From contig CATMIT010000003.1 in NCBI GenBank assembly GCA_950069165.1, positions 1-40,719 of the forward strand: a stretch of 40,719 nt of DNA, in the 5' to 3' direction. This DNA is from an uncultured Flavobacteriales bacterium (GTDB lineage Bacteria; Bacteroidota; Bacteroidia; Flavobacteriales; BACL11). Positions 1 through 40,719 of this stretch are shown in pieces (the first letter of the stretch is position 1; the number at the start of each line of letters is the position of its first letter). The notes beneath the pieces were generated by a model. That model was not told the origin of the DNA, ran no database searches, and saw only the letters and a program-made list of their open reading frames with translations. The position numbers and the translations under genes are program-made.

Positions 1-2
1 TA

Positions 3-443
3 AAAGGAGCAAGAATTTGGCAAGGAGCAACTAATTCACTTCACAAAGAAATGAAAAATGTAGGGTTTTTACGCATCCGTATTGATTGGATAGAAGCTTG
101 TTTCTCAAAAAATGAAGTGGATGAAATCTGGATTACTTTCCCGGATCCTCAATTAAAAAAAAGAAGAGGGACAAAACGCTTAACGCATCCAAATTTTCTG
201 AATAGATATAAAAACATACTTAAAAAGGAGGGACTCATTCACTTAAAAACAGATAGTCAGTTTTTACATGGTTTTACTTTGGGAGTGATTGCTGGGGAAA
301 ATCATTTTTTGGAAGACAGTACGAATGATCTATACAATGATGCGATTAAAAGAGAGCACATGGAAATCAAAACCCATTATGAGCAAATCTATTTGAATAA
401 AGGATTGCCCATTACATATTTGAGGTTTAGGCTGAATTATTAA
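3..443 (+). CDS. trmB: tRNA (guanine-N7)-methyltransferase, 5'-truncated by window edge
   Basis: Frame is open from position 3 (KGARIWQGA...). Contains the TrmB motifs EIWITFPDP and LIHLKTD, plus KRLT and THYE. Confidence 0.92.
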   Translation, partial: KGARIWQGATNSLHKEMKNVGFLRIRIDWIEACFSKNEVDEIWITFPDPQLKKRRGTKRLTHPNFLNRYKNILKKEGLIHLKTDSQFLHGFTLGVIAGENHFLEDSTNDLYNDAIKREHMEIKTHYEQIYLNKGLPITYLRFRLNY

Positions 444-763
444 TGGAAGATAATTTCTTTAATAAAGTATATGAGGTCGTTAGGATAATTCCAATAGGAA
501 GAGTAACTTCCTATGGCGCTATTGGTAAATATCTTGGGAGTGCAAAGTCTGCCAGAATGGTGGGTTGGGCGCTTAATAAATGCCCCAATGATGTGCCAGC
601 ACATAGGGTTATAAATCGTAATGGTTTGCTTACAGGAAAAGCGCATTTTAATGGAATTAATCTCATGCAACAACTCTTGGAAAATGAAGGAATTGTAGTA
701 GAAGAAAATAAAGTAATTAATTTAGAAAATAATTTTTGGGACCCATCAAAAGAATTGCTTTAA
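443..763 (+). CDS. MGMT-family alkyltransferase-like (ATL) DNA-binding protein
   Basis: IPIGRVTSYGAI HTH-like motif, ARMVGWAL and VPAHRV (Ala where active MGMTs have Cys in PCHR). TAATG overlap with trmB. Confidence 0.85.
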   Translation: MEDNFFNKVYEVVRIIPIGRVTSYGAIGKYLGSAKSARMVGWALNKCPNDVPAHRVINRNGLLTGKAHFNGINLMQQLLENEGIVVEENKVINLENNFWDPSKELL

Positions 764-779
764 TTCAATCTAAAAAACT

Positions 780-787
780 TATCTTTG
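780..787 (+). promoter_or_regulatory. Bacteroidota -7 promoter element for mrp
   Basis: TATCTTTG matches TAnnTTTG, 17 nt before the ATG at 805. Confidence 0.6.
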
Positions 788-804
788 CATTCTTAAACTT
801 CACA

Positions 805-1926
805 ATGAAGCTTACCAAACAACAAATAGAAGAAGCCTTATCACACATTACATTGCCTAATGAGGAGAAAAATATTGTGGAAAGTGGGGCGATAAAAAAT
901 ATTCAAATTTTCGGAACTGATGTGGAGTTGGATGTAGAGATAAAGAATCCTACTTTGCAATACAAGAAAAAAGTGGAAGTGGATTGTATGAAAGCAATAC
1001 ACGATTATGCCTATGAAAAATCTGCTGTAAAAATAAATTTGATTATCAACGCTCCTGAAAAGGTAACGCAAATAAAAGGAAATCCTATTCCTAATGTTAA
1101 AAATATCATTGCCGTATCTTCAGGTAAAGGTGGGGTAGGCAAATCAACCATTGCCGCAAACTTGGCTGTAGGATTAACCCAGCTTGGCAATAAAGTTGGG
1201 GTAGTTGATGCAGATATTTACGGTCCATCTATGCCCATGATGTTTGATTTGGAAGGGGCTGTTCCGCAAGGAATAGATGTAGACGGTAAAACAAAAATGA
1301 AACCTCTTGAAAGTTATGGAGTAAAATTGCTTTCTATTGGCTTTTTCGCACAAAGCCAGCAAGCAGTAGTTTGGAGAGGCCCCATGGCATCAAAAGCATT
1401 AAACCAACTTATTTGGGATGCACACTGGGGAGAGCTGGATTACTTAATTATTGATTTGCCACCAGGAACAGGAGATATTCATTTATCTTTGGTACAGTCT
1501 ATTCCTTTAACTGGGGCTATTGTAGTTAGCACCCCTCAACCCATTGCTTTGGCTGATGCCAGAAAAGGGGTGAATATGTTCCAAATGGAAAGTATTAATG
1601 TACCAGTTCTTGGAATTATTGAAAATATGGCTTATTTCTCTCCTTTGGACATGCCTAATAAAAAATATTATATCTTTGGAAAAGAAGGGGCAAAAGAATT
1701 GGCAGAGCAATTGAATATCGAATTATTGGCAGAAATCCCAATTGTGCAATCGGTAAGAGAGGCCGCAGATGCTGGCAGACCCGCTATTTTGCAAATCGAC
1801 AGTCCAATTGCAAAATCATTTCTAACTTTGGCAAAAAATGTAGTTGCAATGATTGATAAAAGAAATACCAAAATAAAACCAACCCAGGCCGTAAAAACAA
1901 CTCATTCAAGGGGTTGTTCAAATTAA
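805..1926 (+). CDS. mrp: Mrp/NBP35 (ApbC) Fe-S cluster carrier ATPase
   Basis: SSGKGGVGKST P-loop, DADIYGPS, WRGPM, DLPPGTGD, ENMAYF. Start moved to the ATG at 805, downstream of the promoter motif. Confidence 0.92.
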   Translation: MKLTKQQIEEALSHITLPNEEKNIVESGAIKNIQIFGTDVELDVEIKNPTLQYKKKVEVDCMKAIHDYAYEKSAVKINLIINAPEKVTQIKGNPIPNVKNIIAVSSGKGGVGKSTIAANLAVGLTQLGNKVGVVDADIYGPSMPMMFDLEGAVPQGIDVDGKTKMKPLESYGVKLLSIGFFAQSQQAVVWRGPMASKALNQLIWDAHWGELDYLIIDLPPGTGDIHLSLVQSIPLTGAIVVSTPQPIALADARKGVNMFQMESINVPVLGIIENMAYFSPLDMPNKKYYIFGKEGAKELAEQLNIELLAEIPIVQSVREAADAGRPAILQIDSPIAKSFLTLAKNVVAMIDKRNTKIKPTQAVKTTHSRGCSN

Positions 1927-1936
1927 AAAGAAAATT

Positions 1937-2191
1937 ATGGGAATAATTACAGACAGGGAACTACTTAGTAAAATTGAAGGAGCATTGGATGAGATTCGGC
2001 CTTACCTTGAGGCAGATGAAGGGGATATTAAACTAATTGAAGTGACAGATGATATGGTGGTTAAAGTAAAACTTATGGGAGCTTGTAGTAGTTGTAATGT
2101 GAGTATGATGACCATGAAATCAGGGGTGGAACAAGCCATCAAAAGGGCTGTGCCAGAAATAAAAGAGGTAATAGACATTACTTCTTTATAA
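1937..2191 (+). CDS. NifU/NfuA-like Fe-S scaffold domain protein
   Basis: IRPYLEADEGD and GACSSC (CxxC) motif; adjacent to mrp. Confidence 0.88.
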   Translation: MGIITDRELLSKIEGALDEIRPYLEADEGDIKLIEVTDDMVVKVKLMGACSSCNVSMMTMKSGVEQAIKRAVPEIKEVIDITSL

Positions 2192-2193
2192 TT

Positions 2194-2973
2194 TTACTTC
2201 AATTCTTCTGGAATAGTACAAACCGGAATTTCCTTCATTTTATGCAAATTTACTTTTCTTAAATGTCTGTAAATTTTCAACACTTCCTTTTCTCTTTCCG
2301 ACAAACCATTTTCTTCTAATGAAAAATCCATAGCCCATTCCAGTTCTGGATAAGTAGCTCCAATTTGCTCTTCATCTGTTCTGTTGTCATTCCATAAGCC
2401 ATCCGTTGGAGCTGCAGTTTGTATGGCTTCAATAATAGTTAACTGTTTACCCAATGTAAAAATTTCCGATTTTGTTAAATCGGCAAGGGGGCTCAAATCA
2501 ACCCCACCATCTCCATTTTTTGTAAAAAATCCAATTCCAAAATCCTCAACTTTATTACCCGTACCAAGCACCAAATAGTTATTCAACTGAGCAAAATAAT
2601 AAAGGGTAGTCATTCTGATTCTGGCGCGAGTATTGATAAGGGCTCTCTCGGAAGTTTCTTCTGTTTTACTTTTAGGCAATAGCGCTATAAAAGAATCAAA
2701 AAGTGGAGTGAGGTTTATTTCCATTGCACTTACATTAGCATAGTCGTTTTTCAGCCATTTTAAATGATTGATTGCTCTTTCTACTTGTGTGGCACTTTGG
2801 TGTATTGGCATTTCAATACAAAGTAAAGGGAGTTCGGTTTTTGCACCCAATACAGAAGCTACGGCAGAATCAATTCCTCCCGAAATACCAATTACAAATC
2901 CTTTTGTTTTCGATAAGTTAGAATATTGTTTGAGCCAGCTAACAATATGTTTGATTATTTTTTCTTCTTGCAC
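2194..2973 (-). CDS. nadE: NH3-dependent NAD+ synthetase
   Basis: GISGGIDSA PP-loop, NTRARIRM, GTGNKVE, APTDGLW. Start inferred at GTG 2973 (MQEEKII), downstream of the promoter motif at 2988-2995. Confidence 0.93.
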   Translation of the reverse strand: MQEEKIIKHIVSWLKQYSNLSKTKGFVIGISGGIDSAVASVLGAKTELPLLCIEMPIHQSATQVERAINHLKWLKNDYANVSAMEINLTPLFDSFIALLPKSKTEETSERALINTRARIRMTTLYYFAQLNNYLVLGTGNKVEDFGIGFFTKNGDGGVDLSPLADLTKSEIFTLGKQLTIIEAIQTAAPTDGLWNDNRTDEEQIGATYPELEWAMDFSLEENGLSEREKEVLKIYRHLRKVNLHKMKEIPVCTIPEELK

Positions 2974-2987
2974 AAAATATGTTTTCG

Positions 2988-2995
2988 CAAAAGTA
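2988..2995 (-). promoter_or_regulatory. Bacteroidota -7 element for nadE
   Basis: Minus strand reads TACTTTTG (TAnnTTTG). Confidence 0.55.
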
Positions 2996-3027
2996 ATTAT
3001 TGTTTTCATTAAAACTAAATAGATTCT

Positions 3028-3035
3028 TAATTTTG
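3028..3035 (+). promoter_or_regulatory. Bacteroidota -7 element for gldB
   Basis: TAATTTTG, 5 nt before the GTG at 3041; divergent from the nadE promoter. Confidence 0.55.
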
Positions 3036-3040
3036 CAAAT

Positions 3041-4039
3041 GTGAAAGTATCCAAATTATTTTTCTTATTTCTTGTTGTAGTCCTTTGTGTTTTTGTTTTC
3101 AGAAACAACAAGTCTGACACTGCAAAAACGAAAGCAATAAAAATTTATCGATTTGAGCAAACTCTTTTTACAACCGATAGCATTAAAATTAAGGATGATA
3201 TTCTGGAATGGGAAACAGAGCTTGGTTCTTTTTTCGAGAGTTTTAATCAGGAAATTTTAAGAACAAATTCCCAAAGCGCAGGATATAGAGATGAAATTTT
3301 ATCATTTGTTTACCATCCAGACATGAGAGAGGCATACGATACGCTAATGAAAAAATATCCGAATGTAGATTTTTTGGAAAGGGATTTAGCAGATGCTTTT
3401 GACAGATACAAACATCATTTTCCTGAAAGAAAAGCACCAAGAGTCATTACTTATTTTACTGGTTTCAACTTTGGAGTGGTTACAAATGACAGTATTCTCG
3501 CTATTGGCTTGGATTATTTTCTGGGTAAAGACTGCTGTTTTTACAAGCGACTAAGTTTCCCAGAATACATGCGTTTTAAAAATCAGAAAAAATTTATTTT
3601 GCCTTACTGCTTTGAGGCAATTGCTAATAATGAGTTTGGGGCCTTTGATAGGGGAAATGACTTTTTATCTCAGATGATTTATAAAGGGAAAATCATGTAT
3701 TTTTTGGATGTAATGTTACCTCAGCTCCCGAAAGCCGATAAACTCAGATTTAGCAAAAAACAAATTGCTTGGTGTGAGGATAATGAGCAATCTATTTGGG
3801 CTTATTTTATTCAAAACGACATTCTTTTTTCTACCGATATAAAGCAGTATAATAGTTACATCAACTATTCGCCTTTTGCAAAAGGAATGTCAAACAAATC
3901 TCCAGGAAGAATTGCCTATTGGCTAGGATGGAAAATTGTGAACGAATATATGGAAAACAATACGAGCGTTACTTTAATAGAATTAATGCAAAACACAAAG
4001 CCCCAAGAAATTTTACAACAATCGGGCTACAAACCTTAA
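3041..4039 (+). CDS. gldB: Gliding motility protein GldB
   Basis: IYRFEQ, GLDYFLG, MIYKGKIMY, SPGRIAYWLGWKIV and terminal SGYKP are typical of GldB; followed by gldC and divergent from nadE. Confidence 0.85.
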   Translation: MKVSKLFFLFLVVVLCVFVFRNNKSDTAKTKAIKIYRFEQTLFTTDSIKIKDDILEWETELGSFFESFNQEILRTNSQSAGYRDEILSFVYHPDMREAYDTLMKKYPNVDFLERDLADAFDRYKHHFPERKAPRVITYFTGFNFGVVTNDSILAIGLDYFLGKDCCFYKRLSFPEYMRFKNQKKFILPYCFEAIANNEFGAFDRGNDFLSQMIYKGKIMYFLDVMLPQLPKADKLRFSKKQIAWCEDNEQSIWAYFIQNDILFSTDIKQYNSYINYSPFAKGMSNKSPGRIAYWLGWKIVNEYMENNTSVTLIELMQNTKPQEILQQSGYKP

Positions 4040-4045
4040 AGAATA

Positions 4046-4384
4046 ATGATGAAAAAATCAAAAATTAGTTTTGAAATTGAGCTAAACGAAAACAACATTC
4101 CGCAAAATATTCAGATGAGCAGTACAGATGGACAGCTAAAAAAGGTAGAGGTAAAATCTTTTTTAATTTCGGCTTGGGATAAAAAAACAAATGAAACTTT
4201 ACGAATTGATCTTTGGACAAAGGACATGATGGTAAGTGAGATGCTGATTATGTATCATCAAACGCTACTCTCAATGGCAAGTTCACTAGAAAAAGCCACT
4301 AATGAAACCAATCTAGCAGATGCGCTAAGAGATTATTGTGCATTTTTTGGGGAGCAGTCAGGAATAATAAAAGCTAAGAAGTAA
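4046..4384 (+). CDS. gldC: Gliding motility protein GldC
   Basis: ELNENNIP and [11 protein letters not shown] motifs; directly after gldB. Confidence 0.9.
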
Positions 4385-4979
4385 AAAGAAGATTCGTATT
4401 TTCAATAAAGTCAAGAATTTCCTTACTTCCTTTTCTTTTAGGCACTGACGCGAAAAAAGTTTGAGGTATCTCTTCCCATTGTTTTAGCATCTCAGTTTTG
4501 TAATTTTCTATATTTTTTTTAAGTGCAGTCTTGCCTAATTTATCAATTTTTGTAAAAATCATAAGAAAGGGTATTTGCTTTTCGCCCAACCACTTCATAA
4601 ATTCCAAATCAATTTTTTGGGGCTTGTGTCTGCAATCCAAAAGCACAAACAGGCACATTAAATTCTCCCTATATTCCAGATAATTAAAAATAATTTTTTG
4701 AAATTCTTGCTTTTGTGTTTTAGAAACGGTAGCATAGCCATAACCAGGTAAATCCACCAAATACCACTCTTTATTTATTAAAAAATGATTGATAAGTTGT
4801 GTTTTCCCGGGCTTTCTTGAAATTTTAGCAAGGTGTTTTTTATTTGTAATGAGATTAATAATGGACGACTTGCCAACATTTGATCTGCCAATAAAAGCAT
4901 ATTCTGGCATATTTGCTTTTGGGCAATGGGTATAATCCGTATTACTGATAATAAAATCGGCACTTTTTATCTGCATCAC
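4374..4979 (-). CDS. yihA: Ribosome biogenesis GTP-binding protein YihA/YsxC (EngB)
   Basis: [21 protein letters not shown] and TKID G-motifs. Confidence 0.94.
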
Positions 4980-4985
4980 AAAATT

Positions 4986-5744
4986 TTAGAAATGATTACC
5001 CATCCAATCAATGGTAATTTCGCTAAACTTTTCAGGGTGCTCCCACATTGGCGAATGCCCACATTTGTCAATCCAGAAAAGTTCGGAATTAGGGAAAAGA
5101 CTATGAAATTCCTCAGCAACATGTGGGGGGGTTACCTTGTCTTGCTTTCCCCAAATAAGGCAAACAGGCATTTTAAAGTTAGGGATATCTTCAGCCATAT
5201 TGTGTCGTATTGCCGATTTTGCAAAAGCAAGTAATCGGATTACGGAATCTCTTTTATTTGCTATATCAAATACTTTATCTACCAATTCTTTAGTAGCAGT
5301 TTTCGGATCATAAAACACTTCTTCTGTTTTTATTCTTATATACTCATAATCACCTCTTCTAGGAAATGAATCCCCCATTGCTTTTTCGTACAAACCAGAA
5401 CTCCCTGTTAGCACCATACCCTCTACCTTTTCTGGATATTTTTTAGAAAAAACAAGGGCAATATGTCCTCCCAGTGAATTTCCAACTAGTACGGCTTTCT
5501 TTAATTTCTTGTGATTCATAAAATCATTAAGATATTCTGCCAAATACTTTATAGAAGTTTTCAGCAAGGGGACTTTAAAAAGTTTTAAATCAGGAGCAAG
5601 AACTTTAAATCCGGCATCAGCTACTACATCTACCATAGTTCCAAAATTATCTACCCCGCCCATAAGACCGTGTAATAAAATTAGAGGGACTCCTTCCCCT
5701 TTTTCAATATATGTGAATTCACCTTCTTTTTTTATCATCTTCAA
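4986..5744 (-). CDS. Alpha/beta-fold hydrolase
   Basis: LLHGLMG oxyanion motif, GNSLGG nucleophile elbow, IWGKQD, CGHSPM. Start could be the ATG at 5738. Confidence 0.88.
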   Translation of the reverse strand: MKMIKKEGEFTYIEKGEGVPLILLHGLMGGVDNFGTMVDVVADAGFKVLAPDLKLFKVPLLKTSIKYLAEYLNDFMNHKKLKKAVLVGNSLGGHIALVFSKKYPEKVEGMVLTGSSGLYEKAMGDSFPRRGDYEYIRIKTEEVFYDPKTATKELVDKVFDIANKRDSVIRLLAFAKSAIRHNMAEDIPNFKMPVCLIWGKQDKVTPPHVAEEFHSLFPNSELFWIDKCGHSPMWEHPEKFSEITIDWMGNHF

Positions 5745-5852
5745 TATTTTTCAACAGTTGCAAAGTAAAGAAATTTTATTTGATAGGAGTATTGAATATT
5801 TATTCTTCTGAATACCATTTGAGAAACAGAGAAAATGGATAAAGTTTTCAAC

Positions 5853-5880
5853 AAAGTGGTAAAATGTGGTAAAATGTGGG
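5853..5880 (+). promoter_or_regulatory. Putative MraZ operator (direct repeats)
   Basis: AAAGTGGT-AAAATGTGGT-AAAATGTGGG: GTGG at 5856, 5866 and 5876 (10-bp period) upstream of mraZ, resembling known MraZ binding repeats. Confidence 0.75.
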
Positions 5881-5917
5881 GCATTTATAATATATTTACA
5901 CCCATTAAAAAAGAAAA

Positions 5918-6397
5918 GTGATTAATCTGATAGGAACATATGAATGTAAGTCTGATGCAAAAGGTCGTATCATGCTTCCCTCCGCTCTAAAAAAACAATT
6001 ATCTCCTGTGATGCAAGATGGTTTTGTAATAAAAAGAAGCGTTTTTAATAATTGCTTGGAGATGTATCCAATGAAAGAATGGAATACAATGGCAGCACAG
6101 GTGAATCAATTAAATCGGTTTATAAAGAAGAATATTGATTTTATACGCTCGTATATGTCAGGATTAAAAATAGTAGAAGCAGATGGAAATGGTAGAATAC
6201 TTATCCCAAAAAACCTAATTGTTTTTGCTGGAATTGACAAGGAAATTGTGCTAACTGCATCCGTAAATGTCATTGAGATTTGGGATAAGCAGCAGTATGA
6301 AGACACCATAAAATCAACATTGAAAGACTTTGGAAAATTAGCGGAAGAAGTAATGGGGAATCAGTCACATGTAAAGAGGGAGGATGATGTATCATGA
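5918..6397 (+). CDS. mraZ: Division/cell-wall cluster transcriptional repressor MraZ
   Basis: Two DxxGR repeats (DAKGRIMLP, DGNGRILIP) and IEIWD; first gene of the dcw cluster; GTG start. Confidence 0.95.
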   Translation: MINLIGTYECKSDAKGRIMLPSALKKQLSPVMQDGFVIKRSVFNNCLEMYPMKEWNTMAAQVNQLNRFIKKNIDFIRSYMSGLKIVEADGNGRILIPKNLIVFAGIDKEIVLTASVNVIEIWDKQQYEDTIKSTLKDFGKLAEEVMGNQSHVKREDDVS

Positions 6398-7280
6398 GCC
6401 GGTTTTACTAAGTGAGAGTGTGGAGGGGCTTAGTATAAATCCCAACGGAATTTATATAGATGTAACATTTGGTGGGGGTGGACATTCGAGAGAAATTTTA
6501 AAAAATATTAGCACAGGGAAGTTGTATGCTTTTGATCAAGATACAGATGCTAACAATAATATTTTAGAAAATAATAATTTCAAATTATTGAATACTAATT
6601 TCAGAAACATTAAAAACTTTTTAAGATTGGAAGGGGTAAATAAAATTGATGGATTGTTGGCGGACTTAGGTGTTTCTTCTCATCAATTTGATATTTCAGA
6701 AAGAGGATTCTCCACTCGATTTTCAGGACCATTGGATATGCGTATGAATCTCAATTCTGAATTGGATGCCAAGCATATCATTAATAATTATTCAGAAGAA
6801 GATTTAGCAAAAGTATTTTTCGAATATGGTGAACTTAGAGAATCAAGAAAAATTGCCAAAACCATTGTTACAGCTAGAAAGGAAAAACAGATTCTAACCA
6901 CTAATCAGCTTTTAGATTGCATGCAGCATTTAACCATTGAGAGAAAAAGAAATCAGTTTTTTTCAAGGGTTTTTCAATCCATACGAATTGAGGTAAATGA
7001 TGAAATAGGAGCATTAAAAGCAATGCTAAATGCAGCAACTGACTTATTAAAAGTTGGCGGTAGATTATCGGTAATCTCCTACCATTCATTGGAAGATAGA
7101 TTGGTAAAGAATTTGGTAAAAAAAGGAAATATAGAAGGAAATCTGCAAAAAGATTTTTACGGAAATCCTTTCAAGAAATTTAAAGAAATCAGTAAAAAAG
7201 TAATTATTCCTTCTGAAAAGGAAATAAAAAACAACCCAAGAGCAAGAAGTGCAAAGCTAAGGATTGCTGAAAAAATATAG
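6384..7280 (+). CDS. rsmH: 16S rRNA m4C1402 methyltransferase
   Basis: HEPVLL, DVTFGGGGHS, DLGVSS, LDMRM, SYHSLEDR, NPRARSAKLR. Confidence 0.96.
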   Translation: MMYHEPVLLSESVEGLSINPNGIYIDVTFGGGGHSREILKNISTGKLYAFDQDTDANNNILENNNFKLLNTNFRNIKNFLRLEGVNKIDGLLADLGVSSHQFDISERGFSTRFSGPLDMRMNLNSELDAKHIINNYSEEDLAKVFFEYGELRESRKIAKTIVTARKEKQILTTNQLLDCMQHLTIERKRNQFFSRVFQSIRIEVNDEIGALKAMLNAATDLLKVGGRLSVISYHSLEDRLVKNLVKKGNIEGNLQKDFYGNPFKKFKEISKKVIIPSEKEIKNNPRARSAKLRIAEKI

Positions 7281-7281
7281 A

Positions 7282-7611
7282 ATGAGAAGTAAAAAAGCGC
7301 AAGAGCAAAATATTATTACCCAAATAATTAGAGGAGATTTTCTTTCTAAGAAGGAGAATCAGGAACACCTACCATTCATCCTATTTGTTGTGCTTTTAAT
7401 CATCATCAATATTACCCTTTACTACAATGCTGAGCATCTCGCCCGAAATATTGATAAAGCAGAAAAAGAGTTATATGAATTGCGAGTGGAATACATTACT
7501 ACAAAGTCGGAATTGATGGGTAAATACAAAAGATCAACAATTGAAAATACAGTGGTAAGTATGGGTTTAAAATCATCACTAATAGCTCCAAAAATTATTG
7601 AAGAAAACTAA
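7282..7611 (+). CDS. ftsL: FtsL-like cell division protein
   Basis: Single TM followed by a coiled-coil segment; located between rsmH and ftsI. ATG at 7282 preferred. Confidence 0.75.
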   Translation: MRSKKAQEQNIITQIIRGDFLSKKENQEHLPFILFVVLLIIINITLYYNAEHLARNIDKAEKELYELRVEYITTKSELMGKYKRSTIENTVVSMGLKSSLIAPKIIEEN

Positions 7612-9695
7612 TGAATAAACAGAAAGGGAATATAAACTGGCGATTGATTTTTCTGTATTTTTTTATGATTCTTTTTGCATTTATCATTTTATCTCAGGTT
7701 TTTGTAATCCAACAATTAAAAGAATCATTTAGTCAGAACCAACCCGAGTTTATAACGGTTGAGGCGCCAAGAGGAAATATTTTCTCTGATGATGGAAGTC
7801 TGCTTGCGATATCTATGCCTCTTTATGATGTGCATATTGATTTTCAAACAATAGATAATGACACTTTTCGCAAGTACATTTCTGCCTTAGCCAAGAAATT
7901 GGAAAATTTATTTAACGATAAAACTGCTTTGGCTTATGAAATTGAGTTTCGAAATGCAAAAAAGAACAATGAAAGATATTATTTTCTTAAAAAAGAAATG
8001 ACTTACAATAAAGTAAAACAACTAAAATCTTTCCCAATTTTTAAGATGGGTCAATTTAAAGGAGGGCTAATTTGTGAGAGAAAAGAAAATAGAGAAATAC
8101 CATTTCAACTGTTAGCAAAACGAACAATAGGATATGAAAGGCAGGGGATAAAGCCAATAGGAATTGAAGGAGCTTATAACCAAATTTTGAAAGGGGAAAA
8201 CGGTAAAAAGTTAGTACAAAAAATTTCTAAAAAGGTTTTGATGCCAATCAATTCTAATGCGAATGTATTGCCAAAAGCCGGAGATGATGTAATAAGCACT
8301 ATCAATATTGATTTGCAGGATGTTGCTGAACGGGCATTAATAAATGCACTTGAGAAACATAAAGCAGAATTTGGTTGTGTGGCTGTGATGGAGGTGAAAA
8401 CAGGAAAAATAAAAGCAATTGCTAACCTCAGAAGATTAAAAGAAGGATTGTTTATTGAAGATTACAACTATGTGATAGGGGAACATTCCGAGCCTGGCTC
8501 TACCTTCAAATTGGCTTCTATTTTGGCTGGATTGGAAGATGGATTTTTCAAATTATCAGATAGTGTAGATACCGAAAATGGCAGGTGTAAATTTTTTGAC
8601 AGAACCATGATTGATTCCAAAAAAGGGGGTTATGGAAAAATAACAATTGGGGAAGCTTTTGTAGTATCATCAAATGTTGGGATTTCCAAAGTTATAAATA
8701 ATGCTTATGCCAAACAACCAGAAAAATTTGTAGATAGATTATACAAATTTCAACTAAACACTCCACTTAATATTGAGATTCCAACTCCAGAAAACCCTAA
8801 AATAAAAACACCAAAAAGTCTTGATTGGTCAGGCACCACTTTGCCTTGGATGTCCATTGGTTATGAAGTGAGTTTGACACCGCTTCATCTGCTGACATTT
8901 TATAATGCAATAGCAAATAAAGGGCGAATGGTAAAACCACTTTTTGTAAGCGGCTTAAAAAGAAATGGAAAATTTATTGAAGTATATAATACAGAAGTTA
9001 TCAATCCTGCAATTTGTGCCAGAACAAATATCGAGCAAATTATCCCTTTAATGATACAAGTAGTGGAGAGAGGGACAGCAAAAAACATAAAAAGCAAACA
9101 GTATAGTATTGCCGGAAAAACGGGTACTTGTCAGCTTAATTATTGGAAAAGAAAAAAAGGAGAGAAAAAAAGCTATCAAGCATCTTTTGCAGGATTTTTT
9201 CCAGCAGATAATCCAAAATATTCATGTATTGTAGTGATAAGTAACCCGACAGAAAACGGCTTTTATGGCGCAAAAGTGGCAGCACCCGTATTTAAGGAAA
9301 TTGCAGATAAAGTTTTTGCATCTGACTTGGAATTGCATGAAGTGTTTACCGCCCAAAAAAACACAAGTTCGCCTTATACCAAAAACGGAAACAATTATGA
9401 TGCACAAGTTGTTTTAAGCGAGCTAAATATTCCTTTCCAAGCTGATAAAACCAATTGGATAATTGCTAGTGCTAAGCAAGATATTATTGAGCTAAAAACA
9501 CGGAAAATAGAAGAAGATTTAAAAGATGGCTTTATTCCTGAATTAAGAGGAATGGGGATTCAGGATGTGCTTTTTCTTTTGGAAAACAATGGGCTTAAAG
9601 TTCATTTTTCAGGGAAAGGAACAATAAAAAATCAAAGTTTAAAAAAAGGAAAACGATTTAAAAATGGAAGTGAAATAATTTTGGAATTAGCATGA
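7611..9695 (+). CDS. ftsI: Class B penicillin-binding protein (PBP3) with C-terminal PASTA-like domain
   Basis: N-terminal TM, RGNIF, EPGSTFK (SxxK), SSN, GKTGT. Confidence 0.93.
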   Translation: MNKQKGNINWRLIFLYFFMILFAFIILSQVFVIQQLKESFSQNQPEFITVEAPRGNIFSDDGSLLAISMPLYDVHIDFQTIDNDTFRKYISALAKKLENLFNDKTALAYEIEFRNAKKNNERYYFLKKEMTYNKVKQLKSFPIFKMGQFKGGLICERKENREIPFQLLAKRTIGYERQGIKPIGIEGAYNQILKGENGKKLVQKISKKVLMPINSNANVLPKAGDDVISTINIDLQDVAERALINALEKHKAEFGCVAVMEVKTGKIKAIANLRRLKEGLFIEDYNYVIGEHSEPGSTFKLASILAGLEDGFFKLSDSVDTENGRCKFFDRTMIDSKKGGYGKITIGEAFVVSSNVGISKVINNAYAKQPEKFVDRLYKFQLNTPLNIEIPTPENPKIKTPKSLDWSGTTLPWMSIGYEVSLTPLHLLTFYNAIANKGRMVKPLFVSGLKRNGKFIEVYNTEVINPAICARTNIEQIIPLMIQVVERGTAKNIKSKQYSIAGKTGTCQLNYWKRKKGEKKSYQASFAGFFPADNPKYSCIVVISNPTENGFYGAKVAAPVFKEIADKVFASDLELHEVFTAQKNTSSPYTKNGNNYDAQVVLSELNIPFQADKTNWIIASAKQDIIELKTRKIEEDLKDGFIPELRGMGIQDVLFLLENNGLKVHFSGKGTIKNQSLKKGKRFKNGSEIILELA

Positions 9696-11155
9696 AATCT
9701 TTAAAAGAGATACTTTATAAAGTAGAAATTATTAATGTAGTTGGCACCACCGATTTACCTATTTCCTCTGTGCATTTTGATTCCAGAAAAGTAAAAAAAC
9801 AAAGCTTATTTGTAGCGGTAAAAGGGACAATAACGGATGGTCATGAATATATCTTACAAGCCATAAAAAATGGTGCAACCGCCATTGTAGCAGAACAACT
9901 CCCTTCTAAAACTGAAAAAAATATCAGCTACATTATTGTAAAAAACTCTAGTAAGGAATTAGCAGTAATAGCTACTAATTATTTTGAAAATCCATCCGAA
10001 AAGTTAAAACTTATTGGGGTAACAGGAACAAATGGAAAAACAACCATTGTTTCTCTTTTATTCAATCTGTTTTTAGGGATGAATAAAAAGGTCGGAATGC
10101 TTTCTACAATTAATAATAAGATAAATAATGACACTATTGAAAGCACCCATACAACAGCAGATGCAGTTGAAATAAACCAGCTTTTATCTCAGATGGTTTC
10201 TGATGGATGTGAGTATTGTTTTATGGAAGTAAGTTCGCATGCAATCGACCAGAATCGTATTGTAGGACTTGCTTTTGATATCATGGTTTTTACCAATATT
10301 TCTCACGATCATCTAGATTACCATTCCACTTTTAATAAATATATAAATGCTAAAAAGAAAGTATTTAATCAGTTAAATTCTAATGCCATTGCTCTTGTAA
10401 ATAATGATGACAAGCACGGTATAAATATGCTAAGAGATACAAAAGCAAAAAAGCAAACTTATTCCTTAAAAAGCATGTCCGATTTTAAATGTAAAATTCT
10501 GGAAAATCAGTTTGATGGAATGCTTTTAAGCATTAATAATTTCGATTTATGGACTAAATTAATAGGAGAGTTTAATGCTTATAATGTTTTGGCAGTTTAT
10601 GCTGTTGGCGTTTTGCTAGAAACAGATGAAGAAAAACTCCTTGAAGGTATTAGTATGCTAAGTTCAGCAAAAGGGAGGTTTCAGAGTGTAAGAAATAAGG
10701 AAGGCGTAACGGCAATTGTTGATTATGCCCACACACCAGATGCGCTAAAAAATGTGCTTGGCACCATAAATAAAATAAGGTCAGGGAATGAAAAACTAAT
10801 TACTGTGCTTGGCTGTGGGGGAGATAGAGACAGGACAAAGCGACCAAAAATGGCAGCAATAGCTTGCGATTTAAGTACCCAAGTTATTATTACTTCCGAT
10901 AATCCCAGATCAGAAAATCCAGAGGATATTATCTCAGATATGATGGCAGGACTCAATCCTGTTCAGAAAAAGAAAACTTTGCTAATAAGCGATAGAAAAC
11001 AAGCCATCAAAACAGCTTGCACAATTTCAGAAAAAGAAGATATCATATTGGTAGCTGGCAAAGGACACGAAAAATACCAGGAGATAAAAGGAGTAAAATA
11101 TCCTTTTGACGATATGGATGAAATAAAAGAATCTTTAAACCTAATTAAAAGCTAA
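9692..11155 (+). CDS. murE: UDP-MurNAc-tripeptide synthetase (meso-DAP ligase)
   Basis: [27 protein letters not shown] (DAP-specificity motif), AGKGHE. Confidence 0.95.
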
Positions 11156-12393
11156 TGTTATATTACTTATTTGACTACCTACAAGAAGCGTATAATTTTC
11201 CCGGAGCGGGCGTATTTCAATATATTTCCTTTCGTTCGGCCATGGCAGTAATCACTTCCCTTTTGGTGTCCATGGTTTTTGGTGGAAAAATCATCAATTT
11301 GATACGAGAAAAACAAATAGGGGAACAGATAAGGGAATTGGGATTAGAAGGTGAAAAGCAGAAAAAAGGAACGCCAACAATGGGAGGGTTAATCATTATT
11401 GCTGCAATCCTGATTCCTACACTACTTTTTACAAAACTCGAAAATATCTACATTATCATCATGATTATCTCTACCCTTTGGATGGGCGTAATTGGCTTTA
11501 TTGACGATTATATAAAAGTGTATCGTAAAGACAAGCAGGGGTTAGCCGGACGATTCAAAATATTAGGGCAAGTTGGCTTGGGAATTATTGTAGGGCTTAT
11601 CATGGTATTTCATGCTGATATTGTTGTAAAAGAACAATTAGCGGACTCCCAAATAATTACCGAAACAAATATATCTATTGCAAACGAATATGGATTTGAG
11701 CAAGAGGCAAAACAATCCACAAAAACAACCATTCCATTTGTAAAAAATAATGAATTTGATTACAAAATACTTACAAACTGGATGGGTGACATAGCGCCAA
11801 TTGCATCCATGATTTTGTTTATACTTATCGTGATTTTGATTATTACAGCAGTATCCAATGGTGCAAATATGACGGATGGTTTGGATGGCTTGGCAACAGG
11901 AACTTCCGCCATAATAGGAGCTACTATTGCGGTATTTGCTTATGTGTCTGGTAATATTATGGCAGCCGATTATCTCAATATTATGTACATCCCAAATACT
12001 GGAGAGTTAGTGATTTTCATGGCATCTTTTGTGGGGGCTTGTGTGGGATTTTTGTGGTACAATTCCTATCCAGCACAAGTGTTTATGGGCGATACAGGAA
12101 GTTTGTCTCTCGGAGGTATAATTGCAGTAGCAGCAATCCTTATCCGAAAGGAATTATTGATACCGATTTTGTGTGGAGTTTTCCTAATTGAAAATCTTTC
12201 GGTTATTCTGCAAGTAGGTTATTTCAAATATACCAAAAAGAAATATGGGCAGGGAAAAAGAATATTCAAAATGGCGCCTTTGCACCATCATTTTCAGAAG
12301 TTGGGTTATAACGAAAGTAAAATTGTTACGCGTTTTTGGATAGTAGGTATCATGTTGGCAATACTAACTATTGTGACGCTAAAATTAAGATAG
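11155..12393 (+). CDS. mraY: Phospho-MurNAc-pentapeptide transferase
   Basis: [36 protein letters not shown]. Confidence 0.96.
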
Positions 12394-13719
12394 GTGGAAA
12401 AACAAATAGTGATTTTAGGTGCAGGGGAAAGTGGAGTGGGGGCAGCTATTTTAGCAAAGAAAAAGGGGTTGAAAGTTTTTGTTTCAGATAGTGGAATAAT
12501 AACTAAGGAAAATAAAAAAGTTCTTTCAAATAATGAGATAAAATGGGAGGAAGGTAAGCACACAATGGAAAAAATTCTGCAAGCAAAAGAAGTAGTAAAA
12601 AGCCCGGGAATTCCAGACGATATAGACATTATTCAAGCCATAAAATTGGCAGGAATTTCTGTTGTTTCAGAAGTGGAGTTTGCTTTTAGATACACCAAAG
12701 CAAAAGTGGTTGCCATAACAGGAAGCAATGGCAAAACCACTACTACTCTGCTTGTTGGCCACATCCTAAAAAAAGCAGGATTGGATGTGCTCATAGCTGG
12801 GAATATTGGTGTTGGTTTTGCTAGAGAAATTGCTAATAGAGATTATAGTTATATCGTTTTGGAACTGAGCAGTTTTCAATTGGATGGCATCAAAGAATTT
12901 AAGCCAAATGTAGCGATTATTCTCAACATTACTCCTGATCATTTAAACCGATATGAAAATGATTTTAGCAAATATATAGCATCAAAGTTGCGCATAACAA
13001 TGAATCAGCAAAAAGAGGATGTGCTTATTTATAATAGGGATGACAAACAGATAAAAGCTAACTTAAAAACAAAAGCAAAAGCGATACCAATTTCTATAAA
13101 TAAACAGATAGCAGGGAATGGCGCTTTTTATAAAAACAACAAAATTAATATTAACCTAAACAACAAAAAAATGACAATTCAAGAACTAGCATTACAAGGA
13201 AAACACAACATTTATAATTCAATGGCAGCAGCAATTGCCACAAGAATACTGGATATAAAAAATGATATTATCAGGCAAAGTATGCTCGATTTCCAGAACA
13301 TTGAGCACCGATTGGAATATGTGCTTACTGTTCATGGAATAGATTTTATAAATGATTCAAAAGCAACTAATGTAAATGCGGCTTGGTATGCTTTGGAGAG
13401 CATGACAAAACCAGTTATTTGGATTGTAGGAGGAGTGGATAAAGGAAACGATTATGATGAGATTTCGGAGATAGTAAAAAGCAGGGTGAAAGCCATTATT
13501 TGTTTAGGAGAATCAACCAAGAAAATACAAAAATATTTTAACAAAATAGTGGGTAAAATTGAAACGGTAAGCAGTATGGAAGAAGCAGTAAGGTCATCCT
13601 ATCAATTAGGTGATAAAGGAGATGTGGTGTTATTATCTCCAACTTGTGCAAGTTTCGATATGTTTGATAATTTCGAGCACAGAGGGCAAGAATTCAAAAA
13701 TCAGGTTAGGAAATTATAA
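12394..13719 (+). CDS. murD: UDP-MurNAc-L-Ala-D-Glu ligase
   Basis: GAGESG, KSPGIP, TGSNGKTT, ELSSFQL, NDSKATN, LSPTCASFD; GTG start. Confidence 0.95.
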   Translation: MEKQIVILGAGESGVGAAILAKKKGLKVFVSDSGIITKENKKVLSNNEIKWEEGKHTMEKILQAKEVVKSPGIPDDIDIIQAIKLAGISVVSEVEFAFRYTKAKVVAITGSNGKTTTTLLVGHILKKAGLDVLIAGNIGVGFAREIANRDYSYIVLELSSFQLDGIKEFKPNVAIILNITPDHLNRYENDFSKYIASKLRITMNQQKEDVLIYNRDDKQIKANLKTKAKAIPISINKQIAGNGAFYKNNKININLNNKKMTIQELALQGKHNIYNSMAAAIATRILDIKNDIIRQSMLDFQNIEHRLEYVLTVHGIDFINDSKATNVNAAWYALESMTKPVIWIVGGVDKGNDYDEISEIVKSRVKAIICLGESTKKIQKYFNKIVGKIETVSSMEEAVRSSYQLGDKGDVVLLSPTCASFDMFDNFEHRGQEFKNQVRKL

Positions 13720-14853
13720 ATGGATACCGTTCTAAAAAACATAAAATTAGAAGGGGACAGAACCATTTGGGTAGTGGTTTTCTTTCTGTGTATTTTCTCG
13801 GTGATTGTAGTATATAGTGCTGTAGGCATTGGCGATATTTTTAGCCATTTACTAAAACTAAGCATTGGCATAGGTGGCATGTATGTCATTCACAAATTAA
13901 AGTTCAAATACTTTTCTCGGCTTGGAGTTTTAGGGTTTTGGTTTTCGATTGCACTGCTTATTTTAGTGATGGTTATTGGGGTGAGTATTAATGGGGCTTC
14001 TCGTTGGCTTTCTATTTCAGGGCAAAGGTTTCAGCCATCCGATATTGCAAAGCTTTCTATTATATTATATACAGCTAGGCAATTAAGCAAACAAAGGGAT
14101 TTTTTAGGAGAATTTAAAGGAGTAATATGGTATATTTTAATGCCAGTTCTTCTAATTTGTATGCTGATTCTTCCTGCCAATTTTTCGACTGCTGCACTTG
14201 TTTTTGTCAATGGTTTGGTGCTGATGTTTATTGCAAAAATTAATTTGAAATATATTTTAGGAATTGTTGGAATAGCACTTTTTGGAGGATTATTATTATA
14301 CGGCACAGCCAAGTATGTGCCCCTAATGGGGGAGATTATGCCCCGTTCCACAACTTGGGTAAACAGAATTGATGGCTTTTTCTCCCCATCAGAAAATTAT
14401 AATTTGGATGAAGGATATCAATCCTATCAAGCAAAAATAGCAATACACAATGGAGGAATATTCGGGCAAGGACCAGGGAAAAGCGTGCAAAGGTATTTTC
14501 TGTATTCCAGCCATTCTGATTTTATTTATGCCATAATGGTGGAAGAATACGGAATGATAATAGGGGCATTTTTACCAATTTTACTTTATATGATTCTCTT
14601 TTTTAGGGCTGTAAAAATTGCAAACAGAAGTGAAAGTCAGTTTGGCGGATTAATTGCTTCTGGCTTGGCTTTTTCTTTGGTATTTCAAGCCATGATAAAC
14701 ATGGCAGTTGCAGTAGGGATAATGCCGGTAACTGGGCAAACTTTGCCCTTAATTAGTATGGGAGGAACTTCCATTTTATTTACCTGCATTACCATTGGTA
14801 TTATACTTAGCGTAAGCAGGGATTCAACCGACAGAAATTATGAAGCAGTTTAG
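13720..14853 (+). CDS. ftsW: SEDS peptidoglycan polymerase FtsW
   Basis: Multi-TM; GASRW, FQPSDIAK, SDFIYA, PVTGQTLPLISMGGTS. Confidence 0.92.
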   Translation: MDTVLKNIKLEGDRTIWVVVFFLCIFSVIVVYSAVGIGDIFSHLLKLSIGIGGMYVIHKLKFKYFSRLGVLGFWFSIALLILVMVIGVSINGASRWLSISGQRFQPSDIAKLSIILYTARQLSKQRDFLGEFKGVIWYILMPVLLICMLILPANFSTAALVFVNGLVLMFIAKINLKYILGIVGIALFGGLLLYGTAKYVPLMGEIMPRSTTWVNRIDGFFSPSENYNLDEGYQSYQAKIAIHNGGIFGQGPGKSVQRYFLYSSHSDFIYAIMVEEYGMIIGAFLPILLYMILFFRAVKIANRSESQFGGLIASGLAFSLVFQAMINMAVAVGIMPVTGQTLPLISMGGTSILFTCITIGIILSVSRDSTDRNYEAV

Positions 14854-15943
14854 AGTAATAATTAGTGGAGGAGGAACGGGAGGGCATATTTTCCCAGCGC
14901 TTGCTATTGCAAAGGCATTAGAGAAAAAAGTGAGCAATATTGAGATTTTATTTGTTGGAGCAACAGGGAAAATGGAAATGAGTAAAATTCCAGCAGAAGG
15001 ATATAAAATTAAAGGCTTATGGATAAGTGGTTTGCAAAGAAGGATTACCATTAAAAATTTATACTTTCCATTTAAAGTAATTAGTAGTTTGCTAAAAGCG
15101 AGAAGAATAATCAAAAAATTTAAGCCAGATATTGCAATAGGAACTGGCGGATATGCAAGTGGCCCATTACTTTATGTGGCAGCTAAAAAAAATATTCCAA
15201 CATTGGTGCAAGAGCAAAATTCATATCCGGGAATTACCAATAAAGTACTTTCCAAAGTGGTAGATAAAGTTTGTGTGGCTTACGATAATATGGAACAGTT
15301 TTTTCCAAAAAATAAAATCATTTTTACCGGAAACCCAATTAGGCAAGATGTATTGGAATTTGCCAGTAAAAAACAGCTGGGTATTTCTCATTTTAATTTG
15401 GAAGAAAATAAAAAAACAGTACTTGTAATTGGAGGTAGTTTAGGGGCAAGAACCATCAATGAGGCAATTGATGAAAACATATCTTTTTTTGTAGAAAACA
15501 ATTTGAATTTGATTTGGCAAACGGGCATTAGCTATCAGAAAAAAGCAGAAAAAAGCGTAAAAGAAAAAGCAGTAAAGGGAATAAACGCATATACTTTTAT
15601 AAAAGAAATGGATAAAGCTTATGGGGCAGCCGATATTATCATTTCAAGAGCTGGGGCAATTGCCATTTCTGAGCTCTGTTGTATTGCTAAGCCTACTATT
15701 TTAATTCCTTCTCCAAATGTATCGGAAGATCATCAAACAAAGAATGCACAAGCGGTCGTTAATAAAAAGGCAGCACTGCTGGTGAAAGACAATGAGGCAG
15801 GCAGTAAATTAGTTAATTGTTTGCAGGAACTGTATGACGATACTGTAATGCAGAAAGAGTTAATAAGAAACATCAAGAATTTGGCAGTAATGGATGCTGC
15901 TGACAAGATTGCAAATGAAGCATTGATTTTAAGTAAAAAATGA
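14840..15943 (+). CDS. murG: Lipid II GlcNAc transferase
   Basis: GGGTGGHIFP, GTGGY, EQNS, GGSLGA, SRAGA. Confidence 0.96.
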   Translation: MKQFRVIISGGGTGGHIFPALAIAKALEKKVSNIEILFVGATGKMEMSKIPAEGYKIKGLWISGLQRRITIKNLYFPFKVISSLLKARRIIKKFKPDIAIGTGGYASGPLLYVAAKKNIPTLVQEQNSYPGITNKVLSKVVDKVCVAYDNMEQFFPKNKIIFTGNPIRQDVLEFASKKQLGISHFNLEENKKTVLVIGGSLGARTINEAIDENISFFVENNLNLIWQTGISYQKKAEKSVKEKAVKGINAYTFIKEMDKAYGAADIIISRAGAIAISELCCIAKPTILIPSPNVSEDHQTKNAQAVVNKKAALLVKDNEAGSKLVNCLQELYDDTVMQKELIRNIKNLAVMDAADKIANEALILSKK

Positions 15944-17337
15944 ATTTAGATTTATACAAACATATTTATTTACTAGGTATAGGAGGCATAGGCATGAGTG
16001 CCTTGGCAAGGTATTTTAATGCACAAGGAATACAGGTGAGTGGCTATGATAAAAGCAAAACCACACTTACAGAAAAATTAGAAAAAGAAGGTATTGCTAT
16101 TCATTATAAAGATGATATAAGTCAGATAAGTGATGAGGTAAAAGAGGCAAAATTCGCAGAGATTTTGGTGATTTACACCCCAGCTATTGATGAGAATAAT
16201 ACTGAATTTCATTTTTTTAAAGAAAAAGGAATAATCCCTTTAAAGCGTTCAGAAGTTTTGGGAATAATAACGCGCCAAAGTTTTACTATTGCTATTGCAG
16301 GAACCCACGGGAAAACAACAACAGCTGCACTACTTACCCATATTTTGAAAAATTCTGAAATTGATTGTACTGCTTTTTTGGGTGGAGTTAGTAAGGATTT
16401 TAATAGTAACCTTATTTTAGCCGAAAAAGGAAATATTGTAATTGTGGAAGCGGATGAATACGATCGCTCTTTCCTTTCGCTTTATCCTGATGTGGCAGTT
16501 ATTACTTCTATAGATGAGGACCATTTGGATATTTACGAAAATAAAAAATCATTGGAGATTGCCTTCCAAAAATTTGCTTCCCAAGTAAAACAAAAAGGAT
16601 TTTTGTTGGTGCAAGCTGGCGTACAAACAGAATTTGAAAAACCAGAAGAGGGGGCTTTAGTGTCCTATTCCGCCACGGAAAAGGCAGATTATTATGCTTC
16701 CAATATTGGCATCAGCAACAATAAAACAAAATTTGATATTGGGGTTTTAGATATTCTTCCCGGGATGGCTTATAAAAAAAAGATAACCAACTTACTGATA
16801 GATATGCCAGGAAAACACAATATTGAAAATGTGTTAGCAGCATCTGCTGTGGCTTGTTTTTTGGGGGCAACTTGCGACAATGTTGAAAAAGCAATTGGTT
16901 CTTTTAAGGGGATAAAAAGAAGATTTGAAATTCATTTGCATAATGATAAGATGACATTTATTGACGATTATGCCCATCATCCTAAGGAAGTAAAAGTGAC
17001 TATACAAGCTGTAAAAGAGTTGTATGAAGGAAAGAAAGTCATGGTAATTTTCCAGCCTCATTTATTTTCCAGAACGCAGGATTTTGCAGATGAATTTGCC
17101 GAGAGTTTATCCCTATCAGATGAACTTATTTTGTTAGAGATTTATCCTGCCAGAGAAAAACCAATTGATGGAGTTACCTCACAAATGTTGGCTGAAAAGT
17201 GCACCATAAAAAATGAAGTTTGTAGCAAAGAGCAACTACTAAGCGTTCTTGAAAAAAAGGATTTTGAGGTGTTACTTACAATGGGAGCAGGGGACATAAG
17301 CACAATGGTTCAGCCTATAAAAGAATTTTATAACTGA
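15940..17337 (+). CDS. murC: UDP-MurNAc-L-alanine ligase
   Basis: GIGGIGMS, AGTHGKTT, EADEYD, DDYAHHP, FQPH. Confidence 0.96.
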   Translation: MNLDLYKHIYLLGIGGIGMSALARYFNAQGIQVSGYDKSKTTLTEKLEKEGIAIHYKDDISQISDEVKEAKFAEILVIYTPAIDENNTEFHFFKEKGIIPLKRSEVLGIITRQSFTIAIAGTHGKTTTAALLTHILKNSEIDCTAFLGGVSKDFNSNLILAEKGNIVIVEADEYDRSFLSLYPDVAVITSIDEDHLDIYENKKSLEIAFQKFASQVKQKGFLLVQAGVQTEFEKPEEGALVSYSATEKADYYASNIGISNNKTKFDIGVLDILPGMAYKKKITNLLIDMPGKHNIENVLAASAVACFLGATCDNVEKAIGSFKGIKRRFEIHLHNDKMTFIDDYAHHPKEVKVTIQAVKELYEGKKVMVIFQPHLFSRTQDFADEFAESLSLSDELILLEIYPAREKPIDGVTSQMLAEKCTIKNEVCSKEQLLSVLEKKDFEVLLTMGAGDISTMVQPIKEFYN

Positions 17338-18059
17338 TGAAAAAAGCATTTGAAATATTAAGCTGGCTTATGCTAATAGCTGTCATTGTATTGCTGATGG
17401 CTTTTTCGGTAAAAAACCAACAGCTAGTGGAATGTCAGAAATTTGAGGTTATGGTTGCAAGCAGTGAAAACCATTTTATAAACGATAAAATGATTAATGA
17501 ACTATTAAGCAATATAAACTTGCATCCATTAGGGAAAACGAGAGCAGAAATAGCAATGGATGAAATTGAAAAAAGCATTGGAAATCATACCTCCATTAAA
17601 GAGGTAAATGCCTACTTTGATATTGCTGGAAATGTATTTGTTGAGATTTTACAAAGAAGTCCAATAGCAAGAGTGGCAACCGAAAACAACTCCTTTTATA
17701 TTGATGAAAACGGCAAGCGTATGCCACTGTCAAAAGTGTATACTGCCCGCAGGCTTGTTATTACAGGAAAAGTAAATTTTCAAGAAAAAGGAGAGCTCTT
17801 TTTATTGGCTAAATTCATTAATGAGAATCCGTTTTGGAAAGCACAAATTATGCAAATTCATACAGAAGAAAATGGGGATTTAATACTAATACCAAGAGTT
17901 GGCTATCAGCAAATAGTATTTGGAAAGCCGATAAATATAGCTACTAAATTCAGTAAGTTAAAGTTGTTTTATGAAAAAGGAATTTCAGAAAGAGGATGGA
18001 ACAACTATTCACATATCAACTTAAAATTTAAAAATCAGATTGTTTGTACTAAAAAATAA
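17337..18059 (+). CDS. ftsQ: Cell division protein FtsQ/DivIB
   Basis: N-terminal TM, QRSPIAR, C-terminal FKNQIVC; located between murC and ftsA. Confidence 0.8.
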   Translation: MKKAFEILSWLMLIAVIVLLMAFSVKNQQLVECQKFEVMVASSENHFINDKMINELLSNINLHPLGKTRAEIAMDEIEKSIGNHTSIKEVNAYFDIAGNVFVEILQRSPIARVATENNSFYIDENGKRMPLSKVYTARRLVITGKVNFQEKGELFLLAKFINENPFWKAQIMQIHTEENGDLILIPRVGYQQIVFGKPINIATKFSKLKLFYEKGISERGWNNYSHINLKFKNQIVCTKK

Positions 18060-18064
18060 AAAAT

Positions 18065-19330
18065 ATGGAAAATAATTCGCCAATAATTGTAGGGCTGGAT
18101 ATAGGAACAACCAAAATAAGCGTGATGGTTGGCAGAAAAGACCAATTCGGAAAGTTGGAAATTTTAGGAATGGGAAAAGCCATTTCAGGAGGAGTATTAA
18201 GAGGTATTGTGGCCAATATCGATAAAACCGTAGAGTCGATAAAACTGGCGGTGGAGGAAGCCGAGCAAAAATCAGGAGCCGAGATTGATGAAGTTTATAT
18301 TGGCATTGCCGGCCAACACATCAAAAGTTTACAGCACAGAGGTGAAATGGTAAGAGATGATATTGAAAATGAAATTACCATTGACGATATGGAAAAGCTC
18401 AGGGAAAATATGTTCAAACTGGTAACCGTTCCTGGGGAGGAAGTAATTCATGTTATTCCCCAGGAATATACAGTGGATGGAGAAGATGGCATACAAAACC
18501 CTAAGGGAATGGCGGGTATTAAATTAGAGGCAAACTTCCATATTATTACGGCACAAGTTGCGGCAGTGCGCAACATTATAAGGTGTGTAAAAAAAGCAGG
18601 ATTAAATGCCAGGGAACTTATTTTAGAACCTTTCGCTTCCGCCATAGCAACCCTTGATAATGATGAGTTAAATGAAGGAGTAGCACTGGTTGATATTGGT
18701 GGAGGAACTACTGATGTGGCTATTTTTTTGGATGGTATTATTCGGCATACGGCAGTAATCCCTTTTGGAGGAAATATTATTACAAAAGACATTAAAACAG
18801 GGCTATCTATTTTAGAAAAACAAGCTGAACTCTTGAAGGTGAAATTTGGTTCGGCAATGCATACAAGCGATCAAGATAATGTAATGGTTTCCATCCCCGG
18901 ACTAAGAGGCAGAGAGCCAAAGGAAATATCTATTAAAAATCTGGCTGAAATAATAAGCGCTCGTATGAAAGAGATTATCGATTTGGTGTATCATGAAATA
19001 AAAGTTTCAGGTTTTGAAAATAAACTAATGACTGGAATTGTGCTAACTGGTGGCGGCTCACAGCTGAGAGCCTTGCCGCAACTAGTATCTTACATTACTG
19101 GCAAAGATGTAAGAGTAGGATTACCAAATGAACATTTAGGAAAGGAATCGCACGGAAAAGTAACAAGTCCAATGTATTCAACAGGTGTTGGGTTGGTGTT
19201 AAAAGGGTTTGAAGATTTGGAAGCCCATCTTGTAGGGAAAGACAAGGAAGATGACAAACCAACGCCAGGAGGAATATTAGTCAGATTAAAAGAACTATTA
19301 GCAGAATTTTTTGAAGAAGATGTAACATAA
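18065..19330 (+). CDS. ftsA: Cell division protein FtsA
   Basis: GLDIGTTK, DIGGGTTD, LTGGG and a C-terminal amphipathic helix. Confidence 0.96.
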   Translation: MENNSPIIVGLDIGTTKISVMVGRKDQFGKLEILGMGKAISGGVLRGIVANIDKTVESIKLAVEEAEQKSGAEIDEVYIGIAGQHIKSLQHRGEMVRDDIENEITIDDMEKLRENMFKLVTVPGEEVIHVIPQEYTVDGEDGIQNPKGMAGIKLEANFHIITAQVAAVRNIIRCVKKAGLNARELILEPFASAIATLDNDELNEGVALVDIGGGTTDVAIFLDGIIRHTAVIPFGGNIITKDIKTGLSILEKQAELLKVKFGSAMHTSDQDNVMVSIPGLRGREPKEISIKNLAEIISARMKEIIDLVYHEIKVSGFENKLMTGIVLTGGGSQLRALPQLVSYITGKDVRVGLPNEHLGKESHGKVTSPMYSTGVGLVLKGFEDLEAHLVGKDKEDDKPTPGGILVRLKELLAEFFEEDVT

Positions 19331-19367
19331 AAAAACAATCAATTATTAACTATAAAAACAATTAATC

Positions 19368-21038
19368 ATGAGTGAAAATGAAAGTTTATTCGAATTTAAC
19401 CTGCCGAAAAACCGATCCTCTATTATAAAGGTGATTGGAGTTGGTGGTGGTGGCGGTAATGCTGTTAATTACATGCACAAAAATGGCATTGAGGGTGTGG
19501 ATTTTGTAGTCTGTAATACAGATGCACAAGCCTTGGATAAAAGTGATGTTCCTACTAAAATACAATTAGGAGCAGAACTTACAGAGGGACTTGGTGCGGG
19601 TTCAAACCCTGAAATGGGTCGAAAGGCAGCAGAAGAAAGTATTGACAAAGTAAAAGAACTTTTGGATTCCAATACAAAAATGTTATTTATTACAGCTGGA
19701 ATGGGAGGAGGAACCGGAACTGGTGCAGCCCCTGTAATTGCTGAGGCGGCAAAAGAAAAAGGCATCCTAACTGTTGGAGTGGTAACCATTCCTTTTTCAA
19801 CAGAAGGAGGGAATCGGCATAAATATGCAATGCAAGGACTAAAAGAGCTCAGAAAATATGTGGATACGCTTTTGGTTATTAATAACGACAAGCTAATTGA
19901 AATTTATGGCAACTTAACTTTTACTCAGGCATTCGCAAAAGCCAATGAAGTGCTCAATACTGCAACCAAAGGTATTGCAGAAGTAATATCACAACATTTG
20001 CTGGTAAATATTGACCTTAATGATGCCAGAAGAGTATTGGAAAATAGTGGAACAGCCGTAATGGGGCAAGCAACTGCCTCTGGAGAGAATAGAGCCATTG
20101 AGGCAGTAAAAGGGGCGCTTGATTCCCCACTTCTTAATGATAATAACATTAAAGGAGCCAAGCAAGTACTTTTGAAAATTGTAACTGGTGATGGAGAGGA
20201 AGAAATTAGAATGATGGAACTTTCGGATATCAAGCAAAAAATTCAGGAGGCAGCTGGTTGTGAGGTAAATATTATTGAAGGTATAGGGATTGATCCTGAA
20301 TTAAATGGGGAAGTATGTGTGACTGTAATTGCTACTGGCTTTAATGTAAAGGTGATAAAGGATGATGTTACCGTTACATTAGATGGAGAGGCAAATATTG
20401 ATGATGTATTAAGCCAAGAAAAAGAGCAAGAAGTAATATCTCCTACAAAAGAGGATAAAGTACAGCACACTATTTTTGATAATACAGAAGAATTAGATAC
20501 AGAAGTTGAACTAGAATTGGAAATAGAAGCACTAGAAAAAGAAGTAGAGATTAAAGAAGAGGAGCAAACAAAAGAGGTAGAAGAAGTAGAATTAAATACT
20601 GAAGAAGTAGAATTATCTACTGAAATAGAGCTGGATGTAGAACCTCAGCCAGTTGTTATTGATTTGGAGGATGAGGTGGAATTACCTGATGAATTAATAC
20701 CAACATTAAAACAAGAAGAGGAAGCTACTGAAATAGAATTGGATGTTGAAAGTGAAGCAATAAATGAAAGCGAATCCCTTCCGGTAAATTTAGAGATACT
20801 AACTAATAAATCAAGGGAAAGAGAAGATAGATTAAAGAATATTTCTATGAAGCTAAGGACACCTTCTGGCTTAACTGCATTGGAAGACGAGCCAGCATAC
20901 AAGCGCGACAATGTGGACTTGGAGGAAACGCCTCATTCCTCAGAATCGGAAGTTTCTAAATATACCTTAACGGAAGGGGAGGATAACAAAACGGAAATAA
21001 AACTAAATAATTCGTTTTTGCACGATAATGTAGATTAG
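19368..21038 (+). CDS. ftsZ: Cell division protein FtsZ with long acidic linker
   Basis: GVGGGGGNA, GMGGGTGTG tubulin signature, EPAYKR and NNSFLHDNVD C-terminus. Confidence 0.97.
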   Translation: MSENESLFEFNLPKNRSSIIKVIGVGGGGGNAVNYMHKNGIEGVDFVVCNTDAQALDKSDVPTKIQLGAELTEGLGAGSNPEMGRKAAEESIDKVKELLDSNTKMLFITAGMGGGTGTGAAPVIAEAAKEKGILTVGVVTIPFSTEGGNRHKYAMQGLKELRKYVDTLLVINNDKLIEIYGNLTFTQAFAKANEVLNTATKGIAEVISQHLLVNIDLNDARRVLENSGTAVMGQATASGENRAIEAVKGALDSPLLNDNNIKGAKQVLLKIVTGDGEEEIRMMELSDIKQKIQEAAGCEVNIIEGIGIDPELNGEVCVTVIATGFNVKVIKDDVTVTLDGEANIDDVLSQEKEQEVISPTKEDKVQHTIFDNTEELDTEVELELEIEALEKEVEIKEEEQTKEVEEVELNTEEVELSTEIELDVEPQPVVIDLEDEVELPDELIPTLKQEEEATEIELDVESEAINESESLPVNLEILTNKSREREDRLKNISMKLRTPSGLTALEDEPAYKRDNVDLEETPHSSESEVSKYTLTEGEDNKTEIKLNNSFLHDNVD

Positions 21039-21069
21039 TTTTGTTTAATAGTTTTTGATTGATTGTTAT

Positions 21070-21093
21070 AAGCCCTCTTTGGAGGGCTTTTTT
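21070..21093. terminator. Intrinsic terminator between convergent ftsZ and a hypothetical gene
   Basis: AAGCCCTC-TTTG-GAGGGCTT hairpin followed by a T-run. Confidence 0.8.
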
Positions 21094-21928
21094 ATTTCAC
21101 TATAATAATAATTGCCGATTTATCCAGGCTAAGTTGCATGACAACAGGATATTTTGTTTTGCTATCTACTAACTCAATTCGGCTGGTGTTAGGAGGAGAT
21201 GTCCCCAAACCAATGGCTTTTATCTCAATTGTATTTTCGCCTTTTTGTAATTTGTATTTTATTTTTTTACGTTTTCGTTTTGTTTCATATTCGTTAAGAA
21301 TAATCTTCCCATTGATGATTAGCTGAATTTTATCACCATCCTCCTCATTTGCATCCCAGAGGTAAAGTGTAAGTTTTTCACTCTCCCAATTAAGCACAAA
21401 ATCATCCCCGTCTTTTAGTTGTTTGGTCTGCAAAACAGTAGGCCTTTTTTCTTCAAACTTTTCTATCCTCTTTTTTATCTTCTTTATTTTTTTCTCCAAT
21501 TTCTCTTTTTCCATAAGCAGAATTTTACCACTTGCGCAAGTATCATTATTAGCAAACAAGCCCACAAACTCCCCCTCCAGGCGTTTGTTTCCCAATCGTC
21601 CTTTGATATACAAATTGGCGTGAATAAAACAGAAAGTACTTAAATCTGCTTCCGAGCTTGTGCTAAGTATTTGTGTTTCCTGCAATTGGAAAGATTTATC
21701 CTTTTTGAAATAAATGCCACTGAGATCACTTTTAGTCTCATCAGGGTTGCCTATATTGGTAAGGGAATAACCATTTACCACTCCATTTTCCTCATTAAAA
21801 TGAATACTGAAACTTATGGCAGAATTGTTAGGCAATAATAAAGTTCCTAAATAATTGAACTTTGTAGTTTGTTGTGCATTAGCAAAACCAATAAATAAAC
21901 TAAAAATAATGAAAATGGACTTTTGCAT
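21092..21928 (-). CDS. Exported hypothetical protein
   Basis: 278-aa ORF with a Sec signal peptide (…FANA/QQ), a charged linker and a C-terminal WD..EDGD…PPNT segment. Function not recognised. Confidence 0.75.
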   Translation of the reverse strand: MQKSIFIIFSLFIGFANAQQTTKFNYLGTLLLPNNSAISFSIHFNEENGVVNGYSLTNIGNPDETKSDLSGIYFKKDKSFQLQETQILSTSSEADLSTFCFIHANLYIKGRLGNKRLEGEFVGLFANNDTCASGKILLMEKEKLEKKIKKIKKRIEKFEEKRPTVLQTKQLKDGDDFVLNWESEKLTLYLWDANEEDGDKIQLIINGKIILNEYETKRKRKKIKYKLQKGENTIEIKAIGLGTSPPNTSRIELVDSKTKYPVVMQLSLDKSAIIIIVK

Positions 21929-21932
21929 GGTG

Positions 21933-21940
21933 CAAAACTA
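21933..21940 (-). promoter_or_regulatory. Bacteroidota -7 element for the hypothetical gene
   Basis: Minus strand TAGTTTTG, 4 nt before the ATG at 21928. Confidence 0.5.
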
Positions 21941-21993
21941 TTAAAGAAAAGGCAATTTACTATGCTAAGCATAATACTTTATTTTAAATGCTT

Positions 21994-22001
21994 TATTTTT
22001 G
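21994..22001 (+). promoter_or_regulatory. Bacteroidota -7 element for the small membrane-protein array
   Basis: TATTTTTG, 29 nt before the ATG at 22031. Confidence 0.5.
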
Positions 22002-22030
22002 TATCGTTAGTATTCAAAACATTTTGAATT

Positions 22031-22336
22031 ATGCGAAAACTAATACTGCTTTTAATTACACTTACTATAATAACAAATGTAAGTTATGCTTCTTTTCCTG
22101 TTACAAAACCTGAAGAGGTTCCAGATAATATGCCTTGGTATTTGCAAATCCTAGTTGGTTTTATTTTCGCAACACTATTTGCAATTGTTTACTATTTTTA
22201 TAAAAAATATAAAAGTTATAATTTAATTGAGGATGATAAAATAAGAGTAAGAAAGAAAACAAAATTTCAAATTACTATTGCTTTAATCGTACTTGGGTTT
22301 TTAATTCTTGGTATGTCAGCAATGTCTATGAATTAG
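22031..22336 (+). CDS. Small membrane protein, conserved-leader array copy 1
   Basis: MRKLILLLITLTIITNVSYASFPV leader, then two hydrophobic segments separated by a Lys/Arg-rich loop. Confidence 0.8.
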   Translation: MRKLILLLITLTIITNVSYASFPVTKPEEVPDNMPWYLQILVGFIFATLFAIVYYFYKKYKSYNLIEDDKIRVRKKTKFQITIALIVLGFLILGMSAMSMN

Positions 22337-22339
22337 AAA

Positions 22340-22660
22340 ATGAAAAAACTAATACTAATTTTAATAACGCTAACTACACTTACAAATGTGAGTTATGCTT
22401 CTTATCCTGTAACTGAAAGCCTACAAACTGAAATTATTGAAAACGCTACCATCCTCAATACGCCTGAGTCTTCTCTGTACATGATTTTGGGATTCTTTGT
22501 TGGGTTCTTTAGTTGGTTTCTCCTGCTTTTACCTCTTTTATTGTTGTTTGTTCCTAATAAAAGTTTCAGAATTGGGATTATTTCTGGCTTTTTGGTTATG
22601 CTTATTTTACTTGTATTCTTTTTAGGTGGTATTGGTTTTGGTTCTGTGATGGGGGGATAA
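22340..22660 (+). CDS. Small membrane protein, conserved-leader array copy 2
   Basis: MKKLILILITLTTLTNVSYASYPV leader, then two hydrophobic segments and a Gly-rich end. Confidence 0.8.
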   Translation: MKKLILILITLTTLTNVSYASYPVTESLQTEIIENATILNTPESSLYMILGFFVGFFSWFLLLLPLLLLFVPNKSFRIGIISGFLVMLILLVFFLGGIGFGSVMGG

Positions 22661-22671
22661 AAAAGAAAACA

Positions 22672-22989
22672 ATGAAAAAATTACTCTTACTTTTAATTAC
22701 ACTTACTACATTTGTAAATGTGAGTTATGCTTCATTCCCTGTTGTTGCTAGTTTTGAAAATAAATTATCTACAAACATTCCGATTGGAGAGATTTTAGGA
22801 CCTTTGTTTGGTCTTACTCTACTGGTTACGGCATTTTATATTTTTAATCGATTTTTTAGAAAAGGTAATACTGTAAGAAGATGGATGTGGTAAAATTTTT
22901 GGTTATTACTTGGTTCCCTTGTATTGTTATTGATCTTAATTTTCGGTATAGTTATTGCAATTTATGGCGGTGGTGTTAGTGGTGGGTAA
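22672..22989 (+). pseudogene. Small membrane protein, conserved-leader array copy 3, with internal TAA at 22891-22893
   Basis: MKKLLLLLITLTTFVNVSYASFPV leader. The same frame continues past the TAA as NFWLLLGSLVLLLILIFGIVIAIYGGGVSGG to a TAA ending at 22989, giving 105 codons, similar to its siblings. Confidence 0.65.
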
Positions 22990-22994
22990 TAACA

Positions 22995-23026
22995 AAAAAT
23001 CCCCACCAATAATGGCAGGGATTTTT
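22995..23026. terminator. Likely bidirectional terminator between the array and groEL
   Basis: AAAAATCCC…GGGATTTTT inverted repeat with an imperfect inner stem and A/T runs on both sides. Confidence 0.65.
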
Positions 23027-23049
23027 AATAAACATCTAACGCAATGGGT

Positions 23050-24681
23050 TTACATCATTCCTGGCATACCGCCACCACCCATAGGAGGCATAGCTGGTTC
23101 GTTTTCAGGAATATCAGCAATTACGCATTCAGTTGTAAGCAACATTCCCGCCACTGATGCCGCATGCTCTAAAGCAATACGAACTACTTTTACTGGGTCA
23201 ATAACCCCTGCTTTGTAGAGGTTTTCGTATTTTTCTGTTTTGGCATTAAAACCAAAATCTTCTTTTCCCTCTTTTATTTTAGCAACCACTACCGAGCTTT
23301 CCACACCAGCATTTTCTACTATTTGTCTTAGTGGCTCTTCCACTGCTCTTTCAATAATGCTGATACCTGTTTTCTCATCTTCATTTTCAGCTTTTACTTT
23401 AGAAAGCGAATCAGCAGCCCTTACAATAGCCACTCCACCACCTGGAACAATTCCTTCTTCCACAGCAGCTCTGGTTGCAGCTAATGCATCATCTACTCTG
23501 TCTTTCTTTTCTTTCATTTCAATTTCAGATGCAGCCCCAATGTACAACACCGCAACTCCACCAGCTAATTTAGCCAATCTTTCCTGTAGTTTTTCTCTAT
23601 CATAGTCAGAAGTGGTGCTTTCAATTTGTGCTTTGATTTGGTTTACTCTTGCTTTAATATCCGATTTGTTTCCTGCTCCATTTATAATGGTTGTATTGTC
23701 CTTATCAATTATAATTTTTTCAGCTCCTCCCAACATTTCAATAGTAGTTGCATCCAATTTAAAACCTCTTTCTTCCGACACTACAGTTCCTGATGTAAGA
23801 ATTGCGATATCTTCCAACATGGCTTTTCTTCTATCTCCAAACCCTGGCGCTTTAACGGCTGCTACTTTTAGGGACCCTCTTAGTTTGTTTACTACCAAAG
23901 TAGATAATGCTTCTCCATCCACATCTTCTGCAATAATTAAAAGTGGTCTTCCATCTTGTGCGGTTTGTTCCAATATTGGCAATAAGTCCTTCATTGCCGA
24001 TATCTTTTTGTCATAAATAAGGATATAAGGATTTTCCAGTTCGGTTTCCATTTTGTCGGCATCCGTAATAAAATAAGGAGAAAGGTAACCTCTGTCAAAC
24101 TGCATTCCTTCCACTACTTCCACAGTGGTTTCCGTTCCTTTTGCTTCCTCCACAGTAATAACCCCCTCTGTTTTTACTTTTTTCATTGCTTCCGCAATAA
24201 GTTCACCAATGATGTTGTCATTATTGGCAGAAATTGCCGCTACTTGCTCAATCTTCTCATAGCTATTTCCCACTTCTTTTGATTGTTTTTTAAGGTCAGC
24301 AACAATAGCCGCTACTGCTTTGTCAATTCCTCTTTTTAAATCCATTGGGTTCGCGCCAGCAGCTACATTTTTAAGTCCTGAACTAATTATTGCTTGTCCT
24401 AAAAGCGTTGCGGTAGTAGTACCATCTCCTGCCAAATCTGCAGTTTTTGATGCTACTTCTTTTAGCATTTGTGCACCCATGTTTTCGATAGGGTCTGCCA
24501 GTTCAATTTCTTTTGCTACAGTTACACCATCTTTTGTAATGGATGGTCCTCCAAATTTTTTGTCAATAATTACATTTCTTCCTTTTGGACCTAATGTAAC
24601 TTTTACTGCATTTGCAAGGGCATCTGCCCCTCTTTTAAGAGCATCTCTTGCCTGTGTGTCAAATGTGATTTCTTTTGCCAT
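23050..24681 (-). CDS. groEL: Chaperonin GroEL
   Basis: [32 protein letters not shown] and a GGM tail. Confidence 0.99.
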
Positions 24682-24708
24682 TTCATTTATTTTTTAGTTT
24701 ATTATTAA

Positions 24709-24990
24709 TTATCCGATTATTGCAAGTATGTCCGATTCCTTCATGATAAGGTAGTCCTCTCCATCATATTTAAGTTCGGTTCCAGCATATTTTCCATACA
24801 ATACTAAATCCCCTTTTTTTACAGTAATAGGATTGTCTTTTGTGCCTTTCCCTACAGCCACAATACTTCCTTTTTGTGGTTTTTCTTGTGCGGTATCAGG
24901 AATAATAATTCCAGAAGCTGTTTTGGTTTCTGCTGCAGATGGGTGCACAAGCACTCTATCTGCAAGAGGTGTAATTTTTGTTTTAGTCAT
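24709..24990 (-). CDS. groES: Co-chaperonin GroES
   Basis: [23 protein letters not shown]. Confidence 0.98.
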
Positions 24991-25033
24991 TTTTTATTTT
25001 TTTAATTTAAAATTTAGTTCTGCAAACTATAAC

Positions 25034-25050
25034 TGCATAAAGCGTGCCAA
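25034..25050 (-). promoter_or_regulatory. Putative sigma54 (-24/-12) promoter for groES-groEL
   Basis: Minus strand TTGGCACGCTTTATGCA has GG-N10-GC spacing and is one mismatch from TGGCACG-N4-TTGCW. Confidence 0.72.
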
Positions 25051-25059
25051 ATGGGGCAA

Positions 25060-25151
25060 TGTGTAAGTTTGTCAGTTTTATTAGTGTTACTGTGTAAGTT
25101 TGTCAGTTTTATTAGTGTTACTGTGTAAGTTTGTCAGTTTTATTAGTGTTA
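25060..25151. repeat. 31-bp tandem repeat x3
   Basis: TGTGTAAGTTTGTCAGTTTTATTAGTGTTAC at 25060-25090 and 25091-25121, and its first 30 nt at 25122-25151; no spacers. Confidence 0.95.
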
Positions 25152-25152
25152 A

Positions 25153-25488
25153 CTATTGCTCTTCCTGTATAGGAGTGCCGACAGGCAAGTTCGGTATTTG
25201 CTGTGGCACAAGCGACTGATCGATTTGCTCTTGCATTATTGATTCTGGCTCATCTGTGTTTGTTCTTGGAATAGCAAAGTTAGAAAGCAAGCTAAGCGAA
25301 ATAAGTGCTATTGCCAATGTCCAAGTTGCTTTTTCCAAAAAGTCAGTGGTTTGTTTAGCGCCCATCATTTGGCTTGCCCCACCACCAAAAGTAGAAGAAA
25401 GTCCGCCTCCTTTTGGGTTTTGCACTAGCACAACTAACACCAGTAGAATACAGCAAATAATAATAAGGATTGCAAAAATTGTATACAT
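25153..25488 (-). CDS. secG: Preprotein translocase subunit SecG
   Basis: TM-VQNPKGGGLSSTFGG…LEKATW-TM. Confidence 0.93.
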   Translation of the reverse strand: MYTIFAILIIICCILLVLVVLVQNPKGGGLSSTFGGGASQMMGAKQTTDFLEKATWTLAIALISLSLLSNFAIPRTNTDEPESIMQEQIDQSLVPQQIPNLPVGTPIQEEQ

Positions 25489-25489
25489 T

Positions 25490-26191
25490 TTATTTTTCTT
25501 TTAAGTCGTAAATTAATTTTATTTGGTTTGCAAAGGAACCACTTTTTTGTGGATATTTCAAACTTAATTTCTCATAAGCTGCTATGGCCTTTTTGTAATG
25601 CCCCTGTTCTAGATATACCCTTGCCAAAGTTTCGGTTACAATCTCCTGATTTTCTATTAAACTTTGCTCTGCCGATTTCGAAGGCGAGAAAAATTCTTCT
25701 CTTTTTGGCTTGTTGATCCTTGGCTCTTGCTCAATAAATTTGTTAATCAAATTTTCACTGCTTTGCTGTTTTCTGTCAATCTTTTTAACTTTTGTAAGTG
25801 CAAGCCACTCTGCAAAAGAATGGGTTTCATTTTCGGTGAATTCTAGTGGTTTGCCAATTTCCAATTCTTTTTCTGGGGTTGCTGTTTCTGGTTTTTGCTC
25901 TATCTTTACCATTTCTTTTTCAGCAGTTGGTTTCTCAATAATTTCCTCAGCAACTTTCACATTTTCAGTAATAAGATTGAAAAGTAGTTTCCTATTCCCA
26001 GCATAGGCAGCTGCCTTTCTGAGTTGAGAATTATAACTAATGCTATCGGTATTGTAAAGCCCTTTGGCGTAGAGAAGTTGCATGCTGGTGAAATAAGGAA
26101 ATGCCTGCAAACTAATGCGCATATCGGCAATTTCTGCTTTTCCAATATCCATTGGATTTTGTATATTTTCTATGAGTTTTTCGTTTCGCAT
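25490..26191 (-). CDS. Conserved hypothetical TPR-like protein
   Basis: C-terminal TETLARVYLEQGHYKKAIAAYEKL TPR-like helix pair. ATG at 26191 overlaps the lptE stop. Confidence 0.72.
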   Translation of the reverse strand: MRNEKLIENIQNPMDIGKAEIADMRISLQAFPYFTSMQLLYAKGLYNTDSISYNSQLRKAAAYAGNRKLLFNLITENVKVAEEIIEKPTAEKEMVKIEQKPETATPEKELEIGKPLEFTENETHSFAEWLALTKVKKIDRKQQSSENLINKFIEQEPRINKPKREEFFSPSKSAEQSLIENQEIVTETLARVYLEQGHYKKAIAAYEKLSLKYPQKSGSFANQIKLIYDLKEK

Positions 26192-26697
26192 TACCAATTC
26201 ACCACTGCTTTGTTGAAAATATCTTCTGCCAATTCGTTTGTAATCTGTTCGATTAAATCTTCTTCAACATCTGCTAAACTTTGGCTACTAACATAATCGG
26301 CATAACGAGAAAATTTTTGCTCAAAATTTTCGCTTTCATCTTTTGTATTTTCAAACTTTACTTTGACCACAATGGTTAAGCGGTTTTGTGCTGCCTGCTC
26401 ATTGGCTTGAATAGCAATGGGCTTTATTTCATATTTTACAATTTCTCCACTAAAATTTAAATCGCCTTCATCTGCTTCCAAGCTAAGGTTGGTTTGCTCC
26501 AAAAAATAATCTTTCAGCCGTTCGGTAAACACCTGGCTAAGGGTAGGCTGAATAGTAGCTGCACGGTTTGGAAAATACTGTACCGAAACCGTTTTCACAT
26601 CCGGCGAAATGGATGCGCCAGTAAAAGAATAAAAGCCACAAGAGCTTAAAAAAACCATACTAAAAACAACTGCTATTTTGCTACATAATTTAGGCAT
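26191..26697 (-). CDS. lptE: LptE-family lipoprotein (LPS assembly)
   Basis: Lipobox LSSC followed by GFYSFTGASI, NRLTI and a terminal VNW, as in Bacteroidota LptE-like proteins. Confidence 0.75.
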   Translation of the reverse strand: MPKLCSKIAVVFSMVFLSSCGFYSFTGASISPDVKTVSVQYFPNRAATIQPTLSQVFTERLKDYFLEQTNLSLEADEGDLNFSGEIVKYEIKPIAIQANEQAAQNRLTIVVKVKFENTKDESENFEQKFSRYADYVSSQSLADVEEDLIEQITNELAEDIFNKAVVNW

Positions 26698-27869
26698 TAC
26701 AAATCAAATTCTTTAATTTTTCTATACAATGTTCGTTCTGAAATCCCCAACTCTTCTGCCGCATATTTTCGCTTTCCTTTGTGTTTTCCCAAAGCCCTTT
26801 CAATCAATATTTTTTCTTGCTGAAAAAGGGATAAATTTTGCGAGACTTCAATGGTTTCTCCAGAATTTTTATTTGGCAACAAAGTTACATTTCCATCCGT
26901 CATATCATCAAATACTTTTGCAGAAGTTCCATCTGTTTGTCCTTGTTTTTGCATCAAATCCACAGTTATTTTCTTTAAATCCGTAAGATCTTTTTTCATA
27001 TCAAAAAGCACTTTGTAAAGAATCTCTCTTTCGGATAGCTCTCCGCTATTTTCTCCTTCAAAAAGCACAGGCATTTTCTGCTCAGTTGTACTTTTCGGAA
27101 TATAAGTATTCAAAGTATCGGCCGTAATATTTCTTTCTTTTTCAATAACTGAAATTTGCGCCACAAAGTTTTTCAGTTGACGGATATTTCCTGGCCAAGG
27201 GTAATTTTTTAGCATTTCCATAGCATCCTCACTAAGACGGATAGGAGGGGTGTTGTATTTGTCGGCAAAATCGGCTGCAAATTTTTTGAAAAGCAAATGT
27301 ATGTCTTCTTTACGATTTCGTAAAGCAGGAATTTGAATACTAACAGTATTCAAGCGGTAAAATAAATCCTCTCGGAATCTTCCTTTTCTAAGGGCCTCTT
27401 GTATATTCACATTGGTAGCCGCCACAATCCTTACATCTGTTTTTTGTGCTTTGGAAGAGCCTACTTTCATAAATTCACCACTTTCCAAAACACGCAACAA
27501 TCTTACTTGTGTAGATAATGGTAATTCTGCAACTTCATCTAAAAAAATAGTACCACCATCTGCCACTTCAAAGTATCCTTTTCTGGAATCGTGCGCGCCA
27601 GTAAATGCCCCTTTTTCATGTCCAAAAAGTTCCGAATCAATAGTCCCTTCTGGAATTGCGCCACAGTTTACAGCCACATAATTGTTGTGTTTTCTTTTGC
27701 TATTCTGATGAATTATTTTTGGAATACTTTCTTTTCCCGTTCCGCTTTCGCCATACACAAAAACAGAAATATCGGTAGGGGAAACTTGCAAGGCTACATC
27801 AATTGCACGAATTAGTTCAGCATCATTACCAATTATTCCAAATCTTTGTTTTGCCTGTTTTGTATCCAT
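26697..27869 (-). CDS. Sigma54-dependent enhancer-binding protein (AAA+ plus Fis HTH), no N-terminal sensor domain
   Basis: GESGTGKE Walker A, ELFGHEKGAFTGA, FLDEV Walker B, FREDLFYRL, WPGNIRQL, and HTH AAEELGISERTLYRK. Confidence 0.92.
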   Translation of the reverse strand: MDTKQAKQRFGIIGNDAELIRAIDVALQVSPTDISVFVYGESGTGKESIPKIIHQNSKRKHNNYVAVNCGAIPEGTIDSELFGHEKGAFTGAHDSRKGYFEVADGGTIFLDEVAELPLSTQVRLLRVLESGEFMKVGSSKAQKTDVRIVAATNVNIQEALRKGRFREDLFYRLNTVSIQIPALRNRKEDIHLLFKKFAADFADKYNTPPIRLSEDAMEMLKNYPWPGNIRQLKNFVAQISVIEKERNITADTLNTYIPKSTTEQKMPVLFEGENSGELSEREILYKVLFDMKKDLTDLKKITVDLMQKQGQTDGTSAKVFDDMTDGNVTLLPNKNSGETIEVSQNLSLFQQEKILIERALGKHKGKRKYAAEELGISERTLYRKIKEFDL

Positions 27870-27870
27870 T

Positions 27871-29319
27871 TTATATTACTTTTCCTTTGAGTGTTGCGGC
27901 TGTGCAGTCCTGAATCTGTACTTTTACATAAGTTCCTTTTTTATGTTTATTTTTAGCAAAAACAACTACTTTATTTTGCCTTGTTCTCCCATACAATTTT
28001 TCAGCAGATTTTTTGGAAGTTCCCTCAATCAAAACCTCATAAGTTTTGCCGATAGTTTCCTTATTTCTAAGTAAAGAATGCGCCATTTGTTTTTCAATTA
28101 TTTCGGTCAATCTTTTTTGTTTTATTTCCTCTGGGACATTATCTTTCCATTTCCTTTGCGCTGGAGTATTTGGTCTTTCAGAATACTTGAACATATAGCC
28201 AAAATCAAAAATTACTTTATCCATTAAACCCAAAGTATCTTTGTGGTCAATATCACTTTCAGTGCAAAATCCAGAAATCATATCCATGGAAACAGCACAA
28301 TCGGGCAAAATTTCGTGAATCTTTTCTATTCTTTGCAAATATTCTTCTTTGGTATAACCTCTGTTCATTTTTTTCAAAATATGATTGCTTCCAGATTGAA
28401 CAGGCAAATGAATGTAGTTGCAAATGTTGTCATATTTCGACATTATATGTAACACATCATCTGTCATGTCTTGCGGGTTAGATGTTGAAAATCGAATCCT
28501 CAATTTCGGACTTACCTTAGCAACTAATTCCATTAATTGAGCAAAACTCACACTCTCTTTTTGCTTTTTTTTATTTAAATTTTTGAACTCTTTTTTTAAT
28601 CCACCTCCATGCCAAAGGTAGGAATCTACATTTTGCCCTAAAAGGGTAACCTCCCTGAATCCATCCGCAATCAATTGCTTGCATTCCTTTACTATACTTT
28701 CCGGATCTCGGCTTCTCTCTCTGCCTCTTGTAAAAGGCACTACACAAAAAGTACACATATTATCGCAACCTCTAGTAATAGAAACAAAAGCCGTAACCCC
28801 ATTTCCGCCCAAACGAACAGGGCTAATTTCAGCATATGTTTCTTCTTTTGAGAGGATTACATTTACCGCTTTTCTGCCGTCATCCACTTGTTTTATAAGG
28901 TTAGGTAAATCTCGGTATGCATCTGGTCCTACCACAATATCTACTAACTTTTCCTCTTCCAAAAATTTTTCTTTTAACCTTTCGGCCATACAGCCCAAAA
29001 CACCGACAATCATTCCTGGGTTTTTCTTTTTCTTAATGGAATTATAGACTTGCAATCTTTTTCTTATCGTTTGTTCGGCCTTTTCTCTGATTGAGCAAGT
29101 ATTTACAAATACCAAATCAGCCTTTTCAATATCCTTTGTAGTTGAAAATCCTTCTCCAGAAAGTATGGAGGCTACAATCTCAGAATCGGAGAAATTCATC
29201 TGGCAACCATAACTTTCTATATACACTTTTTTACTGTCATTTTTAGCAGTAGAAAGCGATAATGATTCACCTTGTCTTTTTTCGTCTATCTGTTTTTCTA
29301 TCAAATTCTCAAAATCCAT
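27871..29319 (-). CDS. miaB: tRNA-i6A37 methylthiotransferase
   Basis: SYGCQMN, NTCSIRE, GCMAE, radical [12 protein letters not shown] and a C-terminal TRAM domain. Confidence 0.95.
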
Positions 29320-29338
29320 TTTCTTTATTTTCGGGCAG

Positions 29339-29346
29339 CAAAGTTA
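29339..29346 (-). promoter_or_regulatory. Bacteroidota -7 element for miaB
   Basis: Minus strand TAACTTTG, 19 nt before the ATG. Confidence 0.55.
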
Positions 29347-29357
29347 AATAAAAAATC

Positions 29358-29378
29358 TGTCAAACTGACAATGTGGCA
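29358..29378. promoter_or_regulatory. Putative regulator binding site TGTCA-AAC-TGACA-ATG-TGGCA
   Basis: Inverted repeat TGTCA/TGACA plus a third half-site with 8-bp period; shares AAACTGACAA with the groES upstream repeat. Confidence 0.5.
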
Positions 29379-29498
29379 GAATTTCAATTTTCTTATATTA
29401 TTTATAATATAATGGATGTGTCAGTAAAAATTGGATTTGGATAAGTTAAAAAAACTTTATTTTCTTTGCACAAAATTTAGAAATCAAATAATTAAGGT

Positions 29499-31814
29499 AT
29501 GAGTAAGAATTTAGTAATTGTAGAATCGCCAGCAAAGGCAAAAACTATTGAAGGATATTTAGGAAAAGATTTTTTAGTAAAATCTAGCATTGGGCATATA
29601 CGGGACCTTCCGAAAAAAGGAGGAATGGCAATTGATATTGAAAATGGGTTTAAGCCAAAATATATTATTTCGGAGGATAAAAAGAAAGTAGTAAGCGAAT
29701 TAAAGGCGGCAGCCAAAAAAGCAGAAGTAGTTTGGCTTGCTACAGATGAGGACCGAGAAGGGGAAGCAATTGCTTGGCATTTGACAGAAGCTCTTGGTTT
29801 GGATAAAAGCACGACTAAAAGAATTGTCTTTCATGAGATTACAAAAAAGGCAATAACACATGCGGTGGAAAATCCTAGGCAATTAGACCAAAACTTAATT
29901 GACGCTCAACAAGCGCGTAGGATTTTAGACAGATTGGTGGGTTTTGAGTTATCTCCAATTTTGTGGAAAAAAATAAAACCAGGACTCTCGGCAGGGCGTG
30001 TGCAATCGGTTGCCTTAAAACTAATTGTAGAAAGAGAAAAAGAGATAATCAACTTTAAAAGCGTTTCTACATTTAGAGTATCAGCAGAATTCAGAACTAA
30101 TGATGGGAAGCAATTTAAAGCAGAACTTCCCAAACGATTAAATACCATAAAAGAGGCACATGAATTTTTGGAGAAATGCAAGTCAGCTGAATTCAAAATA
30201 GAAAATATTGAAAAGAAGCCTTCAAAAAGATCTCCTTCTGCCCCATTTACTACTTCAACTCTGCAACAAGAAGCTTCAAGGAAATTGGGTTTTTCGGTAA
30301 CACAAACCATGATGGTTGCACAAAAACTATACGAATCAGGAAAAATTACCTATATGAGAACCGATAGTGTGAATCTTTCACAAGACGCACTCTCATCTGC
30401 TGCAACTGCAATTAGCAATTCTTATGGAGAAATTTATGCCAAAAGGAGAACTTTCAGTACAAAAATAAAGGGTGCACAGGAAGCTCATGAGGCCATACGC
30501 CCAACCGATATGAGTAAAAATATAATTGATGGGGAAAGCGCACATCAAAAACTATATGCACTTATCTGGAAAAGAACAATTGCTTCTCAAATGGCAGAAG
30601 CGCAAATAGACAGAACCATTGCCACAATAAGTGTTTCTACTACTGATGAGCACTTTATTGCAAAGGGGGAGATGATTACTTTTGATGGTTTTATGAAAGT
30701 ATATTTGGAAGGAAAAGATGATGAAACAGAAAGTGAAAAAGGAATGCTTCCTTCATTAGAGTTAGGTGCTTTGGTTGGGGCTGATGAAATTTTAGGACTA
30801 GAAAGGTTCAGCAAACATCCGCCAAGATATGCAGAGGCGAGTTTGGTAAAAAAATTAGAAGAATTAGGAATAGGACGACCATCCACTTATGCCAGCACAA
30901 TTACTACTATTCAAAACAGAGAATATGTTACAAAACAAACAACAGAAGCTAAGCAAAGGGAAATTCGGGCAATCATTGTGAAAAACACTGAACTGAAAGA
31001 AGAAAAACGACAGGAGAATTATGGAGCAGAAAAGGGTAAATTATTTCCAACATCAGAGGGAACTGTGGTTTGCGATTTTCTGGAAGAGAATTTTAATAAT
31101 ATCATGGATTATGGTTTTACCTCCTCTGTGGAAAGCGAATTTGATGATATTGCAGAAGGCAAGAAAGTTTGGAATGAAATGATAGCGGATTTTTATGGTC
31201 CTTTCCACCAAAAAGTATTGGAAGTGGATGAAACTGCCGAAAGAGCATCTGGTGAGCGACTTTTAGGAGAAGATCCAAAAAGTGGTGACAATGTGTATGC
31301 AAGAGTTGGAAGATTTGGGCCAATGGTGCAAATTGGAGAAATGCAACAATCGGATGATGCACCAAAACCAAAATACGCTTCCATTATTGGGGAACAAACC
31401 GTTCAAACCATTACTTTAGAACAAGCTTTGGAACTTTTCAGATTACCGAGAGTAGTTGGAGAATTTGAAGTAGAAGAAGTGGTTGCCGCTATTGGAAGGT
31501 TCGGTCCTTATTTAAGGCATAAAGGCAAATTTACTTCCATCAAAAAAACGGATGAAGAAGATCCTTTAACGATAAAATTGGATAGAGCAATTGAACTCAT
31601 CAAAATAAAAATTCAAGCTGATAAAGATAGGTTGATTAATAATTTTGAAGGCGAGCCACTTATTCAAGTTTTGAATGGAAGATACGGCCCATTTGTGCAA
31701 GTTACTCCTGAAAAAGGTAAGAAAATTAATCTTAAAATACCGAAAGATACTGAGCCAAAAAGTTTAAATAGAGAAGATTGTTTATCTTTGCTGAAAGAGC
31801 AAAAGAAAAAATAA
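29499..31814 (+). CDS. topA: DNA topoisomerase I
   Basis: IVESPAK, DEDREGE, SAGRVQS, catalytic ITYMRTD, GIGRPSTY and C-terminal GRFGP repeats. Confidence 0.97.
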   Translation: MSKNLVIVESPAKAKTIEGYLGKDFLVKSSIGHIRDLPKKGGMAIDIENGFKPKYIISEDKKKVVSELKAAAKKAEVVWLATDEDREGEAIAWHLTEALGLDKSTTKRIVFHEITKKAITHAVENPRQLDQNLIDAQQARRILDRLVGFELSPILWKKIKPGLSAGRVQSVALKLIVEREKEIINFKSVSTFRVSAEFRTNDGKQFKAELPKRLNTIKEAHEFLEKCKSAEFKIENIEKKPSKRSPSAPFTTSTLQQEASRKLGFSVTQTMMVAQKLYESGKITYMRTDSVNLSQDALSSAATAISNSYGEIYAKRRTFSTKIKGAQEAHEAIRPTDMSKNIIDGESAHQKLYALIWKRTIASQMAEAQIDRTIATISVSTTDEHFIAKGEMITFDGFMKVYLEGKDDETESEKGMLPSLELGALVGADEILGLERFSKHPPRYAEASLVKKLEELGIGRPSTYASTITTIQNREYVTKQTTEAKQREIRAIIVKNTELKEEKRQENYGAEKGKLFPTSEGTVVCDFLEENFNNIMDYGFTSSVESEFDDIAEGKKVWNEMIADFYGPFHQKVLEVDETAERASGERLLGEDPKSGDNVYARVGRFGPMVQIGEMQQSDDAPKPKYASIIGEQTVQTITLEQALELFRLPRVVGEFEVEEVVAAIGRFGPYLRHKGKFTSIKKTDEEDPLTIKLDRAIELIKIKIQADKDRLINNFEGEPLIQVLNGRYGPFVQVTPEKGKKINLKIPKDTEPKSLNREDCLSLLKEQKKK

Positions 31815-31820
31815 AGAATC

Positions 31821-32972
31821 TTGTATAATTTATCTTCCCATTTTCTTCCCATTGAAGATGATTTGCTTGCAGAAAGCTGGCAAACCTCTCAGATTGGGCA
31901 TTGTATAGCCAAACATACTTCCACCGTCTTTCCTGAAATAAGTAATGAAAAGATTGCTTTTTTCTCTGTCCCAGAATATGAAGGAACGGATAATAATGGC
32001 GATAATCATTCTGCAATCCGAGAAGAGTTTTATAGCTTGCATTTTGACATGCTTCCTCCTTTGGCTGATTTAGGTACTTTGCAATTAATGCCAACCAAAA
32101 AGGAATCCTTCAAACAAATTGAAAAAGTTTGTGCTTGCTTGCTTGAAAACGGAATCATTCCTTTGATAATTGGTGGAGGGCAAGATATTTCTTATGCCAT
32201 CTATAAAGCCTATGCTTCAATCGGAAAAATCATTACTTTCACTTCTGTCGATAATGCTTTCGATTTAGGTACAGAAGAGGATAAAATTCATTCCCATTCC
32301 TATTTAAGCAAGATGATTGCTTATCAACCCAATCATTTGTTTAATTATTGCAATATTGGCTATCAGTCTTATTTTGAAAGCCCTGCTGCCATTGAAATGC
32401 TCGATAAAATTCATTTTGACACTTTTAGACTAGGTTATGTAAAAGCCAATTTGTTTGAGGTAGAACCTCTTATGCGTAATACTGATTTTTTAAGTTTTGA
32501 TTTATCGGCTATTACATCTTCTTATGCTTCTGCCAATGTGCATGCTAGCCCCAATGGCTTTGATGGAGCCGAAAGTTGTAGTATTATGCGTTATGCTGGT
32601 TTGAGTGATAAAGTTACCGCTTGCGGTATTTTTGAATACCACAGGGAGTTAGATTTAGGAAATCAAACAGCAAAACTAATGGCGCAAATGTTTTGGTATT
32701 TTTTGGATGGCTTTAAGCAAAGAAAAAACGAATTAAATCCTAACCTAAATGAATGCACAAAATACACTGTTTCTTTTGATGACGGAGTGAATGAGGTGGT
32801 GTTTTATAAAAGCAATAAAACCGGAAGATGGTGGATTGGTGTTCCTTTTTCCACTTCTGAAAAAGAAAAAAAAGATAATTATTTTGTAGCTTGTTCCTAC
32901 CGAGATTATGAGCAATCTAATCAAGGAGAACCACCAGAAAGGTGGATAAAAACTTACCAAAAGCTGAATTAA
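31821..32972 (+). CDS. Arginase/formimidoylglutamase-fold protein, probably lacking canonical metal ligands
   Basis: ADLG, PLIIGGGQD, NIGYQ, SFDLS and SPNGF are in ureohydrolase motif order. TTG start uncertain. Confidence 0.75.
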   Translation: MYNLSSHFLPIEDDLLAESWQTSQIGHCIAKHTSTVFPEISNEKIAFFSVPEYEGTDNNGDNHSAIREEFYSLHFDMLPPLADLGTLQLMPTKKESFKQIEKVCACLLENGIIPLIIGGGQDISYAIYKAYASIGKIITFTSVDNAFDLGTEEDKIHSHSYLSKMIAYQPNHLFNYCNIGYQSYFESPAAIEMLDKIHFDTFRLGYVKANLFEVEPLMRNTDFLSFDLSAITSSYASANVHASPNGFDGAESCSIMRYAGLSDKVTACGIFEYHRELDLGNQTAKLMAQMFWYFLDGFKQRKNELNPNLNECTKYTVSFDDGVNEVVFYKSNKTGRWWIGVPFSTSEKEKKDNYFVACSYRDYEQSNQGEPPERWIKTYQKLN

Positions 32973-33063
32973 ATGTTTTCAGTTTCTTCTGATTTTTTAC
33001 CTATTAAATAAAAAATGTCTATTTTAGCGACCGTAAAACTTATAAATAACGATAAAATTGAAT

Positions 33064-33969
33064 ATGAAAAGAACGATATTATCTCTGTCTTTTTTGCTGA
33101 TTGCAGGGCTTGTTTTTTCACAGCAAGACCCTCAGTTTAGTCAAAATATGTTCAACAAATTAGCCAATAACCCTGGCTATGCGGGGAGCAATCAAGCTAT
33201 TTGTGTAACAATGCTTCACCGCTCACAATGGATGGGCTTTGAAGGTGCACCAACTACACTTAATTTGAGTGTGGATGCTGGCATCCCTGCTATTCATGGA
33301 GGAGTAGGGCTTAATATTGTAAAGGACAATATTGCGGCATTTAGCAATTTAGGATTACAATTAACCTATGCTTACCGAACAGATTTAGGAAATGGACAAA
33401 TGGGGGCAGGACTATCTTTAGGGATGTTTCAAAGTGGTGCTGACGGAGGTTGGTTTGATCCAGCTCAATCTGGTGATGCGGTAATCCCAACTGGTGATGA
33501 AAAGGGTTCTGCTATGGATTTTGGATTTGGCGTTTATTATAACACACAAGATGTATATATAGGTCTCTCCACTTCTCACTTTACCGAGCCAACAATTGAG
33601 TGGTCAAATAGCCAAATGGAATTAGCAAGACATTATTTTCTTATTGCTGGTTATGCGCATGAGTTAAATCCTATGTTTACGCTTAATCCTTCTATTTATT
33701 TAAAATCGGATGGTGCTTCCTCCCAATTAGATATTAACACCAATGTATTGTACAATAATAAGCTATGGGGAGGCGTTAGTTACAGGTTAGATGAAGGATT
33801 AATTGCCCTTTTAGGAATGCATATAACGGACGATTTAAAATTTGGTATAGCATATGATGTTGTAATGTCGGAGATACAAAATAACAGTTTAGAATTTATG
33901 TTGGGATATTGTTTCCAGGTTTCCTACGACAGACCTATGAAAAGTTACAAAAACCCAAGGTTCTTATAA
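33064..33969 (+). CDS. porP: T9SS PorP/SprF-family outer-membrane protein
   Basis: Signal peptide then QQDPQFSQ, NPGYAG, RSQWMGFEGAP, GVSYR and terminal NPRFL; directly upstream of gldK. Confidence 0.88.
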   Translation: MKRTILSLSFLLIAGLVFSQQDPQFSQNMFNKLANNPGYAGSNQAICVTMLHRSQWMGFEGAPTTLNLSVDAGIPAIHGGVGLNIVKDNIAAFSNLGLQLTYAYRTDLGNGQMGAGLSLGMFQSGADGGWFDPAQSGDAVIPTGDEKGSAMDFGFGVYYNTQDVYIGLSTSHFTEPTIEWSNSQMELARHYFLIAGYAHELNPMFTLNPSIYLKSDGASSQLDINTNVLYNNKLWGGVSYRLDEGLIALLGMHITDDLKFGIAYDVVMSEIQNNSLEFMLGYCFQVSYDRPMKSYKNPRFL

Positions 33970-34076
33970 ATTGAAAAAAAATAACAAATCATTATGCGTT
34001 GTAAGAAGATGTATGATGATTTTTAAAATTAAAGAGTAATCATTTTCGCTTGAGGAGCGAAACAAAAATAAAAACT

Positions 34077-35381
34077 ATGAAAAAAATATTATTTTTTGGA
34101 TTAATTATTACGATTTTAAGCAGTTGCGGTAATTCTGGTAATGGCGAACTAATTGGAATCCAAGATAGAGCTATTTGGCAACCAATGGATCCTTACGGAA
34201 TGGTTTTTATTCCACAAGGTAGTTTTGTAATGGGTCCCTCTGACCAAGATGTACCTTTTGCTAATGTAACTGCTGCAAAAATGGTTTCTGTTGGAGCTTT
34301 CTATATGGACGAAACAGAAATAACAAATAATGAATATCGACAATTCACCAATTGGGTAAGGGATTCAATTGCTCATAGGATTCTTGGAGATGCAGGCATA
34401 GAAGGGCATTTGATTGAAGAAGATGAATATGGTAATTTCATAGAGCCAGCACTTATTAATTGGAAAGAAAAAATTAGATGGGATGATATTGAAGTGAGAG
34501 AAATACTGGAAGAGGAAATGTATTTACCTGAGCATGAAAGATTCAATAGAATGAGAGAAATTGATACTAGAAAGCTTATCTATGCGTATCAAGAAATGGA
34601 TTTGAAAAAAGCAGCACAAAAAGCAAATAGAGAAAATGATGCTACTGGAAAAAGAGACCGTTCCGTATTCTTAAAAGATGTTGAGGTAAGTATTTTCCCA
34701 GATACTCTTGCTTGGATGCACGATTATACTTATTCCTTTAATGAGCCAATGACAGATGAGTATTTTTGGCATCCTGCTTTTGATGACTACCCAGTGGTGG
34801 GAATCAATTGGAATCAAGCAGTTGCCTTTACTAAATGGAGAACACAAATGATGAATAGTTTCCTTAGAAGAAATAACGAACCAACACTTCCTGATTTTAG
34901 ATTACCAACAGAATCGGAATGGGAATATGCCGCTAGAGGTGGAATGGATTTATCGCCATATCCTTGGGGAGGACCGTATACCAGAAATCATAAAGGATGT
35001 TTTTTAGCTAATTTTAAACCACTTAGAGGAAATTATACAGCAGATGGCGGTTTGCGTTCAGTGAAAGTGGCAAGTTATAATCCTAATGCTTATGGCTTGT
35101 ATGATATGGCTGGAAATGTTTCAGAATGGACTTCAAATACTTTTGATGAATCTGCATTTAGCTATGCACATGATATGAATATGGACTATACTTTAACTGC
35201 TGAGGATTCTGATTCAGAAGTATTGAAAAGAAAAGTAATTAGAGGGGGTTCTTGGAAAGACATATCCTACTTTATACAAACTAGTACAAGGGATTTCGAA
35301 TACCAAGATACAGCAAAATGCTATATTGGATTTAGATGTACTGTGGATTTCTTAGGAAGGGATAAACAAGATTTTGAATAA
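34077..35381 (+). CDS. gldK: T9SS/gliding lipoprotein GldK (PorK)
   Basis: Lipobox LSSC, GELIG, PYGMVFIP, and an FGE/SUMF1-like domain (RLPTESEWEYAARGG, YDMAGNVSEW, RGGSW). Confidence 0.93.
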   Translation: MKKILFFGLIITILSSCGNSGNGELIGIQDRAIWQPMDPYGMVFIPQGSFVMGPSDQDVPFANVTAAKMVSVGAFYMDETEITNNEYRQFTNWVRDSIAHRILGDAGIEGHLIEEDEYGNFIEPALINWKEKIRWDDIEVREILEEEMYLPEHERFNRMREIDTRKLIYAYQEMDLKKAAQKANRENDATGKRDRSVFLKDVEVSIFPDTLAWMHDYTYSFNEPMTDEYFWHPAFDDYPVVGINWNQAVAFTKWRTQMMNSFLRRNNEPTLPDFRLPTESEWEYAARGGMDLSPYPWGGPYTRNHKGCFLANFKPLRGNYTADGGLRSVKVASYNPNAYGLYDMAGNVSEWTSNTFDESAFSYAHDMNMDYTLTAEDSDSEVLKRKVIRGGSWKDISYFIQTSTRDFEYQDTAKCYIGFRCTVDFLGRDKQDFE

Positions 35382-35408
35382 AAATAAATTAAATTAAAAA
35401 ACGAAAAA

Positions 35409-36056
35409 ATGACAATAAAGGAATTAGCAAATAAACCGGGATTTAAACTGTTTATGTCTCGTTTGTATGGGTGGGGTGCTTCTTTAGTAATCCTGGGAGC
35501 TTTATTTAAAATAGAACATTATCCAGGAGCAAGCATAATGTTAGGTTTAGGGTTAGGCACTGAAGCAGTAATCTTTTTCTTTTCCGCTTTTGAAACACCA
35601 AAGGAAGATCCAGATTGGAGTTTAGTTTATCCTGAATTGGCTTATATGAAAGACCCTGACAAAATAGGCACACCTGCTCAGCAGTTAGACAAAGCACTAG
35701 AAAGAGCTAAAATTGAAGATGAGTTAATTGAAAGCTTAGGAGATGGGCTTAGAAAATTTGGCGAAACGGCAACAAAGTTAAACGAAACGGTTGAGGCAGC
35801 TGGCGCTATTTCTGAGTACAATCAGCAAATACAAGAGGGTGTGAAAAATATGAACGCACTGAATTCATTATATGAATTACAATTACAAACTTCTTCACAG
35901 CAAATGGAAGCATCCACCCAATTCTTACAAAATTTGAGCACTTCCATTGAAGACTCAAAGCGTTTCCAGCAAGAAGTTGGTAAATTAGCAGAAAACCTAT
36001 CGGCACTTAACAAAGTGTATGGTAATATGCTAAATGCAATGAATCCGAATAAATAA
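35409..36056 (+). CDS. gldL: T9SS/gliding motor subunit GldL (PorL)
   Basis: YGWGASLVILGALFKI, TEAVIFFFSAFE, WSLVYPEL, LNKVYGNML. Confidence 0.95.
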   Translation: MTIKELANKPGFKLFMSRLYGWGASLVILGALFKIEHYPGASIMLGLGLGTEAVIFFFSAFETPKEDPDWSLVYPELAYMKDPDKIGTPAQQLDKALERAKIEDELIESLGDGLRKFGETATKLNETVEAAGAISEYNQQIQEGVKNMNALNSLYELQLQTSSQQMEASTQFLQNLSTSIEDSKRFQQEVGKLAENLSALNKVYGNMLNAMNPNK

Positions 36057-36076
36057 AAATTTTAAGAAAAGAATAA

Positions 36077-37789
36077 ATGGCAGGCAATCACCCCAGTGAG
36101 TTAAGTCCCCGGCAGAGGATGATAAATATGATGTATTTAGTGCTAACAGCACTACTTGCACTTAATGTATCAAAAGAGGTATTGGAGTCTTTCTTTGAAG
36201 TGAATAAAGGTATAGAAAGAACCACCACGAACTTTTTTTCAAAGAATGTAGAAACGTATTCTGATTTTGATAAAGCAGCAAAGAATAATCCAGAGAAATA
36301 TAAAACTGTTAGAGATAAAGCATACGAGATTAAGGAAATGTCTAATGACCTTATTATGCTAATTCAGGAGATGAAGTATGATTTAGTATATCGCACTGAT
36401 AAGCGAGAAGTTTATCTTGGGGAAGATTGGGAAATTTTTGATGAAGAAGGGAAATTAAAGGAGGAGACACTAATTGAAGATATAAAATTTGAAGAATTGA
36501 CTTTAACTCAAAAGCATCAGAAAATTGGATGGTTACAAAATAAATCAGATAGAAGTACTTCTGGAGATTTGTTTTGGCCAAAAGGCAAAAAGGACAATAG
36601 AGCTAAAAAATTAAAAGATGAAATTATCAAACTTGGTGATTTTTTAATGGAGGTTTCTGGAGACAACAAACAGTTAGTAAAAAGTATTGAATCATCTACT
36701 GATGTTAGCGATAGAAAAAGGAAAAAGAAGAAAATAAGCTGGGAAGAGTATTATTTTTATGATATGCCAGCGGTTGGCGCTTTAACATTACTATCTAAGA
36801 TGCAATCAGATGTAAGAAATGCGGAAGCTAATGTTATTGATTTTCTAAAAAAAGACATAGATGCAAAATCGTTAAAATTTACTTCTGCTGAAGGAATTGC
36901 AATTCCAGAAAGAAATTTTGTTTTAAGAGGAGATAGTTTCAAAGCAGAGATTTTTATTACTGCAAAAAATGAGAGTCAGAATCCTGATATTTATGTAGGG
37001 GAATACGATAGTATAGGTGGTGGAGAATATCAAATGATTGGGGATTATGAGATAGTAAAAGTTAAGAATGGAAAAGGTTTGTTTGCAACAAGAACTACTT
37101 CAGAAGGAATAAAAAAATGGGGAGGATTGATCGCTATGAAAACTGAATCAGGGACTAAATACTATCCTTTTGGTGGCGAATATTTAGTGGCCTCAAAATC
37201 TGTTGTAGTTTCTCCTATCAATATGAATGTGTTTTATTTAGAGGTAGATAATCCTGTAAAAATATCTGTTCCTGGGTTTGCTGCTACTGATATTACTGCC
37301 TCCATGTCAAATGGAAATTTAAGGGCAACAAAAAAATCGGTTGGAGAATACATTGCACGACCTACAAAAAAAGGAAAAGCTAGGGTTACTTTATTTGCAA
37401 CTATTGATGGGAAAAGAACAAAAATGGGGGCAGTTGAATTTAGAGTAAAAGAGGTGCCGCCACCAAAACCACTTATTGGTGGAAAATCAGAAGGGGTAAT
37501 TGAAAAGCAAAGAATGTTAGCTGCCGGGGGTATACAAGCCAAGCTAGAAGATTTTGATTTTAAAGGCGTTAGATATAAGGTTGTTGCTTATTCTTTTACC
37601 ACTGTCTATAAAGGAGATCAGGTTACAGAAACTGTAAACGGACAAAAATTTACTACTAAAATTAATGCAATTATAAATAATACAAAATCAGGTAATACTA
37701 TTACAGTATCTAATATTATGGCAAGAAGAACAGATGCTAAAGGTACAGCAACCAGATCATTACCTCCACTAGTTTTAAAAATTAAATAA
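36077..37789 (+). CDS. gldM: T9SS/gliding motor subunit GldM (PorM)
   Basis: PRQRMINMMYLVLTALLALNVS, MNVFY..DNP..ISVPG. Confidence 0.94.
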   Translation: MAGNHPSELSPRQRMINMMYLVLTALLALNVSKEVLESFFEVNKGIERTTTNFFSKNVETYSDFDKAAKNNPEKYKTVRDKAYEIKEMSNDLIMLIQEMKYDLVYRTDKREVYLGEDWEIFDEEGKLKEETLIEDIKFEELTLTQKHQKIGWLQNKSDRSTSGDLFWPKGKKDNRAKKLKDEIIKLGDFLMEVSGDNKQLVKSIESSTDVSDRKRKKKKISWEEYYFYDMPAVGALTLLSKMQSDVRNAEANVIDFLKKDIDAKSLKFTSAEGIAIPERNFVLRGDSFKAEIFITAKNESQNPDIYVGEYDSIGGGEYQMIGDYEIVKVKNGKGLFATRTTSEGIKKWGGLIAMKTESGTKYYPFGGEYLVASKSVVVSPINMNVFYLEVDNPVKISVPGFAATDITASMSNGNLRATKKSVGEYIARPTKKGKARVTLFATIDGKRTKMGAVEFRVKEVPPPKPLIGGKSEGVIEKQRMLAAGGIQAKLEDFDFKGVRYKVVAYSFTTVYKGDQVTETVNGQKFTTKINAIINNTKSGNTITVSNIMARRTDAKGTATRSLPPLVLKIK

Positions 37790-37796
37790 TTTTATC

Positions 37797-38669
37797 ATGA
37801 AAAATCTTATTTTACTATTTATTTCGTTCTTGATGATTTCCATAACAGGAAATGCACAAGATATTTTAGATGGCGCTTACGATCGTAAGACAACTTATGA
37901 AAATAGAAAAGTGCAACCCTATCCGCATTTAAGACAAGCAGATGTAATGTGGTCTAGAAAAATTTGGCGCGAAATTGATTTGCGTGAAAAAGTAAATCAT
38001 CCTTTTTATTATCCTGCTATTCAGCCAGGGAATAACCAACCAAACGATAGAAGAAGTTTGATAGATGTAATAATGGATGCAGTAATTGAAGGAAGTATTA
38101 CTGCTTATGCCAATGCTATTTATGATGATGAGTTTAAGGTGGAAATGACACAAGAGGATATTAAAAAGATTGGAGGAGCTAGGGAAGAAATAATGCAGAT
38201 AATCGATTGGTCCAGTGATGTAGAAGATGCAGTAACAGACACATTAATAAAGGTTGCATTTGACAGAACAACAGTAAAAAAATGGAGAATAAAAGAAGAG
38301 TGGTATTTCGATAAGCAAAGATCCGTTATGGATGTAAGAATTATTGGAATTTGCCCAATGCAAGAAGGAAAAGATGAGATTACTGGTGAGCCAACCGGCT
38401 TTTTCGACCCTCTATTCTGGGTATATTTTCCTGATGCACGGCCAATTCTTGCCAATGCGGAGATATTCAACTTGATGAAAAATGATGCAGAAAGAAGGAC
38501 TTATGATGATATTTTCTGGAAAAGAATGTTCTCCTCCTACATCATAAAAGAATCGAATGTGATGGATAGAAAGGTAAATGAATACATGATTGGCTTAGAT
38601 GCCATCTTAAAATCAGAAGAAATAAAAGCAGAGATTTTTAATATTGAACATGATTTGTGGGAGTATTAA
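37797..38669 (+). CDS. gldN: T9SS/gliding protein GldN (PorN)
   Basis: DVMWSRKIWREIDLRE, WYFDK, LFWVYF and terminal EHDLWEY. Confidence 0.93.
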   Translation: MKNLILLFISFLMISITGNAQDILDGAYDRKTTYENRKVQPYPHLRQADVMWSRKIWREIDLREKVNHPFYYPAIQPGNNQPNDRRSLIDVIMDAVIEGSITAYANAIYDDEFKVEMTQEDIKKIGGAREEIMQIIDWSSDVEDAVTDTLIKVAFDRTTVKKWRIKEEWYFDKQRSVMDVRIIGICPMQEGKDEITGEPTGFFDPLFWVYFPDARPILANAEIFNLMKNDAERRTYDDIFWKRMFSSYIIKESNVMDRKVNEYMIGLDAILKSEEIKAEIFNIEHDLWEY

Positions 38670-38690
38670 AATCTGTTTATAAGGCTAATG

Positions 38691-38720
38691 AAAACCCCTT
38701 CTTGCTAAGGGGTTTTTTTT
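38691..38720 (+). terminator. Intrinsic terminator after gldN
   Basis: AAAACCCCTT-CTTGCT-AAGGGGTTTT followed by further Ts. Confidence 0.85.
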
Positions 38721-38743
38721 ATGTAAATAAATTGTAAAACTTC

Positions 38744-38751
38744 TATCTTTG
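38744..38751 (+). promoter_or_regulatory. Bacteroidota -7 element for galE
   Basis: TATCTTTG, 4 nt before the ATG at 38756 and just downstream of the gldN terminator. Confidence 0.6.
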
Positions 38752-38755
38752 TAAA

Positions 38756-39748
38756 ATGAAAATAATAGTAACAGGAGGTGCAGGCTATATTGGGAGCCAT
38801 ACTGTTGTCGAGCTTATTGCGGTAGGATTTCAGCCGATAATTGTAGATAATCTTTGTAATTCTGACGTAAGTAATATTCAGGGGATAAAGGAAATTACAG
38901 GAGTTGACGTGCAGTGGTATAATGTGGATTGTAGTATTGAGAAGAAGTTAGTAGAGGTGTTTGAAAAAGAGGAGGGTATTATTGGAGCAATTCATTTTGC
39001 TGCCTACAAATCGGTAGAAGAATCGGTGCGTGAGCCAGAAAAATACTATAAAAACAATATTGGCTCCTTAGAAGTGTTATTAGAACAAATGAAAAAGCAC
39101 AAAGTGAATAATCTTATTTTTTCTTCTTCTTGTACGGTTTACGGAACCCCTGATATTTTGCCAGTTACTGAAAGTTCTCCATTCAAAAAGGCAGAATCCC
39201 CTTATGGAGAAACAAAGCAAATGTGTGAGAATATTTTACAAAAGTCAGATGTTAAAAGTATTTCTTTAAGATATTTTAATCCTATTGGCTCCCATTTTTC
39301 TTCTCTTATTGGCGATTGCTCGGCTGATAAACCTTGTAATCTTATCCCTATTATTTGTGAGGTTGCAAAAGGAGTAAGAGAAAAATTAATTGTAAATGGA
39401 GATGATTATAATACCATTGATGGCAGTTGTGTACGCGATTATATTCATGTAGTTGATTTGGCAAAATCCCATGTAAGTGCACTCCATTATTTATTAAAAA
39501 ATCCTAAGAAAGATGTTTTCAATATTGGTACAGGAAAAGGATTGAGCGTGATTCAGGCGATAAGTTGTTTCGAAAAAGCAAATGATAAAAAAATAAATTA
39601 TTCGATTGGTCATAGAAGAGATGGAGATGTAGAAGAAATTTATTCGGACAATGCTAAGGTAGAAAAACTACTAAATTGGAAAGCAGAAATTTCTGTGGAA
39701 ACTGCAATGAAAGACGCTTGGAATTGGGAAAAAATGAAAGTGAAATGA
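38756..39748 (+). CDS. galE: UDP-glucose 4-epimerase
   Basis: [23 protein letters not shown] (YxxxK), LRYFNP, VRDYIHV. Confidence 0.92.
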
Positions 39749-40719
39749 AAAAGGTATTGATTATTTTTGGCACAAGACCAGAAGCCATTAAAATGGCGCC
39801 AGTAGTTAAAGCATTTAAAAAGAGTGATGATTTTGAAACAAAAGTGTGTGTTACTGCACAGCACAGAGAAATGTTGGACCAAGTATTGGAGTTCTTTGAG
39901 ATTATTCCTGATTATGATTTGGATTTGATGAAGCCCAATCAGAATTTGTATAATTTGACTGGGGAAATTATTAATGGGTTAAAACCTGTTTTAGAAGAAT
40001 TTAATCCTGATTTTGTATTTGTACATGGAGACACAACAACAACAATGGCGGCAAGTATTGCTGGGTTTTATTCTGGCGCAAAAGTATGTCATGTTGAGGC
40101 AGGACTAAGAACTTTTAATAAATACGCCCCTTTCCCAGAGGAAATAAACAGAAGTATTACTGGAAGAATTGCTGATTTTCATTTTGCACCAACTGAAAAG
40201 TCCAAGCAAAATTTATTAATGGAAAATATTTCTGAAGAGGGAATTTTAGTTACAGGAAATACAGTGATTGACGCCCTTTTAGATGGAATAGAAAAAGTAA
40301 AAAGCATTGATAATGAGCAAATAAATATGCTTAAATATTTAGTAAATCCTGATAAAGATTTAATTCTGGTAACTGGGCATAGGAGAGAAAATCATGGGGA
40401 AGGTTTCTTAAATATCTGTAAAGCACTGAAAGAAATTGCATCACAGAACAATGTGCAAATTATTTATCCTGTTCATTTGAACCCAAACGTACAGGATCCA
40501 GTAAATAAGATTTTATCTGCAGTAGAAAATATAGATTTGATTGCTCCACTTCCTTATGAAGCATTTTTGTGGTTGATGGAAAAATCAAAGTTAATTATTA
40601 CCGACAGTGGAGGGGTTCAGGAAGAGGCACCATCATTAGGGAAGCCAGTGTTAGTAATGCGTGAAACTACTGAAAGACCAGAAGCAGTTGAAGCAGGAAC
40701 AGTAATTTTGGTAGGTACT
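39745..40719 (+). CDS. wecB: UDP-GlcNAc 2-epimerase (non-hydrolysing), 3'-truncated by window edge
   Basis: Absent from the ORF track because it has no stop in the window. Read manually: [57 protein letters not shown] overlap with galE. Confidence 0.93.

What the first reader, a model, noticed from the sequence alone, without database searches (positions are those of the whole stretch)
22031..22989. Tandem array of small two-TM proteins with a conserved leader and unrelated bodies (candidate polymorphic cassette system)
Seen: three head-to-tail genes separated by only 3 and 11 nt. They start MRKLILLLITLTIITNVSYASFPV, MKKLILILITLTTLTNVSYASYPV and MKKLLLLLITLTTFVNVSYASFPV (19/24 identical in each pairwise comparison). 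The DNA core AAATGTRAGTTATGCTTCWTWYCCTGT is shared (72-nt leader blocks at 22031, 22340, 22672). Similarity stops right after PV, yet all three keep the same plan: short polar tail, TM, basic loop, TM, about 101-106 aa. Established: Sec signal peptides normally diverge faster than mature domains, so this pattern is inverted. A constant leader with a variable payload is the logic of RiPP precursors and of polymorphic toxin/immunity loci. Inference: the leader is cleaved at SYA/S(F/Y)PV and is either a dedicated recognition tag or a homology anchor that lets bodies be swapped, added or lost by recombination. The products could be a variable repertoire of inner-membrane immunity, phage-exclusion or envelope-modulating proteins. 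I do not recognise a named family for this architecture.
Basis: partly seen in the sequence, partly recalled or inferred. Interest (0 to 1): 0.85.

Follow-up and report, generated by a model that had tools for sequence, protein, structure and literature searches.

The report
Small membrane proteins sharing one leader
Three neighbouring genes for small membrane proteins carry a nearly identical export signal on unrelated bodies, and in related marine bacteria this signal is swapped between genes by recombination; what the proteins do is still unknown.

Summary
Three head-to-tail genes (22031, 22340, 22672) share a 72-nt, 24-residue leader and have bodies with no detectable homology (hhalign 0.1-12.5%). 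In this window the third gene is cut by an in-frame TAA (22891-22893). Contigs from four public metagenome runs all read G there (GAA, Glu), so the natural allele is intact.

The leader has the form of a Sec signal peptide ending N-V-S-Y-A, followed by an almost invariant S-F-P-[VI]. It defines a lineage-restricted superfamily: 53 of 68 genomes of the same family, and 241 cluster representatives among 1.84 billion proteins. No Pfam or NCBIfam model covers it.

The ftsZ-groEL gap is a recurrent array site holding 1-5 such genes in nine genomes, with differing content. Leader exchange is shown directly. Close orthologues have bodies 94-95% identical but leaders only 78-79% identical. One leader variant sits on two different body types.

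The [YF]ASFPV motif also heads Flavobacterium TM2-domain proteins (119 of 120). It also occurs on outer-membrane beta-barrel fusions, which argues for a cleaved signal.

Function is unknown. I found no support for RiPP, toxin-immunity or phage-defence readings. This is a new variant of a known kind (shared-leader gene families).

The parts
21961..21977 (+). Palindromic motif TATGC-N3-GCATA-ATAC, 54 nt upstream of the first array gene; candidate promoter or operator element of the array
   Evidence: It occurs once in the window, against 0.05 expected. The same pattern lies upstream of leader genes or their operons in 9 other distinct loci. Its function was not tested.
22031..22336 (+). Gene P1, 101 aa: leader, short polar tail, hydrophobic stretch (about residues 36-57), basic loop (9 Lys/Arg in residues 58-78), second hydrophobic stretch (about 79-98)
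   Evidence: ORF. Nine orthologue clusters at 70-95% identity. No Pfam or NCBIfam family over cut-off. The segment limits come from reading the translation, not from a predictor.
22031..22102 (+). Leader block 1 (24 codons): signal-peptide-like 20 residues ending N-V-S-Y-A, then S-F-P-V
   Evidence: Leader profile score 67.5 bits.
22340..22660 (+). Gene P2, 106 aa: leader (S-Y-P-V variant), acidic tail with Q-T-E-I-I-E, two long helices
   Evidence: ORF. About 50 full-length orthologue clusters. AlphaFold2 on 34 sequences gave mean pLDDT 73.7, helices 2-20, 43-57, 61-70 and 74-105, and low-confidence stretches at 23-27 and 33-40.
22340..22411 (+). Leader block 2
   Evidence: Score 71.4 bits.
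22672..22893 (+). Gene P3 as it stands in the window: a 73-codon ORF (leader, tail, first hydrophobic stretch, basic loop) ended by TAA
22672..22743 (+). Leader block 3
   Evidence: Score 67.0 bits.
22891..22893 (+). In-frame TAA. Natural populations read GAA (Glu) here.
   Evidence: T>G at 22891 at 100% of depth in 4 of 4 runs. The orthologue P0178 has Glu at this position and continues to 102 aa.
22894..22989 (+). Remainder of the P3 frame (31 codons plus stop): second hydrophobic stretch and a Gly-rich end
   Evidence: Read-through with X at the stop. It aligns with the second helix and Gly-rich end of P0178.
22995..23026 (.). Terminator-like hairpin (14 pairs) between the array and convergent groEL, with A/T runs on both sides
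   Evidence: 1 found against 0.5 expected in shuffles. It lies after 22989, which fits the full-length P3 end.
19368..21038 (+). ftsZ, left border of the variable interval
   Evidence: Pfam Tubulin 2.1e-50 and FtsZ_C 2.1e-20.
23050..24681 (-). groEL, right border of the variable interval
   Evidence: Pfam Cpn60_TCP1 2.4e-78.

Best explanation
The three genes belong to a lineage-restricted superfamily of small exported membrane proteins. The family is defined by a shared N-terminal module rather than by its bodies. The module is a Sec/signal-peptidase-I type signal (Lys-Lys start, Leu/Ile/Thr-rich core, N-V-S-Y-A) followed by S-F-P-[VI].

Inferred working:
1. The signal is cut after Ala20.
2. 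This leaves S-F-P-V and a short polar or acidic tail in the periplasm.
3. The body forms an N-out helical hairpin with a basic cytoplasmic loop.

Shown evolutionary mechanism:
- The module also sits on unrelated anchors: several kinds of helical hairpin, TM2 domains and outer-membrane beta-barrels.
- It is exchanged between genes by recombination, with breakpoints inside or at the end of the leader.
- Arrays in the ftsZ-groEL gap gain, lose and reorder genes.

Two layers explain the conservation:
- An older, probably functional [YF]-A-[SA]-F-P-[VI] junction, kept even where the hydrophobic core differs. I take it to be a tag for processing, stability or sorting of the new N-terminus, which departs from the Bacteroidetes rule of Gln at +1.
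- Within this bacterial family, homogenisation of the whole 72-nt leader by exchange.

The cellular role of the bodies is unknown. Gene 3 is a nonsense allele, or an assembly error, of an otherwise intact gene.
For: Module and spread:
- Logo over 263 unique proteins: S 260, F 261, P 261, V/I 257, Y 252, A 256, N 247.
- 53 of 68 genomes of the same family match the leader profile, up to 12 matches per genome.
- 38 of 301 genomes of the order match. These are concentrated in four families, with 0/49, 0/49, 0/49 and 0/48 in others.
- 241 representatives among 1.84 billion proteins.

Unrelated bodies:
- hhalign 0.1-12.5% among the window's three body families.
- TM2 domain on distant members, 1.4e-15 and 2.3e-11.
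- OMP_b-brl on P0143, 1.9e-10.
- The P0122 body ends like the neighbouring barrel-like genes.

Cleavage (indirect):
- A barrel fusion needs release from the inner membrane.
- Neighbouring barrel-like genes carry the same signal ending N-V-S-Y-A followed by Gln. Gln at +1 is the usual Bacteroidetes SPI site (PMC5837995, passages read).
- The AlphaFold2 model of P2 has helix 2-20, no regular structure over 21-30, a low-confidence helix 31-38, then two long helices.

Exchange:
- Three orthologous pairs between G078 and G076 have bodies 93.8-94.5% identical in DNA but leaders only 77.8-79.2%.
- Within one pair, leader nt 1-51 match at 36/51, nt 52-72 at 20/21, and the body at 136/143, while the upstream neighbours differ.
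- A second pair with the same flanks: upstream 68/74, leader nt 1-51 at 38/51.
- A G078 gene shares 50/51 leader nt with a G072 gene of another body type, against 40/51 and 38/51 with its own orthologues. The sequences diverge right after S-F-P.
- In 34 of 50 orthologue pairs, a paralogue's leader in the same locus is closer than the orthologue's leader.

Hot spot:
- 9 genomes of 3 genera hold 1-5 leader genes between ftsZ and groEL, with differing content.

Older motif:
- 119 of 120 best Flavobacterium TM2 homologues carry the motif, 113 of them as Y-A-S-F-P-V.
- At least 8 of 16 TM2 genes in the same family have a leader hit upstream.

Nonsense allele.
Against: - Cleavage and topology are not measured.
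- The idea that S-F-P-V is a functional tag rests on conservation alone. No partner, enzyme or phenotype is known.
- Between orthologues the leader is no better conserved than the body, so part of its uniformity may be a by-product of exchange.
- Leader exchange was shown in relatives (G072, G076, G078), not in this genome. Here, contigs from two runs bridge an intact P1-P2-P3 array.
- The loci studied were chosen because they had leader hits, and the genomes are related, so the counts are not independent.
- The direction of descent (TM2 protein as source of the module) is inferred.
- Exact shared runs between leaders in one locus are short (median 18 nt, maximum 32). That is marginal for homologous recombination.
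Confidence: 0.6

Rival explanations
1. This is an ordinary paralogue family with a plain Sec signal. The leader has no role beyond export, and its uniformity is only a by-product of tandem duplication and gene conversion between neighbouring copies.
For: - Leader exchange is frequent.
- Leader and body evolve at like rates in orthologues.
- In more distant families the hydrophobic core is not conserved between paralogues.
- At identical residues, leaders on unrelated bodies share the same codon in 0.67-0.71 of cases. groEL, ftsZ and ftsA between the same genomes share it in 0.58-0.60. This fits homogenisation.
Against: - The six residues across the presumed cut site are kept in families where the rest of the signal differs.
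- They are also kept in single-copy Flavobacterium TM2 proteins, where no array exists (119 of 120).
- Positions +1 to +4 are normally free, and Bacteroidetes favour Gln at +1 (PMC5837995).
- Bodies as different as beta-barrels and TM2 domains cannot have arisen by divergence of one hairpin.
Confidence: 0.22
2. This is a variable repertoire of immunity, phage-exclusion or envelope-modulating proteins. Recombination at the leader renews the set under selection from phages or bacteriocins.
For: - Arrays differ in content between relatives whose shared genes are about 94-95% identical.
- Nonsense or broken copies occur: the window's P3 and a further leader place with an in-frame TAA in G016.
- The genes are dispensable. 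Genomes at 99%, 90% and 89% completeness have no match.
Against: - No toxin, secretion or defence genes lie in or beside the arrays. The flanks are ftsA-ftsZ and groEL-groES.
- No PADLOC hit for P1-P3, and only a sub-threshold PHROG hit (E 0.0089) for P2.
- Each body type is conserved across genomes rather than hypervariable.
- The strain-level array is intact in two metagenomes.
Confidence: 0.12
3. The conserved block acts at the nucleic-acid level, as a shared 5' mRNA or DNA element for co-regulation or site-specific recombination. The peptide conservation would then be secondary.
For: - Codon choice is strongly position-specific. Leu4 and Leu11 use CTA in 39 of 49 and 39 of 51 cases, against 10% genome usage. 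Ser21 uses TCT in 52 of 58, and Ala20 uses GCT in 46 of 57.
- The same-codon fraction exceeds that of housekeeping orthologues.
Against: - Conservation starts at the ATG and ends at codon 24, with background identity upstream.
- Several positions sit at the genome's own codon frequencies (Ile9, Pro23, Phe22).
- Distant members keep the peptide motif with different DNA.
- No Rfam match in the window.
- Recent exchange explains the codon sharing.
Confidence: 0.05
4. These are RiPP or bacteriocin precursors. The leader would be a recognition tag for a maturation and export machine, and the bodies would be released peptides.
For: Only the formal pattern of a constant leader with variable cores in tandem.
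Against: - No modifying enzyme, peptidase-ABC exporter or immunity gene lies in any of the intervals inspected.
- By reading, the leader has the form of a Sec signal and has no double-glycine site.
- The bodies are 2-4-helix membrane segments with basic loops, or TM2 or beta-barrel domains.
Confidence: 0.02

Closest known systems
Flavobacterium TM2 domain-containing membrane proteins (Pfam PF05154; source names 'TM2 domain-containing protein' / 'YozV')
   Same: Same N-terminal plan: a signal peptide ending in [YF]-A, then S-F-P-V, a polar linker and a small helical membrane domain. 119 of 120 best hits carry the motif. TM2 genes in the window's own family also carry the leader.
   Different: P1-P3 have no TM2 domain, and this genome has none at 92.5% completeness. 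The TM2 genes seen were not found as members of leader-gene arrays. Their hydrophobic core differs from the window's leader.
Borrelia burgdorferi Erp/Elp lipoproteins ('OspE/F-like leader peptide' families)
   Same: Multi-copy gene families grouped by a shared leader peptide on differing mature parts (PMC12242104, passages read; it cites Akins et al. 1999). That recombination shaped them is my recollection of the 1999 paper, which is not held.
   Different: Those are lipoproteins with a lipobox Cys, carried on cp32 prophage plasmids, and host-interaction surface proteins. Here there is no Cys. The genes are chromosomal arrays between ftsZ and groEL in free-living marine bacteria, and the products are small integral membrane proteins.
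Specialised signal-peptide motifs (YSIRK-G/S, KxYKxGKxW, ESPR of autotransporters) - recalled, not tested
   Same: A conserved motif inside or next to a Sec signal, shared by proteins with different mature parts and thought to steer the route or site of export.
   Different: Those motifs lie in the n- or h-region of Gram-positive or autotransporter signals. Here the best-kept part spans the presumed cut site and the first four mature residues. No routing function is known.
Bacteroidetes Q-rule substrates of signal peptidase I
   Same: Same phylum and same presumed pathway (Sec plus SPI). Barrel-like genes inside related arrays use the same signal and obey the rule, with Gln after N-V-S-Y-A (PMC5837995 passages; PMC10653852 abstract in the search listing).
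   Different: The family has Ser, not Gln, at +1 (260 of 263). It therefore cannot be pyroglutamylated. It keeps F-P-[VI] at +2 to +4 instead.

Membership tests
Sec / signal peptidase I signal peptide | Basic n-region, hydrophobic h-region of about 7-15 residues, and small uncharged residues at -3 and -1 | tested here: met
   Read from the translations and the logo: Lys/Arg at positions 2-3, an 11-12-residue Leu/Ile/Thr/Phe core, Ser at -3 and Ala at -1. AlphaFold2 places helix 2-20. No dedicated predictor was run.
Sec / signal peptidase I signal peptide | Actual cleavage by SPI | not testable with these tools
   Only indirect support: beta-barrel fusions, and neighbouring genes with the same signal followed by Gln.
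Pfam TM2 domain (PF05154) | Match to the TM2 profile over the curated cut-off | tested here: not met
   No TM2 hit for P1, P2 or P3, even at E up to 10, and none in the whole genome. Distant leader-bearing proteins do match.
RiPP / class II bacteriocin precursor | Leader with a processing site for a dedicated peptidase (such as double glycine), and neighbouring maturation or export genes | tested here: not met
   By reading there is no Gly-Gly site in the leader. The interval holds only the array, a 278-aa protein of no family, ftsZ and groEL. The same holds in related loci.
Polymorphic toxin / immunity cassette array | An adjacent toxin gene with a variable C-terminal domain, followed by cognate and orphan immunity genes | tested here: not met
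   No such gene lies in the interval or in the 20 related loci inspected. No PADLOC hit for P1-P3.
Shared-leader multigene family shaped by recombination (Borrelia Erp/Elp type) | Near-identical leader peptides on unrelated mature parts, with evidence of exchange | tested here: met
   unrelated bodies; mosaics.
Shared-leader multigene family shaped by recombination (Borrelia Erp/Elp type) | Lipoprotein lipobox with Cys at +1, and carriage on a plasmid or prophage | tested here: not met
   Ser at +1 in 260 of 263. The locus is chromosomal, between ftsZ and groEL.
Bacteroidetes Q-rule SPI substrates | Gln immediately after the cut site | tested here: not met
   Ser at +1. The rule is as described in PMC5837995 (passages read).

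The most novel reading that the evidence does not exclude
[YF]-A-S-F-P-[VI] is a previously undescribed sorting or maturation signal of Flavobacteriales. A dedicated factor would recognise the new N-terminus of small periplasm-facing membrane proteins, as an alternative to the Gln/pyroglutamate route. In small-genome marine lineages, the 72-nt block that encodes it would double as a recombination handle. That would turn the ftsZ-groEL gap into a cassette array that reshuffles a repertoire of envelope proteins under selection from phages or competitors.
Probability: 0.2. Interest if true: 0.8.

Novelty: new variant of a known kind. Interest (0 to 1): 0.6.

Why it matters
- It defines a protein superfamily by its export leader rather than by its fold. 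No Pfam or NCBIfam model covers it, so dozens of 'hypothetical' small membrane proteins of abundant marine Flavobacteriales can now be recognised and grouped.
- It gives a clean bacterial case of an N-terminal module moved between unrelated genes by recombination inside the coding leader, at a fixed hot spot between two essential operons.
- The invariant S-F-P-V at the presumed new N-terminus is a sharp exception to the Bacteroidetes Gln+1 rule. It is shared with TM2-domain proteins, whose function is unknown in any organism. A cultivable Flavobacterium could therefore be used to test what this N-terminus does.

Tried and rejected
**TonB-box idea.** The linker after S-F-P-V often holds E-[IV]-[IV] (15 of 72 body representatives against 5.3 +/- 2.1 in shuffles, 13 of them at position 7). 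This resembles the L-x-E-V-x-V stretch ahead of the plug domains of this genome's TonB-dependent receptors. I sent the TonB C-terminal domain with the P2 tail to complex prediction. The result was 'no answer', score 0.01. It is no evidence either way, and I dropped the idea from the main reading.

**Phage link.** A scan of viral contigs gave 70 pattern matches, none confirmed by tblastn. By my rough estimate, 70 is about what chance gives for an 8-residue pattern. PHROGs and PADLOC gave nothing for P1-P3 beyond one sub-threshold PHROG hit for P2 (E 0.0089).

**ESM Atlas for P1.** Best scores were 0.85, 0.85 and 0.79, all to unnamed clusters. These are leads only.

**Rfam.** No match in the window.

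**Within-genome homogenisation.** Leaders in the same locus are only slightly more alike in codons than leaders in different loci (0.711 against 0.674). A simple model of gene conversion within one array is therefore not enough.

**Deletion variants in metagenomes.** Two joints (22365 to 23023 in X7, 22410 to 22850 in X11) start in or at the end of the P2 leader. Each rests on one contig with 42-47 letters on the short side, at 88% likeness. They may come from other organisms and are not used as evidence. Loose ends around 22339-22415 in all four runs are most simply other genes that carry a like leader.

**Single-linkage clustering of bodies.** 247 bodies gave 42 components, one of 159. This overstates relatedness, because shared linkers and a Q-Y-H/Cys-x-Cys-x-x-Cys module chain different anchors together. 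A greedy clustering gave 72 representatives.

**'DUF4190-like' label.** This was my recalled label for one body type. Pfam did not confirm it, so I dropped it.

**Not done.** I did not run fold search on the P2 model, because a two-helix hairpin gives meaningless matches.

**Literature.**
- The search 'conserved signal peptide' + hypervariable + Bacteroidetes found 0 papers.
- 'TM2 domain' + bacteria + 'signal peptide' listed 10 of 21 papers. By title and abstract start, none is about this motif.
- I know of no description of the motif. These two searches are the only basis for that statement.
- Supplements were closed and were not consulted.
Full report
**What is in the window**

- The ORF listing gives three same-strand ORFs: 22031-22336 (101 aa), 22340-22660 (106 aa) and 22672-22893 (73 aa). 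They are 3 and 11 nt apart.
- Their first 24 residues differ at 5 positions in every pair. The repeat finder reports one family of three 74-nt copies, 82% and 77% identical to the first.
- The third ORF stops at an in-frame TAA (22891-22893). The same frame then runs on for 31 codons to 22989, encoding a second hydrophobic stretch and a Gly-rich end.
- A terminator-like hairpin follows at 22995-23026.
- The flanks are ftsA and ftsZ on the left, and groEL and groES, convergent, on the right (Pfam).
- A 278-aa exported protein of no family lies between ftsZ and the array on the other strand.
- The genome is a 1.46-Mb, 34% G+C assembly of 121 contigs, 92.5% complete. The leader occurs nowhere else in it.

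**The stop in gene 3**

- Contigs of four public marine metagenome runs from four studies were laid on 20900-23200. All read G at 22891, at 100% of the depth there.
- The orthologue P0178 (102 aa) has Glu at that position and continues through the second helix.
- The natural gene is therefore intact. The window carries either a private nonsense allele or an assembly error.
- Contigs of two runs bridge the three genes with 5-7 differences. At strain level the array is stable in those samples.

**No named family**

- Pfam and NCBIfam give nothing over cut-off for the three proteins.
- PADLOC gives nothing. PHROGs gives only one sub-threshold hit (E 0.0089) for P2.
- P2 has about 50 full-length orthologue clusters at 57-100% identity in marine metagenomes. 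All are unnamed or 'hypothetical'.
- P1 has nine orthologue clusters at 70-95% identity.
- The bodies are therefore ordinary conserved proteins, not hypervariable ones.
- Profile-profile comparison of the three body families gives probabilities of 0.1%, 4.1% and 12.5%. They are not detectably related.
- AlphaFold2 on a 34-sequence P2 alignment gave mean pLDDT 73.7. It shows helix 2-20, no regular structure over 21-30, a low-confidence helix 31-38 (pLDDT under 50 at 23-27 and 33-40), and then helices 43-57, 61-70 and 74-105.

**The leader defines a superfamily**

- A 34-position profile of 19 leaders matches 53 of 68 genomes of the same family. That is 19 of 21 among genomes at least 90% complete. 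There are up to 12 matches per genome, often in tandem.
- In the order, 38 of 301 genomes match. They are concentrated in four families (27/36, 7/16, 2/10, 1/2), with none in 49, 49, 49 and 48 genomes of four other families.
- A looser profile found only weak matches in 9 of 400 other genomes across the phylum.
- Against 1.84 billion cluster representatives the profile finds 241 proteins at E <= 0.001 and 84 at E <= 1e-10. In the 150 listed, the match nearly always starts at residue 1. Their lengths run from 43 to 210 residues, plus one of 352.
- Over 263 unique members the junction is nearly invariant: N 247, S 257, Y 252, A 256, then S 260, F 261, P 261, V/I 257.

**What the leader is**

- By reading, it has the three parts of a Sec signal: a basic start, a hydrophobic core, and Ser at -3 with Ala at -1.
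- Two results argue that it is really cut.
  - Some members join the leader and S-F-P-V to an outer-membrane beta-barrel (P0143, Pfam OMP_b-brl 1.9e-10; P0122). A barrel must leave the inner membrane.
  - Barrel-like genes inside related arrays carry the same signal up to N-V-S-Y-A, followed by Gln. Gln after the cut is the usual Bacteroidetes signal-peptidase-I site (PMC5837995, passages read; PMC10653852, abstract in the listing).
- The family itself breaks that rule with Ser at +1.
- Cleavage was not measured, and no predictor was available.

**An older layer**

- In more distant families the hydrophobic core varies, but [YF]-A-[SA]-F-P-[VI] stays. There the bodies include TM2 domains (PF05154, 1.4e-15 and 2.3e-11).
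- A 4.7-Mb genome of another family in the order has the same plan.
- Its homologues are named by their sources as Flavobacterium TM2 domain-containing proteins. They carry the motif in 119 of the 120 best hits, 113 of them as Y-A-S-F-P-V.
- In the window's own family, 14 of 68 genomes have TM2 genes. At least 8 of the 16 genes have a leader hit just upstream. This genome has none.
- The junction motif is therefore older and wider than the arrays. TM2 proteins are its most widespread carriers. That they are the source of the module is an inference.

**A hot spot**

- I fetched 20 loci, chosen because they held leader hits. In nine genomes of three genera, 1-5 leader genes lie between ftsA-ftsZ and groEL-groES.
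- In five further loci only one of the two borders is seen.
- A fatty-acid desaturase (Pfam 4.6e-30) and barrel-like genes are sometimes interleaved.
- Content and order differ within a genus.
- Secondary sites also exist.

**Exchange at the leader**

- Between G078 and G076, three orthologous pairs have bodies 93.8-94.5% identical in DNA but leaders only 77.8-79.2%.
- In one pair the upstream neighbours differ. Leader nt 1-51 match at 36/51, nt 52-72 at 20/21, and the next 143 nt at 136/143. The breakpoint lies inside the leader.
- In a pair with the same flanks, the upstream spacer matches at 68/74 but leader nt 1-51 at 38/51. This is a patch more diverged than neutral sequence beside it.
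- One G078 gene shares 50/51 leader nt with a G072 gene of a different body type. It shares 40/51 and 38/51 with its own orthologues, and the two sequences part right after S-F-P.
- In 34 of 50 orthologue pairs, a paralogue's leader in the same locus is closer than the orthologue's.
- Whole-gene moves between the two arrays have alignment ends at the leaders. With spacers this short, that alone proves little.
- Identity between leaders in one locus starts at the ATG and ends at about nt 72. Exact runs have a median of 18 nt and a maximum of 32.

**Codons**

- Codon choice in the leader is position-specific: CTA for Leu4 in 39 of 49 and for Leu11 in 39 of 51, against 10% genome use; TCT for Ser21 in 52 of 58.
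- Leaders on unrelated bodies share the same codon at 0.67-0.71 of identical residues. The figure is 0.58-0.60 for groEL, ftsZ and ftsA between the same genomes.
- Between orthologues the leader is not better kept than the body.
- Together with the mosaics, this fits ongoing exchange better than a nucleic-acid function. Conservation is confined to the codons, and distant members keep the peptide with different DNA.
- These sequences are related, so the figures are descriptive and are not tests.

**Function**

- Nothing here shows what the proteins do.
- By reading, P1 and P3 have basic loops between two hydrophobic stretches (9 and 5 Lys/Arg). This fits an N-out hairpin.
- The linker after S-F-P-V falls into a few recurring types that are shared by different anchors. 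One type is enriched for E-[IV]-[IV] at position 7.
- hhalign links the P2 family to another body type only over the first 41 residues (95.8%).
- A resemblance to TonB boxes was tested by complex prediction and gave no verdict (see Tried and rejected).
- My best reading is that the junction motif is a tag for processing, stability or sorting of a non-Gln N-terminus, and that the bodies are small envelope proteins of unknown role. This is the weakest part of the account.

**Comparison and verdict**

- The nearest known kind is the shared-leader multigene family, as in the Borrelia 'OspE/F-like leader peptide' proteins (PMC12242104, passages read; Akins 1999 not held). Specialised signal-peptide motifs such as YSIRK are a second comparison, from recall.
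- This case differs in four ways. The products are non-lipoprotein small membrane proteins. The locus is chromosomal, between two essential operons, in free-living marine Flavobacteriales. The best-kept part spans the cut site. The motif is shared with TM2-domain proteins.
- I rate it a new variant of a known kind, with interest 0.6.

Noticed in passing
window 21961-21977; also L007:167-183, L009:1619-1635, L013:8017-8033, L015:3280-3296, L016:4170-4186, L019:5652-5668, L021:6074-6090, L028:1203-1219, L029:6175-6191: A palindromic motif (TATGC-N3-GCATA followed by ATAC) lies about 30-55 nt upstream of the first gene of leader-gene arrays or their operons in ten distinct loci, including sites away from ftsZ-groEL. 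A near copy in this genome (contig C97, near 484-496) precedes another exported protein. It may be a shared operator or promoter element.
   Followed up: partly
L006:1888-2388, L006:2393-2752, L013, L015, L016, L024 (many genes): Many family members carry an extra periplasmic module after the leader. It has a conserved Q-Y-H ... Cys-x-Cys-x-x-Cys-Arg signature and no Pfam match. The module is combined with at least four different membrane anchors, including a beta-barrel-like tail (P0122).
   Followed up: partly
proteins P0012 and P0017 in alignment A6: These P2 homologues match the window's P2 almost exactly up to the middle of the first helix. After that they follow the other P2 subtype to the end. 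This looks like recombination inside the body as well as at the leader.
   Followed up: no
G016:C40:12733-12822; G082:C35:10660-10758: Another leader match has an in-frame TAA, and a TM2 match has an in-frame TGA. Broken copies may be common in this family.
   Followed up: no
L015:5066-6145, L017:5830-6909, L019:4525-5604, L026:6676-7746 and adjacent 147-186-aa genes: A fatty-acid desaturase (Pfam 4.6e-30, tested on the L019 copy) and barrel-like exported proteins of no family sit inside the ftsZ-groEL arrays of four genomes. Most of the barrel-like genes use the same signal peptide, with Gln after the presumed cut. The interval may be a wider envelope-related island.
   Followed up: partly
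window 21092-21928 (-): A 278-aa protein with a signal ending A-N-A followed by Gln-Gln. It has no Pfam family and was unique among the 21 intervals compared. It is an insertion in this genome's ftsZ-groEL gap.
   Followed up: partly
window 19368-21038 (+): FtsZ is 556 aa. Beyond the Pfam domains (which end near residue 325) it has a tail of about 230 residues that is very rich in Glu and holds repeated E-L-D-V-E-like units.
   Followed up: no
window 22013, 22772, 22804, 22891: At these four places all four metagenome runs agree with each other and differ from the window. The assembled strain is therefore slightly off the common population sequence.
   Followed up: no
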